DNA of 64,000 bases from Candidatus Xenobia bacterium (GTDB taxonomy: Bacteria; Vulcanimicrobiota; Xenobia; Xenobiales; QWHO01): assembly GCA_045863235.1 (NCBI GenBank), contig BTUM01000004.1, positions 96,001-160,000 on the forward strand. Reading direction: 5' to 3'. Both the position numbers and the translations under genes were made by a program. Within the stretch, counting starts at the first letter, position 1. Every line of letters starts with the position of its first letter. Of this stretch, positions 1-64,000 are shown in pieces. The notes under the pieces are model-generated. The model made no database searches. It worked only from the letters and a program-made list of their open reading frames with translations, and had not been told where the DNA came from.

Positions 1-306
1 GCCACCGTGGGGGCAGCCGTCTTCGGAGCCGGCGGGACCGGAATGGGCTCCTTCCTCATCGCCAGCGGTCTGGCCGTGGGCGGCGGTGCCGGCGGCTACA
101 CCGCCTTCGACCGGCTGAGCGCCTTTGGCGGCAAGATCGGCCGGGGCCTGGACGAGGGCAACGACCTGCGCGGCGAGGCTCTGGGCCGGGTGGGCGTGAA
201 CATGGGCCTCAGTCTGCTCGCGGGCAACTGGCGAGCGGTGGCCCTGAACGCCGCCATCCCGCTCGTCGGTGGTGCCGTCAACTACGCCCTGGCTGGCGAT
301 CGATAA
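1..306 (+). CDS. 3' part of a Gly/Ala-rich membrane hypothetical protein (5' end probably outside the window)
   Basis: Frame open from the window edge to TAA at 304-306; hydrophobic, glycine-zipper-like segments. Confidence 0.6.
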   Translation, partial: ATVGAAVFGAGGTGMGSFLIASGLAVGGGAGGYTAFDRLSAFGGKIGRGLDEGNDLRGEALGRVGVNMGLSLLAGNWRAVALNAAIPLVGGAVNYALAGDR

Positions 307-342
307 GCTTTTTTTCAGTCCGGGGGGGCACACTCTGCGGGT

Positions 343-2745
343 ATGATTGTGTCTGCCCCCGGGCTGGCCTGGCTGCCGGTCGCCTCCGCACGCTCCAAGA
401 AGCGGGGGCCGGACCGATTCGCTCCGGCCGAAACCCGTCCCGCGCTGCCCACCAGGGCGAGCCTGCAGGCCGCCGTCGGCCCGGGCCGGCGGGCTGAACG
501 CGAGAGCTTCTTCGCCCTGGCCAACGATCTGTTCGCCCGCGAGGGATCGGTCCGAGAGCTCGAGCCCCGCTGGGCCAACCACCCTGACGGGGCGGTGGTG
601 ACCGCTTACCGGCAGGCTTCGCAAGAGCTGGGGCGCTCCAAGATGTCCGAGATGGAGCGCCAGGACCGGGTCAACGGCACCTACGAGGCGATCGATTTCC
701 TGCTCGCCCAGGCTCCCGAGGAAGTGGAGGATCACCGCGTCACCGAGCTGCTCGACCGACTCGAGCCCACCGACCTGTCCATTCGCTTCTGCCTGCACCT
801 TTTCCGCGACGTGCCTTGCAAGGCCGACCTGGCTGAGCAACGCCTCGTGCAATGGGGAGTTCGGGGAGAGGGGGATCTGGGCCAGGCCCGGGGGGTGCGC
901 GCCGGGGTGATCGACTTTACCCCCGACCGCCCCAACCCCGAGGTCTTGCAGTGGCTGGACCGGCTGAACGAGTTGGAGAGGCTGCCCCGGGAGCGACTGC
1001 AGGCGCTGGGAGGGGAACTGGTGGCGGAGCTGGCCCGCAAGCCCTACGGGCATTTGGAGAAGGCCCAGGAGCTGGTCGAGCGAGCGGGCTCGAAGCCGGC
1101 CCTGAAGGCCCTGTTCGAGCCCCACCGCGAGGCCTGGTTGGGCCTGGCCGAAAGCTGGGTGGAGCGGGGCATCGACGACCGTTTGCGCTACACAGGGGTC
1201 TACGGATTCGACCTCTACCAGAGCATGGCTCAGAGCTTCCCCGACTGGCCCGTGGTGGACCACCTGGGACCCATGCTCGCGCAGGACTTCCTCGACGACG
1301 GCCACGGGGCGAAGTGGCTGGCCCAGCTAAGCCAGGAACGACCCGAGCTGCTCAAGGTCATGAACGACCGGCCGCGAGCGCCCGGAGCCGAGCGTTGGAA
1401 GCTGCTCGAAGGGGCCATCCGTCGCGGTCACCAACTGGATGCCGATCAGAAAGACTTTATCCTGAGCTGGTTTTATCCGCTCCACCAGGGAATGATCCAC
1501 CTGCCCTGGGACTGGAACGGACAGCGCACCGAGTCCTTGAGCTGCCTGGCGGCCGCCTTGCCGCAACTGAAGGACTGCACTCTCCCCGACGGGTTCGGCG
1601 GCCATCTGCCGGTCAAGCTGGCTCTGCGCGAGCACTTCGTGAGCGGACCGGATGCCGACCTCACCCTGGCCTTCGGCCTGGGCAGCAAGCGCGATGATTG
1701 GATTGAGTCTCTGCAGCAACTGCTCGAGCACCCCGAGTTGGAGAAAGACCTGCTCTCGGAGTTGCCCGAGAAACTGACGAGCGACAAGTGGGAAGAGCTT
1801 CCCGTGCGCACTCGCAATGCGCTGAGCCTGCTCTCGCTGCGTCAAAGCCCGTCCATCGCCGAGCTGGTGGAGCCCTTGCTCGAGACTCACCAGGGTCAGC
1901 AGGACGTTTTCCTGAGCCCCTACCGGGCTCGCTCGGTGGCCCGCCGGCTGGCTTCGGGCACCGCCGAGGACCTGGCCGCAGTGGCCCGCATGGCAACCGA
2001 TCGGCGTTTTGAGCAGACCCTCGAGCCTCTGCGCGAGCACCTGGCGGCGATGTCACCGGCCGATCAGGATCGCCTGGCCGACCGTCTCAAGCTGACGCCC
2101 GGCTCACCCGAGCTTGCCCTGGCAGCTCTGCTGGCCGGCTCCAACCCTCGCCTGGCCGAGGGCGTGGAGCGGGTTCTGGTCGCCAACCGTCCGGATCAGC
2201 GCTTGCTCAGCTCGGAGCTGCGCTCCGTGATGACCGCGCGGCTGGCCCAGGGCGGTCCGGACGAGGCTCATCGGATGAAAGTGCTGCGCATGCTCTTGCC
2301 CTTCGATGAAGAGCTGCGAAGCTTCCCTGGCATGCAGCCAGGCGGCCCTCCAGCCAGCCTGACGGCCTGGCGGGACGGTCTGAGCGGCTGGGGGGGCGAG
2401 ATCTCCTCGCGCCTGAAGAATGCAGATTCTCGCCAGCTGGCCGACAGCCTGGAGTGCTTGCTGACCGAGAAGGATCCCGCTTTCGTGGGCCTGACCTTGC
2501 TCGACGCGGTGCAGGCCGCCTCGATTCTGCGCCACGACGGTGGCGACGGTGAGCGATTCCACGAGCTGGCACAGGCATTCCAAAAACACCGCCAGTCTGG
2601 AAGCACAGTGGAGCAGGCGCTGGCTCTGGTGGCTCCGCCCCCGAGCCTGCCGGCCTCGCCTGGAGTGGCCGAGCGGGAAGACAGCGTGGTGGTGGGCGGC
2701 ACCCAGATCAAGCGCCGCGAGCGCGGCCAGGAAGGCCCTTCCTGA
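343..2745 (+). CDS. Large alpha-helical hypothetical protein (800 aa) with C-terminal VVVGGTQIKRR motif
   Basis: Long ORF with host-like codon bias; Leu/Ala/Glu-rich; no recognisable catalytic motif; start uncertain. Confidence 0.8.
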   Translation: MIVSAPGLAWLPVASARSKKRGPDRFAPAETRPALPTRASLQAAVGPGRRAERESFFALANDLFAREGSVRELEPRWANHPDGAVVTAYRQASQELGRSKMSEMERQDRVNGTYEAIDFLLAQAPEEVEDHRVTELLDRLEPTDLSIRFCLHLFRDVPCKADLAEQRLVQWGVRGEGDLGQARGVRAGVIDFTPDRPNPEVLQWLDRLNELERLPRERLQALGGELVAELARKPYGHLEKAQELVERAGSKPALKALFEPHREAWLGLAESWVERGIDDRLRYTGVYGFDLYQSMAQSFPDWPVVDHLGPMLAQDFLDDGHGAKWLAQLSQERPELLKVMNDRPRAPGAERWKLLEGAIRRGHQLDADQKDFILSWFYPLHQGMIHLPWDWNGQRTESLSCLAAALPQLKDCTLPDGFGGHLPVKLALREHFVSGPDADLTLAFGLGSKRDDWIESLQQLLEHPELEKDLLSELPEKLTSDKWEELPVRTRNALSLLSLRQSPSIAELVEPLLETHQGQQDVFLSPYRARSVARRLASGTAEDLAAVARMATDRRFEQTLEPLREHLAAMSPADQDRLADRLKLTPGSPELALAALLAGSNPRLAEGVERVLVANRPDQRLLSSELRSVMTARLAQGGPDEAHRMKVLRMLLPFDEELRSFPGMQPGGPPASLTAWRDGLSGWGGEISSRLKNADSRQLADSLECLLTEKDPAFVGLTLLDAVQAASILRHDGGDGERFHELAQAFQKHRQSGSTVEQALALVAPPPSLPASPGVAEREDSVVVGGTQIKRRERGQEGPS

Positions 2746-2769
2746 TCGGGCCCGGAAGTTCCAGGTGGG

Positions 2770-4626
2770 GTGCGGAGAAAACTACGCTTCGAGGATGAGC
2801 AGCTTCCCGACCGCTTCGAGGTGATCGAGCTGTTGGGCCGCGGCGCTATGGGCGAGGTCTACCGGGCCCACGACCGGGATCTCGGGCGCGAAGTGGCGGT
2901 GAAAGTGCTGCTTGAGTCGGCCTGGACCCCCGAGCTGAGCGAGCGCTACCAGCGCGAGGCCCGCGAGCTCGAGCGGGTACGCCATCCCAACGTGGTGGGC
3001 TTCTACGGCCAGGGAACTCACGAAGGGCGTGCCTTCCTGGTCCTCGAGTACGTCTCGGGCGGCGACCTGCGAGCCTACCTCCGCCAGCCCCGCGAGCGAA
3101 ACGAGTTACTCCTGCTCTTCGTGGGCCTGTGCCGGGGCCTGGCCGAGCTGCACGCTCGGGGGCTGATCCACCGTGACCTCAAGCCCGAGAACGTGCTGAT
3201 CGGAGCCGACGGTCAGGCCCGGTTGACTGACCTGGGCCTGGTGCGGGCCACCGACTCGAGCTCTCGCCTCACCTCCGAGGGGGCTCTGGTGGGCACTTTC
3301 TCTTACCTTGCTCCCGAGCAGATCACCGCTGGCGAAGCCTCGCCCGCTTCCGATCTTTATGCGCTGGGGGCCTGTCTGTATGAAGCTTTCGCCGGCCGAC
3401 CGGTCTTCCAGGGGCGCACCGAGTTCGAGCTACTCGAACGCCACGTACGGGCCGAGCCGGACTCTCCCGGGGTAACGCCCGAGTTGGACAGTCTGATCGT
3501 GCGGCTGCTGGCCAAGAAGCCGGAGGACCGGCCCAGTCTGGAGGAAGTCTCGCGCGGGTTGCTGGCCAGCCTGAGTCTGGGCGCCACCTCAGCCGTCCAG
3601 ACGGCACGGACCGGCCTGGTTTTGTCCGCGGTTGAGCCAGACCTGGCGCAGCCAGCCCAGAGCAGTGACTCGACCGCGGCAAGCACGGGCCTGGCGCGGC
3701 CCGTCCGGGGTGGCTCGTCGTCCGTGGTCGGGCCTGACACCAGCGCTTCGTCCGCGACAGGGACCGGCCCGCCCCCCCCTGACAATGACTCCAACACGGC
3801 CCGGTTCCAGATGATGCTGGCCTCCAAGCTGGAGCTGGAAGGCCGGCGCAAGGAAGCCCTCAACGCCTACCGCAGGGCCTACCGCCTGGCCGAGGAGGGC
3901 TCCGCCCAGCAGCGCGAGCTGGCCATCATCCTCGAGGAGTTGCAGCCTCGCAAGCGCTCACTGGCGTTGCCGCTGCTGATTCTGCTGCTGGCCTGCCTGG
4001 CTGGTGCCTCCTTCTGGTGGCTCCAGCGCCAGACCCCGGTGCAGCTGGCCGCTTTGCCTCCCATCGAGCTGCAGGGACCACCCACCACCCGGGTGCCGGT
4101 CAAGCTCTCGGTGCTGCCCGCCGGGGCCAGGGTCGAAGTGGACGGCCAGCCGGTCGAGGGCCCGCTCGAGCTCTGGCCGGGAACGCACCGCCTGAAGGTC
4201 TCCCACCCTCACCATCAGGCCGAAGAGCGCACCCTCACGGTGGAGGAGGGCAAGCCCTTGGAGCTGAGCGTGAAGCTTGCGCCCGCCCCGGTGGCCTTCC
4301 GGGTGCTGGTCACTCCCCCGCCGGCGCGGGTGGCCCTGCTCGACGGGCAGGGTAAGAAGCTCTCCGAGCAGGTGGTGCCCAAAGCGGGTACGGAGCTGAG
4401 GGCCCTGCCCGGGGAGTACACCCTGCGAGCCAGCCGACAGGGCCACCGGTCGCTCAGCCGCAAGCTCTCGGTGAAGCCAGGCCTGGAGCCGGTCAAGCTG
4501 GCGCTCGAGGAGCTGCCTCCTCCCCCCCCGCCGCCGCCGGTCTATCGCGAGCCGCTCTACGTGCCGCCCCCGCCGGTCTACTACCCCCCGGCCGGGGGAG
4601 GCGGACGCAGCTGGAATACGAAGTAG
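2770..4626 (+). CDS. Hanks-type Ser/Thr protein kinase with TM helix and extracellular PEGA-like repeats
   Basis: GRGAMGEV, VAVK, HRDLKPEN, DLG, YLAPEQ, SDLYALG; TM LALPLLILLLACLAGASFWW; PAGARVEVDG PEGA-like segment; Pro-rich tail. Confidence 0.95.
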   Translation: MRRKLRFEDEQLPDRFEVIELLGRGAMGEVYRAHDRDLGREVAVKVLLESAWTPELSERYQREARELERVRHPNVVGFYGQGTHEGRAFLVLEYVSGGDLRAYLRQPRERNELLLLFVGLCRGLAELHARGLIHRDLKPENVLIGADGQARLTDLGLVRATDSSSRLTSEGALVGTFSYLAPEQITAGEASPASDLYALGACLYEAFAGRPVFQGRTEFELLERHVRAEPDSPGVTPELDSLIVRLLAKKPEDRPSLEEVSRGLLASLSLGATSAVQTARTGLVLSAVEPDLAQPAQSSDSTAASTGLARPVRGGSSSVVGPDTSASSATGTGPPPPDNDSNTARFQMMLASKLELEGRRKEALNAYRRAYRLAEEGSAQQRELAIILEELQPRKRSLALPLLILLLACLAGASFWWLQRQTPVQLAALPPIELQGPPTTRVPVKLSVLPAGARVEVDGQPVEGPLELWPGTHRLKVSHPHHQAEERTLTVEEGKPLELSVKLAPAPVAFRVLVTPPPARVALLDGQGKKLSEQVVPKAGTELRALPGEYTLRASRQGHRSLSRKLSVKPGLEPVKLALEELPPPPPPPPVYREPLYVPPPPVYYPPAGGGGRSWNTK

Positions 4627-4633
4627 CCCGCCG

Positions 4634-5749
4634 ATGCGCGTTGTCTTCCTCTGGCTGCTCCTGCTGCTCCCGGCGCTGGCCGCGCCTCTCAGCGATCGCA
4701 CCGTCATCATGGTGGTGATGAGCGACGCCACCCGGCTCGACGAGGTGTCCGACCTGGTCAAGCAGGTGCGCGACTCGAACGGGTTCAGCGAGAGCCAGGT
4801 GCCCATCGTCTTCGCCCGGGGCGATCAGCTCACCAAACGGGACTATTCGATTCTGGGCTTCTCGCCCTACTCGCTGCCGGTGATCGCCCTGGTCAAGATG
4901 TCCTCTTTCGGCAATCCCGAGAAGGTGGTGGGTGAGCCTCCCATCATCATGCGAGAGGTGCATCGCTACGATCTGGCCGCCCAGGTCATCGTGGCGCGCT
5001 GGGCCCAGTGGCGCGGGCTGGCCGTCCCCGAGAACCTGGCCGGAGCGCTGGCCCTGGGCTCTCCCGAGCAGGTCTACGCCCTGGTGGTGGACGATGACGC
5101 GAGCCGCCGTGCTTCGGGCGTGAGCCAGGTGGAGCGGCTGCGAGCCCAGCACGGGCTGACTTTCGCCGATCTCCCGGCCATCGGCGTCACCTCCGACTTT
5201 CTGACCGAGCAAGAGTACGCCCGCCTGGGCTTCTCAGCCGAGGCCCTGCCGGCGTTCCTGGTGGTGCAGAACTCTCCGGCGGGCAACCCATCGGTGGTGG
5301 TCGGCCGCTCGCTGGTGCGCAACTGCGCCGACCCGATGTTCGGGGCCGCCAGCCTGTTTCGCAGCTTCAGCGCCGCGCGCGGACTGCCGGTAGCCGCCAA
5401 CCTGCCGGCCACCAGCTTCTCCGAGGGCAGCGCTTTGCTGATCACCTGCCGCCCCGTCGGCCCCGGCGAAGTGGAGGTGGAGTACAGCTACTCGGTGCAG
5501 GGCGCCTTCCCCCACACCACCGGCTACTGGATTCAAGAGCAGCGCTCGGTGCGCGACCCGCGAGGCGACAACGTCGCCCCCGCCCTGGCCAGCTTCGATG
5601 TGCGCCAGCCCCTGGGCAGCGAACTGGCGGTGGCGCGCACGCTCACGATGCCCACCACGGTGCCGGGAACTTATCGCCTGCGCCTCTTCGTCACCGACAA
5701 GCGCAGCGGCACCAGCCTTACTTTGGAGAGTCCTTTCGAGGTTCCCTAG
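4634..5749 (+). CDS. Secreted hypothetical protein with two internal ~130-aa repeats and a C-terminal beta-rich domain
   Basis: Signal peptide MRVVFLWLLLLLPALA; duplicated LTxxxYxxLGFS...LP...GNPxxVVG; starts 7 nt after the kinase stop. Confidence 0.85.
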   Translation: MRVVFLWLLLLLPALAAPLSDRTVIMVVMSDATRLDEVSDLVKQVRDSNGFSESQVPIVFARGDQLTKRDYSILGFSPYSLPVIALVKMSSFGNPEKVVGEPPIIMREVHRYDLAAQVIVARWAQWRGLAVPENLAGALALGSPEQVYALVVDDDASRRASGVSQVERLRAQHGLTFADLPAIGVTSDFLTEQEYARLGFSAEALPAFLVVQNSPAGNPSVVVGRSLVRNCADPMFGAASLFRSFSAARGLPVAANLPATSFSEGSALLITCRPVGPGEVEVEYSYSVQGAFPHTTGYWIQEQRSVRDPRGDNVAPALASFDVRQPLGSELAVARTLTMPTTVPGTYRLRLFVTDKRSGTSLTLESPFEVP

Positions 5750-7676
5750 CGTCGGGCTGAAGCCAGCTGACGGCCACCTGCACGCGTCCCAGAGCCCGCT
5801 CGGCGGTGGTGTTGCCGTTCACCGGAGTGCGCTCGAGCCGCCCGCCGTACCCGCTCAGGAAGTCGAGGTTGGTCTGGATGCCCCGGGCGGCCTGATACTC
5901 GCGACTCTTGATCTGCTCGGTGCGGCGCTCGGCGGCGTCCACCAGGCTGTCGGGGTCGGCCAGGCTGCTCCAAAGCTCGCGCAGCTCCGGGCGAGCGAGC
6001 TCCCCGGCGGCAGTCTGGCGAGCGTTTCTGGCCTCCAACCTCAGCGAGGCTGACTCCTGGCGGAGGCGGGCCCCGCGCGATTCGGCCTTGGACTCGTCGC
6101 TCAACTGGTCGTAATCGGCGTCGGCCTTCTGGCTGAGCTTGAGCAGGCGCTCGAGCTCGAGCTCGAGCTTGCGGGCGGTCTCCTGGTCGCTGATGAGCGA
6201 GTTGCGAGCGTGGTAGTTCAGGTTGTCCAGTCGCTCGATCTCCTCGAGTTGACCCAGGAAGTCGTTGTTGGCCAGGCGGTCGCGCTCAGCCTCCAGCTCG
6301 AACAGGCTGGAGCGAACCTGGGCCATCCGCTGGCGGACCTGGCCAAGCTCCTTCTGGCAACTTGCGATCTGACCCAGAGTGAGGCGCATCTGCACCTCCA
6401 GGCCCTGGGCCCGGTCATTGCGACTGATGCTCTGGTGACGCTCGCCTGTCTCGATCTGATCGGCTTCCTGCTCGAGCTCGACGGCCCCGGCCTCGGCCTG
6501 CTCGGCGTGCAGCTCGCAGCGGCCCGCCTGCTCGTAGGACTCGGCCGCCCGAGCCTCCTGCTGACCGGCCACCTGAACGTCCTGGGTGGCTCCGTTCTCG
6601 GCCGCCTCGACCACCTCGCTGGCCTGCACCACGGCGTCCGACTCGGCCACCTGGGCGATCTCCGGGCCCTGACCGTTGGAGCCGGTGGGGGCCCCCTCGC
6701 CGGGACGCCCGTTGGCCACCGAGCGCAGGCCGGCAGCGAGCATGCCCAGAAAGCGCCGCAGGCCGATCCCCTTCACCTTCTCGTCCTCGTCCGCCCCCAC
6801 GTCCACGATCACGAAGGCCACCTGGGCCTGACCGGTGTCCCGTCCGTTGGAGACCACCTCACCGGTGTAGTCCACCGGCATACCGTGGTCATCCTGAATC
6901 AGCGAGCCATCGGGAGTGCGCATGACCAGCGCGGCGTGAGTAGAGGTGCTCACGATGGCCAGTCCGTTGCCGTCCAGGGTGTTCCTGTCGACGGCCCGGG
7001 CCTGCACTCCGAAGTAGCCGGCCACCTCGTCCGGCCAGCGATTGCCGTTGAGGAATTTGAGCGCCTCCTCATAGCTGACGCCCTTCTCCTGAGCATAACG
7101 CTGGGCGGCGGCGGCCATCAGAGTGATGGCCTGCTCGACGGCGCGCGGATCGTCGCCCCCGATCCGGGAGGCCTGGCGAGCCTGCTCGAGCTGCTCGGGG
7201 GAGAGCTTCGCCTCGTAACCGTCGCGCATCTTGACCTGCACCGAACCGTCCTCGGCCTTGCGGACCTCAGCGGCCTTGCGCCCCCAGTTGTGCTGCATGG
7301 CTTTGATGACGCTGATGGCTCCGCAGTTCCCGGCGCTGCCTTGCTCGACATTGTCGAGCTGCTCGGCGGGAGTCTCGGGCACCGCGTCGACCCCCCACCC
7401 CAGCATTCCGGTCAGCTTGCCCGCCCCGCGGAGCAGTGGGCCCACCACCCCCGAGGCGGCTCCGGTGAGGGAAGCGACCAGCCCCTTTCCCTCGCACTTG
7501 AGGCTCTGGATCAGCTCGGCGTCGTCTCGCCAGCATGTGGCCAGCTGCCGATTCAGGGCCTTGAGACGGGGATTGGCGAGAGCCGGTTGCTCGAGCTCGC
7601 GAGTCGCCGAGGAGAGGGCAGGCTTGCTGGCGTTGATGGTGGCCACGGAGGCGCTGGTGACGGCGGTGGTCTGCAC
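5718..7676 (-). CDS. Hypothetical protein with putative papain-fold Cys protease domain and C-terminal coiled coil
   Basis: EQGSAGNCGAISVIKA (Q-x5-C), THAALV, DDHG; long Glu/Gln/Arg/Leu heptad region; GGGGAG upstream of GTG. Confidence 0.75.
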   Translation of the reverse strand: MQTTAVTSASVATINASKPALSSATRELEQPALANPRLKALNRQLATCWRDDAELIQSLKCEGKGLVASLTGAASGVVGPLLRGAGKLTGMLGWGVDAVPETPAEQLDNVEQGSAGNCGAISVIKAMQHNWGRKAAEVRKAEDGSVQVKMRDGYEAKLSPEQLEQARQASRIGGDDPRAVEQAITLMAAAAQRYAQEKGVSYEEALKFLNGNRWPDEVAGYFGVQARAVDRNTLDGNGLAIVSTSTHAALVMRTPDGSLIQDDHGMPVDYTGEVVSNGRDTGQAQVAFVIVDVGADEDEKVKGIGLRRFLGMLAAGLRSVANGRPGEGAPTGSNGQGPEIAQVAESDAVVQASEVVEAAENGATQDVQVAGQQEARAAESYEQAGRCELHAEQAEAGAVELEQEADQIETGERHQSISRNDRAQGLEVQMRLTLGQIASCQKELGQVRQRMAQVRSSLFELEAERDRLANNDFLGQLEEIERLDNLNYHARNSLISDQETARKLELELERLLKLSQKADADYDQLSDESKAESRGARLRQESASLRLEARNARQTAAGELARPELRELWSSLADPDSLVDAAERRTEQIKSREYQAARGIQTNLDFLSGYGGRLERTPVNGNTTAERALGRVQVAVSWLQPDAREPRKDSPK

Positions 7677-7706
7677 GGCTGCTTCTCCCCTCTGGTTCCT
7701 GCCCTC

Positions 7707-7750
7707 AGGATAGCAGCCCGTTTTTGCCGAATCGTGTAAAAATTGTTACA
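7707..7750 (-). promoter_or_regulatory. CRP/FNR-family-like palindrome TGTAA-N6-TTACA (7735-7750) upstream of extended -10 TGcTATCCT
   Basis: Inverted repeat read directly; 22 nt from the -10 hexamer, close to class II activator geometry. Confidence 0.5.
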
Positions 7751-7824
7751 GTTTTGTTTCGCGCACCCGGACGATTGTTTCCAAAGCGCCAAGAGGCGGA
7801 TCCTTTATGCACACCAAGCGCTGT

Positions 7825-8337
7825 CTATTTTAAGACTGCAGCGTGACGGCGGGCCTGCTCGATGTAGTGCAACGATCCGTAGCGGAACCGCTCCCGTTCC
7901 TCGGAACTCAACTCGCGGGCTTTGCGGGCGGGTACACCCATGTAGACGAAGCCGCTCTCCAGGCGAGCTCTCTCGGGAACCAGCGCCCCGGCGGCCACCA
8001 CGACCTGGCTCTCGATGTGAGCGCCATTCAACACTTTGGCCCCGATCCCGATGAGCACGTCGTCTTCCAGGGTACAGCCGTGCAGCATGGCCTGGTGGCC
8101 GATGGTGCAGCGCTCCCCGATGCGCAGGGGCAGCCCGTCGTCGGTGTGGACCACAGCCCCATCCTGCAAATTCGAGCCCGCTCCGATGGAGATCCAATCG
8201 TTGTCTCCGCGCACGACCGAGCCATACCAGAACGAGCAGCCGGCGGCTGCCCGCACCCTTCCAATCAGGTAGGCGCCGGGGGCCACGAAGACATCCTCGG
8301 CGAGCTCAGGGGTGATACCGTCGATGGGAATCAGCAT
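7825..8337 (-). CDS. Gamma-class carbonic anhydrase family protein (YrdA/PaaY-like hexapeptide repeat)
   Basis: FVAPGAYLIG, VVRGD, IGAGSNLQDGAVVH, IGHQAMLHGC, GVPARK; ATG at 8337. Confidence 0.93.
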   Translation of the reverse strand: MLIPIDGITPELAEDVFVAPGAYLIGRVRAAAGCSFWYGSVVRGDNDWISIGAGSNLQDGAVVHTDDGLPLRIGERCTIGHQAMLHGCTLEDDVLIGIGAKVLNGAHIESQVVVAAGALVPERARLESGFVYMGVPARKARELSSEERERFRYGSLHYIEQARRHAAVLK

Positions 8338-8395
8338 GGCCGAAAGTTTGTAGCCAGAAGGCAGGTTCCTCCCCTCGGAGCGAGAACGGGGGCCC

Positions 8396-9214
8396 ATGCG
8401 CGCGAAAACCTTATCGATCCTCAGTTTGCTTTTGTTCACCGGGCTGCTGGTCGGCTGCTCGGGCTCCAGCGGCTCGGGCCAGACCGAAACCTTCACTTTG
8501 CGAGACAAGAAGGTCAGCTTCAAGGCTCCACCTGCGAGCTGGAAACGCTCCGAGCACAAGACCGAACCCAGCCAGGACGCCACCTTTGACAAGCCCCAGC
8601 TGCTGGCGGTGGAGTTCACTCCTCCCTCGGGCGGCCACCTGACGGTGACCAACCTGGGCGTCAGCGACCTGGTGCGCAAGGGCAAGGAACTTCGCTCGAT
8701 CGCCGAGGTCCTGGGCCAGAACCCTAAAGCCCCGGACGCCATGAATCGCATTGTGACCGAGCTCGACGAGTCGGGTCTGGCGGGCTTGATCGAGTACTAC
8801 GACGAGGAGTCCAAGGCGGTCAAGAGTCTGGAGAATCCGCTCCACGACCAGCTCGACCAGGCCGCGCGCGCGCTCAAGGCCGGGAAGACACAGGATGCCA
8901 TCAGCTTCTTGAACAAGGCCGCCGAGCTGTGCGAGGAGGGCTCGAAGAAGACCGAGGTGGATCTGATCGAGACGGGCCGCGTGTTCTGGGCCATCAAGAA
9001 GCGCGACGGCAAGATCACCGCTCAGGAAGAGATCAAGGTGGACGGCCAGCGGGCCGCCTGGATCGCCTTCACGGTGGGCGACGAGCGGGGTCTCAGCGTG
9101 CTCTTCATGAAAGACAAGAACCTGTTCTCCGTGTCATTGAATACGCCCAGCGCCGGCTATGCCGAGGGAGAAGCGGCCGTGAAGACCTTGGTGGACAGCC
9201 TCAAGGTCGAGTAG
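8396..9214 (+). CDS. Lipoprotein, hypothetical
   Basis: Lipobox LVGC after hydrophobic signal. Confidence 0.8.
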   Translation: MRAKTLSILSLLLFTGLLVGCSGSSGSGQTETFTLRDKKVSFKAPPASWKRSEHKTEPSQDATFDKPQLLAVEFTPPSGGHLTVTNLGVSDLVRKGKELRSIAEVLGQNPKAPDAMNRIVTELDESGLAGLIEYYDEESKAVKSLENPLHDQLDQAARALKAGKTQDAISFLNKAAELCEEGSKKTEVDLIETGRVFWAIKKRDGKITAQEEIKVDGQRAAWIAFTVGDERGLSVLFMKDKNLFSVSLNTPSAGYAEGEAAVKTLVDSLKVE

Positions 9215-10355
9215 CGCGCCGGTCGAAGGCCGGAAAGACAAGGCCGCTGGTCATCACGATCAGGGCCACGCCGCAGAACATCAGAGGATAGCCCAGGTTC
9301 TGGGCGAGCACGCCCGAGAGCACCGATCCGGCGAAGCTGCCCACGTCGATCCAGGCGGTGATCAAGGCCAGGGCCGTGCCGCGCACGGCCGCCCCCAGGC
9401 GCTGCACGGCCAGGGCCGAAAGGGCCGGATAGAGGATACCGTGCCCGGCCCCGGCCAGCAGGCCGGTGCCCACCAGAATCCAGGACTCGCCCCTGCCGAG
9501 GAGGGCGAAGAGGCCCATTCCCCCCGCCTGGAGCAAGAGCGCCGAGGGGATGATGGACTGGGGCCCGTGGCGATCGGAGGCCGAGCCCATGGCCAGGCGG
9601 ATCAGCACCGAGCTGAAGGTGTAGCAGGCGAACATCAGCCCGACGCCGGTCAGCTGCTCTTTGGCCGCGAAAGGAGCGGCGAAGCCGTAGAGGCTACCGA
9701 CGGCGTAGCCGAACCCGAGCGAGCCGAGGGTGACGGCGAGCATGAGCTTCGACCGCAGCAACTGGAAGAAGCGGCTGTCGTCCTGAGTTTCGTGAGGGGA
9801 GCGGTGAACTTCGGGCAGGGTCAGAAAGCCGGCCGCAGCCGTGAGGCTGAGCCCTGCGGAGAGGGAGAACATGGCCTGAAAGCTGGTCCGGTCCACCAGT
9901 AGCTCGCCCCCGACCGGACCGATGGCGCCCGCGAGCAGACCCGAGATGCCGAACAGTCCGAAGGCCTGGGCCAGCCGTCCCGGCGGCGCCTGGTCGGCGA
10001 TCCAGGTGAAGAGGGCGGTGAAGTAGGTGGAGACCACGAAGCCCTGCAGCCCCCGCAGCGCCACCATGGGGATCAGCGCCACGGGAACGACGAGGAAAGC
10101 CAGGGCGGTCAGGCCGATCAGGAAGGCACCTCGAAGGATGTAGGGACGCCGACCGTGTCGGTCCACCCGGTGGGCGAGCCAGGGTTGCGAGAGCACGGCG
10201 CCCACCCAGTAGCCGCCCTCGGCGGTGCCGATCTCCCAGGGCTGCAGGCCCTGCTCGGCCAGGTAGCGGCCGGTGAGAACGAACATACTGGCGCCCGAGA
10301 GGCAGATCAGGTTGAGGAAGGTGCCCCACCAGAAGACGCGGCGATAGTCCTTCAC
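9201..10355 (-). CDS. MFS transporter
   Basis: ~12 TM helices; DRHGRR motif A; second-half ASDRHG; GTG overlaps cinA stop. Confidence 0.92.
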   Translation of the reverse strand: MKDYRRVFWWGTFLNLICLSGASMFVLTGRYLAEQGLQPWEIGTAEGGYWVGAVLSQPWLAHRVDRHGRRPYILRGAFLIGLTALAFLVVPVALIPMVALRGLQGFVVSTYFTALFTWIADQAPPGRLAQAFGLFGISGLLAGAIGPVGGELLVDRTSFQAMFSLSAGLSLTAAAGFLTLPEVHRSPHETQDDSRFFQLLRSKLMLAVTLGSLGFGYAVGSLYGFAAPFAAKEQLTGVGLMFACYTFSSVLIRLAMGSASDRHGPQSIIPSALLLQAGGMGLFALLGRGESWILVGTGLLAGAGHGILYPALSALAVQRLGAAVRGTALALITAWIDVGSFAGSVLSGVLAQNLGYPLMFCGVALIVMTSGLVFPAFDRRATRP

Positions 10356-10837
10356 TCGTCGAGAGCCTCGCGCAAGAGCTGCAGGGCGGCCTGGACGGAT
10401 TGCTGGCGAATCTGGTCGCGATCGCCCTGGAAGAGGCAACGCTTTGTCTGCGTTGTCCGCGGGCCCGCAAGGCCCAGGAAGACCAGGCCCACGGGCTTGT
10501 CAGGGGTCGCCCCGCCGGGACCGGCGATGCCCGTAACGGACAGAGCCCAGTCGGATTCTGCTTGCCGGCGAGCACCCTCTGCCATGGCGGCGGCGCACTC
10601 GGCGCTGACGGCCCCGTGCTCTTGCAGCACTTCCTGGGGGACGTTGAGCAGGCTGGCTTTCAGCTCGTTGCAGTAAGCCAGGATGCCGCCTTTGAAGTAG
10701 GCCGAGGAACCGGCCTGGCGGGTGAGCTCGGCTCCGAGCAGGCCGCCCGTGCAAGACTCGGCCACGGCCACGGTCTGGTGGCGTTCGATCAGGCGTTGAG
10801 CGGGCATGACGTGTTGGTCACGAGCTGGTGGATGCAT
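10352..10837 (-). CDS. cinA: CinA C-terminal domain protein (NMN amidohydrolase, PncC-like)
   Basis: AVAESCTGG, GSSAYFKGG, HGAVS, SVTGIAGPGG, KPVGLV. Confidence 0.93.
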   Translation of the reverse strand: MHPPARDQHVMPAQRLIERHQTVAVAESCTGGLLGAELTRQAGSSAYFKGGILAYCNELKASLLNVPQEVLQEHGAVSAECAAAMAEGARRQAESDWALSVTGIAGPGGATPDKPVGLVFLGLAGPRTTQTKRCLFQGDRDQIRQQSVQAALQLLREALDE

Positions 10838-10874
10838 TCGTCCCTGGTACCGGGGTGAGGCTCCGTCAAGAGAC

Positions 10875-11471
10875 TTACTTGCGCACCTTGATGCGCACGC
10901 CACCCAGGGTCACCGCGGCCTCGTCCACCTGAACCACGGTCGGGTTGCTCTTGAGACTCCCGCTGATTCCCTGGACCAGGGCGGCTTCGGCGGCCTGGAC
11001 ATTCTGCCTGGAGGCGGCCACGGCGGCCTCCAGTCCCTGCTTCTCCTGCTTGAGGGCGGGCAGCACCGCTTTGTCGATCTGCATGGGCAGCACCACGTGC
11101 TTCATGGCCATGATGTAGCCGTAGGTCAGCCCGGCCCCGCCGGCCAGACCGATGATGGGGTTCATCCCGCTGAACATGGCCCAGGCACCCAACCCGGCCA
11201 TCGAAAAGATGCAAAGGTGCGCGGCGATGCCGCTGTGCAGCTTGACGTTCTTATTCCACATGGCATCGCGCACCTGGTTGTTGCAGTGATGGGTGCGATG
11301 GCGCCGCGAGCTGGAGATCCAGTAGTTCGTATCGTCGAGTCGCCGCTGAAAGGTCTCGAGCTGGCTTCTGGCCGATCTCAGGTCGGACTCGGCCTTCTCC
11401 ACCTCGGGGTTCTTCACCGAGCCCTCGAACAGCCCTGAGGCTCGGACAGGCAGTGTGCTGGTGAGGTTCAT
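10875..11471 (-). CDS. Membrane hypothetical protein (coiled coil-2TM-coiled coil) with C-terminal VTLGGVRIKVRK motif
   Basis: Two hydrophobic helices; C-terminal tail shared with the ORFs at 343 and 31872. Confidence 0.75.
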   Translation of the reverse strand: MNLTSTLPVRASGLFEGSVKNPEVEKAESDLRSARSQLETFQRRLDDTNYWISSSRRHRTHHCNNQVRDAMWNKNVKLHSGIAAHLCIFSMAGLGAWAMFSGMNPIIGLAGGAGLTYGYIMAMKHVVLPMQIDKAVLPALKQEKQGLEAAVAASRQNVQAAEAALVQGISGSLKSNPTVVQVDEAAVTLGGVRIKVRK

Positions 11472-11572
11472 GCAGTGAGAATACCGAGGGCTCCTCAAAG
11501 AAAGCTGACACTCACTCGTTGTGGCGGTCGGCGTCGGGGGCGAGCTTCGAACGACGGATCCCGCGGTGGATC

Positions 11573-11586
11573 CGAACGAGCGTTCG
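11573..11586 (+). promoter_or_regulatory. LexA (Cheo/DinR-type) box CGAACGAGCGTTCG
   Basis: Exact CGAAC-N4-GTTCG palindrome upstream of the HNH gene. Confidence 0.6.
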
Positions 11587-11625
11587 TTTACGCCGGAAAA
11601 ATCTTCTTAAATTTATCGACAAAAT

Positions 11626-11639
11626 CGAATATACGTTTG
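11626..11639 (+). promoter_or_regulatory. Second LexA-like box CGAATATACGTTTG
   Basis: Two mismatches to CGAAC-N4-GTTCG, within the AT-rich promoter region. Confidence 0.55.
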
Positions 11640-11693
11640 CCAGGGAATTCAAGAAATTTAACGAACAGGCTCCAACGAAAGGAGTCAACTCTC

Positions 11694-13088
11694 ATGGAAC
11701 AACTGGCACAGTATCTCGAGCTCCCGGATGAAGAGCTCTGCCGGCAGGCAAAGACCATGCGTCGTCAGGTGGACCGCTCATTGTGGAACCTCGGGCTCTA
11801 CCTGGTCGCCATTCAACAGCGAAAGCTCCACCGAGCGAGGGGCTGCAGCGGGGTCATCCAGTTCGCCGTCCGATATCTGGATCTGGCGCAGCAAAAGGCC
11901 TACGAGCTTCTGCGCGCGACTACTTCTCTGCTTGAGACGCCTCTCCTGGCCGAGGCGTTTCGAGATGGAAAAGTTTGCTGGGGAAAGATCCGCGAGATCA
12001 CCCGGGTATCCACCAGTGCGGATGAGGCTTTCTGGCTCGACTACGCCCTCCACCACGATTGTGACGAAGTCCAAAGGCGCGTTTCAGTCAGTCCGCGCCG
12101 CTTCAAAGCTCTGCGCCGCCAGTCGGACAGCCACGGCCTGCCAACCGAGAGACAGCCAGCGCAGGGTGGGCTTCTCGCCTCCGACCTGGAAGCCAACGGC
12201 GCGGCAGGCGTCCACTCAGAAGCACCCCAACCAGCTTACCAGTCACTGGCCCAACAGCAGTTCCAACCTCAGCACCATGCCCGAAACCAGCCTCCAGGCT
12301 CTGCAGAGCCACCGGTCGGGCGAGTCAAACTCGTCTTCTACCTCACTGCGGAAGAATTCGCCCTCTACGAGAGAGCCGAGGACCGGGTTCGCTCCCAGCG
12401 GGGCCGGCGCTTGCCGCGCAACAAGGTGCTGATCGATCTGGCCGAGCATCGACTCAGCGATGCCAGGAGTGAGGCCCGAGCACGGCTGCCCATCCTGGTG
12501 CGGGTGGACGCCAGTACCGGCCAGGGATGGTATGACACCAGACTTGGTCTGCTTCCGGCCACGGCTGCACAGATCGAACAGGCATTGACCTCGGCTCTGG
12601 CGGTCACGACCGAGGGAATGCCGCCAGGCCCGGACCTTGGTGCAACAGGCCCGGACCTGCGTGCAGTGTCAGGCCATGCTCAGGGAGACAACGGCCCGAT
12701 CCCTGGGACAGCCCCACCCACTTGCCACCTGACCGATTCTGCACTCCCACAGGTGCCCGATAAACCTGACGAGGGACCTGGCCAGGCATCCAGGAAGAAA
12801 CGGTCCTCCCGGAGGCGACGGAACATCAGTCTTGCGACCATACGGGCTCTGATGCTTCGCGCCGGCGGCAAGTGCGAGAAACCAGGCTGCAATCGTGGCG
12901 GTGCTCTCCACGTTCATCACCAGAGACCGGTGAGCGAAGGTGGCCAGGACGGACTGGCCGACCTGCGCCTCTACTGCTCGTCCTGCCACGGGTTGGAGCA
13001 TGAGCCCGACTTCGAGCGCAAGCCGGGCTGGCATGAGGCTCGTGAGCACAGACGTGGAGGCAAGACCGACCGCTGCGACAGCAGCTAA
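11694..13088 (+). CDS. HNH endonuclease with DUF222-like N-terminal region
   Basis: AAGGAG RBS; C-terminal RAGGKCEKPGC...LHVHH...GG...LRLYCSSCH; N-terminal LAEAFRDGKVCWGKIREITRV. Confidence 0.88.
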   Translation: MEQLAQYLELPDEELCRQAKTMRRQVDRSLWNLGLYLVAIQQRKLHRARGCSGVIQFAVRYLDLAQQKAYELLRATTSLLETPLLAEAFRDGKVCWGKIREITRVSTSADEAFWLDYALHHDCDEVQRRVSVSPRRFKALRRQSDSHGLPTERQPAQGGLLASDLEANGAAGVHSEAPQPAYQSLAQQQFQPQHHARNQPPGSAEPPVGRVKLVFYLTAEEFALYERAEDRVRSQRGRRLPRNKVLIDLAEHRLSDARSEARARLPILVRVDASTGQGWYDTRLGLLPATAAQIEQALTSALAVTTEGMPPGPDLGATGPDLRAVSGHAQGDNGPIPGTAPPTCHLTDSALPQVPDKPDEGPGQASRKKRSSRRRRNISLATIRALMLRAGGKCEKPGCNRGGALHVHHQRPVSEGGQDGLADLRLYCSSCHGLEHEPDFERKPGWHEAREHRRGGKTDRCDSS

Positions 13089-13103
13089 AGCGAAAACAAG
13101 CAA

Positions 13104-13133
13104 GAAAGCCGACCTGGTCGGGCCGGCCTTCTT
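13104..13133 (-). terminator. Intrinsic terminator after acpP (possibly bidirectional)
   Basis: GGCCGGCC/GGTCGGCT stem followed by TTCTTGCTTGTTTT on the minus strand. Confidence 0.65.
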
Positions 13134-13154
13134 GAAACCAGGCGCGCCTGAATG

Positions 13155-13403
13155 TCAGGCGGTCTGCTCGGCGACGCGCTTCTCGATGTACTCGACCGCC
13201 TCGGTGATGTTGCGGATCTTCTCGGCATCCTCATCGGGGATCTCGAGATTGAACTCGGTCTCGAAGGCCATGACCATCTCGACCGTGTCGAGCGAGTCAG
13301 CGCCCAGATCATCTACAAACGAGGCGGTGGGAGTCACCTGCTCGGCATCCACCCCGAGCTGCTCTACGACGATTTTCGTCACCCGCTCCTGGACGCTAGC
13401 CAT
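13155..13403 (-). CDS. acpP: Acyl carrier protein
   Basis: [11 protein letters not shown] phosphopantetheine motif; GGAGG RBS. Confidence 0.98.
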
Positions 13404-13509
13404 TTCTTGTTCGTACCTCCAAAGGATTCTCGGTCTGTTGCCCGGGGGTCCCGAGCGAAAGTTCTTCAACAGCGGCCCCATCAAAGCCGCATCGTAACGC
13501 GGTTCTGGT

Positions 13510-14277
13510 CTAAGGCCGCATGACCATTCCACCATCGACGTTAAATACCTGCCCGGTGATGTAGCCCGAGCCGGGAGCGGCCAGAAAGGCCACCAGACGG
13601 GCGACCTCCTCGGGTTCTCCCAGCCGACCGGCGGGGATCTGGCCGAGCAGGGCTTCCCTGACCTTCTCGTCGAGCACGCCGGTCATCTCGGTCTGAATGT
13701 AACCGGGCGCCACTGCGTTCACGGTGATGTTGCGGGAGGCCACCTCCCGGGCCACCGCCATGGTAAAACCGATCAGGCCGGCCTTGGAGGCGGCGTAGTT
13801 GGCCTGGCCCGCATTCCCCATCTGGCCCACGACGGAGGTGATGTTGATGATGCGTCCATAACGCTGCTTGAGCATGACCCGACTGGCCGCGCGAGTCAGG
13901 TAGAAGGCCGAGGTCAGATTGGTGTTCAGCACCTGAGCCCAATCCTCGTCTTTCATGCGAAGCAACAACGTATCGCGGGTGATGCCAGCATTGTTGACCA
14001 GCACGTCCAGGCGGGGCAGGGCCTTGATGCAGGCGTCCACGGCCGCTGCGTCGGTGACGTCGGCCGTGTGCACGCTGGACTTGCCCCCGATGGCAGCGAT
14101 GACGCCGGCCACCTCCTCGAGCTGCGCCTGGGTGCGCGACAGCAAGGCCACATCAGCCCCCAGGCGGGCAAGCTCCAGAGCGATGGCTCGTCCGATGCCG
14201 CGACCGGCACCGGTCACCAGGGCAACCTGATCCTTCAAAATGGGCTCGGCCGCCAGGGCCAGGGTTGCGGTTTCCAT
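13510..14277 (-). CDS. fabG: 3-oxoacyl-ACP reductase
   Basis: [29 protein letters not shown]. Confidence 0.97.
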
Positions 14278-14287
14278 AGAGGCCTCC

Positions 14288-15232
14288 TTACGAAACGGGG
14301 GTCTGCAAGAGCTCGAGGCTCTTCTCCAGGCTGGCCACGTCGGCCACGTTGGCGGTACGCACCTCCTTGGAGATCTTCTTGACCATGCCGCACAGGGCCG
14401 AGCCGGGGCCGACCTCCACGAAGGTGTCGATTCCGGCTGCAATCATGGTCCGCACCGAGTCCTCCCACAGCACGCGCGAGACGATCTGGAGCTTGAGGGC
14501 ATGACGCAGCTCCTCGCCCGTGGTAACGGGCTGAGCGCTGTAGTTGGCGACCAGCGGCACGGCCGGGTCGGCGAAGCTGTGCCCATCCAGGTCCACCGCC
14601 AGACGCCCGGCAGCGGGCTGCATCAGCGAAGAGTGAAAAGCCCCGCTCACGGCCAACGGCATCACCCGGCGAGCGCCAAATTCCGAAGCCCGCTCGCGGG
14701 CTGCGGCCACACCCGCGGGCGAGCCCGAGAGCACGATCTGTCCTGGACAGTTCAAATTGGCCACTTCCACGACTCCGGCGGCTGAGACGGCCTGGCATAG
14801 AGCCTCCGCCTGGGCCAGCTCAATGCCCAGCAGCGCCGCCATGGTGCCAGGAAGCTCCTGGCCCGCCGCCTGCATGTGCTGACCGCGCTTTCGCACCAAC
14901 ATGATTGCGTCAGCCGGGGAAACCGCCCCGCAAGCCGCCAGGGCAGCATACTCGCCCACGCTGTGGCCGGCCACCATGGCAGGCGAGAGTCCGCGCTCGC
15001 GCAACACCGCCAGCGCAGCCAGGCTGTGAGCCACGATGGCCGGCTGGGTGTGCTCGGTCTGCTTGAGTTGCTCTTCCGGACCCTCGGCCATCAACTGCGA
15101 GAGAGGATAGCCCAGCCGCTGATCGGCCTCCTCGAGCACGGCGCGAGCGGCCGGGAAGGCAGCCGCCAGGTCGACGCCCATGCCGACGTATTGAGCTCCC
15201 TGACCGGGAAACACGAACGCTATGCGGGACAT
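14288..15232 (-). CDS. fabD: Malonyl-CoA:ACP transacylase
   Basis: FPGQGAQ, TQPAI, GHSVGEY, SGAFHS. Confidence 0.97.
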
Positions 15233-16239
15233 AATGCCTCCTTCTTTCCCCAGCGCATGGCCACGGCTCCCCAGGAGAGCCCGCCGCCAAAGCCGACCAG
15301 CACGATCAGATCGCCATCTTTTACCCGGCCCTGCTCGCGTGCCTCCGACAGAGCCAGCGGGATGGAGCCGCAGCTGGTATTGCCAAAGCGGTCCACGTTC
15401 ACGAAGACGCGCTCCATCGGCACGCCCAACCGGCGGGCGGCAGCGTCGATGATGCGCACATTGGCCTGGTGAGGGATGAACAGGTCCACGTCGTCGGGGG
15501 TGAGGCCGGCTTTGGAAACCGCGGCAGCAGCCGCCTCCCCGATGACCGAGACGGCGAATTTGAAGACCTCCTTGCCGTGCATCTGCAGGCAAAACTCCGA
15601 CTTGGGAACGCCCGGCGTGCCGCCCGGAATGCGCCCTCCACCGGCCGGAACGCACAGGCTGTCTCCCCCCGAGCCATCGGCCCCGAGGTGGATCGAGAGC
15701 ACGCCCTGTCCCTCCCCCACCGGACCCAGCACCACCGCCCCCGCGCCGTCACCGAAGAGCACGCAGGTTCCGCGATCTTGCCAGTTCATCACGCGGGTCA
15801 TGGTGTCAGCCCCGACCACCAGGACGTAGTCGAAGGCACCGGTACGCACGAACTGACAGCCCACCGCCATGCTGTAGGCAAAGCCCGAGCAGGCCACGTT
15901 CAAGTCGAATGCTCCCGCATTGGTCGCCCCCAACCGGTGCTGCACCAGGCAGGCGGTGGAAGGCAGCATGGTGTCGGGGGTCATCGTGCCCACGATGATC
16001 AGACCGATCTGCTCGGGGGAGACCCCGGCGTCGGCCAGCGCCAGCAAGCTGGCCTCGACTGCGAGATCAGAGGCACAGACTTCAGGCTCGGCCATGCGTC
16101 GCTCGCGGATGCCTGTACGCGAGCGAATCCACTCATCGGTCGTGTCGAGAGTGGACTCCAGCTCCTGGTTGGTCACGATTCGGGGAGGCGCAAAATGCCC
16201 CAGCCCCACCACGCCCACCGGGCGTAGCGCGCGAGTCAC
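15220..16239 (-). CDS. fabH: Beta-ketoacyl-ACP synthase III
   Basis: ACSGF, LFGDGAGA, PHQANVRI, GNTS, GFGGGLSWG. Confidence 0.97.
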   Translation of the reverse strand: MTRALRPVGVVGLGHFAPPRIVTNQELESTLDTTDEWIRSRTGIRERRMAEPEVCASDLAVEASLLALADAGVSPEQIGLIIVGTMTPDTMLPSTACLVQHRLGATNAGAFDLNVACSGFAYSMAVGCQFVRTGAFDYVLVVGADTMTRVMNWQDRGTCVLFGDGAGAVVLGPVGEGQGVLSIHLGADGSGGDSLCVPAGGGRIPGGTPGVPKSEFCLQMHGKEVFKFAVSVIGEAAAAAVSKAGLTPDDVDLFIPHQANVRIIDAAARRLGVPMERVFVNVDRFGNTSCGSIPLALSEAREQGRVKDGDLIVLVGFGGGLSWGAVAMRWGKKEALCPA

Positions 16240-16254
16240 CGCAAGGGAACCTGA

Positions 16255-16446
16255 TTAACCTTGAGCTTCGGCGTCGAGCTTGAAGACCTGACGGCCGTCG
16301 TAGCTGCCGCAGCTCAAGCATACCCGGTGCGGGAGCTTGGGCTCCTTGCACTGTGGGCACTTGGTCACGTTCGGGATCTCCAGCCGCAGGTGGGAACGGC
16401 GGCGGCGGGTCTTGGACCGCGGCGTTTTGTATTTCGGATTTGGCAT
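16255..16446 (-). CDS. rpmF: 50S ribosomal protein L32 (Zn-ribbon type)
   Basis: [23 protein letters not shown]...[10 protein letters not shown]. Confidence 0.97.
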
Positions 16447-16459
16447 GGCTACCTCTCAG

Positions 16460-16975
16460 TTAGCTTCCGTTCTTCAACTTCATAAGCGGTCCCCACCGAG
16501 GATCGATCTCCTCGCTCGGACAGCTGCAACTTCCCTGGTTCAAGTTCGTTCCGCACTGATCGCAAAGGCCCTGGCAGTCTTCCCGGCAGAGCGGCTTGAC
16601 GGGAAGTGCCGCCAGGAGATTCTGCCGCAGGATCTCATCAAACTCGATGCGATCATCGCGATAGGTAAAGATGTTCAGGTCTTCCAGCGCGACATTCTCG
16701 TCGGCCGGCACTTCACCGCTGGCTTCGTCGATGAAATGCTCGTCCACCTCCAGGTCGAGCGGCGCGACGAAGATCTCGGCGCACCGTCCGCAGCTCAGGC
16801 GCACCCGGGCGTGGAGGTCTCCGTCCACCAGAATGCGACTGCCCACGTTGGTGAGCTTGAACTTCGCCCTGACCGGCCCTTCTAGCTCGAGGCCCTCGAA
16901 GTGAACCGGTCCCTCGAACTCAAAAGGTTTCCAGAGTCCGGTTCCCCGCTTGATATCGGATACGTCCACTCGCAT
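16460..16975 (-). CDS. yceD: YceD/DUF177 metal-binding protein
   Basis: CGRC, PLCREDCQGLCDQCG, IDPRW; directly upstream of rpmF. Confidence 0.93.
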   Translation of the reverse strand: MRVDVSDIKRGTGLWKPFEFEGPVHFEGLELEGPVRAKFKLTNVGSRILVDGDLHARVRLSCGRCAEIFVAPLDLEVDEHFIDEASGEVPADENVALEDLNIFTYRDDRIEFDEILRQNLLAALPVKPLCREDCQGLCDQCGTNLNQGSCSCPSEEIDPRWGPLMKLKNGS

Positions 16976-17018
16976 CTTTGGCCCCAAAGAAAAAAGGCGC
17001 GCTCAAAACGCCGAGTGG

Positions 17019-17047
17019 ATTATAGACGGGCCTGCCCGGGTTGTCAA
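17019..17047 (-). promoter_or_regulatory. Consensus sigma70/sigmaA promoter of the yceD-rpmF-fab operon
   Basis: TTGACA-N17-TATAAT exact on the minus strand. Confidence 0.9.
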
Positions 17048-17149
17048 ACGTCGTGAGTCAGCCGATACGCCGCCGCGAAACGCCAAGTCTCGTGGCTGAG
17101 TTTCGCCACTCTCCCCTAGACCTTGAACGCCATGCTACAATAGAGCTGG

Positions 17150-17968
17150 ATGCAGGCCGAAGAAGACGAGCAGCGGGGCTGTTTCAGCCCTTCCGAAGTG
17201 GACATGTGGCGCCTTCTCGAGCGGGAACGGCTCGATTTTCGGTTCGTGCAAGATCCCGTGTTCAATCTTTCCGAGCCAGAAGAGACGCTGCTCGAGCGCC
17301 TGCGCCACTCCGGTCTCGAGTTCGGAGTGCTGCCCCGACAGGATCCGACCAGCTTTCTGTGCATCAAGGTGAAGCTCGAGGGCGTGCTGCAGCGTGTCGA
17401 GCTGGCGGTGGATGCTCGTCAGGGCTACGCCTCCTTCGTGACCCGGCGCACCCCCTTCTCCGAGCGGCTCAAGGACCGACTCGACCAGGTGTTCGGGAGC
17501 GCCAGCTTCGACCGCAGCAAGAACGTCTCCACCCGCAGCTACGTCTGGTATTCCTACTACCTCTCCGGACTGGCCCCGGCCTTTCTGCCCCGAGAGACCC
17601 GGCGCCGCAGGAGCAGTCTGTTCAATTTCGACGCCCGCGAGCGCGAGTTGCTCGATCGCCTGGAGACGGCCGTGCTGGAGATGAGCGACGTGGCCGCCCA
17701 GATCCACGTCTATCCACGCGAAACTCCTTTCGGGGGCATCGAGTTGATGCTGCAAGACCCGCACCACTCCCAGCCGGCCCGCGTGTTCGTGAAGGGGCTC
17801 TACCCGCTGGTGGTCCACCTGGTCACCGAGAACACCGCCCTGGCGCAACGGGTCCAGGGGTACTTCGACCGGGCCCTGGGCCCCGAGACCCTGGACAATG
17901 AAGCCAGTCGCTTCGAAGGAAAGTTCCTCTCGCTGGTTTACCGGCTGCGCGCCGAGCCGCGCATCTAA
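17150..17968 (+). CDS. Hypothetical protein, probably short-leader or leaderless
   Basis: 272-aa ORF with good codon bias; TGcTACAAT ends 8 nt before the ATG. Confidence 0.75.
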   Translation: MQAEEDEQRGCFSPSEVDMWRLLERERLDFRFVQDPVFNLSEPEETLLERLRHSGLEFGVLPRQDPTSFLCIKVKLEGVLQRVELAVDARQGYASFVTRRTPFSERLKDRLDQVFGSASFDRSKNVSTRSYVWYSYYLSGLAPAFLPRETRRRRSSLFNFDARERELLDRLETAVLEMSDVAAQIHVYPRETPFGGIELMLQDPHHSQPARVFVKGLYPLVVHLVTENTALAQRVQGYFDRALGPETLDNEASRFEGKFLSLVYRLRAEPRI

Positions 17969-18333
17969 CTCTGCGACTCTTTGTAGGCGCGATAGAGCTC
18001 GCTGCCGACCACGACTCCCAGAGTGACTCCGGCCGCGACGCCCAGCAGGCCACCGGCGATGATGCCGATGCGGGCGCCCTCCAGCGTATTGCCGATCAGG
18101 GCGGGAAGGCCCGCCCCTTCGGGGGTGAGCATCATCCCGATCAGCATCCCGGCGCGACCGCCGGCCTCCACGCCCAGCCAGCCGACTCCGGCTCCCAGCA
18201 GCGTTCCCCCGGCCATCTGGGAGGCGGTCTCCCAGCGGTCCACGGGGGCCGCGGGCGGCGCCGGGGGCTCGTTCTCGGCCAGAGCTGCTGTCTGGTAACG
18301 CATCGTGGGCGCGGTGGCCGTCGTAATCAACAT
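17965..18333 (-). CDS. Small glycine-zipper membrane protein
   Basis: GGAGG RBS before MLITT; GxxxG-rich hydrophobic C-terminal half. Confidence 0.7.
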   Translation of the reverse strand: MLITTATAPTMRYQTAALAENEPPAPPAAPVDRWETASQMAGGTLLGAGVGWLGVEAGGRAGMLIGMMLTPEGAGLPALIGNTLEGARIGIIAGGLLGVAAGVTLGVVVGSELYRAYKESQS

Positions 18334-18455
18334 GGGGACCTCCAGAATTTTCCAGCAGCTTAGCCGGTCCGAAATGGCCGATCGTGAACATTGCGTTAAA
18401 ATGCCAGGCAAGAAACGGGAACAATGCCCCCGAGGTGGAACCTGAGCCGTTGAAG

Positions 18456-19805
18456 ATGGAGGAGGACCGCCAGAAAAAGCTCGAGGGGCTGCTGCGCAAA
18501 GCACGTCAGCGGATCCAGGAGCAGACCGCCGAGATCGCCCGCCTGCAAGAGCAGCTCCAGAGCCAGCAGCCGAGCGGCGGCGACCCCGAGCGCATCGCAC
18601 GTTTGGAAGAGACCTGCGTCAAGGCCCGGACCCGCCTCAAGCAACTGGTAGGCCGGCTCGAGAAGCGGGAGAGCGAGCTCGAGCAGGCTCAAACCCGCAT
18701 CAAGACGCTGGAAGCATCCCGCGGCGAAGGCAAGCGAGCGCCCGAGGATCAAGACCTGGCCCGCCAACTGGCCCTGGCCCAGGCCCGCATCAAGAAGCTG
18801 GAAGCGTCCCGGGCCCGTGTCAAGGAGCTGGAAGAGCAGAACGCCGACCTGGCTCGCCAGCTGGCTACAGCCAGAGCCCGCACCAGGAAGCCAGAAGCAT
18901 CCGGTGGTGAGGAAAAGCAGACCGGAGACCTGGCCAGTGCCCGTGCCCGCATCGAGGAGCTGGAAGCTGAGGCCCAGGAGCTGGCCGAAGCCCGCCTCCA
19001 GGAGCTGGAGGCGCAGGCCCAGGAACTGGCCCAAGCCAGGGCCCGCATCGAAGAGCTCGAAGCCCAGGCCGGCGGCGAAATTCTGGAATCCTGGGAAGGC
19101 ACCGACTCGCTCGGCGACCTGGCCCAGGCTCTGGATGAGCTGGCCAGCGCCCGGGCCCGCATCGAGGAGTTGGAGTCAGCCCCCCGCGAGGAGGGCGATC
19201 TGGGCCAGATGCAACAGCAACTGGCCCGAGCCCGGGTCCGCATCGAAGCGCTGGAGGCCCGCGAGCAAGATCTGGCCGACGCTTGCCAGGATCTGGTCGA
19301 GGCCAGAAAACGCATCGCCGAGTTGGAAGGACAGGCCGACCTGGAGCTGACCCGAGAGCTGGCCAGCGCTCGGGCTCGCATCGCCGAACTGGAAGGCCAG
19401 AGCCAGCAGGGCTCGGAGGTACAAGCCCTGGAACAGCTCATCAACTGGCGCGACTCCGAGATCGCCGAGCTGAAGACCGAACTGGAGCGAGCGCGCATCG
19501 AGGCTCCCCTGCCAGCTGGCAGCCTCGACTCAGCGCGACTCAATGAGTTACTCGGACAACTCGAGGCAGCTCGGCAGGCCGCTTCCGACAACCGCGCCGC
19601 CCTGGAAGCAGCCACGGTGCGAGCCGCTGCCAACGAGCACGAGCTGCGCAACAAGTTGACTCAGCTGCAGACCGAGAGCCGGGCCCGGCTGGAGAAGGAA
19701 ATGGAGCAGAACGATCTGTGCGTCGCCCGCCTCGAGCAAGAAATCAAAGAGCGCGACAGGCGCCTGGCCGAGCTGGAGCGGAAGCTGGCCAATCCGACAA
19801 CCTGA
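18456..19805 (+). CDS. Coiled-coil protein with about 11 LAxARARIxELE repeats
   Basis: Repeats visible in protein and DNA; start may be 18384. Confidence 0.8.
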   Translation: MEEDRQKKLEGLLRKARQRIQEQTAEIARLQEQLQSQQPSGGDPERIARLEETCVKARTRLKQLVGRLEKRESELEQAQTRIKTLEASRGEGKRAPEDQDLARQLALAQARIKKLEASRARVKELEEQNADLARQLATARARTRKPEASGGEEKQTGDLASARARIEELEAEAQELAEARLQELEAQAQELAQARARIEELEAQAGGEILESWEGTDSLGDLAQALDELASARARIEELESAPREEGDLGQMQQQLARARVRIEALEAREQDLADACQDLVEARKRIAELEGQADLELTRELASARARIAELEGQSQQGSEVQALEQLINWRDSEIAELKTELERARIEAPLPAGSLDSARLNELLGQLEAARQAASDNRAALEAATVRAAANEHELRNKLTQLQTESRARLEKEMEQNDLCVARLEQEIKERDRRLAELERKLANPTT

Positions 19806-19812
19806 CCGAGCC

Positions 19813-20145
19813 TCAGTCAGCCAGGATCTTCTGCAACTCCCAGCGATCCAGCCACATGCCCCGGCAGGTGGGGCACACATCCACCTGGGTGGAGCGCCAT
19901 TCCCACTCCTTCATGACGACGTGGCAGCGTGGGCACTTGCGCTGGCCGGGGGGAACCGTCTTGCGCGAGTCATCGAAGGCCAGCGGTTGGAGAGCGTTCT
20001 TGGGCAGCGAGGCCAGAGTGACCAGCAGCTCCGGCTCACCGTCGTCGAACCAGAGCCCGTCGCACAGCTCGCACTCGTCGAGTACCAGGTCGCCCAATCG
20101 AACCTCGCGCAGAGGCACCAGGCAGGTGGGGCACTCGATGTTCAT
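19813..20145 (-). CDS. Tandem zf-TFIIB-type Zn-ribbon protein
   Basis: Two CPxC...CxxCxGxWxDxxE units; ATGA overlap with the ATPase stop. Confidence 0.88.
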   Translation of the reverse strand: MNIECPTCLVPLREVRLGDLVLDECELCDGLWFDDGEPELLVTLASLPKNALQPLAFDDSRKTVPPGQRKCPRCHVVMKEWEWRSTQVDVCPTCRGMWLDRWELQKILAD

Positions 20146-23100
20146 TCAGGCGACTTCCTGGGAGTTTTGGCTTTGGAGGCAGCCACCTCGGGAGGCGGCT
20201 CCTCCAGCGGGCTGAGCGCCTCCACGCACTCGGTCAGGTTGGTGGCCGCCATCAGGCCGTCGAAGACGCGCACCAGCACCGGATCCATCACCAGAGCCTT
20301 GGATTTGGGCCCGCGCACCAGCTGAGCCAGGGCCTTGAGCTGGGGCACGACGCGCACGAACGAGTCCAGGGCCCCCGGGCCGAGGTTGAGCTGGGGCACC
20401 ACCTCGGGCGCCAGAACCACGGGTTGAGAGGAGGCCACGCCCGCCACGGGAGCCGAAGCCGCCGGCCGCTCGGCCAGCCGGGCCAGAGCCTCGCTCATTT
20501 TGTCCAGCACCGGGGAGAGGTCCACGGGAGCAGCAGGGGCGGCGGCCGCCGCCGGGGGAGCCGAGGAGGCCAGCCGGTTCAAGGACTGCCCCAGCTTCTC
20601 CAGCACCGGACCCATGTCCACCTGGGCCGGGCGCTGCTCCGCCAGCTTCTCCAGCAGGCCCGACACCGGAGCCGGTTTCTCGCTGGCATACTCGATGCTC
20701 TGGGAGATGTCGCCCAGCTTCTCGGCCAGCACGCTGAGCAAGTTCGAGATGCGCACGGCCGGGTCGTCGTCCTTGCCGCCGGTCATCTGGCGGCGCTGGT
20801 AACCGCGCTTGATCTCGTCCCAGCGGGCCAGTTGCTCGGGACTCTGGCGGCCACGCAGCTCGGCCAGCTTGAGCAGGTTCTGCTCGGCCCCCGTGGTCAG
20901 GGTCTGGGACTCGCCCTGGTAGTGGTCGTCCACCAGGCGCTCGAGCTCGTCCTCGTTCATCACCGACGAGACCTTCTCGGCCAGCTTGTTCATGTTGCGG
21001 TAGCTGCCCTGCAGCTTGAAGGCCGGCTCGGTGCGATAGGCGTCGTCCATGCTGGCGGACAGGATGTACTGCTTGTTGATACGCAGCAGCACGGCCTGGA
21101 TCTTGAGCAGCTTGGTCAGCACCGAGCGTAGCTCTTCCAGCTCGACCGGCGAATAGGAATGGCTGAGCTCGCTGGGGGGGATCATCTCCCCCTGGGCCAT
21201 GCGCACCAGCTTGTACACGTCCTCGGGCTCACGCCCCGAAAGCGGTGCCAGCACGGGGTTGGAGGTCAGAGCGTTCTCCAGGTAGCTCAGCTCGAACAGC
21301 TCCTCGCGACCCGACAGCACGTCGCCCAGGTTGTAGGTGTCGGCGCGGTTGGCCAGCATGTCGGGGATCTGAAAGCGCGCTCCCGACTCGGTGTAAGGGT
21401 TGCCGGCCATGCAGACGCAGAAGCGCTTGCCACGCAGGTCATAGGTGCGTGTGCGACCCAGCCAGACGCCCTCGATCTTGCGCTGGGCGTCGCACAGCGA
21501 GATGAACTTCTGCAAGAACTCGGGATTGGTGTGCTGGATGTCGTCGATGTAGAGCAGCACGTTGTTGCCCATCTCCAGGCCGAAGTTGACCTTCTCGACC
21601 TCCTGGCGGGCGGTCACGTTGGGGGCCTCGTTGGGGTCGAGCGAGCTGACCGCATGGCCCAGCGCCGGCCCGTTCACCTTGACGAAAATGAGGCCCAGCC
21701 GGTTGGCGATGTACTCCATCAGGGTGGTCTTGCCGTAGCCAGGGGGCGAGATCAGCAAGAGCATGCCCATCAGGTCGGTCCGCTTGGTCTCGCCTAGCGA
21801 GCCGATCTGCTTGGCCAGGTTCTCGCCGATGAGGGGCAGGTAGACGTCGTTGATGAGCTTGTTGCGCACGAAGGCGCTCATCACTTTGGGCGTGTATTCG
21901 TCCATCCGAAGGCGCGCACGCTCGCGGGCCAGCACGCCCAGCCGCTTCTCCTGATACGCCCGAAAACCGGGCACGCGCTGGCTGCGGAAGCCCCCCAGCC
22001 GGGTCAAGAACTCGTCCAGGCGAAGCTGCATGACCCGGTTCTGGATGCGCGCGTGCTGGCCCAGCAGGCCCTGAACCGTCGCCGTGGTGGCGGCGCTGAC
22101 GGTCTCTCGCTCCAGGCCCGGGGTCAGCAAGAGCACGGCCATCTCTTCTTGCACGTGCTCGGCCCGGCCGGCCTCCTTGAGCCGACCGACGAAGGCTCGC
22201 ACCCAGGAGAGGGCCAGCTCGTAGCGGCGGGCAGGATCGGCCTGCAGGGCGACCAGTTGCTCGCTCAGAGCGGTGTAGAGGCGCTGGCCTTCCAGGGCCT
22301 TGATGAAGGCGTCGCGCAGGGCCGCCGCGTCGCCGCTCAGGATGAAGCGGGGCTGCGGCCTGGCCAGCTCGAGCAAGAGGTAGCTGCCTGCCTGCTCGGC
22401 TTCCTGAGGCGAGAGCTCGAGCTTGTGCAGCACGCACAGCTCGCCGATGCGCTCGCCCAGCTCGCGGGCCAGCTTCTCCTCGGCCTCGCTGGGCCCGAAC
22501 ATCTTGCGCATCAAGGCCAGACTCTGGGCCTGGCGATGCCAGTGCTCGCCTTCGGCGGCCTGGTTGCTCCAGAAGTAGACGCCGGCCGCCCGGGCGGCCG
22601 GCGAGAAGCGCAGCAGGCCGGCTGAGCTGTAGAGGTAGAGCAAGCTCTCCAGAATCAGGGCCGCGTCGTGGTCGTGAATACCGCGCTCGTAGCCCTCGTC
22701 GTAGCGCTCGGCCGCCACCCCCCGCACCAGCTCGAGCAGCCCCGGGTGCACGTCGCCGTCGGGCCGGGTGGCCCCCGAGCGCAGCGTGTCGTAGAGCTTG
22801 CTCATCGAGCCCTTCTCGGCCTGGCTGAGGATGCTGAAAGCCAGATACTCGCCCCGGTAGACCTGCTCCGTCTCGCTGACCAGCTGCTGCTCCCAGAACT
22901 CGCGGGTGGACTCGAAGTCGCTGTCATGCAGGCTCTGGTAGAAGTCGGTGCCGGTGATGTGCAGGTGCATCACCCCTTCGCGCGGCACCATGGTCAGCTC
23001 GACCGCCTCGGTATTGACCGAGAACTTGTGCCGACCCAGCCGGATGACGTTGGCGCCCTCCTCGTAGATCTCGGTCTTGTCTCGCAGGGTCCGGGTGGAC

Positions 23101-25640
23101 TCCTGGCGGGCCATCTTGAGGCGCGAGGCCAGCTCGTCGGCCTTAACCGGATCGCCCAGCTCGCGCAGCTTCTCCTCGATGTCGCGCACCTTCATCACCA
23201 TCGGGTCGCTGGCGAAGTAGGTGTTCAGATCGTCAGGCGAGGTCATGGTGCCCGAGCGGCGCACGATGCCCTCCAGAATGCGGTCGGCCGCTCCGATCAG
23301 TTGCTGGGCTCGGCGCTGACGCTGATCCAACAGCTGCTGGCGCTTGGTGGAGAGGGTCTTGTAGACGTCCTCGCGCTTGGTGGTCAGCTCGCCCATGAAC
23401 TGCTCGTACTCTCCGAAGCGAGCCTCGAGCTCCTCGAGCTGCAGCATCAGGCGTGAGAGGGCCTGATCGCACTTTTCGGGCGAGTCGGCCAGGTTGATGG
23501 CGCTGGTGACGCTCTGGCCGAAGAGCTGGAACTGCACCCCGAACTCGGCCACCGACTCCTTCTCGCCCAGCTCCTTGCGGCGGGAAGCCATGAGGGCCCG
23601 CACCCGGTTGACCTGGCCGAGTACTTCGGCGATGCGCTCGAGAATCTGGGTGCGCACGGTGGCATCCTCGATCTTGATGCTGCCCAGCACCTCGGTGAGC
23701 AGCTCCAGCCCACTCCCGATCTTCTCCAGCTCTTCCACCAGAGGCACCAGCTCGGTGACCTTGGCCACCTTCTCCAGCCCTGAGCCCAGCTCCTCAACCC
23801 GCTTGACATAGGGGGCGAAGGCCTGCTCACCCAGCAGGAACTGAACCGCTCTGGCGCTGATCTGATCGTAATAGCCGATGGCCTCTTGCTCGAGCCGGTT
23901 CAGCTCGGCCAGGTCAGCATAGCGCATCTCCTTGAGGGTGATCAGATGCCCACGCTGGCGGCGCAGCGAGCCCAGCGCTTCCACATAGGAGTCCACGCTG
24001 GTCCAGTCTTCCGGGCGCAGCGACTTGACCAGGTCGAGCATGGTCTGCTGGGCCTCGCGCAAGGCTTTGAGCGCCTGGCGGCGCAGGGTCTCGACTTTGT
24101 CGAACTCCTCCAGCACCAGCTTGCCGGTCTTGCCGATCTCCTTGAGCAGGGCCAGCACGTTGCCCGACTCCTCGTGGCCCAGCCAGTGGTAGAAGTCCTC
24201 GCAGCGGGCCACGGAGGCGATCAGGTCCTCGTAGACGGTGTAGCTCGGCCTCTGCTCGTTGACCCGACGGGCGATGGAGAGGCAGTCGGAGATTCCCCGC
24301 ACGAGATCGGCGTTACCGATCTTCTCGAGGTAGCTGCCTGTCTTGCTCACCGCGCTGGCGGCCACGTCGTCGCGCAGGAAGGGGGTGCGCCAGATCTGCA
24401 TCGGATGCACCCGGGCCGGCTCCTCGTTCGCCATGCGGAAGACGACGAGCAGGCCATCGGGGTAAAGGCAGTAGCCGTGGCAGTGGATGGGGGGAGCTAC
24501 CTCCTTGCGGATCAGGTTGTAGCTCATCAGCGCCGTGTGGCCTTTGTCGAGATGATGGAAGGAGTAGAGAACGTCCTCCCCGTTGGGCGAGCGGATGGCC
24601 TTTTCGAGGATCATCCCGTCAAAGGAGCCCTCGAAGGTGCGCAGGGTTCCCTCCTGCAGGTAGAAGCCGCCTGGGAAGACGATGCCGTGGTCTTCAGGGA
24701 GTTGCACGCAGGCCTGCCCGATCGCATCGATGCGGTGGACTTCCTTGGTGCGGGTGTTGAAGACCAGGTAACGCCAGACTTGCTCGCGATAGGGCAGGAT
24801 CTTGAGCAAGATGAGCACGCCCACTTTGGCATACAGGATCTGAGCGTCCTGCAGCGCCTGGTTGGGATCGTCCACCTTCTCGGAGTAGATCCCCTGGCCG
24901 TCCTCGGTGTTGTTCTCGATCTTGACGGTCAGGTCGCCCCCCACCGTCTCCACGAACACCTCGTCTAAGATGTTGACGTGGGGGTGGCGCCCGGTCACAT
25001 GCTGCTCGCGGCTGGTGACCGTCCACTCGAAGTCGTGGGAGTGAGGGAAAGTATTGTCCTGCTCGCCGCGATTGTCGACGTACTCGGCCTTGCCATCGGG
25101 GGAGACCTTCCAGCGCAGAACCCGCACGTCGGTGATCTGGCTGCCAATCACGAACACCGCCAGCACCTTGCCCAGAATCTGGCGAACATGCAGCATGCGG
25201 GCGTTCTTGTAGTATTTGAAGAGCTCCTTGAAGTCGCGCTCGAGCAGAGGGTGGTTGAGCATGGAGCCGGGCGCGTCGGGCGCTACCGGCACGAAGTCGT
25301 AGCCGCCCTCTTCGGTTCTGACGAAGTCGTAGAGCGAGAGCACGTCGGGCAGCGGTGTCTCGGCCTTGCGACCGTACTGGACCTCGTAGCCCACCAGCAG
25401 CTGGTTGCCCACCGAGACGATGTCGCGCGGCAGGCAGTTCTGCTCGGTGCGGATCTTCTCGTTGCCCACCACAGCCATCTCCATGCCCCCGAACAGAGCC
25501 ACGCGTTTGGAGTTGAGCTCCTCCACGCGGTTCTTGAGGACTTTGGCCTGCTCCACCAGGCGGGCGCGCAGAATCTCGTAGGCGCCCTGCTCGATCTGCG
25601 GCGGAGCCTCAGGTGGGGTGGTGGTGACCTCTTCCGCCAT
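20142..25640 (-). CDS. Giant AAA-type ATPase ('DNA repair ATPase', DUF3686-like family), 1832 aa
   Basis: Walker A SPPGYGKT, Walker B LLYIDD, AGNPYTESG, FKLQGSYRNMNK; N-terminal VFVETVGGDLTVKIENNT. Confidence 0.9.
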   Translation of the reverse strand: MAEEVTTTPPEAPPQIEQGAYEILRARLVEQAKVLKNRVEELNSKRVALFGGMEMAVVGNEKIRTEQNCLPRDIVSVGNQLLVGYEVQYGRKAETPLPDVLSLYDFVRTEEGGYDFVPVAPDAPGSMLNHPLLERDFKELFKYYKNARMLHVRQILGKVLAVFVIGSQITDVRVLRWKVSPDGKAEYVDNRGEQDNTFPHSHDFEWTVTSREQHVTGRHPHVNILDEVFVETVGGDLTVKIENNTEDGQGIYSEKVDDPNQALQDAQILYAKVGVLILLKILPYREQVWRYLVFNTRTKEVHRIDAIGQACVQLPEDHGIVFPGGFYLQEGTLRTFEGSFDGMILEKAIRSPNGEDVLYSFHHLDKGHTALMSYNLIRKEVAPPIHCHGYCLYPDGLLVVFRMANEEPARVHPMQIWRTPFLRDDVAASAVSKTGSYLEKIGNADLVRGISDCLSIARRVNEQRPSYTVYEDLIASVARCEDFYHWLGHEESGNVLALLKEIGKTGKLVLEEFDKVETLRRQALKALREAQQTMLDLVKSLRPEDWTSVDSYVEALGSLRRQRGHLITLKEMRYADLAELNRLEQEAIGYYDQISARAVQFLLGEQAFAPYVKRVEELGSGLEKVAKVTELVPLVEELEKIGSGLELLTEVLGSIKIEDATVRTQILERIAEVLGQVNRVRALMASRRKELGEKESVAEFGVQFQLFGQSVTSAINLADSPEKCDQALSRLMLQLEELEARFGEYEQFMGELTTKREDVYKTLSTKRQQLLDQRQRRAQQLIGAADRILEGIVRRSGTMTSPDDLNTYFASDPMVMKVRDIEEKLRELGDPVKADELASRLKMARQESTRTLRDKTEIYEEGANVIRLGRHKFSVNTEAVELTMVPREGVMHLHITGTDFYQSLHDSDFESTREFWEQQLVSETEQVYRGEYLAFSILSQAEKGSMSKLYDTLRSGATRPDGDVHPGLLELVRGVAAERYDEGYERGIHDHDAALILESLLYLYSSAGLLRFSPAARAAGVYFWSNQAAEGEHWHRQAQSLALMRKMFGPSEAEEKLARELGERIGELCVLHKLELSPQEAEQAGSYLLLELARPQPRFILSGDAAALRDAFIKALEGQRLYTALSEQLVALQADPARRYELALSWVRAFVGRLKEAGRAEHVQEEMAVLLLTPGLERETVSAATTATVQGLLGQHARIQNRVMQLRLDEFLTRLGGFRSQRVPGFRAYQEKRLGVLARERARLRMDEYTPKVMSAFVRNKLINDVYLPLIGENLAKQIGSLGETKRTDLMGMLLLISPPGYGKTTLMEYIANRLGLIFVKVNGPALGHAVSSLDPNEAPNVTARQEVEKVNFGLEMGNNVLLYIDDIQHTNPEFLQKFISLCDAQRKIEGVWLGRTRTYDLRGKRFCVCMAGNPYTESGARFQIPDMLANRADTYNLGDVLSGREELFELSYLENALTSNPVLAPLSGREPEDVYKLVRMAQGEMIPPSELSHSYSPVELEELRSVLTKLLKIQAVLLRINKQYILSASMDDAYRTEPAFKLQGSYRNMNKLAEKVSSVMNEDELERLVDDHYQGESQTLTTGAEQNLLKLAELRGRQSPEQLARWDEIKRGYQRRQMTGGKDDDPAVRISNLLSVLAEKLGDISQSIEYASEKPAPVSGLLEKLAEQRPAQVDMGPVLEKLGQSLNRLASSAPPAAAAAPAAPVDLSPVLDKMSEALARLAERPAASAPVAGVASSQPVVLAPEVVPQLNLGPGALDSFVRVVPQLKALAQLVRGPKSKALVMDPVLVRVFDGLMAATNLTECVEALSPLEEPPPEVAASKAKTPRKSPE

Positions 25641-25643
25641 CGA

Positions 25644-27818
25644 TCAGCCCTGAGGCGGGGCCGGACGGGGAGCGCGCGGCGCCACCGGGGCCGCCGGGGC
25701 GGCCGGAGGCAGAGCCTCCATGCCCAGGCTGCGGGCCAGCTCCATCAGCTTGGCCTGGTCGGTGCCCCCGCTTTTCTTGATGAGCGAAGCCAGCAGCGAG
25801 GACACGCTCAGGTTCTTGAGGTCCTCCGAGCTCATCGAGGGGTTGGACAGGATGTCCTTGAGGTCCTTGGCCAGACTCCTCTCGCCGTTCATGTAGTCGC
25901 CCAGCATGGCCTTGGCGGCGTCAGAGTGCTGCATGAAGCGGTCCATGGACTTACTCATCGAGATGGCCCCGAAGATGCGGTCGAGCATGGCCCCGTCGCC
26001 GCCCACGATGTCGATCTTGGCCGACTTGAAGACCTCGGCCATGACCTTGGCCTGGGCCTCGGCCAGCTCTTTCTGGGTCTTGAGCGACTCCAGCGCGATG
26101 ATGCGCTGGTTCTCGAGCTCGAGGCGATACTCTTCGTGGCGCCGCGAGACGTCGTCTAAGGCCTTCATGGCCTTGGCCTTCTCGGACAAACCGGCCGCCT
26201 CGGCCAGCAGCTTCTTCTGGATGGCCTGGGCGTCGGCCTCGGCCCGGGCGGCGGCCACAGAGGCTTCGGCCATGCCCACTTTGTGGCGCGACTCAGCTTC
26301 GGCTTCGGCCTGGGCCTTCTTGATGGAGGCCTCCACCATTCCCAGCTTCTCGTTGGCCGGCGCCTGAGCTTCCTTGACGCGCACCTCGGCCATGCCCTGC
26401 TTCTCGAAGGCCAGGGTCTCGGCTTCCTGAACTTTGGCTTTGGCCAGGCCCTCGGCCGCTCTCTCAGCCTGAACGCCCTCCGACATGCGCACCTTGGCCT
26501 GGGCTTCCTTGTCGGCCGCAGCCAGCTCAGCCTCGGCCAGGGTCAGGCGCTGCTTGGCCGTAAGCCGGGCCACCGCCTCGGCCGCCTCGGCCTGCTTGAT
26601 CTGCTGGGTGGCCTGCTCCTCGGCCCTGGCCTCGGCGGCGATCACGACCGAATCCTTGCTGCGCTTGGACTCTTCCTGCACGCGCAGGGTCTTGATGCGC
26701 TCTTCTTCCTCGACCACGTTCTTCTCCACCGCGATACGCTGGCGAATGACCTCCTGAATCTCCTTGCGCTCTTCCTCGAGGGCCTTCTCCTTGGCGATGC
26801 GCATCAGCTCGACCTCGCGCTCTTGCTCGATGGCCTTGAGGTTGATCTCCTTCTGGGCGATCTGCTTCTCGAGGTTGACCACGCGCTGGCGATTGGCGTT
26901 GGCCACCTCGATCTCGCGGTGCTTGTTCTCCTCCATCACCTGGATCTCGCGTTCGGCCTCGATGCGAGCGGCCTCGGCCTTCTTGCGCTCCTCGGCCTGG
27001 ATTTTGGCGATCTCTGCCTCGCCCCGGGCGCGAGCCGACTCGACCTCCAGGGTCTGGCGGGTCTGGGCGTCGGCCTGCAGGCGATCCTGCTCCATGATGA
27101 TGGCGTTGGCCTCGACGTCCTGGGTCTTGATGCGCTTTTTCTCCTCGTTGAGCAGGTAGTTGGTCTGCACGCGCTGCTCGTGGGTGATCTCGGTGATCTT
27201 GCGAATACCCTCGGCGTCCATGATGTTGGTCTCATCGAGCGCCGTCAGGGGCGTTTGCTCGAGGTAATCGATGGCCACGTCCTCGAGCACGTAGCCGTTC
27301 AGGTCCTCGCCGATGACACCGCGCACCATGTCGCGAAACTCGGTGCGGCGGGTGTAGAGCTCGGCGAAGTCGTGGCTCTTGCCTGCCGTCTTGAGGGCCT
27401 CGGAGAACTTGGCCTCGAACAGGTCCTCCAGGGTGCGCGGGTCGGAGGCCCGGGCGCAACCGAGAGACTGGGCCACTTCGAGCACGTCCTCCACGGTCTT
27501 GTTGACGCGCACGAAGAACATCACGCGGATGTCGGCCCGGATGTTGTCTTTGCAGATCAGGCCCTCTTTACCGCGGCGATCGATGTCGATGGTCTTGACC
27601 GAGATATCCATCATCTCTGCCTTATCGAACAGCGGCATCACCCGGGCGCCGGTAAAGACCACCTGCGGGTCCTTCTGGCCCTTGCGGTTGATGATCAGCG
27701 CTTTGCCCTGCTCCACCCGAATGTAGAAGCGGGCCTCGGCCAGCGTCCACACCAGCCACAGAAAGAGCAGCGAGCCCACCAGGCCGCCCCCGATGATGAG
27801 CATGGTGATCAGTTCCAC
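25644..27818 (-). CDS. SPFH/flotillin family protein (YqiK-like)
   Basis: N-terminal TM; GLICKDNIRADI, FSEALKT, IDYLEQT; long AE-rich coiled coil. Confidence 0.92.
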   Translation of the reverse strand: MELITMLIIGGGLVGSLLFLWLVWTLAEARFYIRVEQGKALIINRKGQKDPQVVFTGARVMPLFDKAEMMDISVKTIDIDRRGKEGLICKDNIRADIRVMFFVRVNKTVEDVLEVAQSLGCARASDPRTLEDLFEAKFSEALKTAGKSHDFAELYTRRTEFRDMVRGVIGEDLNGYVLEDVAIDYLEQTPLTALDETNIMDAEGIRKITEITHEQRVQTNYLLNEEKKRIKTQDVEANAIIMEQDRLQADAQTRQTLEVESARARGEAEIAKIQAEERKKAEAARIEAEREIQVMEENKHREIEVANANRQRVVNLEKQIAQKEINLKAIEQEREVELMRIAKEKALEEERKEIQEVIRQRIAVEKNVVEEEERIKTLRVQEESKRSKDSVVIAAEARAEEQATQQIKQAEAAEAVARLTAKQRLTLAEAELAAADKEAQAKVRMSEGVQAERAAEGLAKAKVQEAETLAFEKQGMAEVRVKEAQAPANEKLGMVEASIKKAQAEAEAESRHKVGMAEASVAAARAEADAQAIQKKLLAEAAGLSEKAKAMKALDDVSRRHEEYRLELENQRIIALESLKTQKELAEAQAKVMAEVFKSAKIDIVGGDGAMLDRIFGAISMSKSMDRFMQHSDAAKAMLGDYMNGERSLAKDLKDILSNPSMSSEDLKNLSVSSLLASLIKKSGGTDQAKLMELARSLGMEALPPAAPAAPVAPRAPRPAPPQG

Positions 27819-27878
27819 GTCCCCGAACCTCCCTTACCGTCTCGACAAGCATGGATCGCTTCGCGCCACCGCGAAGCC

Positions 27879-28502
27879 TCAACTCTTTCGCCGCGACTTC
27901 ACCGGGGCGGCCAGGAATACCCCCCGCCCCTCGTCATAGTCAAACAGCAGCACATCGCTTCCTGAGGAAAGCTCTTGCTCGGCATACTGCTCGCCGAGCC
28001 GCGCCTCGACCAGGATCTTCCCGCCGTCTCGAAGCTCCACCGCGCCCACGACGCTGGTGAGGCAGCCCGAGCGCACCCGACCGACTTTGCCCACCAGCGA
28101 GCGCCTCCGAGTTGCCATCGGAGCCTCGCGGCGGGGCACCATCCGGCGGGCCAGCCACACGGCCGGCCAGAGCACCCCCAGCAGCACCCCCAGCAAGACC
28201 AGGGAGCCCCAACCAGCCGAAAGGGGCCCTGCCGAGAGCGAGACCAGGCAGGTCGCCCCCCAGCCCAACAGCGCTACCAACGTCAAAACCGGCGCCAGCG
28301 GCAGAGCGGCCAGGCCCAGGTCCTCCAATAGCCGCTCCAGATGAAGGTCATGCTCGAGGAAGTCCGGGATGCCGTTGTGGTCAAGGTCAGCCGCACCAAG
28401 CAGGCCACCGAGCAGCACCACCATCCAGTACACGAGCAACAGCGCCAGCAGGCCCGAGAAGATCACCGTCGGATAGGTCGTGACCGTCTGGAGAAGCTCC
28501 AC
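27879..28502 (-). CDS. YqiJ/NfeD-like membrane protein with C-terminal OB fold
   Basis: 3 TM helices; LVGKVGRVRSG...VLLFDYD; upstream of flotillin; GGAGG RBS. Confidence 0.8.
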   Translation of the reverse strand: MELLQTVTTYPTVIFSGLLALLLVYWMVVLLGGLLGAADLDHNGIPDFLEHDLHLERLLEDLGLAALPLAPVLTLVALLGWGATCLVSLSAGPLSAGWGSLVLLGVLLGVLWPAVWLARRMVPRREAPMATRRRSLVGKVGRVRSGCLTSVVGAVELRDGGKILVEARLGEQYAEQELSSGSDVLLFDYDEGRGVFLAAPVKSRRKS

Positions 28503-28524
28503 GTCTCACACCTCCCTGTCTGTC

Positions 28525-28552
28525 TGTGAGCAAACTCACATTCAGTGTATCA
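28525..28552 (-). promoter_or_regulatory. Perfect TGTGA-N6-TCACA operator (28525-28540) just downstream of extended -10 TGaTACACT
   Basis: TGTGAGCAAACTCACA read directly; -10 at 28544-28549 on the minus strand. Confidence 0.7.
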
Positions 28553-28724
28553 GCTCGGTGGTTTCCACCCGGGGAACAGGCCGACGGACGGTTGCCCTTT
28601 CGCCTGGTGGCGTGCTCCTCCTCGCATCCTGCAGATCACTCGATCTGGACTGACGAGAAGGCTCACGAAGTTTCTGGAAGTCGCGCGGGGGGTCCTGTTG
28701 AATTTCCTTCTCGCACGGGCCCTG

Positions 28725-29339
28725 TCACACGCGGTGGAGGCTCCCGGTGTAACTCCAAAGTCGCGACCAGAACGAGATGCGGACCGGACGCTCGGGCCAG
28801 AGAAGCCTGACCACCTCGAGATCGCTGTCATCGGGCAGGTAGCTCACCACCAACGCAGCAAATGACTCCCCCTCCCGGGCAGTGCGCCAATCGTCCTGGC
28901 TGACCCACAAGAGTCCCTCCTCGCGAAGCAGCTGGCTCTCTTTTGGACGGATGGTCAGCGAGTAGTAGTCGCGGGTGAAGCGGCCTGCGTGCTCGTTCCA
29001 ATCCTCTTCTTGATGATGCTCCCTGGCCACCACGATCCCGGACAGCTCGAGGATGCGACATTCGGGCCGCATCGCCGCCGACGCTCGCGCCCGCCTGCAC
29101 TCGATGATGACCGCCAGGGCCAACAGACCCAGGCATAGACCCAGGGCAATCCAACCGCCGCGGGAGCCTTCCCGCACCCACTTGAAACCATGAAAGATGC
29201 CTGGTCCGAGATACCACAGGGAGGCGAGGGCTAGAATGAACGTTCCCTGGCGGCCAGAGCGCCGGTCGCAGCCCCTTTGCATGACGCCAGCGGCTCGCTG
29301 ATGATCGTGGGGAGAAAACAGGTAGGGCATCCGGGTCAC
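28725..29339 (-). CDS. Membrane hypothetical protein (2 TM plus a small beta domain)
   Basis: Two hydrophobic helices; weaker codon bias; start uncertain. Confidence 0.55.
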   Translation of the reverse strand: MTRMPYLFSPHDHQRAAGVMQRGCDRRSGRQGTFILALASLWYLGPGIFHGFKWVREGSRGGWIALGLCLGLLALAVIIECRRARASAAMRPECRILELSGIVVAREHHQEEDWNEHAGRFTRDYYSLTIRPKESQLLREEGLLWVSQDDWRTAREGESFAALVVSYLPDDSDLEVVRLLWPERPVRISFWSRLWSYTGSLHRV

Positions 29340-29424
29340 CTCGACTTTCCAAGGATGACCCCGCCTCGGAGCGCTAGACCAATTTGCCCCGGGTGAGCTA
29401 TGTTACCGAAATGTTAACCAGATG

Positions 29425-29553
29425 TCAAGAGTCCCGGGCTGCCTTCTTCAAGCGCTCGAGCTCGACCAGCCGGGTCTGGATGACTTCCAGCGACAGATTG
29501 ATCCGATCCTGGCCGCAGCAGCACGGAGGCGTTGTCTCGTCGGGCGACTCCAT
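29425..29553 (-). CDS. Putative 42-aa small protein MESPDETTPPCCCGQDRINLSLEVIQTRLVELERLKKAARDS
   Basis: ATG-to-TGA ORF filling an intergenic gap; below the ORF-track size cutoff. Confidence 0.4.
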   Translation of the reverse strand: MESPDETTPPCCCGQDRINLSLEVIQTRLVELERLKKAARDS

Positions 29554-29592
29554 ACTCCCTGAGACAGACCGACAGGCAGAAAAGTTCCCGGT

Positions 29593-31872
29593 TCAGGAAC
29601 GGCGGCGGAGGCGCACGCTGCCGACCTGGACCGCTCCCGGCTGCTCGACCACGGCTCCCCCCGGGCCGGTCGGAACCCCACCAAAACCTGCCAACACCTG
29701 CTGGCGGGCGGCCAGGGCGTCCATCCCGCCGTCCTGGAGGCCCTTCAGCTGGCGAAAGAGCTCCACAGCCTGGTCTTGCTTTTCGACCCCGACCAGGTCG
29801 AGCAAGTAACGGAAGTCCGCCATCCCTTCTCCGCGCGAGATCTGGTAGGCGGACAAAGCGGTCTCCAGAGTGGTGCCGCCTTGCTGGCAATCGAGCACCT
29901 GCCGCCAGGCCTCTTCGGGAGAGGTCACAAAGGCCGTCAGAACCGGGTGCACCTGGGCCACCCGGGTCATCGTGCGCAACTCGTCGAGCAACTCTCGCTC
30001 CCAGTCCGCAGCGTGGGCCCGATAGGCCTGCTCGAGAGGCTCGTGCGACAACCCTCCCGCGGTCGAAAGTCGGACGGCCACGGGGAGACACTCCGAGCGC
30101 TCAGCCGGGGGGGAGTCAGCTCGCCCGAACGGCTCGAGCTGCCGCTCGAGCAAGGCGACCCCCAGGTGGTCCCAGAGAAACTCGGCCGCCACTCGCTTTC
30201 CCAGGAGCAAGGCCAGGGCATCGGGCGCCTGGGCGAGCATGGAGCGATCACGGCAGGCCTCAAAGAGCGCCTCCACCACTTCGGTGGCTTTCTCGGGAGT
30301 GAGCTGATCGCTCGGCGGCAGATTGGCCAGCAGAGCACGAGCCGAGACGGCGGCCTCAGGGTCGGGTCGATAGGCCTTCTGCCAGGCCATCATGGCCGCA
30401 TCCGCCATCTGGTCGTCCAATTCCAGGCCCTGCGACGACTCGAGCAGGCGGGCCACGACCGATCGCTGCTCGTGGCGGCCCAGGGACTGGAGCCTGGCTC
30501 CTTCCTGCTCGACGCAGGCCAGGGCCAGCCAACCCGCCGCCTGACGCGAGCGCGAAGAAAATGCCGCGGTGCCCACCTCGTGGAGCTTGTCGAGCAGGTC
30601 GGGGCCGCGCACACCCGGGCAGCGAAGCAGGGCGGCCAGCTCGTAGAGAGGCGTCAGGTCGTCGGTCACGGGGAGGCGACCCTTCAGCTGCTCGAGGTTC
30701 TCGCGCACTACAGGCTCGAGCTCGCTCACCCGCACCTGAAGAGCGTGGGGAGAGAGTGTGCTCAGCGAGCGCACCAGTGCATCCTCGGCTCCCCCCTGCA
30801 CGTCCTGGAAAGGACCGCGCATGTTGATGCCCAACCCGAACAGGTCGCGGCCGATGGCCAGGCGCTCGGCCATGGGGCCCTCGGCCCCGGCGAGCCGGGT
30901 CAGCAGGGCATCCCGCTGGGGCTCGCGCACCAGCTTGTCCACCTCGTTGCCGAGGTAGTTGCGCTCCTGAAAACGCTCGTTGGTCAAGAGGTCGACCAGC
31001 TTCTGCTTGTCGGGCGCCTCCAAAGGCAAGGAAATGAGCACCGACAGACGGGTGCGATCGACTTTGTCCATGGCCTGGCTGTGCCCGGCGCGAGCGTAGG
31101 CAGCCTCGGCGGCCTGCAAGAGGGCGGCAACCAGCGCCGGCTCCGGCCTGATCAGGCTGTAGTAGGTTTCCAGCCCGTTCCAGCTGCTCATGCCCTTCAG
31201 CAGGGCGGTCCGCTCGGAATTGGGGTCAGGATCGTGGACCAGGCGGTCCACAAGGGCGGTGGAGAGCGAGACCATCCGGCCCCGGGTGTCGGGCAACTCC
31301 TCGCCGGCCAGAGCAGCACGGTCGGCCTTGCTCAACCCGGCCAGGAACTCGTGCAGGGGCTCGTCCTTGAACAAAGCCGCGGACTCGTCGCCCGGCGCAA
31401 AGGGCAGATAGAGCCGGGCCAACGGGTCGGGGCAGCTGGTTTCGGGCCGACCCAAAGCGAAGTTGGCCGCTCGCGCCACCAGGGGATCGTCTGACTGCGA
31501 CCAGGCCACCAGAGGAGCCGCCTCCTCCTCCGAGAGCTGGCTGGCGCGATGGCGCTGCCCAAGCTCGACGAGTCGAGGCAGGATCTCACGGCGCTCAGCC
31601 TGACGCAGGCGTCGGGACCAGTCTTCGGGGGCCGAGGGGTCCTGAATTGCTCCCTCTTCGGACTGCAGCAGCGCTGGGGGAGCCGCGCTCGCGCTGGCCG
31701 CGGGCGCGCTCGGAGAGGGCGCGGCCTTCTCAGGCTTCTCCGCTTTCTGAGGAGCGCAAAGACGGGTCGAGTCGGCCGGTTCTGGAGGGTCGGGGGGCGA
31801 TGCCGTCAAGGCGGCCGGGGGCGGCTGCGCGGTGGCTGGCAGGCCTGTGATTGTGACCCCCTGAATGATCAT
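29593..31872 (-). CDS. Large alpha-helical hypothetical protein with Pro/Ala-rich N-terminus and C-terminal VQVGSVRLRRRS motif
   Basis: Long ORF; likely start MIIQGV at 31872. Confidence 0.8.
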   Translation of the reverse strand: MIIQGVTITGLPATAQPPPAALTASPPDPPEPADSTRLCAPQKAEKPEKAAPSPSAPAASASAAPPALLQSEEGAIQDPSAPEDWSRRLRQAERREILPRLVELGQRHRASQLSEEEAAPLVAWSQSDDPLVARAANFALGRPETSCPDPLARLYLPFAPGDESAALFKDEPLHEFLAGLSKADRAALAGEELPDTRGRMVSLSTALVDRLVHDPDPNSERTALLKGMSSWNGLETYYSLIRPEPALVAALLQAAEAAYARAGHSQAMDKVDRTRLSVLISLPLEAPDKQKLVDLLTNERFQERNYLGNEVDKLVREPQRDALLTRLAGAEGPMAERLAIGRDLFGLGINMRGPFQDVQGGAEDALVRSLSTLSPHALQVRVSELEPVVRENLEQLKGRLPVTDDLTPLYELAALLRCPGVRGPDLLDKLHEVGTAAFSSRSRQAAGWLALACVEQEGARLQSLGRHEQRSVVARLLESSQGLELDDQMADAAMMAWQKAYRPDPEAAVSARALLANLPPSDQLTPEKATEVVEALFEACRDRSMLAQAPDALALLLGKRVAAEFLWDHLGVALLERQLEPFGRADSPPAERSECLPVAVRLSTAGGLSHEPLEQAYRAHAADWERELLDELRTMTRVAQVHPVLTAFVTSPEEAWRQVLDCQQGGTTLETALSAYQISRGEGMADFRYLLDLVGVEKQDQAVELFRQLKGLQDGGMDALAARQQVLAGFGGVPTGPGGAVVEQPGAVQVGSVRLRRRS

Positions 31873-32036
31873 CGCCACTTGTTTCTGGGCGAGGGATTGC
31901 TGTCCCTCTGCTGGCTGCCTGCAACGCCAGGAAGGCGGCGTTGATCGCTTCCGCCAGAGACAAGCCGCCGGGCAGGAGCCCGCCCGCAAGGTCAGGAAAG
32001 CCCCATCACAGCAGCTTTCCCAAGGAGGACCTTCCG

Positions 32037-33434
32037 ATGCGCATCCTGATCCAGAACGGTGAAGTCGTCACCGCGTCCGACCAGTTCAAGGCCGAGGTGC
32101 TCATCGAGGGCGAGAAGGTCGTAGCCGTGGGCCAGAACCTGGGAGTCACCAACGCCGACAAGGTCTACGACGCCACCGGCCACCTGGTCATCCCGGGAGG
32201 CATCGACGTCCACTGTCACCTGGACATGCCGTTCATGGGCACGCGCAGCAAGGACGACTTCTTCACCGGCACGAGGGCCGCCATCTCGGGCGGCACCACC
32301 TCCATCATCGAGTTTTGCATCCCGACCAAAGGCGGCACCATCAAGCAGGCGCTGGCTGACTGGGATGCCAAGAGCGCCCCCAAAGCCTGCTGCGACTATT
32401 CCTTCCACATGGCCATCGTGGACTGGAACGAGGGCATCCGCAAGGAGCTCGACGCGGTCTTCGAGCGGGGCATCACCAGCTTCAAAGTATTCACCGCCTA
32501 CAAGGGCGCCCTGATGCTCTCCGACGAGGAGATCTTCCGCCTGATGCTGGAGGTCAAGGCCCGAGGCGGCCTGGTCACGGCCCACGCCGTCAACGGTGAT
32601 GTTTTGACCGTGCTGGCCGACAAGTTCGCCGCCGAGGGCAAGCTGACCCCGCACTATCACCCCCTCTGCCAGCCCGGCTACGCCGAGGGCGAGGCCACCG
32701 GGCGCATCCTCGAGCTCGGCAACCTGGCCGGACAACCCGCCTACATCGTCCACATGACCGCCAAGGAAGCGGTGGAGGAGCTGGTGCGGGCCCGCGCTCG
32801 CGGCTGGGAGTCGTTCGGGGAGGTGTGCACTCAGCACCTCACCCTGGACGACAGCCTCTATGATCTGCCCGACTTCGAGGGCGCCAAGTACGTGATGAGC
32901 CCTCCCCTTCGCAAGAAGGCCGACCAGGAAGCGTTGTGGGCCGCTCTGGCCAACGGCACCATCCAGGTGGTGGGCACCGACCACTGCACCTTCGACTTCA
33001 AGGGCGGCAAGGACATGGGCAAGGACGACTTCCGCAAGATCCCCAACGGGCTCAACGGCATCGAGGAGCGGATGAACATGCTCTTCAGCTACGGGGTCAA
33101 GTCGGGCAAGATCCCCATGACCAGATTCGTCGAGGTGACCGCCACCAACCCGGCCAAGATCTTCGGGCTCTACCCCCAGAAGGGGCACATCTCCCCCGGA
33201 GCCGACGCCGACGTGGTCATCTACAACCCCAACAAGGAAGGCGTGATCTCCGCCAAGACCCACAATTCGGCCTGCGACTACAACGTTTACGAGGGCTGGA
33301 AGATCCTGGGCGCCCCTCACACCGTCTTCGTGCGCGGCAAGGTGGCCTACGAGAACGGCAAGTTCGTGGGCGAGGCAGGCAACGGCAAGTTCCTGGCCCG
33401 GGCCGCCGGCAAACCCCAACTGGCCATGGTCTAA
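32037..33434 (+). CDS. hydA: Dihydropyrimidinase (D-hydantoinase)
   Basis: PGGIDVHCH, SFKVF (carboxylated Lys), YVMSPPLR, GTDHC, IPNG; AAGGAGG RBS. Confidence 0.95.
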   Translation: MRILIQNGEVVTASDQFKAEVLIEGEKVVAVGQNLGVTNADKVYDATGHLVIPGGIDVHCHLDMPFMGTRSKDDFFTGTRAAISGGTTSIIEFCIPTKGGTIKQALADWDAKSAPKACCDYSFHMAIVDWNEGIRKELDAVFERGITSFKVFTAYKGALMLSDEEIFRLMLEVKARGGLVTAHAVNGDVLTVLADKFAAEGKLTPHYHPLCQPGYAEGEATGRILELGNLAGQPAYIVHMTAKEAVEELVRARARGWESFGEVCTQHLTLDDSLYDLPDFEGAKYVMSPPLRKKADQEALWAALANGTIQVVGTDHCTFDFKGGKDMGKDDFRKIPNGLNGIEERMNMLFSYGVKSGKIPMTRFVEVTATNPAKIFGLYPQKGHISPGADADVVIYNPNKEGVISAKTHNSACDYNVYEGWKILGAPHTVFVRGKVAYENGKFVGEAGNGKFLARAAGKPQLAMV

Positions 33435-34231
33435 GGCACGGGCTGGCTGTCGATGGTGGGCTCGCTGCCGGGCACCCAACCCGGCACCGAGTCGTCGGCC
33501 GGCACGCTCTGCACCGGAGCCTGAGGGGGCGCCGCGTTGGGATCGGGCGGCAGCCAGCTGGGCTCGGTGTTGTCGTCGGGCGGCACCGGCTGGTTGCTGG
33601 CATCCTTCCACACCGACCCGTCAGGATTGGGCATGGGCACCGTGGCGGCCGGAGGCTCGGAAGCCGGAGGCGGCCCGTCGGCCGCCGGTGGCGTGTCCTC
33701 GGGCACCGGAGCCTCCTCCTCGGTGACCACCTCCTCGTCGGCAGGCACGCTCTCCTCGCCTCCCGCGGTGGCCTCGGGCACCGGGTCGTCCCCGGAGTCT
33801 TCCGACTGCTCGCCATCGAGCATCTTGACCTTGACGTTCACCTTGACCTTGACGTAGGCCTCGGGCTTCTTGCGAAACTCGGCCAGGCACTCGGCGTGGG
33901 CAAAATACAGGGTCTTGCCGTAGTGGTCGGTGCGGTAGGGGGCGGTGTCGTCCACCGGAGCCCCGCAGACCAGGTCGATGAGCGGCGTGCCGTCGGCTGA
34001 AAGGGGCACCTCACGAGGGCGCGAGACATTGGGAGGGGCGGGCGTGAGGGCCACCGCCGCCCCCTGCGTGGCAGGCTTGCCCCCCAGCAAGGTGGCGCAA
34101 TAGACGGCCAGTCCCAGCACCAGGCCCCCCGTGGCCAGAAGCGCCCAGCGCTGGTGAGGCTTGAGGGGCGGCTCGTTGGAGGGCATGCGCTTAATGCGCA
34201 CCTTCAGGGTTTCATCGCTCAGCGGGGGCAC
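33431..34231 (-). CDS. Membrane-anchored YHS-domain protein with acidic Pro-rich tail
   Basis: TM; DLVCGAPVD...YGKTLYF..ECLAEFRKKPEAY. Confidence 0.8.
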   Translation of the reverse strand: MPPLSDETLKVRIKRMPSNEPPLKPHQRWALLATGGLVLGLAVYCATLLGGKPATQGAAVALTPAPPNVSRPREVPLSADGTPLIDLVCGAPVDDTAPYRTDHYGKTLYFAHAECLAEFRKKPEAYVKVKVNVKVKMLDGEQSEDSGDDPVPEATAGGEESVPADEEVVTEEEAPVPEDTPPAADGPPPASEPPAATVPMPNPDGSVWKDASNQPVPPDDNTEPSWLPPDPNAAPPQAPVQSVPADDSVPGWVPGSEPTIDSQPVP

Positions 34232-34282
34232 AGGTCTATGAATTCGCGGCCCTGAGAGCCGCTCCTGTGAGCGCCGCTCTGC

Positions 34283-35101
34283 TCAGGACTCGAGCTCTTT
34301 GAGAGCGGCCTGTTGGGCTGAGCGCGACTCTTGCAAGAGGACGCGCGAGACCCGCCGCAGACGGCTGAGCGAGTCGGGAGACGGGTCCTGGCCCATCAGC
34401 GCGATGGCCTCGGCCACCCTTTGCAGGGCCTCGAGCTCGCCCAGGTAAGCCTTATGGGCCGCTCCCCCTTTCACCGCGCCGGCCTCCTTGCGAAGCTTGG
34501 AGACCTCACGCGTGAGCTTCTCCCCCTCCCGGGCCAGCAGGCCCAGATCGGGCTCTTTGGTGTTGCCCTGGTAGACCAGCTGTTGCAAGCGACCCGAAAG
34601 CTCGGCCTCGCGCCGCTGGATGGGGAGGATCCTGGCCTGCCAGGCATAGTAGCCGGCCGGCCCGCCCGGCGAAAGACGGGGAAGCCACTGCTGGCGGGCG
34701 CTCAGCCAGTCCAGCTGAGCCAGGCTCAGGATGCGGTTGAGCTCGTGCGAAAAGACCTGCACGCTGGCGCGATCGGACTTGCCGGCCTGCAGGAAGGTGG
34801 CGATGCGTTTCAGAGCCTGCAGGTGGGCCTTGGAGCGGGCCAGGGCGGCCATCCGGTAGCCGACCAGGGACTTGTGAAAGGGGGCCCGGCTCAGCTTGTC
34901 CTGGTATGCCAGCACCGCTTCCTCGCGCACCTTCAGCTTCTCCAACGCTTTAGGGGCGGAGATCCGGCCGCTCAACCAATCTTCCAGCAGGTTGCCACTC
35001 TCGGCCACGGCTTCGGCCTGCCCGTCCACGAAGCGCTGCACGGCGAGGTCGTAGCGCCAGGCGGGCGTCTGGGCCAGCGCCAGGGGGGCCAGCAGCAGCA
35101 C
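34283..35101 (-). CDS. Secreted helical hypothetical protein
   Basis: LLLAPLALA signal-peptide-like end; true start uncertain. Confidence 0.7.
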   Translation of the reverse strand: MLLLAPLALAQTPAWRYDLAVQRFVDGQAEAVAESGNLLEDWLSGRISAPKALEKLKVREEAVLAYQDKLSRAPFHKSLVGYRMAALARSKAHLQALKRIATFLQAGKSDRASVQVFSHELNRILSLAQLDWLSARQQWLPRLSPGGPAGYYAWQARILPIQRREAELSGRLQQLVYQGNTKEPDLGLLAREGEKLTREVSKLRKEAGAVKGGAAHKAYLGELEALQRVAEAIALMGQDPSPDSLSRLRRVSRVLLQESRSAQQAALKELES

Positions 35102-35114
35102 CAGGACCAGGGCT

Positions 35115-36476
35115 CTAATTGGTCAACCCCTGCAAAGGCGAAGGGATGCGTCCCCCCCGCAGCACGAATTCGCGGGCTGCAAAGCGGTGAACCGGCAGGA
35201 TGGGCGAGGCTCCCAGCAGGCCGCCGTAGTCGACCGACTCGCCGGCCCGCTTGCCAGGCACGGGCAGCAGACGGACGGCGGTGGTCTTGTTGTTCACCAT
35301 GCCGATGACCATCTCGTCGGCCATGATGGCCGACAGCGTCTCGGGTGTGGTGTCGCCAGGCACCACCACCATGTCCAGGCCCACCGAGCAGACCGCGGTC
35401 ATGGCCTCGAGCTTGTCGATGGTCAGGGCGCCCATGCTGACCGAGCGGGCCATCTCGGCGTCCTCGCTGACGGGAATGAAAGCACCGCTCAGCCCGCCCA
35501 CGCTGGAGGAGGCCATGGCCCCGCCCCGCTTGACGGCGTCGTTGAGCAGGGCCAGCGCGGCCGTAGTGCCGTGGGTGCCGCACTTCTCCAGGCCCATGGC
35601 CTCCAGCACCTCGGCCACCGAGTCTCCCGCGGCCGGGGTGGGAGCCAGCGACAGGTCCACGATGCCGAAGCGCACGCCCAGGCGACGCGAGACCTCGCGG
35701 CCCACCAGCTCGCCCATGCGGGTGATCTTGAAAGCGGTGCGCTTGATGGTTTCAGCCAGATCCTGCAGGGGAGCACCGTGCATCTGGCGCACCGCCGCAG
35801 CCACCACGCCCGGACCGCTGATGCCCACGTTGATGGAGATCTCGGCCTCGCCGGTGCCGTGCATGGCCCCGGCAATGAAAGGGTTGTCCTCGGGCTGGTT
35901 GCAGAACGTGACCAGCCGGGCGCAGGGGCCGCCCTGCAGCTCGGGGCGCAGGTGGGCGGTGCGGTGGATCACCTGGCCCATGTGCAACACCGCATCCATG
36001 TTCACACCGGCCCGGGTGGAGGCCACCGAGATCGAGGAGCACACGCGAGAGGTGGCGTTGAGGGCCTCGGGCAGCGAATCGATCAACACCCGATCGCCGT
36101 CCTTGTAGCCTTTGTGGACCTGAGCCGAGAAGCCGCCCAGGTAGTCGATGCCCACCGCTTCGGCGGCCCGATCCAGGGCCAGGGCCAGGGGGGTGTAGTC
36201 CCTGGCGCCCGTGGAGGCGGCGATGTAGGCCGCCGGCGAGATGGAGACCCGCTTGTTGACGATGGGGATGCCGAACTCTTCCGACACCGCCTCCACCGTG
36301 GGCACCAGCTTCTCGGCCGAGCGCAGGATCTTGCGCACCACCCGCTCGCACACGGAGCGCATGTCGGTGGCGCAGCAATCGAACAGGCTGATGCCCATCG
36401 TGACGGTGCGCACGTCGAGGTGCTGCTCCTCGAACATGCGCAGGGTTTCAAGAATCTCTTCGGAGGACAACCACAT
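35115..36476 (-). CDS. DUF711/UPF0210 (PFL-like) family protein
   Basis: LDVRTVTMGISL, IPIVNKRVS, EDNPFIAGA, IVDLSLAPT, CSVGLDM. Confidence 0.95.
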   Translation of the reverse strand: MWLSSEEILETLRMFEEQHLDVRTVTMGISLFDCCATDMRSVCERVVRKILRSAEKLVPTVEAVSEEFGIPIVNKRVSISPAAYIAASTGARDYTPLALALDRAAEAVGIDYLGGFSAQVHKGYKDGDRVLIDSLPEALNATSRVCSSISVASTRAGVNMDAVLHMGQVIHRTAHLRPELQGGPCARLVTFCNQPEDNPFIAGAMHGTGEAEISINVGISGPGVVAAAVRQMHGAPLQDLAETIKRTAFKITRMGELVGREVSRRLGVRFGIVDLSLAPTPAAGDSVAEVLEAMGLEKCGTHGTTAALALLNDAVKRGGAMASSSVGGLSGAFIPVSEDAEMARSVSMGALTIDKLEAMTAVCSVGLDMVVVPGDTTPETLSAIMADEMVIGMVNNKTTAVRLLPVPGKRAGESVDYGGLLGASPILPVHRFAAREFVLRGGRIPSPLQGLTN

Positions 36477-36592
36477 GGCGCACCCGGCTTCGCGAACGGG
36501 GACCGGAGGCCTGCCTGGGGGATGCTGGGCACCATGGAGGCTCTGGCCAGGCGGCTTCGAAAGCTGCAAGCATCCCCGGAAAGGAGCCCAGA

Positions 36593-36961
36593 ATGGTAAG
36601 ACGGATCGGATTGAGCCTGTCCTGCCTGCTGCTGCTGGCGATCCCCGCCATGGCACAGGTGGTGGACCTGCCCGCCGGAGCCGACAAGGTGGAAAAGCAC
36701 CTGGTTTCCGGCAAGACCACCATCGTGGAGTTCTACGCCGACTGGTGAGGGCCGTGTAAGAGAATGGCCCCCAGTTTGGAGGCCTACGCCAAGAATTCCG
36801 CCAACAAGACCGCCCTGCTCAAGATCAACGTTGACAACCACAGCGATCTGAGCGACAACATGGGAGTGCGTTCCATTCCCGCCTTCTTCATCTATGACGC
36901 CAAAGGCAAGCTGATCAAGCAGGGGCCTGACGCGCGCAGCTGGGTCGAGGAGAAGATCTGA
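36593..36961 (+). CDS. Exported thioredoxin with in-frame TGA at the first active-site position (WUGPC): probable selenoprotein
   Basis: AAGGAG RBS; ATG 36593; signal peptide; IVEFYADW-TGA(36746-36748)-GPCKRMAP; GVRSIP cis-Pro; same frame as the 36764..36961 track ORF. Confidence 0.85.
36766..36784 (+). promoter_or_regulatory. Candidate bacterial SECIS hairpin
   Basis: GGCCCCCA-GTT-TGGAGGCC stem-loop (one C.A mismatch); loop G 26 nt after the UGA; alternative GGGCCGT/ATGGCCC stem directly after the UGA. Confidence 0.55.
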
Positions 36962-36966
36962 CCCTG

Positions 36967-36995
36967 GCGGTGCTCAGGCAGCGCCTGGGCACCGC
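36967..36995. terminator. 13-bp hairpin between convergent trx and ACT genes
   Basis: GCGGTGCTCAGGC-AGC-GCCTGGGCACCGC; no U-tract. Confidence 0.55.
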
Positions 36996-37352
36996 TCAGA
37001 TCCGGTGCATGTAGGCGAAGATCTCCTCGCGCTGCAGGCGAAAGCGCACCCCCAGCGGACGAGACTCGACCTCCAGGCGCTCGCGCAGCTCAGCCAGGTT
37101 GGCCGCCGAGCAGTTGTCCACCTCGGCCGACAGAATCAGGGTGAAGCACTTTTGCTGCTCCACCGTGTCGGCCCGCAACACCCGCACCCCGTTGCGGGCC
37201 AGCAGATCGTGCACCCGGGTGGCCAGATCGGCGTGAGCCTGCGAGCCGACCTGATAGCGAGCCTCTCCCAGCACGATGTGGCGCGGTTCGGCGGCCGGGT
37301 AGCAGAGCCCGTCCGGCCCGTAGACCGCCAGTATCAGTCGGCATCCATTCAT
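36996..37352 (-). CDS. ACT domain protein (UPF0237-like, usual partner of DUF711)
   Basis: FTLIL...LRERLE...LGVRFRLQREEIFAYMHRI C-terminus. Confidence 0.8.
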   Translation of the reverse strand: MNGCRLILAVYGPDGLCYPAAEPRHIVLGEARYQVGSQAHADLATRVHDLLARNGVRVLRADTVEQQKCFTLILSAEVDNCSAANLAELRERLEVESRPLGVRFRLQREEIFAYMHRI

Positions 37353-37401
37353 GGGGCGGGGACCTTCCCCATCGCGCGCTTCTCCCCTGCCCGGCGGGGC
37401 A

Positions 37402-39996
37402 TCAGCGCTTCACGCGCACCACGGTGACCCCCCAACCTCCCTCGTGCACCTCGCCCAGGCGGTGCTCGAGCACCATGGGGTGCCCTTTCAGGTGGCGCTG
37501 GATCGCCTGGCGCAAGGCGCCGGTTCCCTTGCCGTGGATCAGCTCCACCCTCTCGGCCCCGGCCATGGAGGCGCTGTCGAGGTAACGATCCACCTCCATC
37601 AGCGCCTCGTCCGCCGTCAACCCGCGCAGGTCCAGCCGGGTGCTCAGGGTGGCCGCACGCGACTCGGGCAGGTGGCCCACCTGACCCTGACTCTTCGTCT
37701 CGACCGGATCGCACTCGTCGCGCGGCACGGTAATGCGCACCGCCCCCACGCGGACTTCCACCTTGTCGTCCTTGCTCGTGAGCACCGTGCCCTCCTGGCC
37801 GAAACGGCGCACGTAGACGGTGGTTCCCGGCTCCAGTGGACCGCCCTCGGCCGGGGTCGGCTTGATGCGCAGCGGAGCCAGCTCGCTGACCAGCGCGTTG
37901 AGCTCCATCTGCAGCGCTCGGGCGTCAGCCCTCACCTCTTCGTCCACCTCGTCGGGAGGCGGCAACTCAGGCCGCGGGGGCTCGGGAGTCTCGGTGCTGG
38001 TGGGCAGGTCCTCCTCCTCCCAGGGGGTCTCGGGGTCCTCGTGGGGGGCCACCCGGGCCCGCTCAGCGGCCACCTCGGCCACCAGCCTGGCGGCCTCGGC
38101 CGACAGCTCCTCCACATCGGTCGAATCGCTCACCAGCCGGGCGGCCAGCTCGCGAGCCAGCCTGCGTGACTCTTCCAGCGCCTCCTTGCGGGCCTGGCCC
38201 AGAGCGGCCAGCTTCTTGCGAAAGTCGGCCAGCAAGCCCTGCACGTTGTCGCGCGCTTCGCTGAGCAGCTTCTCGGCCTGGCGGGCGGCCTCGTCCAGCT
38301 TCTCCTTCTTCTCCTGCTCCACCAGCGCCAGGCGCGCTTCGTACTCCTGGCGCAGGCGGGTCACCTGGCTCGACTCCTGCTCGAGCTGTTGGCCCAGCCT
38401 GTGGGCCGTCTCGCGCTCTTGCTCGAGGTCGTCGAGCAGCCCTTCCACCTCGTCGTGGCTCTGCCCCAAAAGCTCTCTCGCGCGGCGCAGCACGCTGGCC
38501 GGCAGGCCCAGCTGGCTTGCGATCTGAAGGGCGTTGGAGCGTCCCGGGACGCCCATCAGCACGCGGTAGGTGGGCTGCAGCGACCGGGTATCGAACTCGA
38601 CGGCGGCGTTCTCCATCCCCTCGGTCTGGGCCGCGAAGGCCTTCAGCTCGGAGAGGTGGGTGGTCACGACGGTGCGCGTGCCGCGCCCGTGCAGGTACTC
38701 CAGCAAGGCCATCCCCAGCGCTCCGCCCTCGGAGGGGTCGGTGCCCGCCCCCAGCTCGTCGAGCAGCACCAGCGTCTCGGGTCCGGCCGCCGGGAGGATG
38801 CGCAGAATCTGGGTCAGGTGGGCCGAGAAAGTGGACAGGCTCTGGGCGATGGACTGCTCGTCGCCGATGTCGGCCCACACCGCTCGCAGAAACGGGATGC
38901 TCGAACCCGAGGCGCAGGGCACCGGGCAACCTGACAGGCCCATCAGCACCGACAGGCCCACGCATTTGAGGGTGACCGTCTTGCCACCCGTGTTGGGGCC
39001 GGTGACCACCAGGGTATCGAACCCCTGGCCCACCTCGATGGAGATGGGGATGACGTGCCCTCTGAGCAGGGGATGGCGGGCCTGGTTGAGCCGGATCGTG
39101 CCCTCCTGGTTGATCTCGGGCAGCTGGGCCCGGGCGTCCTGGGCGTAGCGCCCCAGCCCGCAGAGAAAGTCGAAGTGACCCAGCTCGTCGCAGGCCATGG
39201 CCAGCTCGTCGGCGTGGTAGCCCACCAGGGCCGACAGGCGGGCCAGGATGGCCTCCATCTCCTTCTTCTCGGCCAACCGCACCGAGCGCAGCTGGTTGCC
39301 CTGCTCCACCAGGGAGAATGGCTCCATGAAGAGGGTGGCGCCGCTGGCCGACTGGTCGATCACAAGTCCCGGAAAGGCGCTGCGATACTCCGACTTGACC
39401 GGCACCACGTGCCGCCCCATGCGCTGGGTGATGATGGGCTCCTGCAGCATCTTGGCCAGGTCGCTCTCGCGCAAAATGGCGCCCAGGCTGCGCTGCATGC
39501 GCGCCTCCAGAGAGCGGATCTCCTCGCGCAGGGCTCGCAGCTTCGGGCTGGCCGAGTCGAGCATGCGGGCGTCGGGACCGAAGCAGCGGGCCACCTCGGA
39601 CTCGATCTTGGGGAAGGGGATCAGCACCACGCCCCGGTCAGCCAGGCGCGGAAAGCGGTCGGCCCGCTCTTTCAGGGCCCGCCCGACCTGCCGGCTCACT
39701 CCGGCCACCTCGCGGATCTGCATGAGCACCTCTGGCTCGAGGGAGGAGCCAAGCTGGGCCTGCTGGATGGCCGGGCGCACGTCCTCGAGCCCGCCCAGGG
39801 GGGGGTTGTAGCCCTCGTCGAGCAGCCGGATGGCCTCGGCCACGTCGTTCTGGCGCTCTTGCAGCTCGTCGAGCGAGGTGGCCGGCAACAGAGCCTCCAT
39901 GCGCTCGCGCCCGGGCGGCCAGTGGGTCTTGCCCGCCAGGATCTCGAGCACGGCCGGGAACTCCAGCACGCGCAGGGTTTGCAGGTCTTGCAGCAT
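37402..39996 (-). CDS. mutS2: Endonuclease MutS2 with C-terminal Smr domain
   Basis: QSASGATLFMEP, TGPNTGGKT, DIGDEQSI, LLDELGAGTDP, LDLRG...IHGKGTGALR...GGWGVT. Confidence 0.97.
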   Translation of the reverse strand: MLQDLQTLRVLEFPAVLEILAGKTHWPPGRERMEALLPATSLDELQERQNDVAEAIRLLDEGYNPPLGGLEDVRPAIQQAQLGSSLEPEVLMQIREVAGVSRQVGRALKERADRFPRLADRGVVLIPFPKIESEVARCFGPDARMLDSASPKLRALREEIRSLEARMQRSLGAILRESDLAKMLQEPIITQRMGRHVVPVKSEYRSAFPGLVIDQSASGATLFMEPFSLVEQGNQLRSVRLAEKKEMEAILARLSALVGYHADELAMACDELGHFDFLCGLGRYAQDARAQLPEINQEGTIRLNQARHPLLRGHVIPISIEVGQGFDTLVVTGPNTGGKTVTLKCVGLSVLMGLSGCPVPCASGSSIPFLRAVWADIGDEQSIAQSLSTFSAHLTQILRILPAAGPETLVLLDELGAGTDPSEGGALGMALLEYLHGRGTRTVVTTHLSELKAFAAQTEGMENAAVEFDTRSLQPTYRVLMGVPGRSNALQIASQLGLPASVLRRARELLGQSHDEVEGLLDDLEQERETAHRLGQQLEQESSQVTRLRQEYEARLALVEQEKKEKLDEAARQAEKLLSEARDNVQGLLADFRKKLAALGQARKEALEESRRLARELAARLVSDSTDVEELSAEAARLVAEVAAERARVAPHEDPETPWEEEDLPTSTETPEPPRPELPPPDEVDEEVRADARALQMELNALVSELAPLRIKPTPAEGGPLEPGTTVYVRRFGQEGTVLTSKDDKVEVRVGAVRITVPRDECDPVETKSQGQVGHLPESRAATLSTRLDLRGLTADEALMEVDRYLDSASMAGAERVELIHGKGTGALRQAIQRHLKGHPMVLEHRLGEVHEGGWGVTVVRVKR

Positions 39997-40071
39997 CGCG
40001 CTCGGAGATTCTCGCCGGAGGGGTGGATTTCCGCCTGGCACGGCCAAGTCGAGAACGGAACTGGCGTTAGA

Positions 40072-40114
40072 GCGTTCTGTGAGGCTTTCACGGAGGCGAA
40101 ACTCCTGCCGAACA
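40072..40114 (+). repeat. Copy 1 of dispersed element GCGTTCTGTGA-(2-3)-CTTTCACGGAGGCGAAACTCCTGCCGAACA
   Basis: 11 + 30 nt identical to 53656-53699. Confidence 0.9.
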
Positions 40115-40161
40115 ACGAGGCGGTGAGGGAGGGACGTGCCCACCGGCGAACCAGACGATCG

Positions 40162-42015
40162 ATGCAGCTGCGAGAGAGAGCAAGGTGCGGCTATCCCGAT
40201 GCGATGGCAGCCCTGGCCGAGGCCGGGGAGGACCTGAGCTTTCTTTCTGCCGAGCAGCGGGCCTATGGCTGGTGCCACACGTTCCACCCACGGTTGGCCG
40301 AGGAGCTGGTCGTGTGCCGGGCGACCCCGCACTGCCTGGTCGTGAGCTCGCTGAAGCTGGGTCAGCCCCTCGAGCTCGACTCTCGGCTCGCTCCTTCCTT
40401 CCTGGAGGCCAGCGCCTGCCCCGATCCAGAGGTCTCGGCCCGGGCCCTGGAGGCCCTGAAAGCCACCGACCTGGTCGACCTCCTGTGCGACTACGCGCTG
40501 TCGAGGGACTGCTCGCCGGCCGCCAGGGAGGTCTGGGTGGCTTTGGGCTTGCTTCCCAGCGCCCCCCATCGGCGCCAGATCTACCTGATCAGGATGGGAA
40601 GGACGGACCTTGCCGAGGAGCTCGATCCGCAGGGCGAGCACCTGACGCTGGGAGCCCTGGAGCTACGCCCCTCCTGGCGCCTGGCTCTGGCGGCCCATTT
40701 GCGCGAGCGCGGCCGGGGCCACCTGGTACCCCGCATGCTGGGCATCGTCCGCGAGAGAGTGCAACTCGACGGGCCCATGCTGGCCGAGATGCTACGCCAG
40801 GCCCAGTTCGAGGCACTGTGGACTCTGTGCCCCTTCCTGTCTGCCGAGCGCGCCCGGGAGGTCATCCTGGGACTGGCCGAGAGGGGCTTCGCGGGGGGGG
40901 CTGACTTCGCGCAAGCCGTGGACCTGGCCCGGGTCGAGCCGATCCGGCGGCCTGTCTATCGCACGCGCGGGAAATGGGTGGGCTGGGGCGGGCGCCGCCT
41001 GCTGGTCAGCCGCAATCGGAGCGTGAGAGCCATCGATTGGGAGGAGGATCGCGTCGCCTGGCAGGTGGGAGGGAGTTGTCAGGGTGCGGTGCTCTCGCCG
41101 GACGGCAGGTGGGCCGCTCTTTCGCGCCAGCGGCACTACCATCTGCACGATCACGAGGGCCGAATGGTACACGCGAATCGAGCCGTGATGCCCAGTTTCT
41201 CGCCCTGCTCGAATTACTTCGCTTTTCGCGAGGGGCGCTGGCAGCTCTGGCGCCTCTCCCCGCTCGAGCTGCTCGAGTCATCCCAAAACTGCAAGTTCGA
41301 GTGGCTGGAGCCAGGCCAGGTGATCGTCAGCGAGGTGGGAGGACTGCGCATCCGCGATCTGGCCAGCGGGACCACCCGCCTGGAGCCGCCCCTGGCCAGT
41401 GAGCCGAACACCTCCAAGTGGAGGAGGTCTGCCCGGGGCGCGCGCTGGGTGGCCCGCCGAAACCCGCTGATGGCGTTGAGCACGGGCACCCCCGAAAGCC
41501 TGATCGTGGAATCGGACGGAAGCTGCCAGGTCGTGCCGAGCAGGGTCGTGCTGCTCGACGACGAGCGCGTGCTGTGCACCAAAGACTGGAAGATCTGGGA
41601 CGGTCGCATGCTGCGGCCGCTCCCCAGGCCAGAGGCGGCTTCGTTTCAGATCGATCCCCGGGGGGCGCGACTCGTGACCGAGAAGGAAGGCTTCACCGCG
41701 CTGGTGCGCCTGGGCGACCGCCTGCCCTACCGAGAGCTGCCCGGCACTTTTCTCGCGATCCATCCCACCGAGCCTTACCTGGCAACTTTGCTTGAGGGAG
41801 AGATCTGCATCTGGCAGGTGCCCCACGAGGTCGACCTGGGTCCTGCGCTGCTCGAGGACAACGCCGAGCGACTCGAGCAACACCTGCGCCCACTGGCCCT
41901 CTTTCTCTTGCACCGACGATTCCGCCACGAGGTGGCGCTGGAAGAGGGTCTGGAGCTCTCCCCAGCGCACGAAATCCAACTCGACGACGATGAGGCTCGC
42001 GTTTATGGAGGGTAA
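40162..42015 (+). CDS. Hypothetical protein: helical N-terminus plus WD40-like beta-propeller
   Basis: LSPDGRWAAL, FSPCSNYFAF, IDPRGARL, IHPTEPYLAT...IWQ blade-like motifs; start uncertain. Confidence 0.75.
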   Translation: MQLRERARCGYPDAMAALAEAGEDLSFLSAEQRAYGWCHTFHPRLAEELVVCRATPHCLVVSSLKLGQPLELDSRLAPSFLEASACPDPEVSARALEALKATDLVDLLCDYALSRDCSPAAREVWVALGLLPSAPHRRQIYLIRMGRTDLAEELDPQGEHLTLGALELRPSWRLALAAHLRERGRGHLVPRMLGIVRERVQLDGPMLAEMLRQAQFEALWTLCPFLSAERAREVILGLAERGFAGGADFAQAVDLARVEPIRRPVYRTRGKWVGWGGRRLLVSRNRSVRAIDWEEDRVAWQVGGSCQGAVLSPDGRWAALSRQRHYHLHDHEGRMVHANRAVMPSFSPCSNYFAFREGRWQLWRLSPLELLESSQNCKFEWLEPGQVIVSEVGGLRIRDLASGTTRLEPPLASEPNTSKWRRSARGARWVARRNPLMALSTGTPESLIVESDGSCQVVPSRVVLLDDERVLCTKDWKIWDGRMLRPLPRPEAASFQIDPRGARLVTEKEGFTALVRLGDRLPYRELPGTFLAIHPTEPYLATLLEGEICIWQVPHEVDLGPALLEDNAERLEQHLRPLALFLLHRRFRHEVALEEGLELSPAHEIQLDDDEARVYGG

Positions 42016-42021
42016 CGCTCC

Positions 42022-42036
42022 CTTTCACGGAGGCGA
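42022..42036 (+). repeat. Partial copy CTTTCACGGAGGCGA
   Basis: 15 nt identical to 40085-40099 and 53670-53684, 6 nt after the stop codon. Confidence 0.75.
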
Positions 42037-42041
42037 CGTGC

Positions 42042-44669
42042 TCAGGTCTGAGGATCAGCGACCTGGCCACCCTGAAGGCGCCGGTCGATCACGTGCCGCA
42101 GCTTGCCGCTGCGCGGGTTGCGCTCCAGCTCTCCCGGACTGACGACCTCTACCACCAGTTCGGCCAGCAAGCCCTGCTCGAGCCGCTCACCGAGCACAGG
42201 CAGGCGCTCGAGCAGCCTTTCTCGTACCCTCTCACTGGAGGCCGGGCCTTCCACCCGCACCCGCAGCCGATCGAGCAGGTCCCGCTTCTCGGCTACCAGT
42301 TGCACGGCGCCCGCCAGGCCGACCAGAGCTTCGGCCACGTCTTGCCAGGAAGTGTTGGTGCTGGCCAGGCAGAGCAGGTCGTCAGAGCGGCCAAGCAGCT
42401 CGAAGCGAGGAGTGGTCCGACCGCAGGGGCAGGGCTCTTGCAGCCAGCGGGCTCGATCCCCCAATCGATAGCGAATCAGCGGCATCAACCGGCGCTGCAG
42501 GCAGGTGATCACGACCTCTCCCTCCGGGGCCGGTCTGCCTTGCGCGTCCAGTAGCTCCATCCACACCTGGTCGCTGGCCAGGTGGTGCACCGAGCCCGGG
42601 CAATGGGCGCACTGGTAGCCGATGGGTCCGCCGTCGTTGGCGCCCAGAATCGAGCCCAGCCGGGTCAATCCGAAGCGTTCGCGCAAGAGCTTCTGCTCGC
42701 CCGGGGGCAGGGGCTCGCCCCCGTAGACCACCGTCTTGATGGGGGGGCGAGCCTGGCGCTCGTGGAGGTCGGAGAACAGGCGGGTGAGCTGAGACGAGAC
42801 CCCCAGCACCACCCCCACTTCGAAGCGCTCGAAGTGCAGCATCAGGCTCTCGAGGGGGGCCGAGGCGGTGAAGGGGAGGTTGACCACGCCGGCTTCCTCC
42901 AGCACTCGGTGGATGCTCAGGAAACTGCCGTAGAGGTCGCCCGAGAGGAAGAGGTTGGCGCAGCGGTCCCCCGGGCGAACGCCCAGGGCGCGCAGCATCT
43001 TGACGCCGGCCAGGACGTCGGCGCGATAGTCCTCCGGGCTCAAGAAGCAGTACTTGGGGTCGCCGGTGGAGCCGCCGCTGCGCAGCACCACGGCGTCCTT
43101 GAGAGGCGCGGTCAAGAGCTCGGCGGACTGAAGGTGCAGCACCGAGCGCTCCAGCAACGGCTGGCCCTGGAAGTCCTCCGGGAGGCAGACCGGGGTAAGG
43201 CGCTCGCGGTAGTAGGGCGAGCGAGCGCGCACGAACTCGATCAGGTCGAGCAGCCGCTCCCAGCTGATGGCCTCGGCCTCGGCGGCGGGGCGGGTCTCCC
43301 AGTCGTGGCTGATGCCCTCGGGGGCGTCGGCGGTCAAACTCACCCAGCGCACCAGGGGTTGCAGGCCGAGACGGCCGTCGTGGGGCTCGCCGGGCTGCCC
43401 CCCTGCCATCTCGCCGAGGCGGCAGATGCGGGTGGCTCCCGCCGCGGTCAGCAGCCGGCCCAGGTGGCGCGAGCGATAGAGCCCGGCCTCCAGGCCCACG
43501 GTCTGAAGGAAGCTGCGCCAGGGCTCGAGCAGAACCGGCAGCTCGCGCTCGGGTTGCTCCACCGTCTTGATGATCAGCGTGCGGTGCAAGGGCGAGGAGC
43601 GAAGCTCGCTCTCGTCGCTCTCGTAGATCAACGTCCAGGCCAGGGGACGCCTGGAGGTCAGCAGTCGCACCGGTCGCACGGCCTGGTCAAAAAGAGCCAT
43701 CTGGCGCTCCTTGGTGACCTCGATGGCGGTATCGAAGGCGGGCTCGGCAGACGGCAGCTCGGCCTCCACCTCCTCCAGCGCCCGGGCCAGCGGCTCGAGC
43801 AGCCGCTCGGCGTTCTCGGCTCCCTCCACGTAGAGCACCTGGGGCGAGGAGCAGGCGTGTTGATCCCACATCGACACGTCGCGGGCCAGGCGGCCCGCCA
43901 GCTCGGGCAGATCCTGCCAGCCCGGGGCGTCGGCGGTGAGCACGGCCAGCGACAGCTTGGGCCCGTAATCCACCACCTCCACGTGGGGATCGACCCCCTG
44001 ATGGTAGCGGCGCACGGCCTCCTCGCCCCCGGTGATGACGATGGCGTCACAGCCTGCTTTGAAGAGCGACTCCAGGCTCTCGTCGCCTCCCGACCAGGAG
44101 AGCACGGCGGTGGAGCGGGTCAGCTCGCCATCCTCTTCGAAGGCGGCCAGGCTCTCCACGAAGAGCCGGGCAAACAGCGGGTCACCGCTGGAGGCCTTCA
44201 GCAGAGTCACGTTGCCGGTCAGCAGAGACTCGGCCAGGAGGATGGCGGCGCCCACGAAGACATTGCCCGAGGCCACCGTCAGCACCACCCCGCGGGGACG
44301 AGCCCGCAGGTACTCCCCGATGCTCTTGCGCGGAGTCCAACGATCGAGCAGGTCAGCCGGCCCCAACTCGCGCTCGATGCGCATCTCCAGGACGTCGCGT
44401 CGCAGGGCGTTCCCCATCATCGTGAGGGATTGCGCCACCATGGGCCGGGACATGCCCACCAGGTCGGGGATCTCTTGCTCAGCCCGGCGTCGGGGGGGGA
44501 ACTCGGGGTCGACCCAGGCAGCTCCGGCCCGATCCAGAATGCGCATGATGCGCCGCACCGAGATGCGCTCGTAGCTCAGGGTGCGCTCGCGAGCCCGGCC
44601 CAGCACCTCACGGACCCGCTCGGCGGTGAGCGGGCCGCTCCAGGTCTCCCCCAGCACGAAGTGGCTCAT
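42042..44669 (-). CDS. LuxC-type acyl reductase fused to a PaaK-like AMP-forming ligase domain
   Basis: ASGNVF, GGEEAV, YGPKLS, WDQHACSSPQ (catalytic Cys), GEPHDG; then RSGGSTGDPK, MPLIRYRLGD, LGRSDD. Confidence 0.9.
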   Translation of the reverse strand: MSHFVLGETWSGPLTAERVREVLGRARERTLSYERISVRRIMRILDRAGAAWVDPEFPPRRRAEQEIPDLVGMSRPMVAQSLTMMGNALRRDVLEMRIERELGPADLLDRWTPRKSIGEYLRARPRGVVLTVASGNVFVGAAILLAESLLTGNVTLLKASSGDPLFARLFVESLAAFEEDGELTRSTAVLSWSGGDESLESLFKAGCDAIVITGGEEAVRRYHQGVDPHVEVVDYGPKLSLAVLTADAPGWQDLPELAGRLARDVSMWDQHACSSPQVLYVEGAENAERLLEPLARALEEVEAELPSAEPAFDTAIEVTKERQMALFDQAVRPVRLLTSRRPLAWTLIYESDESELRSSPLHRTLIIKTVEQPERELPVLLEPWRSFLQTVGLEAGLYRSRHLGRLLTAAGATRICRLGEMAGGQPGEPHDGRLGLQPLVRWVSLTADAPEGISHDWETRPAAEAEAISWERLLDLIEFVRARSPYYRERLTPVCLPEDFQGQPLLERSVLHLQSAELLTAPLKDAVVLRSGGSTGDPKYCFLSPEDYRADVLAGVKMLRALGVRPGDRCANLFLSGDLYGSFLSIHRVLEEAGVVNLPFTASAPLESLMLHFERFEVGVVLGVSSQLTRLFSDLHERQARPPIKTVVYGGEPLPPGEQKLLRERFGLTRLGSILGANDGGPIGYQCAHCPGSVHHLASDQVWMELLDAQGRPAPEGEVVITCLQRRLMPLIRYRLGDRARWLQEPCPCGRTTPRFELLGRSDDLLCLASTNTSWQDVAEALVGLAGAVQLVAEKRDLLDRLRVRVEGPASSERVRERLLERLPVLGERLEQGLLAELVVEVVSPGELERNPRSGKLRHVIDRRLQGGQVADPQT

Positions 44670-45751
44670 TCCAGCAGCCTCGCGGCCGCAATGGCGCAGC
44701 CGGCGTGCTTGCGCGTGCCGCCCCGGCCCAGAAAGCGAAGCGCAGGGGCCTGACGCCCGCACGGGCAACCCTCCTCCAGGGCCGCCAGGTCGCTGGTCAG
44801 CAGGCTGAGGTTGGGCACACTGGTCAGAAACGGGGTGCACAGCTGCAACAGACCTGGCTCACCCGGAGCGAGCGGCCGAAGATCGAGGGGATGACGGATC
44901 AGCGCCCGGCAGAACACCGGAACATGGAAGCGGTGGGCCGGGCACTCGACGTAGGGGGCGCCGTGCTCGACCATGCCATAGTTGTCGCGCTGGCGCTCGG
45001 GGGGCACAGCCAGCTTCTGGCTGACCAGCTGGAGAAACTCCTCGCGAGGGATGGCCTGCTCGGCCTGGCCCTTCCAGCCCCCGCCGGTCAGCACCCAGCT
45101 GCCCTCAGCCAGCCTGACCGGGGCGTGCAGCCGCGTCATCAGACGGTGCAAGAAGGAGGGGAAGCCCACGATGCGCGTGGGGAACGGGCTTTGAGCCAGC
45201 CGCACCAGAGCCTCGAGCGCCCCTTCCTCGTCGAAGAAGAACCCCTCCGGGCCCTTTTGAAGGGCGTAGAACACCTCGGCCTGGCGGGTGAAACGGGTCC
45301 AGTTGGAGGAGCTGAAGGCCGCCCCCGAATCGGGAGCTTCAGCCGGGTCGTAGGAGAAAAGCAGCGAGTTGGTTGTCTCGTCGGGGGCCACCAGCCCCTG
45401 GTCGGCAAAGACCGTCTCGAGCATGGCCTGGGCCCGATCGAGCGAAGCCTGGTCGAAGAAAGTCTGGCTCTTTTGCCCCGAGGTCCCACTGGAGCGAACG
45501 TGCAGCACGACCTGGCTCTTCTCCACGCTGAGGAGCTCGTAGCGCTTGAACACGTTGACGAAGACGAAGGGGGCATCCTCCAGGCGCCCCAGGCGCTGAA
45601 AGCCCTGCTGCTCGCAAAACCGGCCGAACTCGGGGCAGGAGCGGCGGTGGTGGGCAAACGCCTCCTGCATGGCCTCGTGAAAGAGCAGCTCGCGCTCATC
45701 GTCGAGGTCATAAGGGCGATCAAGGCGACAGAGGCGGTCGATAGCTTGCAT
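44666..45751 (-). CDS. LuxE-family acyl-protein synthetase
   Basis: SSGTSGQKS, TGGGWK, DNYGMVEH, LLTSDL, C-terminal GR..TRKHAGC; ATGA overlap with the luxC fusion. Confidence 0.9.
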   Translation of the reverse strand: MQAIDRLCRLDRPYDLDDERELLFHEAMQEAFAHHRRSCPEFGRFCEQQGFQRLGRLEDAPFVFVNVFKRYELLSVEKSQVVLHVRSSGTSGQKSQTFFDQASLDRAQAMLETVFADQGLVAPDETTNSLLFSYDPAEAPDSGAAFSSSNWTRFTRQAEVFYALQKGPEGFFFDEEGALEALVRLAQSPFPTRIVGFPSFLHRLMTRLHAPVRLAEGSWVLTGGGWKGQAEQAIPREEFLQLVSQKLAVPPERQRDNYGMVEHGAPYVECPAHRFHVPVFCRALIRHPLDLRPLAPGEPGLLQLCTPFLTSVPNLSLLTSDLAALEEGCPCGRQAPALRFLGRGGTRKHAGCAIAAARLLE

Positions 45752-45884
45752 CCTGGAGGGCCCCGTTTCTCACCGGCGGCGGCCGGCCCTGCTCTGCGCA
45801 CTGATATCCTTCTGTCCATACTGCGGCAACAATCCTGGGACCAGCCGCGCGTAAACTCAGGGCGGTGCGCAAACAGGAGACCTC

Positions 45885-47447
45885 ATGCTCACGGCAGTCC
45901 AGCCCGCTTGCGGGCACAGCATAAAACATCGCTACTTCAGCCAGGACCCCCTGACCGAGCAGCTCATGACGACCAGCATGCCTGCCGATGGCGTGTCGCT
46001 TGGCCCTGAGAACGCTCGCTTGAAGGTCGACGACCCCGGTCAGCCGGTGGCTGCCCCGGACGAGAACGGCAACATGCTCTATGTGCCGACCGACCCTCGC
46101 TTTGCCCAGGTGCAGACCTTCGTGGCCGCCGACCGCTCGCTTCGCTTCTTCGAGCGCCACCTGCAGCGCAAGCTCGACTGGGCTTTCGGGCGCGAGCAGA
46201 TGCTGATCCACCCCCACGCCGGCAACACCATCAACGCCTTCTACAACCGTCAGGAAGGCTCCATCAACTTCTACACCTTCAACGCCCAGGAGCTGGGCAA
46301 GACCATCAACTCCGGACACTCGGCCGAGATCGTCGCCCACGAGTCGGGCCACGCGCTGCTCGACGGGGTGCGGCCCGAATGGATCAACTGCCTGGAGGAC
46401 GCCACGGGGGGATTCCACGAGGCTTTCGGCGACATCCTGGCCTTCCTGGTGGCCCTGGAGGAGCCGCGCAACCTCGACAAGGTGCTGGCCGAGACCGGGG
46501 GCGACCTCAAGCGCCCTAACTCGGTGGCCCGACTGGCCGAGGAGGTTTCCCGGGCCCTGTGGGACGAGCTCGACATGGAGCGCCCCCACCACGACTACCT
46601 GCGCAATGCCAACAACGCGCTGGTGAACGCTGACCCCACCACCCTGCCCCCCGATCCGCCCAACGAGAGCGAGCTCGGCCGGGCCGTGCACAACTACTCG
46701 CGGGTGATGACCGGAGCGGCTTGGGACGTACTCGATTCGTTCCACCGCCAGTATCAGGCCCAGGGGTTCGGCGTGCGCCAGAGCCTGGAGAAGGCCCGCG
46801 AGACGGTGGGAGCGCTGGTCATCCGCAGCCTGGACTTCTGCCCGGTGGGTCACTTGCCGTCGTACGGCGACTTCGCCCGGGCTCTGCTCGAGGTGGATCG
46901 GCGCGACTTCGACGGCCAGCACCGCGAGATGCTCACCAATCTGATGCAGGCCCGCAACATCCACCCGCCGGAGCAGCAACCGGTGCCCGCGCTGACTCTG
47001 CCCGAGGACGGCACGACGCCGTTTGGAGCCCAGCGTTTCCTGGAGCTGCACAGAGACGAGCTGGGCATCGCTCCCGAGGTGCCTCTGACCTTCGAGCGTT
47101 CCTACGCCAATGAGCTGGGCGAGCGGTTCGTCCTCTATCGCTACGATCGCAACGTGGCCGTGCGAGAGGACCTGAGCGCGGTGGCCCAGGGTGGGCTGTT
47201 GCTGGTCTTCGATGGGGACGGGAGCTTGAGCTACCGGCACTTCAACGAGCTGACCCCGGCCGCCGAGGGGCGCCTTCGCGAGGCGGCTCTGTCCCAGCTA
47301 GCGGCCGGGCAGATCCGCACCGACAGCGTGCTCTCGGGCGAGGTGGACCTGTCTGGCATGCTGCAAGAGGACGGTCAGCCCTACCAGGGCTACCTGTCGG
47401 TGGAGCCGCAGGGCACAGTCATCAAGGCCAGCCCGGTTCGCGCCTGA
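45885..47447 (+). CDS. Gluzincin metallopeptidase (M4/M36-like)
   Basis: NAFY, AHESGHALLD, GGFHEAFGD, VHNYSR; AGGAG RBS; no obvious signal peptide. Confidence 0.88.
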   Translation: MLTAVQPACGHSIKHRYFSQDPLTEQLMTTSMPADGVSLGPENARLKVDDPGQPVAAPDENGNMLYVPTDPRFAQVQTFVAADRSLRFFERHLQRKLDWAFGREQMLIHPHAGNTINAFYNRQEGSINFYTFNAQELGKTINSGHSAEIVAHESGHALLDGVRPEWINCLEDATGGFHEAFGDILAFLVALEEPRNLDKVLAETGGDLKRPNSVARLAEEVSRALWDELDMERPHHDYLRNANNALVNADPTTLPPDPPNESELGRAVHNYSRVMTGAAWDVLDSFHRQYQAQGFGVRQSLEKARETVGALVIRSLDFCPVGHLPSYGDFARALLEVDRRDFDGQHREMLTNLMQARNIHPPEQQPVPALTLPEDGTTPFGAQRFLELHRDELGIAPEVPLTFERSYANELGERFVLYRYDRNVAVREDLSAVAQGGLLLVFDGDGSLSYRHFNELTPAAEGRLREAALSQLAAGQIRTDSVLSGEVDLSGMLQEDGQPYQGYLSVEPQGTVIKASPVRA

Positions 47448-48639
47448 CCCCGGGCACCTGTTCGCGTGACAGGAGGCCATAGCCCAGTGCAGCCACGCCC
47501 AGCGTGGCGCAGCCCAGCCCCAGCAGCATGGCGCGGGGGCCGACCAGGCCCACCAGGGGAGAGGCCAGCGTCACCCCGAGCGGTGCCGCCAGGCCCACCA
47601 TGGCGAACAGGCTGGAGAAGACGCGACCGTGCATCTGCGGGGGAGTCGTGCGCTGCACCAGGGTGATCACCACGGCGTTGCCGGGCGCGACCCCGAAGCC
47701 CGCCAGCGCAGCCAGCAGCACGCTCACGGGCAGGTTGGGGGCAACCGACATCAGGGCGAAGGCCGCTCCCAGGAGGCCCATGCCGGCGTAGATCACAGTG
47801 GCCGGTCGCAGCCGGCGAGCCAGGGGAGCGGCGGCCAGAGAGCCCAGCACCATGCCGGCGCCCACTCCGCCCATGAGCCAGCCGAAGCCCTGCGGGCCGG
47901 CCCTCAACGCGCGCTCGGAGAAGACAGGGAAGAGCACCGCAAAGGGCATGGCCAGGAAATTCCCCGCCATGGCGGTCAGAAAGACCAGCCTCAAGAAGCG
48001 GCTGCGCAAGAGGTAGCTCAGTCCCTCGCGGGCCTCGGCCAACAGCTTTCGAAGCGTCAGGGGAGAGGTAGCTCCCGGCTCGGGCCGCCCGCGCATGAAG
48101 GCCAGAGCCAGGGCCGAGACGACGAAGGAGGCGGCGTCGATGTAGAGGACGTGTACGGGGCTGCTCAACCAGGCCACCAGCAGTCCGGCCAGCACCGGCC
48201 CGAACAGGGAAGCCGCCTGGGCGGTCATCTCGGCGTAGGCGTTGGCCTCGGTCAGGTCGTCCTCCTCCACCAGCCGGGGGATGAGCGATTTCTCGGCCGA
48301 GTAGAACATCAGGCTGAGGCTGGAGACCAGGAAGGTCACGGGAAAGATGATCCAGGTCTGAGCGGTCAGGGGGATGAGCAGCACGAGCAGCCCGCGCAGC
48401 AGGTCCACTGCGATCATCAAGGCCCGGCGCGGGAAGCGGTCGACCACCACTCCGGCCCACCACCCGAAGAGCGCGTTGGGAAGGATCTGGGCCAGGAAGA
48501 CTCCCCCGGTAAGAGTGGTGGAGCCGGTGGTGGTCAGCACCAGCCAGGCCAGAGCCACGTAGTTGAGCTGGTTGCCGAGCTGGGAGACCAGCTGGCCGAT
48601 CCACAAAAGACCGAAATCGCGCCGCCGCAGCAGGATCAT
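47422..48639 (-). CDS. MFS efflux transporter (DHA3/Mef-like)
   Basis: FGLLWIGQLVSQLG, GVVVDRFPRR, IDAASF, QRTTPPQMHGRV. Confidence 0.92.
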   Translation of the reverse strand: MILLRRRDFGLLWIGQLVSQLGNQLNYVALAWLVLTTTGSTTLTGGVFLAQILPNALFGWWAGVVVDRFPRRALMIAVDLLRGLLVLLIPLTAQTWIIFPVTFLVSSLSLMFYSAEKSLIPRLVEEDDLTEANAYAEMTAQAASLFGPVLAGLLVAWLSSPVHVLYIDAASFVVSALALAFMRGRPEPGATSPLTLRKLLAEAREGLSYLLRSRFLRLVFLTAMAGNFLAMPFAVLFPVFSERALRAGPQGFGWLMGGVGAGMVLGSLAAAPLARRLRPATVIYAGMGLLGAAFALMSVAPNLPVSVLLAALAGFGVAPGNAVVITLVQRTTPPQMHGRVFSSLFAMVGLAAPLGVTLASPLVGLVGPRAMLLGLGCATLGVAALGYGLLSREQVPGVRREPGWP

Positions 48640-49766
48640 GGCGAGTGACGGGCGGCGGTGGCGATGAGCTCGGGCCAGCGCGAGAGCAGCTCGAGATGGC
48701 GCGCAGCGCCCTCATCCACGGCCGCCAGGCAGTCCTCTTTCTCCGACTCGATACGGGCCGCCAGGTCGCGCTCGGGGTAGAGCCGGGACAAGAAGGCCGC
48801 GAATCGCTCTTGCAGCTCGAGACGGGGGGCGCGGTCCTCTGCCCGGGGCGCGCTGCCAACCAGGCGGGCCAGCTCCTCGGGACCTTGTGGGCGCTCCTGG
48901 CGCACAGCCTGGAACACAGGCGCGTAGAGGGCGTTGTAGTCGATGGCCCGGGCCAGGCGCCACCAGTAGACGCTGTCGTCGCGGCCAGGGGGATGGCGGT
49001 GCTCGAGCACGCGTCCGTGGGCCCCCAGCGCCCAGCCGGCGCCCAGGGCCAGGGCCACGGGAAGGTTGTCCACGTCGGGGGTCTCCTCGGCCGGGGCCAC
49101 CGGGAGGTGGCGAAACAGTCCCCGGTCGGTGCAAAGCCCGGGGTAAACGCTCTGGCCGGGAGCCACCCGAGCCCAGTCCTCCATGCGCGCGGGAGGTGGA
49201 TGCTTGAGCGCTGCCTTGACGGCCGGGTCGGCGAAATCAAGCTCCAGGCCCAGCAAGCGGCCGAGCTCGGCCATCAGCTCGCTCCCCCCGGTCCGATAGA
49301 TGCGGTCTACATCGCAATCACAGTCGCCAAAGTGGACCGTGCCGGCCAGATAGGGAGCCTCGGGACCGGTCAGCAAGGCGACCTCTCGCTCCACCGGGAA
49401 CCACCAGCCACCCTCGGCCCGAGCCACCAGCAGCTCGTCGGCATCGCGCCGGCTGAGAGTGGTGGCTCCCAGAGCCGCCCCCACCAGGGCCACCAGGTTG
49501 GCCACCTTGCCGTAGTTGGCCACGGGCCCGGGCTGCAGGCTGGCCGAAAGCGACCCGCCCACCGCCAGGCAGAAATCGAGCAGCCAGGGCAGGGTCAGAT
49601 GGCGGGCTCGAGGCAGTTCCCCCACCCGGGCCGCGTTGGGCTCCGGATCGGGGCTGCTGTCGAGCAGCACGAAGGTCAGCTCGGGAAAAGCCTCAAGCTC
49701 GGCCGACAGGGGCTCGAGCGGGCTCTCCCAGGCCCGGTTGGTGGGCACCACCAGAATGTGGCTCAT
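48636..49766 (-). CDS. DUF6271-like protein (possible GT-A/nucleotidyl-transfer fold)
   Basis: VVPTNR, NYGKVANL...ALGATTLSRRDAD resemble the PTNR/YG..N/RRDxD motifs I recall for that family; ATGA overlaps on both sides. Confidence 0.6.
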   Translation of the reverse strand: MSHILVVPTNRAWESPLEPLSAELEAFPELTFVLLDSSPDPEPNAARVGELPRARHLTLPWLLDFCLAVGGSLSASLQPGPVANYGKVANLVALVGAALGATTLSRRDADELLVARAEGGWWFPVEREVALLTGPEAPYLAGTVHFGDCDCDVDRIYRTGGSELMAELGRLLGLELDFADPAVKAALKHPPPARMEDWARVAPGQSVYPGLCTDRGLFRHLPVAPAEETPDVDNLPVALALGAGWALGAHGRVLEHRHPPGRDDSVYWWRLARAIDYNALYAPVFQAVRQERPQGPEELARLVGSAPRAEDRAPRLELQERFAAFLSRLYPERDLAARIESEKEDCLAAVDEGAARHLELLSRWPELIATAARHSP

Positions 49767-51160
49767 CCTCGCCGATCCTCCAGCACGAAATCGAGCAGCT
49801 CCTGGCCCCAGGGAGAGGCGACCTGAATCAGATCGGCTCTCACAGGCTCTCCCAGTCGCTGCATCCGCAAGAGATCCCCCTGGCCGCCCAGCCCCGGGAA
49901 GAAGCCGCAGTATCCGAACCCTCGCTCGCGCAAGAGGTCGATCACCGTGTCGGTGTGGGGGTCGGCCAGCTCCAGGTCGACGAGTTGCACGGGAGCCTGA
50001 ATCTCGTTGAGGCAGCGCCCCAGCTCGCGCGGGGTGTTGCGGCCCACCCGCTCGACGTGGAACAGAGCCCGGCGTGAGGCGGCCTGCAACCCCCAGGTCA
50101 GGGCTCCCTGGAGTGGAGGCCGGTTGGAGGCAGGCTCGTGCAGGCGACGCTGCAGGCCCAGCTTCTCCATGGTGCGGGTCAAAATGGCGGCGTAGCCTGG
50201 TGGAAGGTGCAGCCGGCTCTCCTTCTCGGGCGTCAGCGAGCGCACCGCGATCATCAGGCTGCTGGGCTCGGGATGGGTCTCCTCGGGCCCTACCGCCCCC
50301 AGCATCAGCGCGCTCTCGCAAAAGCCAAGATCGAGCACCACCTTCTGGGCGAAGAGGTGGCTGGTCACCGGATCGGCATAGAGCTTTCGCAACTGCCGCA
50401 GCCTGGCTTGCTCCACCAGGAAGCTGACCAGCTGGCGCAAGAGGCCCTGACCTCGGTAACGGGGCACCACCGCTCCCTGGCCCATTTCGTAGATGGGGCG
50501 ATCGTCGAGCATGCGGACCAGGGCGGTATGGCCCACCACCTCCCCCGAGTCGGTCACGGCCACGGCCGAGATCAAGCGGCCCTGGCGGTTCATCTCGCGC
50601 ACCCACTCGGGGCGGTAGACGTTCTCATAGCCGGTATAGCTGTAACCATAGGCCTGGTAGAGACAGCGCGAGACTCCCACCGCCTCTTCGGGCTGCACCA
50701 GCCGCACGGTGACCGGCTCGAGTGGCTCCTCGGAGACTTTCTCTTGCTTGCGCACCCGGCTGCTGAAGCGAGCCTTGAGTCGCTTCACCAGGACGATCTC
50801 GTTGCCCTGACGACCCCGGTTGATGAGCCGCACCTCGTCCATCAGGGCCCGCATGATGACCAGCCCCAGCGTGCGCGGATCGGGTCCCGGCTCGAGGCGC
50901 GAAAGCTCGTCCGAGTCCACCGGCAGATTGCGGTCGGTCAGGCGAATGCTGAGTCCATGCCCCCCCAGCTCGAACTTGATGGTGAAGGTCTGCTCGGGGT
51001 CGAGAGCGCGCTGCACCACGAAAGAGCATGCCTCGTCCACGGCCGCCCGGATGGCCTGGCTCTCGGCCGCGGCAAAGCCCGAGCGCTCGGCGAGCTCGGC
51101 TGCGAAGGCGGCTGCGGCGCCCACGTAGAGGGGATGGGAAGGAAGCTCGAGGCGGCTCAC
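49763..51160 (-). CDS. RsbW-like HATPase domain fused to GNAT acyltransferase
   Basis: AVDEACSFVV...LGLVIMRALMDEV; AYGYSY; VVPRYRGQGL acyl-CoA motif A. Confidence 0.85.
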   Translation of the reverse strand: MSRLELPSHPLYVGAAAAFAAELAERSGFAAAESQAIRAAVDEACSFVVQRALDPEQTFTIKFELGGHGLSIRLTDRNLPVDSDELSRLEPGPDPRTLGLVIMRALMDEVRLINRGRQGNEIVLVKRLKARFSSRVRKQEKVSEEPLEPVTVRLVQPEEAVGVSRCLYQAYGYSYTGYENVYRPEWVREMNRQGRLISAVAVTDSGEVVGHTALVRMLDDRPIYEMGQGAVVPRYRGQGLLRQLVSFLVEQARLRQLRKLYADPVTSHLFAQKVVLDLGFCESALMLGAVGPEETHPEPSSLMIAVRSLTPEKESRLHLPPGYAAILTRTMEKLGLQRRLHEPASNRPPLQGALTWGLQAASRRALFHVERVGRNTPRELGRCLNEIQAPVQLVDLELADPHTDTVIDLLRERGFGYCGFFPGLGGQGDLLRMQRLGEPVRADLIQVASPWGQELLDFVLEDRRG

Positions 51161-52416
51161 AGGCTCTCGTCTCGCACCCGGCGCAGCTTGCCGCTGTGAG
51201 CCCGACGCTCGAGCCGATCCACGCGCTCCACCCGGACCGGGTGGGTATAGCCCTGGCGCACGTGCTCGGCCAGGTTGGGCTTGCGCTGCAAGAGCAAGGC
51301 CACCACCTGCTCTTCGCTCACGGGCTGCTCCACCTGGATCAAGAGCAGATCCCGGCCCTCAGGGCGGCGCTTGATCATCGTGAAGCTGGCCACACCTCCC
51401 AGGGCCATCCGCACGTCTTCCCAGGTCACATTCTCGTAGCCGATGCGCAGCACGTCGTCGCCCCGCCCGAGCAGCTCGAATCGAGGCGAGGCCCGACCGC
51501 AGGGGCAGTCCCCGGCCACCCAGCGTCCCAGATCGCCTACCCGGTATCGAATGACCGGCATCAGCAACCGCTCGAGGTTGGTGACCACCAGGTGCCCGGT
51601 CACTCCCGGCTCGCGAATGGGCCGGTCCTCCTCGTCCACCAGCTCCACGATCACCACCCCACCCAGCGCGTGGTGCACCCCCCCCTGGCACGAGGGGCAC
51701 TGATAGCCGATCATCCCCACGTCCACGGCTCCGTAGCCGGCCGTGGCCACCACCTCCAGGCCCAGCCCATCCACCAGCTTCCGGCGATCTTCCGGGAAGA
51801 GGTGCTCGGCGGCATAAAAGAGCTTGTTGACGCGGGTTCGGCCGCTGGCCATCAAGGCCTCTCCCAGGGCCACCATCTGGGTGGCCAGGCCCATCACCAC
51901 GTTGATGGAGAAGGGCTCGAGGCAGGCCAGCACCTGCTCACGGGGGGCGTGAAAGGTGAAGGGGAACGAGGTCGCTCCCACCTCCTCCAGACCGCGATGG
52001 ATGGTCAAGAAACTGGCGTAGAGCTCGCCCACGGCGAACATGTTGGCGCAGCGGTCCTGGGGACGAAGCCCCGGAGCCCACAGCGTGCGGCCGGTACTGC
52101 GCGACAAACGCCGATAGTCGGCGTGGCTGTAAAGGCTGTACTTCGGTTTGCCGGTGGTGCCCCCGCTCTGGAAGACAACCGCGCGCTCCAGGGGACCGGT
52201 CAGCAGGGCTCGAGAGCGGGGCGGGCCGTGCTCCACCAGGTCCTGGCGGGTGAGGAAGGGCAGCTCCTCCAGGCGACCACTGAGGCGCTCGCGAAAGAAG
52301 CTCGCCCGCCGGGCTCGCTGCAAGAGCTGCCGAAGTCGCGCGGACTCCAGTGCCCCGAGCTGGTCAGCCGAAAGGCCATCCAGCTGATCGAAAGGATGCT
52401 CGACCCGGGAAGACAT
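51157..52416 (-). CDS. PaaK/phenylacetate-CoA-ligase-like adenylate-forming enzyme
   Basis: QSGGTTGKPK, GYGAVD, MPVIRYRVGD, LGRGDD; paralog of the domain fused to LuxC. Confidence 0.9.
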   Translation of the reverse strand: MSSRVEHPFDQLDGLSADQLGALESARLRQLLQRARRASFFRERLSGRLEELPFLTRQDLVEHGPPRSRALLTGPLERAVVFQSGGTTGKPKYSLYSHADYRRLSRSTGRTLWAPGLRPQDRCANMFAVGELYASFLTIHRGLEEVGATSFPFTFHAPREQVLACLEPFSINVVMGLATQMVALGEALMASGRTRVNKLFYAAEHLFPEDRRKLVDGLGLEVVATAGYGAVDVGMIGYQCPSCQGGVHHALGGVVIVELVDEEDRPIREPGVTGHLVVTNLERLLMPVIRYRVGDLGRWVAGDCPCGRASPRFELLGRGDDVLRIGYENVTWEDVRMALGGVASFTMIKRRPEGRDLLLIQVEQPVSEEQVVALLLQRKPNLAEHVRQGYTHPVRVERVDRLERRAHSGKLRRVRDESL

Positions 52417-52538
52417 AGCCCGTAGCATACTCACATTCGGCCCTCTGGTCTATGATCGAGGACAGGGAGGGCCATGCAAAGATCTTGCTAAACTGCGCCG
52501 AGTACCTTTGGGGCATCCACTTCGCTCTGGAGGACCCC

Positions 52539-53558
52539 ATGCAGATCCCGCCCATCGAAACCCGGTGCAACCCGCTGGTCTGTTTCTTGCCCGCTCCGAT
52601 CCTGGGGCAGCCGTCCTCTGGAACCATTGCGGGGGACTTGAACGTGCTCAGCCCCGACGTCCTCCAGATGGGCAGCTTCCTCAACGCTCCCGGTGCCCTC
52701 CAGCCCGAGCCCCAGATGGGCGGTTTCCTCAACGCCCTGGCGGCCAACTATGCCCCTCCCCAGGCGCAGGTCATGGCCCTGATACAGGGATTGCTGGCCC
52801 TGTGCCAGCTCCTGGCTGGCTGGCAGGGCTTTGCCGGCGGAGCAACCCCGCCCGGGATCCTCCCATGGCCAACCGGAATGGGCAACGCATGGCCAACCGG
52901 GACGGCCAATGGCAACGTCAGCGCTGGGATCGTGCCGGTGCTTCCCTACGACGGACAGCCCACCGGCGGCGGCATGGACCCCGAGCGCATCCATATGACC
53001 CAGGTCTTCGACCGCAAATACAATCGTGGGGGCGCTCCTCGCAGCGCCGACTGCGGCCCGACCTCGCTGGCCATGGGGCTGGAAGCTCTGGGCTTGAATC
53101 CGCGCGGTTCGGTGCAAGACAAGATCGATGCTGCACGCCTGGCAATGTTTCGCGGGGCGGACGCCTCCAGGGACGGATTCGACGTGGCCGGCAACAAGAG
53201 CCAGGCTGAGCACGGAACCTCCACCAACATCAGCGACTGGCGCCGAGGCGCACGCGCCGCCGGAGCCCGCAGCCGGGACGTGCGCAGCGTGGCCGACGTG
53301 GCCCGCGAGGTAAGTCAGGGGCACCCGGTCATGCTGGCCGGTCGCAACGCGGGTAACATTTATGGCCGCGGACACGGGATCTCCTTCAACGGGGGCCACG
53401 CCATCCTGGTATCCGGCTACGACCGGGCCAGCGGCACGTTCATCCTCAACGATCCGCTCGCCCACGGGGGGCCCATCCGCGTCAATCGGGCCCAGCTGGC
53501 AGCTTTCCTCTGGGATGGTGACGGGGGAGGCGTGGACGGGATTGCCCTGATGCGCTGA
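52539..53558 (+). CDS. C39-like (papain-fold) peptidase with low-complexity N-terminus
   Basis: DCGPTSLAM, GHAILVSGYD, ILNDP; GGAGG RBS. Confidence 0.85.
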   Translation: MQIPPIETRCNPLVCFLPAPILGQPSSGTIAGDLNVLSPDVLQMGSFLNAPGALQPEPQMGGFLNALAANYAPPQAQVMALIQGLLALCQLLAGWQGFAGGATPPGILPWPTGMGNAWPTGTANGNVSAGIVPVLPYDGQPTGGGMDPERIHMTQVFDRKYNRGGAPRSADCGPTSLAMGLEALGLNPRGSVQDKIDAARLAMFRGADASRDGFDVAGNKSQAEHGTSTNISDWRRGARAAGARSRDVRSVADVAREVSQGHPVMLAGRNAGNIYGRGHGISFNGGHAILVSGYDRASGTFILNDPLAHGGPIRVNRAQLAAFLWDGDGGGVDGIALMR

Positions 53559-53582
53559 ACCTGGCCTCCTGGCAATCTGATG

Positions 53583-53620
53583 TTCGTTTCCGGGGAGCAC
53601 GTTTTTCCGGCGGAAACGAA
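53583..53620. other. 10-bp perfect inverted repeat TTCGTTTCCG/CGGAAACGAA
   Basis: Read directly in the intergenic region. Confidence 0.6.
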
Positions 53621-53655
53621 AACCTGCCGAACAAAGAAGAGAAAAGCCCACCAGG

Positions 53656-53699
53656 GCGTTCTGTGAAAACTTTCACGGAGGCGAAACTCCTGCCGAACA
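53656..53699 (+). repeat. Copy 2 of the dispersed element (contains TGTGA-N6-TCACG)
   Basis: Matches 40072-40114; degenerate tandem copy CGGAAACGAAAACCTGCCGAACA at 53611-53633. Confidence 0.9.
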
Positions 53700-53742
53700 C
53701 AAGGGGGCAGGAGTGTGCGTTCATGCCCGCGCAACCACCCGG

Positions 53743-54984
53743 ATGAAAAACTTCCTCTTGACCTGCTCGATGCTGCTCGCGATGGGATGCAGCGGTTCCG
53801 AAACCCTGACCGGCGGCCCGCCCGTAGTGGACAACCTGCCGCCCCAGGCCCTCCTCCCGCCGGCCGCCCCGCTCACCCTGGAGAGCAGGCCCAACCTGGG
53901 CCGCATGCCGGTTATCGCGGAGCTGGGGGAGATTCCACCCGCTCCCTTGCCTCCCAATGCTCCACCGCCGGCGGGAGCCACCTTCACCCCGCTGGGCACT
54001 CTCCGTGGAGGCGATTCCGAGGCCTACGCCATCTCGGCCGATGGCTCAACGCTGACGGGGGCGTCCATCGACCCGGCCGGAAATCGGGACGCGTTCGTCT
54101 GGACCAGGGCTTCCGGGATGCAGGCGCTGCCGAACTCGCCGCGCAAGCCACAGAGCGAAGGCCACGCACTCAACAGCAATGGCAGCAAGGTCGGTGGCCT
54201 GGGAATCCTGTTCGACATCCTGGCGGCTCAGACATGGACCGACCAGGGCGTCTTCACGCTGCCGGGGTCGGTAGCACCCAACCTGCCGCCCCAGGTCGTT
54301 TCCGACCTCTCGCTCGACGGCACCGTGGCCGTGGGAACCGCGGGTACGGGCTTCCTCGGCTATCAAGGCTTTCGCTGGATCCAGGGGGCCCCGCAGCCGC
54401 ACGGTCTGGGCACGCTGGGAGCCCCTCCCGGACAGCAGCCCGGCAGCGAGGGACACGGGAGTTCGGGCGACGGCTCCGTGATCACCGGCATTAGCACCAA
54501 CAAAGCCGGCGGGCTTTCGGCCTACCGCTGGGTGGCGGGCACCATGTCGGCGCTTCCGACGCTCGGAAACCTCGCCTTTAGCGATGGCTGGGAGGTGTCC
54601 GCTGACGGCAGCAGTATCGTGGGCTGGAGCTCCAATCAGCCCAATCTCGTCCCCGCCCAGGCCACGCTCTGGAATGCCAGCGGGGCGGTCTCGCTGGGCA
54701 CGCTCGCCGGCTTTGAGTTCAGCTCACAGGCCTACGGGGCCTCCTCCGATGGCTCGGTCGTCGTGGGCGCGGCCGCCAGTGGTCAGAATTTCCACTCCCA
54801 GGCCGCTTTCGTGTGGGACCAGGCCAACGGCATGCGGCGCCTGCAGGACCTGCTCGGCTCGGCGGTGCCCGCCGGGTGGAACTTGCTCGTCGCCACCGCC
54901 GTCTCAGACGACGGCCAGACTGTGGCCGGCTTCGGGCTCAACCCGCAGGGCGCGGTGGAGGCCTTCAGCGCTCAGTTGCCCTGA
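53743..54984 (+). CDS. Lipoprotein with HAF-family extracellular repeats
   Basis: Lipobox AMGC; repeated S-x-A-x-x-x-S-x-DG-x-x-x-x-G...AF-x-W...LG-TL units. Confidence 0.88.
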   Translation: MKNFLLTCSMLLAMGCSGSETLTGGPPVVDNLPPQALLPPAAPLTLESRPNLGRMPVIAELGEIPPAPLPPNAPPPAGATFTPLGTLRGGDSEAYAISADGSTLTGASIDPAGNRDAFVWTRASGMQALPNSPRKPQSEGHALNSNGSKVGGLGILFDILAAQTWTDQGVFTLPGSVAPNLPPQVVSDLSLDGTVAVGTAGTGFLGYQGFRWIQGAPQPHGLGTLGAPPGQQPGSEGHGSSGDGSVITGISTNKAGGLSAYRWVAGTMSALPTLGNLAFSDGWEVSADGSSIVGWSSNQPNLVPAQATLWNASGAVSLGTLAGFEFSSQAYGASSDGSVVVGAAASGQNFHSQAAFVWDQANGMRRLQDLLGSAVPAGWNLLVATAVSDDGQTVAGFGLNPQGAVEAFSAQLP

Positions 54985-54992
54985 GCACTCGG

Positions 54993-55412
54993 TCAGGCGG
55001 TCAGGAAGCGATAGGCCTTCAGATAGCGGCGCAGGCGCTCGACCGCCCTGTCGTCCAGCTCTTGCAGGCGGGTGAGGTCCATGTTGTCAAGCAGGTCAGC
55101 CAGCTTGACAGCCCGGGCTACCGGGTGGGCGGCGCAGCGGGCCACGAACTCCTCGTAGCTGTCGCTCTCGCGCCGGGTGACCAGTTCCACCGCCTCCAAC
55201 ACCGGGGTCGGAAAGCCCTCCTCGCGCAAACGCTCGAGAGTCCACTCCGAGTCCTCCACCACGTCGTGCAGGAGGGCGGCCATGCGCTCGTGCTCCGAGC
55301 GCACCCTGCCCATCACCCGGATGGGATGCAGCGCATAGGGCTGGCCGGTCTTGTCTTGTTGGGAGGCGTGGGCCTCGAGCATGATCTCCAGAGCACGTTG
55401 CACGGTAGCCAC
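54993..55412 (-). CDS. Stand-alone HD domain protein (RelA/SpoT hydrolase-like)
   Basis: AHASQQDKTGQPYALHP, ALLHDVVED, VKLADLLDN. Confidence 0.88.
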   Translation of the reverse strand: MATVQRALEIMLEAHASQQDKTGQPYALHPIRVMGRVRSEHERMAALLHDVVEDSEWTLERLREEGFPTPVLEAVELVTRRESDSYEEFVARCAAHPVARAVKLADLLDNMDLTRLQELDDRAVERLRRYLKAYRFLTA

Positions 55413-55444
55413 AGGGCCCGCTTCGGCGCATAGCGAACTTTGCC

Positions 55445-55657
55445 TTGTGCGGGGGGTGCTCACTGATCGTGCTGATTCTGGTGGCCGGAATGTGGACCCT
55501 CCTTGCGCCGGGCCTTCCCCTCCAGGTCGCCTGGACTTCGGCCGGCACCCACAGCGCCATCCTCTACTCGCTCGAGCCGACTCTGAATCCAGGCTGGCTC
55601 GGCGAGGGCGTGCTCAACGAGATTCTGATGCAGAAGAAGATCCCGCTTGCTCCCTGA
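55445..55657 (+). CDS. Possible small membrane protein
   Basis: 70-aa ORF with a hydrophobic stretch in a gap; weak support. Confidence 0.35.
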   Translation: MCGGCSLIVLILVAGMWTLLAPGLPLQVAWTSAGTHSAILYSLEPTLNPGWLGEGVLNEILMQKKIPLAP

Positions 55658-55768
55658 GCCAGGATCCCCACTCCCCACAGCAGGTCCCTGCGCGTTCCCT
55701 TTCATTCGCCGACCCGGAGAGGGAATCCCCATCCCGATGCCCAAAGAACCGGCCGGAGGACGCACGCC

Positions 55769-56833
55769 ATGCCCTGGAAGACCGAACTTTACGCCGACCA
55801 TGAAGCCCTCGGGGCCAAGCTGGCCCCTTTCGCCGGGGTGCTGCTGCCCAGCCGCTACAAGAGCAACCGGCGCGAGTATCGCTCGGCCCGCACCACCTGC
55901 GCGGTGGCCGACTGGGGCCACCACGCCCTCTTGCGCATGAGCGGGCCGGACAGCCGCGACTTTCTCAACCGTCTGCTCTCCAACGTGGTGCCTCCCCCGG
56001 GACAGGGCTGCCACACCTTCCTGCTCAACATCCAGGGCCGGCCCCTGGTGGAAGCCTGGCTCTACGCCACCCCCGACGAAGTCTGGCTGGAGGTTCCCCG
56101 GTCCCAGGCCCGCATCGCCGTGGAGCAGTTCAACCATTACCACTTCACCGAGAACCTCAAGCTCGAGGAGGCCCAGCTCACCGGCATCATCATGGTGGGC
56201 CCTCGGGCCGAGAAGGTGCTGGAGGCGGTCAGCCAGGGGGACCGTCCCGATCGGCCCTACCAGGCCACCAGGCTGAAGGTGACCCGGCTGGCCGGGGGCG
56301 GCCAGGTCGAGGTGCTGTGCACCCGCACGCCTTACCTGGGCGTGGAGGCTCTGGTCCTCTGGGTGCCCAACGAACAGGCCTCGCGCGTCTGGCAGCGGCT
56401 GCTGCACACCTCGCTCAAGCCTTCCCCGGCCGGAACCGACGCCCTGGAAATGCTGCGCATCGAGGCCGGCACCCCTCGCTTCGAGGCCGACTACGACGAG
56501 AACACGCTCTTTCTGGAGATGGCTCCGCCCGACTCTTACTCCGAGACCAAGGGCTGCTATATCGGGCAGGAGGTGGTGGCCCGGGTGCTCCACCAGGGGC
56601 ACGTCAACCGGCGTTTGGTAGGAGTTTCGATTGAAGGTCTGAAACGCATTCAAGGCAAGCTGTTCGCGGACGGCAAGGAAGTGGGGCGGATCACCTCCGG
56701 CCTCATTTCGCCCGACTATGGCCCTATCGCGCTGGCCTACATCCGGCGCGAGAACTGGCACGCCGGCACCGAGCTGGTGACGGAGAAAGGCACGCCCGCG
56801 CGGGTGCACGAACTACCATTTAGAAAAGGGTGA
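55769..56833 (+). CDS. GcvT/YgfZ-family folate-binding protein
   Basis: GPDSRDFLNRLLSN, LRIEAG, KGCYIGQE (YgfZ signature), GRITSG. Confidence 0.9.
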   Translation: MPWKTELYADHEALGAKLAPFAGVLLPSRYKSNRREYRSARTTCAVADWGHHALLRMSGPDSRDFLNRLLSNVVPPPGQGCHTFLLNIQGRPLVEAWLYATPDEVWLEVPRSQARIAVEQFNHYHFTENLKLEEAQLTGIIMVGPRAEKVLEAVSQGDRPDRPYQATRLKVTRLAGGGQVEVLCTRTPYLGVEALVLWVPNEQASRVWQRLLHTSLKPSPAGTDALEMLRIEAGTPRFEADYDENTLFLEMAPPDSYSETKGCYIGQEVVARVLHQGHVNRRLVGVSIEGLKRIQGKLFADGKEVGRITSGLISPDYGPIALAYIRRENWHAGTELVTEKGTPARVHELPFRKG

Positions 56834-56839
56834 TCGCGC

Positions 56840-57631
56840 GTGGAACAGTACCTCGAGCTGCTACAGAAAGTGCTCTCCGAGGGCGTGCAGAAAGAAGACC
56901 GGACCGGAACCGGCACCAGGAGCCTGTTTGGCTACCAGATGCGCTTCGACCTGAGCCAGGGCTTCCCGGCCGTGACCACCAAGAAACTGCACCTGAAATC
57001 GATCATTTATGAGCTGCTCTGGTTCTTGCAGGGGGCCACCAACGTGCGCTACCTGCAAGAGCACGGGGTGACCATCTGGGACGAGTGGGCCGATCCCGAG
57101 GGAGAGCTCGGCCCGGTCTACGGCAAGCAGTGGCGCTCCTGGCCCGGTCCGGATGGACGCACCCACGACCAGATTGCCACCGTCGTGGAGGAGATCAAGC
57201 GCAATCCCGACTCACGCCGCCTGGTGGTGAGCGCCTGGAACGTGGGCTGCCTGGAGGATATGGCCCTGGCCCCCTGCCACGCGCTGTTTCAGTTCTACGT
57301 GGCCCGGGGCAGGCTCTCGTGTCAGCTCTACCAGCGCAGCGCGGACGTCTTTCTGGGGGTTCCCTTCAACATCGCCTCCTACGCGCTGCTCACCATGATG
57401 GTGGCCCAGGTCACCGGGCTGAAGCCGGGCGACTTCGTGCACACGCTCGGCGATGCCCACCTCTACCTCAACCACCTCGAGCAGGCCCGCGAGCAGCTGA
57501 CCCGCAAGCCGTTCCCGCTGCCTCGCATGGAGATCAAGAGCCGCCAGGACCTGAGGGACTTTGTCTACGAGGACTTCACCCTGCACGACTACCAACACCA
57601 TCCGGCCATCCGGGCCCCCATCGCGGTGTAG
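56840..57631 (+). CDS. thyA: Thymidylate synthase
   Basis: [36 protein letters not shown]. Confidence 0.98.
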
Positions 57632-57632
57632 C

Positions 57633-58100
57633 ATGATCGTCACCGTAGCCGCCATGGGACGTGACCGGGTCATCGGCCAGGACGGTCACCTGCCCTGGAA
57701 GATGCCCGCCGACCTGCGCCATTTCCGCGAGGTAACCCGGGGCAAGACCGTGGTCATGGGGCGCAAGACCTACGAATCCATCGGACGTCCTCTCCCCGAT
57801 CGCACCAACCTGGTGCTCTCACGGGCGCGCGACTTCACGATCCCGGGCTGCCAGGTGGTCAGCTTGGAGGAGGCCCTGGAATACCCCGAGCTCTATGTCC
57901 TGGGTGGGGAAGAGATCTATCGGCTGTTCTTGCCCCGCGCCCAGCGCCAAATCTTGACCGAGATCCACGGCGACTTCATGGGCGACACCTACTATCCCGA
58001 CTTCTCACGGCATGAGTGGAAGGAAGTCGAGCGCGTCGACCATCCGGCCGACGCAGAGAACCCGCACCCCTATAGTTTCGTCACCTGGGAGCGTGTCTAG
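57633..58100 (+). CDS. folA: Dihydrofolate reductase
   Basis: VIG...LPWKMPADL, MGRKTYESIGRPLP, GGEEIY, GDTYYP. Confidence 0.97.
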   Translation: MIVTVAAMGRDRVIGQDGHLPWKMPADLRHFREVTRGKTVVMGRKTYESIGRPLPDRTNLVLSRARDFTIPGCQVVSLEEALEYPELYVLGGEEIYRLFLPRAQRQILTEIHGDFMGDTYYPDFSRHEWKEVERVDHPADAENPHPYSFVTWERV

Positions 58101-58732
58101 CGACCGCCGACCGGCTCGCGAGTGCGGGGCTGCACGCGAATGTCGGTGATGGCCAGGCTCTCCACGTTCACACTGGCCGCCTTCATGGCCGGGTGGGCGA
58201 AGCTCAGGATTTGCTGGGCCAGGCATCCGCGGTCGCGGTTGAGCGACTCCAGGTCAACCCTGGGCAGATTGATGAAACCTTCGTGCAGCACCAGGGTGGC
58301 CCGCTGGCGCAAGGCCTCGGGAGTGGCATCGAGCCAGGAGCGGCCGCCCACTCGGGCCACCGCGTCCACGGTCACCACGAATCCCTCCACGGTGCGCATC
58401 TCGGGGGACATGACCTCGAGCCAGAACCCGTCCGGATCGCGGGGGGCGGCCTCGAGCTGAATGACCCGCAGGGTCATCTCCACGAGCTCCACCCCTCGAC
58501 GCTTGAGGTCGCGCTCGAGCTGCGCTCGAAGCTGCCCGCGAATGGTTTGCAGCGACTCCACTACCTGCGCCTCGCTCTTGCGAGCCACCTCCACTTGGAG
58601 ATAGTGCTCGAGCAACTCGCGCACCATGGGCCCGAGCAGAGCCCGGGAAACCCGACGGTCGAGCATTCGGACCTGGGCCACCGCCTGAAAGGCGAGGAAA
58701 GACCCATCCTCGGTGAGGATTTCGAGGATCAC
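58097..58732 (-). CDS. Soluble protein with two SPFH/flotillin-like half domains
   Basis: AAGGAGG RBS; LTEDG..AFQAVAQVR and RTVEGFVVTVDAVARV; GVELVEMTL and VNVESLAITDI. Confidence 0.6.
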   Translation of the reverse strand: MILEILTEDGSFLAFQAVAQVRMLDRRVSRALLGPMVRELLEHYLQVEVARKSEAQVVESLQTIRGQLRAQLERDLKRRGVELVEMTLRVIQLEAAPRDPDGFWLEVMSPEMRTVEGFVVTVDAVARVGGRSWLDATPEALRQRATLVLHEGFINLPRVDLESLNRDRGCLAQQILSFAHPAMKAASVNVESLAITDIRVQPRTREPVGGR

Positions 58733-58742
58733 GCGGACCTCC

Positions 58743-59150
58743 TTACGCTTCCGAGGAAGCGGGCTTCTCTTCGGTTGATTCGGTCGCCTGAGCGGTTGAC
58801 TCGGTCGCCTGAGCGGCCTGGGGCTCGGTCGCGGCCTCGCTGGCTTCGGTCGCGCTGGCCTCGCTCGCGGGGGCCTCACCAGACGACGCAGCGGCCTCAG
58901 TCGTCTTCGCAGCGGTCTCGGTCGCCGTCGCAGCGGCTTTCTCCGCCGCGGCAGCCGGCTCAGGCGCAGCTTTCGTCTCGTGGCCACCGTGGCCATGACC
59001 GTGATCGTGCGGGGTGTGGCCGCCAGACTTCTGCACGCCTGTAGCACCACCGCCGATGGAGACCAGGATGTAAGACAGAATCGTCATTCCCACCAGCACG
59101 CCCAGTCCATAGGCGACGGCCGTGCCGAGAGCGATGAAGTAAGTTCCCAT
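58743..59150 (-). CDS. Small membrane protein with His-rich linker and Ala/Thr/Glu tail
   Basis: GGAGGA RBS; N-terminal TM; HTPHDHGHGHGGH; AQATEST twice. Confidence 0.7.
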   Translation of the reverse strand: MGTYFIALGTAVAYGLGVLVGMTILSYILVSIGGGATGVQKSGGHTPHDHGHGHGGHETKAAPEPAAAAEKAAATATETAAKTTEAAASSGEAPASEASATEASEAATEPQAAQATESTAQATESTEEKPASSEA

Positions 59151-59290
59151 AGCTTTGTGTTCCTCCGTGGGCCCGAGGACCACCCCGGCCTCGGTGCCGT
59201 GAGTGCGCGACCGGCAGGGTCGGCACATTCCAGGGTAGTTACGTTCTTGGCCCGGGAGGCTCCTGCCCGTCAACGCACGAATTCCAACTC

Positions 59291-59923
59291 ATGCGCCCTC
59301 GCACCCTGGCTCTGGGCTTGACACTCTTCCTGGGTCTGGCCTTGCTGCTCGCCTGGTGGGGCAGCCCCCCGCCTGTAGCCAACCTGGGTCCGCGCGAGGG
59401 ACCGATCGTGATCCTGGGAGACAGCCTGGCCGCCGGAGTGGGCTCGGCCAGCAAGCAGGGCTTCGTCGGCCGGCTCGAGCAGCGGCTGGGAGTGAGCATC
59501 GTCAACAAAGGCATCTCCGGCAACACCACCCGCCAGGGGCTGGATCGGCTCGAGCGCGACGTGCTGAGCCTCAAGCCCGCCCTGGTGATCGTGGAGTTGG
59601 GAGGCAACGACTTCATCCAGAAGGTGCCGCCCGACGAGACCTTCGCCAATCTCGAGCAGATCATCGCCCGCATCCAGGCCCAGGGCGCTCCCGTGCTGCT
59701 GCTGGGGGTGCAGGGAGGGGTCTTTCAGGACAAGGCCGGAGGACGCTACAAGTCACTGGCCCGGAAAATGAAGACAGCCTACGTAGCCAATATCATGGAC
59801 GGGATCTGGACCAACCCGGCCCTCAAGGACGATACCATCCACCCCAACGACGCCGGCTACGAGCGCGTGGCCGAGCGAATTGAGCCGACGCTTCGCAGGA
59901 TGCTCCAGGCAATGCAGCGCTGA
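59291..59923 (+). CDS. GDSL/SGNH arylesterase (TesA-like)
   Basis: GDSL, NKGISG, ELGGND, DTIHPN. Confidence 0.93.
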   Translation: MRPRTLALGLTLFLGLALLLAWWGSPPPVANLGPREGPIVILGDSLAAGVGSASKQGFVGRLEQRLGVSIVNKGISGNTTRQGLDRLERDVLSLKPALVIVELGGNDFIQKVPPDETFANLEQIIARIQAQGAPVLLLGVQGGVFQDKAGGRYKSLARKMKTAYVANIMDGIWTNPALKDDTIHPNDAGYERVAERIEPTLRRMLQAMQR

Positions 59924-59924
59924 A

Positions 59925-60719
59925 TCAGCGCCCGGCCGTCTCCTTGCTCTCGTCGGCCTCAGCCTGAGGCTTGCCGGTGGGGGTCTTGCGGGACTCATAC
60001 TCCCCGGCGATGCGGCTCACGTAGCCGATGGTTTCCTCATAGGGCGGGATGCCGCCGTGGCTCTCCACCGCTCCCGGCCCGGCGTTGTAGGCGGCCAGGG
60101 CCTTGCGAAGGTCCTGGAAGCGGCTCAGTTGCTCGGCGAAATAGCGAGCCCCGCCGGCCACGTTCTGGTGCGGATCGAAAGAGTCGGTCACGCCCAGGCC
60201 AGCGGCCGTGCCCGGCATCAACTGCATCAACCCCTGGGCTCCCGAGCGAGAGACCGCATTGGGATTGAAGGCCGACTCGTGCTTGATGATCAGCTCGAGC
60301 AGCAGCGGGTCGAGATTATTGTTCTTGGCCTCGCGCAAGATGACCTCGGACAGGTTGCAAAACTGCATCGAGCTGCCCTTCTGGCCGTAGACCAGGGTGC
60401 GCCGGGGCAACTCTTTGTAGCCGCTCTCGGCGAAGCTGTAGACTTTTGGGATGGGGCCACCGAAAATCGAGGAGCGATGGCTCCGCCGGGCCAGGCTGAC
60501 GGGCGTGGCCGGCACGTTGACGATGAAGGCGTTGTCGTTGGAGTGGTTGCGCCGGGTGCGCATGACCTTCTTGAGGCGCTGGGCCTCCGGGTTGGTGTAA
60601 ACCTTGACGGCCTGGCCGTTCTCATACTCGGTGGTCACATAGACTTCGGCTCCGGCGCTCGAGGAAATCGTCGCCATCGTCAGCAGGATCAGGGCCGAGG
60701 TCCTTAGAAGCTTCTTCAA
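59925..60719 (-). CDS. Secreted lytic transglycosylase (SLT domain)
   Basis: HESAFNPNAVSRSGAQGLMQLMP, ALAAYNAG, ETIGYV; signal peptide. Confidence 0.95.
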   Translation of the reverse strand: MKKLLRTSALILLTMATISSSAGAEVYVTTEYENGQAVKVYTNPEAQRLKKVMRTRRNHSNDNAFIVNVPATPVSLARRSHRSSIFGGPIPKVYSFAESGYKELPRRTLVYGQKGSSMQFCNLSEVILREAKNNNLDPLLLELIIKHESAFNPNAVSRSGAQGLMQLMPGTAAGLGVTDSFDPHQNVAGGARYFAEQLSRFQDLRKALAAYNAGPGAVESHGGIPPYEETIGYVSRIAGEYESRKTPTGKPQAEADESKETAGR

Positions 60720-60836
60720 GTTCCTGTTCCACCTTATTCAAGTTGTCAGCTCCCGACGGCGTCAACACGCTTCTTCGCACGCAGGGGTCTGCTTGCATTT
60801 GAATCAAGGTTGAAATGATTGTCTTTCCAGGGCCAG

Positions 60837-60871
60837 AAGTCCTCCCTGACCGGGGGGGCAGGACTTTTTTT
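60837..60871 (+). terminator. Intrinsic terminator in a divergent intergenic region
   Basis: AAGTCCT(CCC)...(GGG..)AGGACTT stem followed by T7. Confidence 0.65.
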
Positions 60872-60922
60872 GCCCCCACCCAAAACCATCCACGCCATGA
60901 CCGAATCCGCGCCGGGTATAGC

Positions 60923-61777
60923 GTGAAGACCAACTGCCCTCGCTGCGAAGGCAGCGGCCAGTGCATCGAGTGCAAAGGCTCGGGGAAGGTCACCTGTCCC
61001 ACCTGCCAGGGCAGCGGAGAGTGCACCACCCCCCGCGGCACCACCTTCAAGTGCAAGAGTTGCCAGGGGAGTGGCTCCATCGCCTGTCCGGTCACCTGTG
61101 ACTCGTGCCAGGGCAGCGGCGTCATCACCGACAAACTGCAAAAACAGGTGCGCGAGAAGTACACCGCCCGCTTCGCCAACTACAGCCCGCTGAGCCGCAT
61201 GACCACCTACCTGGTGGTGCTCGATGTGGTCTTCTACTTTCTCACCTACTGGGGGCCGCCCGATTTGCGTGGCCCCATCTTCAACGCCCTGGCCAACACG
61301 CCGGCTCTGTTTGCTGACCACGAGTACTGGCGGCTCGTCACGCCCGTCCTGCTGCACGGTGGGCTGTTGCACCTGGCCATGAACTGCTACTACCTGGCTC
61401 AATATTGCCCGCCCATCGAGGGAGCCTACGGCAGCCACCGCTTCCTCTGGCTCTACGTCTTCTGCGCCGCCACCGGCAACTTCTTCAGCTGGCTCGGTCA
61501 CTGGGTCATCCAGGGCCAGCCCTATGCGAGCGTGGGCGCCTCCACGGCTCTCTTCGGGGTGGGCTCGGCCTACCTGGCTCTCTACTGGCGCTGGCGCCTG
61601 TTCGATCAGAGCGTCGTGCGCTGGTGGCTCGGCTATATGGGGATTCTGCTGGCGGCCGGGTTCGCCATGGATTTCGGCGGATACAACGTGCTCAACATCG
61701 ACAACTGGGGTCACCTGGGCGGCGCGCTCGGGGGCCTGGCCTTCGTCTACCTCCTCCCCCGCCCCACCGGACACTGA
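60923..61777 (+). CDS. Rhomboid intramembrane serine protease with N-terminal DnaJ-type Zn finger
   Basis: Five CxxCxGxG repeats; YWRLVTPVLLHGG..HL..N, GAS, GHLGG. Confidence 0.92.
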   Translation: MKTNCPRCEGSGQCIECKGSGKVTCPTCQGSGECTTPRGTTFKCKSCQGSGSIACPVTCDSCQGSGVITDKLQKQVREKYTARFANYSPLSRMTTYLVVLDVVFYFLTYWGPPDLRGPIFNALANTPALFADHEYWRLVTPVLLHGGLLHLAMNCYYLAQYCPPIEGAYGSHRFLWLYVFCAATGNFFSWLGHWVIQGQPYASVGASTALFGVGSAYLALYWRWRLFDQSVVRWWLGYMGILLAAGFAMDFGGYNVLNIDNWGHLGGALGGLAFVYLLPRPTGH

Positions 61778-61819
61778 GGTGTTGTCGAAGCGCCCCCCGG
61801 CGTGCATAATAGGGAGCCA

Positions 61820-62437
61820 ATGCTGTCAGACAAGACCCTGCTGATCATCCTCTACGCGCTCGTAGCCGTGCGCCTGGTGAGTCACTTCCTCAGGCGCCAG
61901 GGGTGGCTCGAAGAGACCATCGACTCGCTGATCCCGGCGGGCGTCACCGCTCTGGCTGTCATCGCGTTCCTGGTCCGGCCCTACTACATTCCCTCCGGCT
62001 CCATGGAGAACACCCTGCTGGTCAGGGACCTCTTGCTGGTGGACAAGCTGATCTACCGCTTCAGCCATCCCAACCGGGGAGACATCGTGGTCTTCCGGCG
62101 CCCGGACGCTCGCCCTGACGACCCGGCCTTGATCAAGCGGGTGGTGGGAGTCGCCGGGGACGTGCTCGAGGTGCGGGGCGGCTCGCTCTACCGCAACGGC
62201 ATGAAGGTGGAGGAGCCCTACATCAAGGAGCCCATCGACCACGACGACGGCCCCTACGTGGTGCAGCCGGGACACCTCTTCATGATGGGCGACAATCGCA
62301 ACAACTCGCAGGACTCGAGGGTCTGGGGCCAGCTCCCCCTGACCCACGTGGTGGGACGGGCCGAGGTCATCGTCTTCCCCTTCACCCGCCTTCGTCTGCT
62401 GCGCTCACAACAGGGTGTGGCTCAGGAGTTGCCATGA
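61820..62437 (+). CDS. lepB: Signal peptidase I (copy 1)
   Basis: [30 protein letters not shown]. Confidence 0.95.
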   Translation: MLSDKTLLIILYALVAVRLVSHFLRRQGWLEETIDSLIPAGVTALAVIAFLVRPYYIPSGSMENTLLVRDLLLVDKLIYRFSHPNRGDIVVFRRPDARPDDPALIKRVVGVAGDVLEVRGGSLYRNGMKVEEPYIKEPIDHDDGPYVVQPGHLFMMGDNRNNSQDSRVWGQLPLTHVVGRAEVIVFPFTRLRLLRSQQGVAQELP

Positions 62438-62457
62438 GAAATGGCCCGTGCTATACT
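62429..62457 (+). promoter_or_regulatory. Sigma70-type promoter for rplS
   Basis: TTGCCA-N17-TATACT with TG extension. Confidence 0.7.
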
Positions 62458-62494
62458 ACCGCCTGTTCTGAAAGACTGAAAGGGAATCACCGGG

Positions 62495-62857
62495 ATGAAG
62501 CTGATTAACGAACTCGAGAAAACCCAGATGACGCGCACCGATCTGCCCTCGTTCGGCCCTGGCGACACGGTCAAGGCCTGGCTCAAGGTGATCGAAGGCG
62601 GCAAAGAGCGCCTGCAGGCCTTCGAGGGCGTTTGCATCGCACGTAAGAACAGCGGCCTCAAGGAGTGCTTCACGCTGCGCAAGATCTCCAATGGCGTGGG
62701 CGTCGAGCGCACCATCCTGCTGCACAGCCCCCGCCTGGGAAGCCTGGAAGTGACCCGCCGCGGCGACGTGCGCCAGTCGCGCCTGTTCTATCTGCGCGAC
62801 AAGGTCGGCAAGAAGGCCAAGATTAAGGAAAAGCGCCTCACCACGACCAAGGCTTAG
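62495..62857 (+). CDS. rplS: 50S ribosomal protein L19
   Basis: [34 protein letters not shown]. Confidence 0.98.
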
Positions 62858-62860
62858 CCG

Positions 62861-63523
62861 TTGTCGGAAACCCAGCTCTTCCTCGTCCTCTATGTGCTGG
62901 TCGGGTTGCGGCTGGTTTTTCATTTGTATCCCAAGCTGCTCGATGAGACCTGGCACCAGTGGCAGAGTGAGCTGATCGACGGAATGGTGGTGGCGGGCGT
63001 GACCGCCCTGCTCTTGATCAACTTCGTGGTGCGCAGCTTCTTCATCCCCTCGGGCAGCATGGAGCCAACCCTGCAGGTGGACGACTACATCCTGGTCAAC
63101 GAGTTCATCTATCGCTTCGTCAAGCCACAGAGGGGCGACATCGTCGTCTTCAAGCCACCCGAGTCGGCCAACAGCAACCCCGACCACCGCGACTTCATCA
63201 AGCGAATCGTCGGTATCGAGGGCGACGTCATCGAAGTGCGCGATGGAGCCCTCTACCGCAACGGGTTTCGCGTGCAAGAGCCGTACGTGGCCGAGCCCAT
63301 CTTCGGCGACGAGCCGCCCGTGCTCGTCAAGCCCAACCACCTCTTCATGATGGGCGACAACCGCAACAACTCACAGGACTCGCGCTACTGGGGGCAACTG
63401 CCAGAGGAGAACGTGGTGGGCAAAGCCTTTTTGATCTTCCTGAACTGGCGTGAGAAACGCCTCCCCATGGAGGTGCTGCGCACGGACCAGGGCGTTCCCG
63501 TCGTGGCCGACCCTCAGAAGTGA
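62861..63523 (+). CDS. lepB: Signal peptidase I (copy 2)
   Basis: [38 protein letters not shown]. Confidence 0.95.
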
Positions 63524-64000
63524 CCGACAGCGCCTACTCCTGGTTTCCCGGCCACATGCGCCGGGCCATGCGGCGCCTGGAGCAAGACCTGGAGCTGGCC
63601 GATGCCGTGCTGTTCGTGCTCGAGGCCCGGCTGCCCGAGTCCTCGCGCCATCCCGAGCTGGAAGAGATGCTCCGAAAGCGTGGCCGGCTGCTGTTTTACG
63701 TGCTGGCCAAGGCGGACCTGGCCGACCCGGCTGCCACCGAGAGCTGGCTCACCTATCTGAGAGAGCAGGGCAATCAAGCGATCGCCCTCAACGCCGTCAA
63801 GGGCAGCGGGGCCGGCGCTCTGACCCCATCGCTGGAGAAGCTGGCCGCCCGCATCGCCGAGCAACGGGCCAAAAAGAAGCTCAACCCGCGCGATCCGCGC
63901 CTGGTTGTGGTGGGAATTCCCAACGTTGGCAAGTCCTCCTTGCTCAACCGGCTGGTGGGGCGCAAGCAGGCCATCACCGGCGACCGGCCCGGGGTCACCC
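63520..64000 (+). CDS. rbgA: Ribosome biogenesis GTPase RbgA/YlqF (partial, runs off the window)
   Basis: GTG overlapping the lepB stop; [31 protein letters not shown]; absent from the ORF track because it is truncated. Confidence 0.95.

Follow-up and report, generated by a model that had tools for sequence, protein, structure and literature searches.

The window, a stretch of 64,000 nucleotides from the source genome (G000), carries a gene for a small thioredoxin in which an in-frame TGA stands in place of the first active-site cysteine codon, and sequence comparison makes it very likely that the product is an exported selenocysteine (Sec) thioredoxin. That the TGA would be decoded as Sec is close to certain, and export of the protein to the periplasm by a signal peptide is predicted with high confidence. 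A first-pass annotation had proposed such an exported Sec-thioredoxin and our results support it, the export part by means of a hydrophobicity heuristic and a comparison of orthologues.

The gene and its product

The locus and its surroundings comprise the following features:

35115..36476, minus strand: DUF711 (PFL-family) gene, divergent from the thioredoxin gene (PF05167, E 4e-183)
36581..36586, plus strand: Shine-Dalgarno-like AAGGAG, read from the sequence, 6 nt upstream of the ATG at 36593
36593..36961, plus strand: putative Sec-thioredoxin gene, 122 aa, with W-U-G-P-C and an SIP cis-Pro loop, stop codon TGA at 36959-36961
36593..36655, plus strand: predicted Sec/SPI-type signal peptide, residues 1-21, cleavage A-M-A/Q read by eye
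36746..36748, plus strand: in-frame TGA, predicted to be read as selenocysteine (U52), aligned to the invariant first Cys
36766..36784, plus strand: predicted SECIS hairpin, loop GUU at 36774-36776, -10.4 kcal/mol, identical in 5 of 5 aligned orthologues
36964..36999, no strand assigned: strong hairpin where the thioredoxin and ACT-domain genes converge, -31.1 kcal/mol, z -4.8
36996..37352, minus strand: ACT-domain gene, convergent with the thioredoxin gene (NF001220, E 5.8e-9, below cut-off)

The ATG led by a ribosome-binding site and the TGA at codon 52 of the same frame, both described in the first-pass annotation, match the sequence: the TGA sits in ...FYADW-TGA-GPCKR..., and the frame is uninterrupted from there to the final TGA. 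An ATG led by a Shine-Dalgarno sequence is also present in the orthologues of G001, G002, G003 and G017. A codon model for which 2310 long frames of the source genome served as the training set gives a coding score per codon of 0.31 upstream of the TGA and 0.28 downstream of it. The read-through protein matches Pfam PF00085 (E 5e-20, 71.9 bits, cut-off 23.5) and codon 52 aligns with the invariant first Cys of its homologues, in agreement with the suggestion that the TGA marks the nucleophile of a WCGPC motif; the Pro of the cis-Pro loop is likewise invariant in the 26 aligned rows. The AlphaFold2 model, for which a 50-row alignment with Cys in place of Sec was used, has a thioredoxin fold (pLDDT 87.8), with low values of 56-57 over residues 1-20, the predicted signal peptide. 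Its top Foldseek matches are thioredoxins, and it consists of a single thioredoxin domain with neither a dimerisation nor a helical insert. A promoter scan of the gene found no sigma-70 site.

It had been anticipated that ORF callers would reduce the gene to a 65-aa stub, and the mechanical ORF list indeed gives only the fragment 36764-36961 at this locus. Three of the first six protein matches (P0002, P0003 and P0007, 68-69 aa) are database fragments that start at MAPSLEAY as this fragment does. The gene and its paralogues are stored in databases as cysteine-less pieces of 65-69 aa without signal peptide or active site. The remark that the codons just after the TGA (TGT AAG AGA) are unusually AT-rich stands only in part: TGT and AGA are rare in this genome (1.3 and 1.4 per 1000), whereas for Lys the genome prefers AAG (23.7, against 4.9 for AAA). 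Among orthologues the TGT and AGA codons vary, and it is the hairpin that is conserved.

The thioredoxin gene lies on the opposite strand to both flanking genes (window 35115-37352). In G004, a genome of the same genus, about 2.4 kb of other DNA separates the ACT and DUF711 genes (contig C6, 140287-142713), so this interval is a variable insertion site, and the orthologue in G017 is found in a different gene context. No redox neighbours of the gene are conserved, and synteny accordingly indicates no partner. The strong hairpin at 36964..36999 is a probable terminator or stability element. It formally fits the generic SECIS model, and the final TGA was considered as a second Sec codon and rejected, given that the frame beyond it has a non-coding score (-0.75) and is shifted in G002 and G003, and that the G017 orthologue itself ends in a TAA/TAG-type stop codon.

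Conservation of the in-frame TGA

Orthologues that carry the TGA occur in three of the four genomes of the genus (G001, G002 and G003, 90-96% identity) and, at 61% identity, in G017, which belongs to another family; no orthologue was found in G004. A further record (L063) holds a 91% copy with the TGA, which was not counted as a separate case, and it was the one close relative among the 80 loci recovered by a pattern scan of genome contigs, the others being distant thioredoxins. Where the first-pass annotation had called for a search for Cys/Sec alternation, the orthologues keep TGA and hairpin and the sister groups have Cys.

It had also asked whether raw reads might show TGC or TGT, and independent assemblies (contigs) show TGA. 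These were contigs from four runs of four studies, a possible source run (X1) being excluded, and the codon is bridged unchanged in three of them (X2, X4 and X7); X3 was not counted because its contig ends 4 bases past the codon. The X2 contig differs from the reference at five positions, by our reading four synonymous changes and one Asn-to-Lys, none of them in the hairpin. The X4 and X7 contigs that cover the codon come from RNA runs and serve as sequence evidence, silent on expression, start or strand.

The SECIS hairpin

A GTT-loop hairpin with its loop G 26 nt after the UGA, as previously noted, was found at 36766-36784 (GGCC-C-CCA-GTT-TGG-A-GGCC). The published bSECIS model (PMC13188914, Fig. 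2 legend) specifies a loop of 3-9 nt, a stem of 4-16 bp, a G in the first two loop positions, a spacing of 16-37 nt and an energy of at most -7.5 kcal/mol, and the hairpin agrees with it throughout, having a 3-nt GUU loop, seven pairs with one mismatch, a spacing of 25 and the energy listed above. The folding energy of the hairpin alone is unremarkable (z -1.6 to -2.0 relative to shuffled sequences), and in a free fold a rival hairpin at +1..+22 wins, so that the SECIS hairpin is not the free minimum-energy structure; for these reasons free folding was dropped as proof of a SECIS. A ribosome positioned on the UGA covers the first bases downstream, and with at least the first five bases masked the SECIS hairpin returns, with an apical pair probability of 0.88.

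The case for the SECIS is built on conservation of the hairpin and on a motif of the lineage, not on folding energy. Synonymous sites are identical between G000 and G017 at 6 of 6 positions inside the hairpin and at 26 of 49 outside it (Fisher p 0.03). The lineage motif, C-R-G(G/T)T closed by a stem, was defined from the first genes seen; it is present in 25 of the 26 Sec-thioredoxin genes of the class against none of the 63 Cys genes, and in all seven Sec-thioredoxin genes fetched after its definition. Its background frequency is 1.9% over all TGA triplets and 35 in 2423 over the TGA ends of long coding frames. The loop G of the Sec genes of the class lies at +21, +24, +26, +27 or +36, so that the codon phase of the motif is not the same throughout. 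The motif is missing from one Sec gene (L055), and the stretch inspected in two Sec-thioredoxin genes of G044 has no obvious C-R-G(G/T)T. Such a motif could be a cheap annotation aid for the class.

Selenocysteine machinery

The source genome (8.36 Mb, 65.8% GC, 97.6% complete) encodes SelA (431.7 bits), SelB (wing-3, 68.9), SelD (355.1) and a tRNA-Sec with a TCA anticodon (68.7, over the gathering score), each over its cut-off and all on contig C23. The genome search thereby bears out, for selA, selB, selD and tRNA-Sec, the earlier supposition that the organism has SelABCD. SelD itself contains a single in-frame TGA, in a UxxK motif. A SelA match was present in 43 of the 61 genomes of the relatives search, and in each of the 18 genomes for which a Sec-thioredoxin was classed.

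Predicted export and the thioredoxin family of the class

The signal-peptide heuristic, which looks for a hydrophobic 10-mer after a basic residue, recognises in the N-terminus a basic n-region and a 10-mer with a Kyte-Doolittle value of up to 2.6. The n/h/c layout is kept in four orthologues in spite of their different sequences.

A profile of 26 domains gave 113 matches (E <= 1e-15) in 44 genomes of the class, a list that is incomplete, as a third Sec-thioredoxin of G000 (contig C45) falls below the threshold. The DNA was examined for 110 of these matches, the three omitted being from genomes without a SelA match, and for one more paralogue of G000; 22 loci without a W-C/U-x(1-2)-C motif were left unclassed, one of which (L259) contains a TGA and begins with a signal-like sequence. 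Among the 89 classed loci, 26 have the TGA and all 26 pass the heuristic; 49 fail it and all 49 have Cys; the other 14 combine Cys with a signal peptide, two of them (L191 and L207) doubtfully. The three signal-less thioredoxins of G000 all have Cys. In this little-studied class, the Sec version would thus be found only in thioredoxin copies predicted to be exported.

A tree of the 89 rows was built from 108 columns and rooted at the midpoint, and many of its forks are open; in it a 99/95 branch divides the 40 exported rows from the 49 signal-less thioredoxins. As the exported copies form one clade, the link between Sec and export counts as one event and not as 26. The distribution of Sec on the tree needs seven changes, three of them forced by starred branches, and on this reconstruction Sec and Cys have switched repeatedly within the exported clade. 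Five genomes (G030, G034, G036, G037 and G039) have SelA, yet carry the Cys form without the lineage motif. The repeated switching within the clade supplies natural Sec/Cys pairs, with which one could ask why selenium persists in a compartment that is oxidising.

In a sample of 151 genomes of the phylum, the profile matched 42 at E <= 1e-19, and outside the class TGA forms were present only in G044, where two exported Sec-thioredoxins stand in tandem (contig C149, L268) with the motifs G-U-G-A-C and G-U-G-G-C. Seven exported paralogues (L054, L056, L058, L059, L061, L208 and L209) have a shortened U-x-C motif (WUPC, WUAC), with the SECIS loop nearer to the TGA at +21 or +24. Eight thioredoxin-like domains (L215, L200, L220, L203, L228, L232, L240 and L245) lack both active-site Cys and have W-S-K-T or a similar sequence.

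Other candidate selenoproteins and redox genes

All TGA triplets of the source genome were scanned with coding and hairpin filters, a heuristic procedure whose list may be incomplete. Ten Sec candidates were accepted, seven of them with an export signal: three thioredoxins, MsrA and three proteins on contigs C51, C70 and C13, of which the first two have no family match in Pfam and NCBIfam and the third none in NCBIfam. The candidates without an export signal are SelD, FdhA and a peroxiredoxin-like protein, the last a signal-less AhpC/TSA-like U-x-x-C protein (C14:16733-17218, minus strand). The candidates at C10:5689 and C28:8412 were dropped for want of a family match, and those at C27:5807 and C40:10756 since they look like gene junctions. 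Among the class matches, an internal TGA is present in 17 of 27 for MsrA, 12 of 12 for C51, 11 of 12 for C13 and 1 of 3 for C70, the TGA position having been checked in 4 MsrA, 10 C51 and 10 C13 loci.

Both further Sec-thioredoxins have the lineage motif at +36; one carries an N-terminal domain of 140 aa in addition to a signal peptide (C86:9836-10576, plus strand), and the other is a predicted lipoprotein (C45:13992-14384, minus strand). The Sec-MsrA (L149; C77:24375-25070, minus strand) has G-U-F-W, a signal-peptide-like N-terminus and a C-terminal Cys. The exported 299-aa C51 protein (L147; 52573-53469, minus strand) has its in-frame TGA in W-C-U-T-N-A and full-length Cys homologues in records labelled Armatimonadota; its motif may resemble the Sec region of eukaryotic selenoprotein N, a likeness on which a literature search found no paper. 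The exported 178-aa C13 protein (L267; 63876-64409, plus strand) has C-P-V-U and a conserved hairpin after the TGA, and the exported C70 protein (2949-3506, plus strand) has S-P-T-U-x-x-C and two homologues without the stop. An eleventh candidate (L146; C3:198855-199652, minus strand) has a signal peptide, an in-frame TGA and a 7-bp GGUC-loop hairpin at +18, followed by a Cys-rich domain that is expanded across the class; its N-terminal part has no homologue in 200 other genomes, and it may be a new selenoprotein or a nonsense mutation.

The genome also encodes a 673-aa DsbD-like protein (over the PF02683 cut-off and under that of NF001419), BamA-family proteins and three COX1-family matches (heme-copper oxidase subunit I), the last of which point to oxygen respiration. 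A Sec-thioredoxin is also present in 12 of the 14 genomes with a TGA-bearing MsrA, kin among which are not independent.

Proposed function and alternative readings

SelB binds the SECIS loop and delivers Sec-tRNA at the UGA. In the present gene, SelB on the GUU loop would deliver Sec-tRNA while the ribosome at the UGA would cover the 5' arm of the rival hairpin, and the signal peptide would send the protein to the periplasm, where U52 would attack a substrate disulfide or selenenyl-sulfide, C55 would resolve the U52 intermediate and the DsbD of G000 would re-reduce the thioredoxin. Such a role as a DsbD-fed envelope reductase is somewhat probable by analogy with the ScsB-TlpA-PprX path, as far as that path is described in the accessible part of PMC3322552. 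Thioredoxin regenerates MsrA (PMC13188914, in the text available), and the likeliest client might, quite tentatively, be found among the exported redox enzymes, for instance the Sec-MsrA of G000 with its signal peptide.

It is possible, if doubtful, that the exported Sec protein does not act as a DsbD-fed reductase of MsrA but as an isomerase or oxidase, as a direct scavenger of peroxide or metal(loid)s, or as a partner of the expanded surface proteins of the lineage. The motifs of its paralogues vary (WUGAC, WUPAC, WUPC, WUAC), some related exported domains have no cysteines, there is no synteny with dsbD or msrA, and G005 and G035 have a TGA-bearing MsrA with no Sec-thioredoxin among the matches. 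However, a GP between the two active-site residues is the reducing, TrxA-type dipeptide, and both the single thioredoxin domain without dimerisation or helical insert and the presence of DsbD argue for the reductase.

A selenoprotein that stays in the cytoplasm, owing to an alternative start or a non-working signal peptide, and is reduced there by thioredoxin reductase seems unlikely. Its WxGPC and best structural matches are those of ordinary cytoplasmic thioredoxins, a GTG with a weak Shine-Dalgarno sequence lies 19 codons upstream of the TGA, and export was judged by a heuristic alone; but the n/h/c layout persists in orthologues of differing sequence, the 99/95 branch separates the exported group from the signal-less thioredoxins, and a start at the GTG would remove the first strand of the model (E22-25).

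That the TGA is a real stop, whether by nonsense mutation in a pseudogene or by assembly error, is very improbable even though TGA is the commonest stop of the genome, TGC or TGT is one change away from it and G004 lacks an orthologue, since the TGA recurs in four other genomes of two families with the downstream frame intact and the hairpin invariant, three independent runs agree, and the Sec machinery is complete. Genome-wide reassignment of TGA to Trp or Gly, with selenium uninvolved, has nothing but the open frame in its favour and a negligible chance, as TGA is the stop codon of 1963 of about 2945 long coding frames and of this very gene and is therefore not reassigned, the sole TCA-anticodon tRNA found is tRNA-Sec, and the codon aligns with Cys and not Trp.

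Taking these findings together with the preferred reading of an exported, DsbD-fed Sec-thioredoxin, we suggest, speculatively, that the class puts most of its selenium in the envelope, with electrons passing from DsbD to exported Sec-thioredoxins and on to the exported Sec-MsrA and two exported family-less Sec proteins. Its cytoplasmic thioredoxins would all be of the Cys type; the exported clade would have started out with Sec and given it up several times, including in genomes that still have SelA. If so, the class would have a periplasmic repair relay built wholly on selenium, which would speak against the views that selenoproteins belong mainly to anaerobic life and that bacteria rarely revert from Sec to Cys. 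Of these results it is the envelope selenium network that deserves follow-up.

Comparison with known systems

Searches on Eremiobacterota and selenocysteine, poor in subscription papers, found no paper; wider searches returned no taxon name among the top 20 matches, and one on signal peptide, periplasmic and UxxC returned no exported Sec-thioredoxin by title. The main text of PMC13326102 (BSepDB), in the part available, does not name the phylum, and its database and supplements may hold these genes. No NCBIfam selenoprotein model reaches its cut-off with the present protein.

The protein is a known family member in an exported, lineage-specific form. A Sec-thioredoxin of the PF00085 UxxC kind is catalogued as experimentally verified (PMC13188914, Table 1, citing Kim et al. 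2015), and seven bacterial Sec-thioredoxin sequences are mentioned in the accessible part of PMC1794560. The present gene shares with the catalogued type the Pfam domain, the Sec at the nucleophile, the resolving Cys and a SECIS right after the UGA, and differs from its description in having a predicted signal peptide and in its membership of an exported clade from a single class; the available review text contains none of the words 'signal peptide', 'periplasm', 'secreted' and 'exported', nor does it name this phylum. With TrxA (TIGR01068, solved structures) it has the fold, WxGPC and the cis-Pro motifs in common, but at 73.8 bits it is below the equivalog cut-off of 96.8, has a heuristically predicted signal peptide and stands on a separate 99/95 branch.

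A functional parallel would be TlpA of Caulobacter, an envelope thioredoxin that is fed by ScsB and reduces PprX (PMC3322552, in the part available). Both are thioredoxin-fold proteins that are, or are predicted to be, exported, and here too the diderm genome encodes exported redox enzymes alongside a transporter of the DsbD class. The protein described here is, however, smaller, has Sec in place of Cys, scores 26-30 bits against cut-offs of 123-230 for the TlpA, DsbE and ResA models, and has an electron path that we infer.

Table 1 of PMC13188914 lists other thioredoxin-fold selenoproteins with UxxC, namely a thiol:disulfide interchange protein (PF13098), DsbG-like and DsbA-like proteins. The present protein differs from the PF13098 kind in that its best Pfam match is PF00085 (71.9 bits, against 31.8 for PF13098). 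The Cys namesakes of all three kinds are envelope proteins, and for this reason exported UxxC proteins are not without precedent.

According to section 10 of the same 2026 review, in the text available, selenoprotein-rich bacteria are mostly anaerobes, aerobes seldom keep selenoproteins, and a change from Sec to Cys is rare; in contrast, the genome described here has three heme-copper oxidase subunit I matches and about ten Sec candidates, seven of them with export signals. Labels of homologues give hints of the lineage: one homologue of a neighbouring gene is labelled Vulcanimicrobiota (74% identity) and one of the C51 protein Candidatus Eremiobacterota (54%), but L063 bears the label uncultured Burkholderiales and a second close homologue of the neighbour that of Candidatus Nitrosotenuis. 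What is new is the lineage (probably Eremiobacterota/Vulcanimicrobiota), together with a selenoprotein set that is by prediction mostly exported, with seven of ten candidates including Sec-MsrA, and that stands alongside DsbD and heme-copper oxidases.
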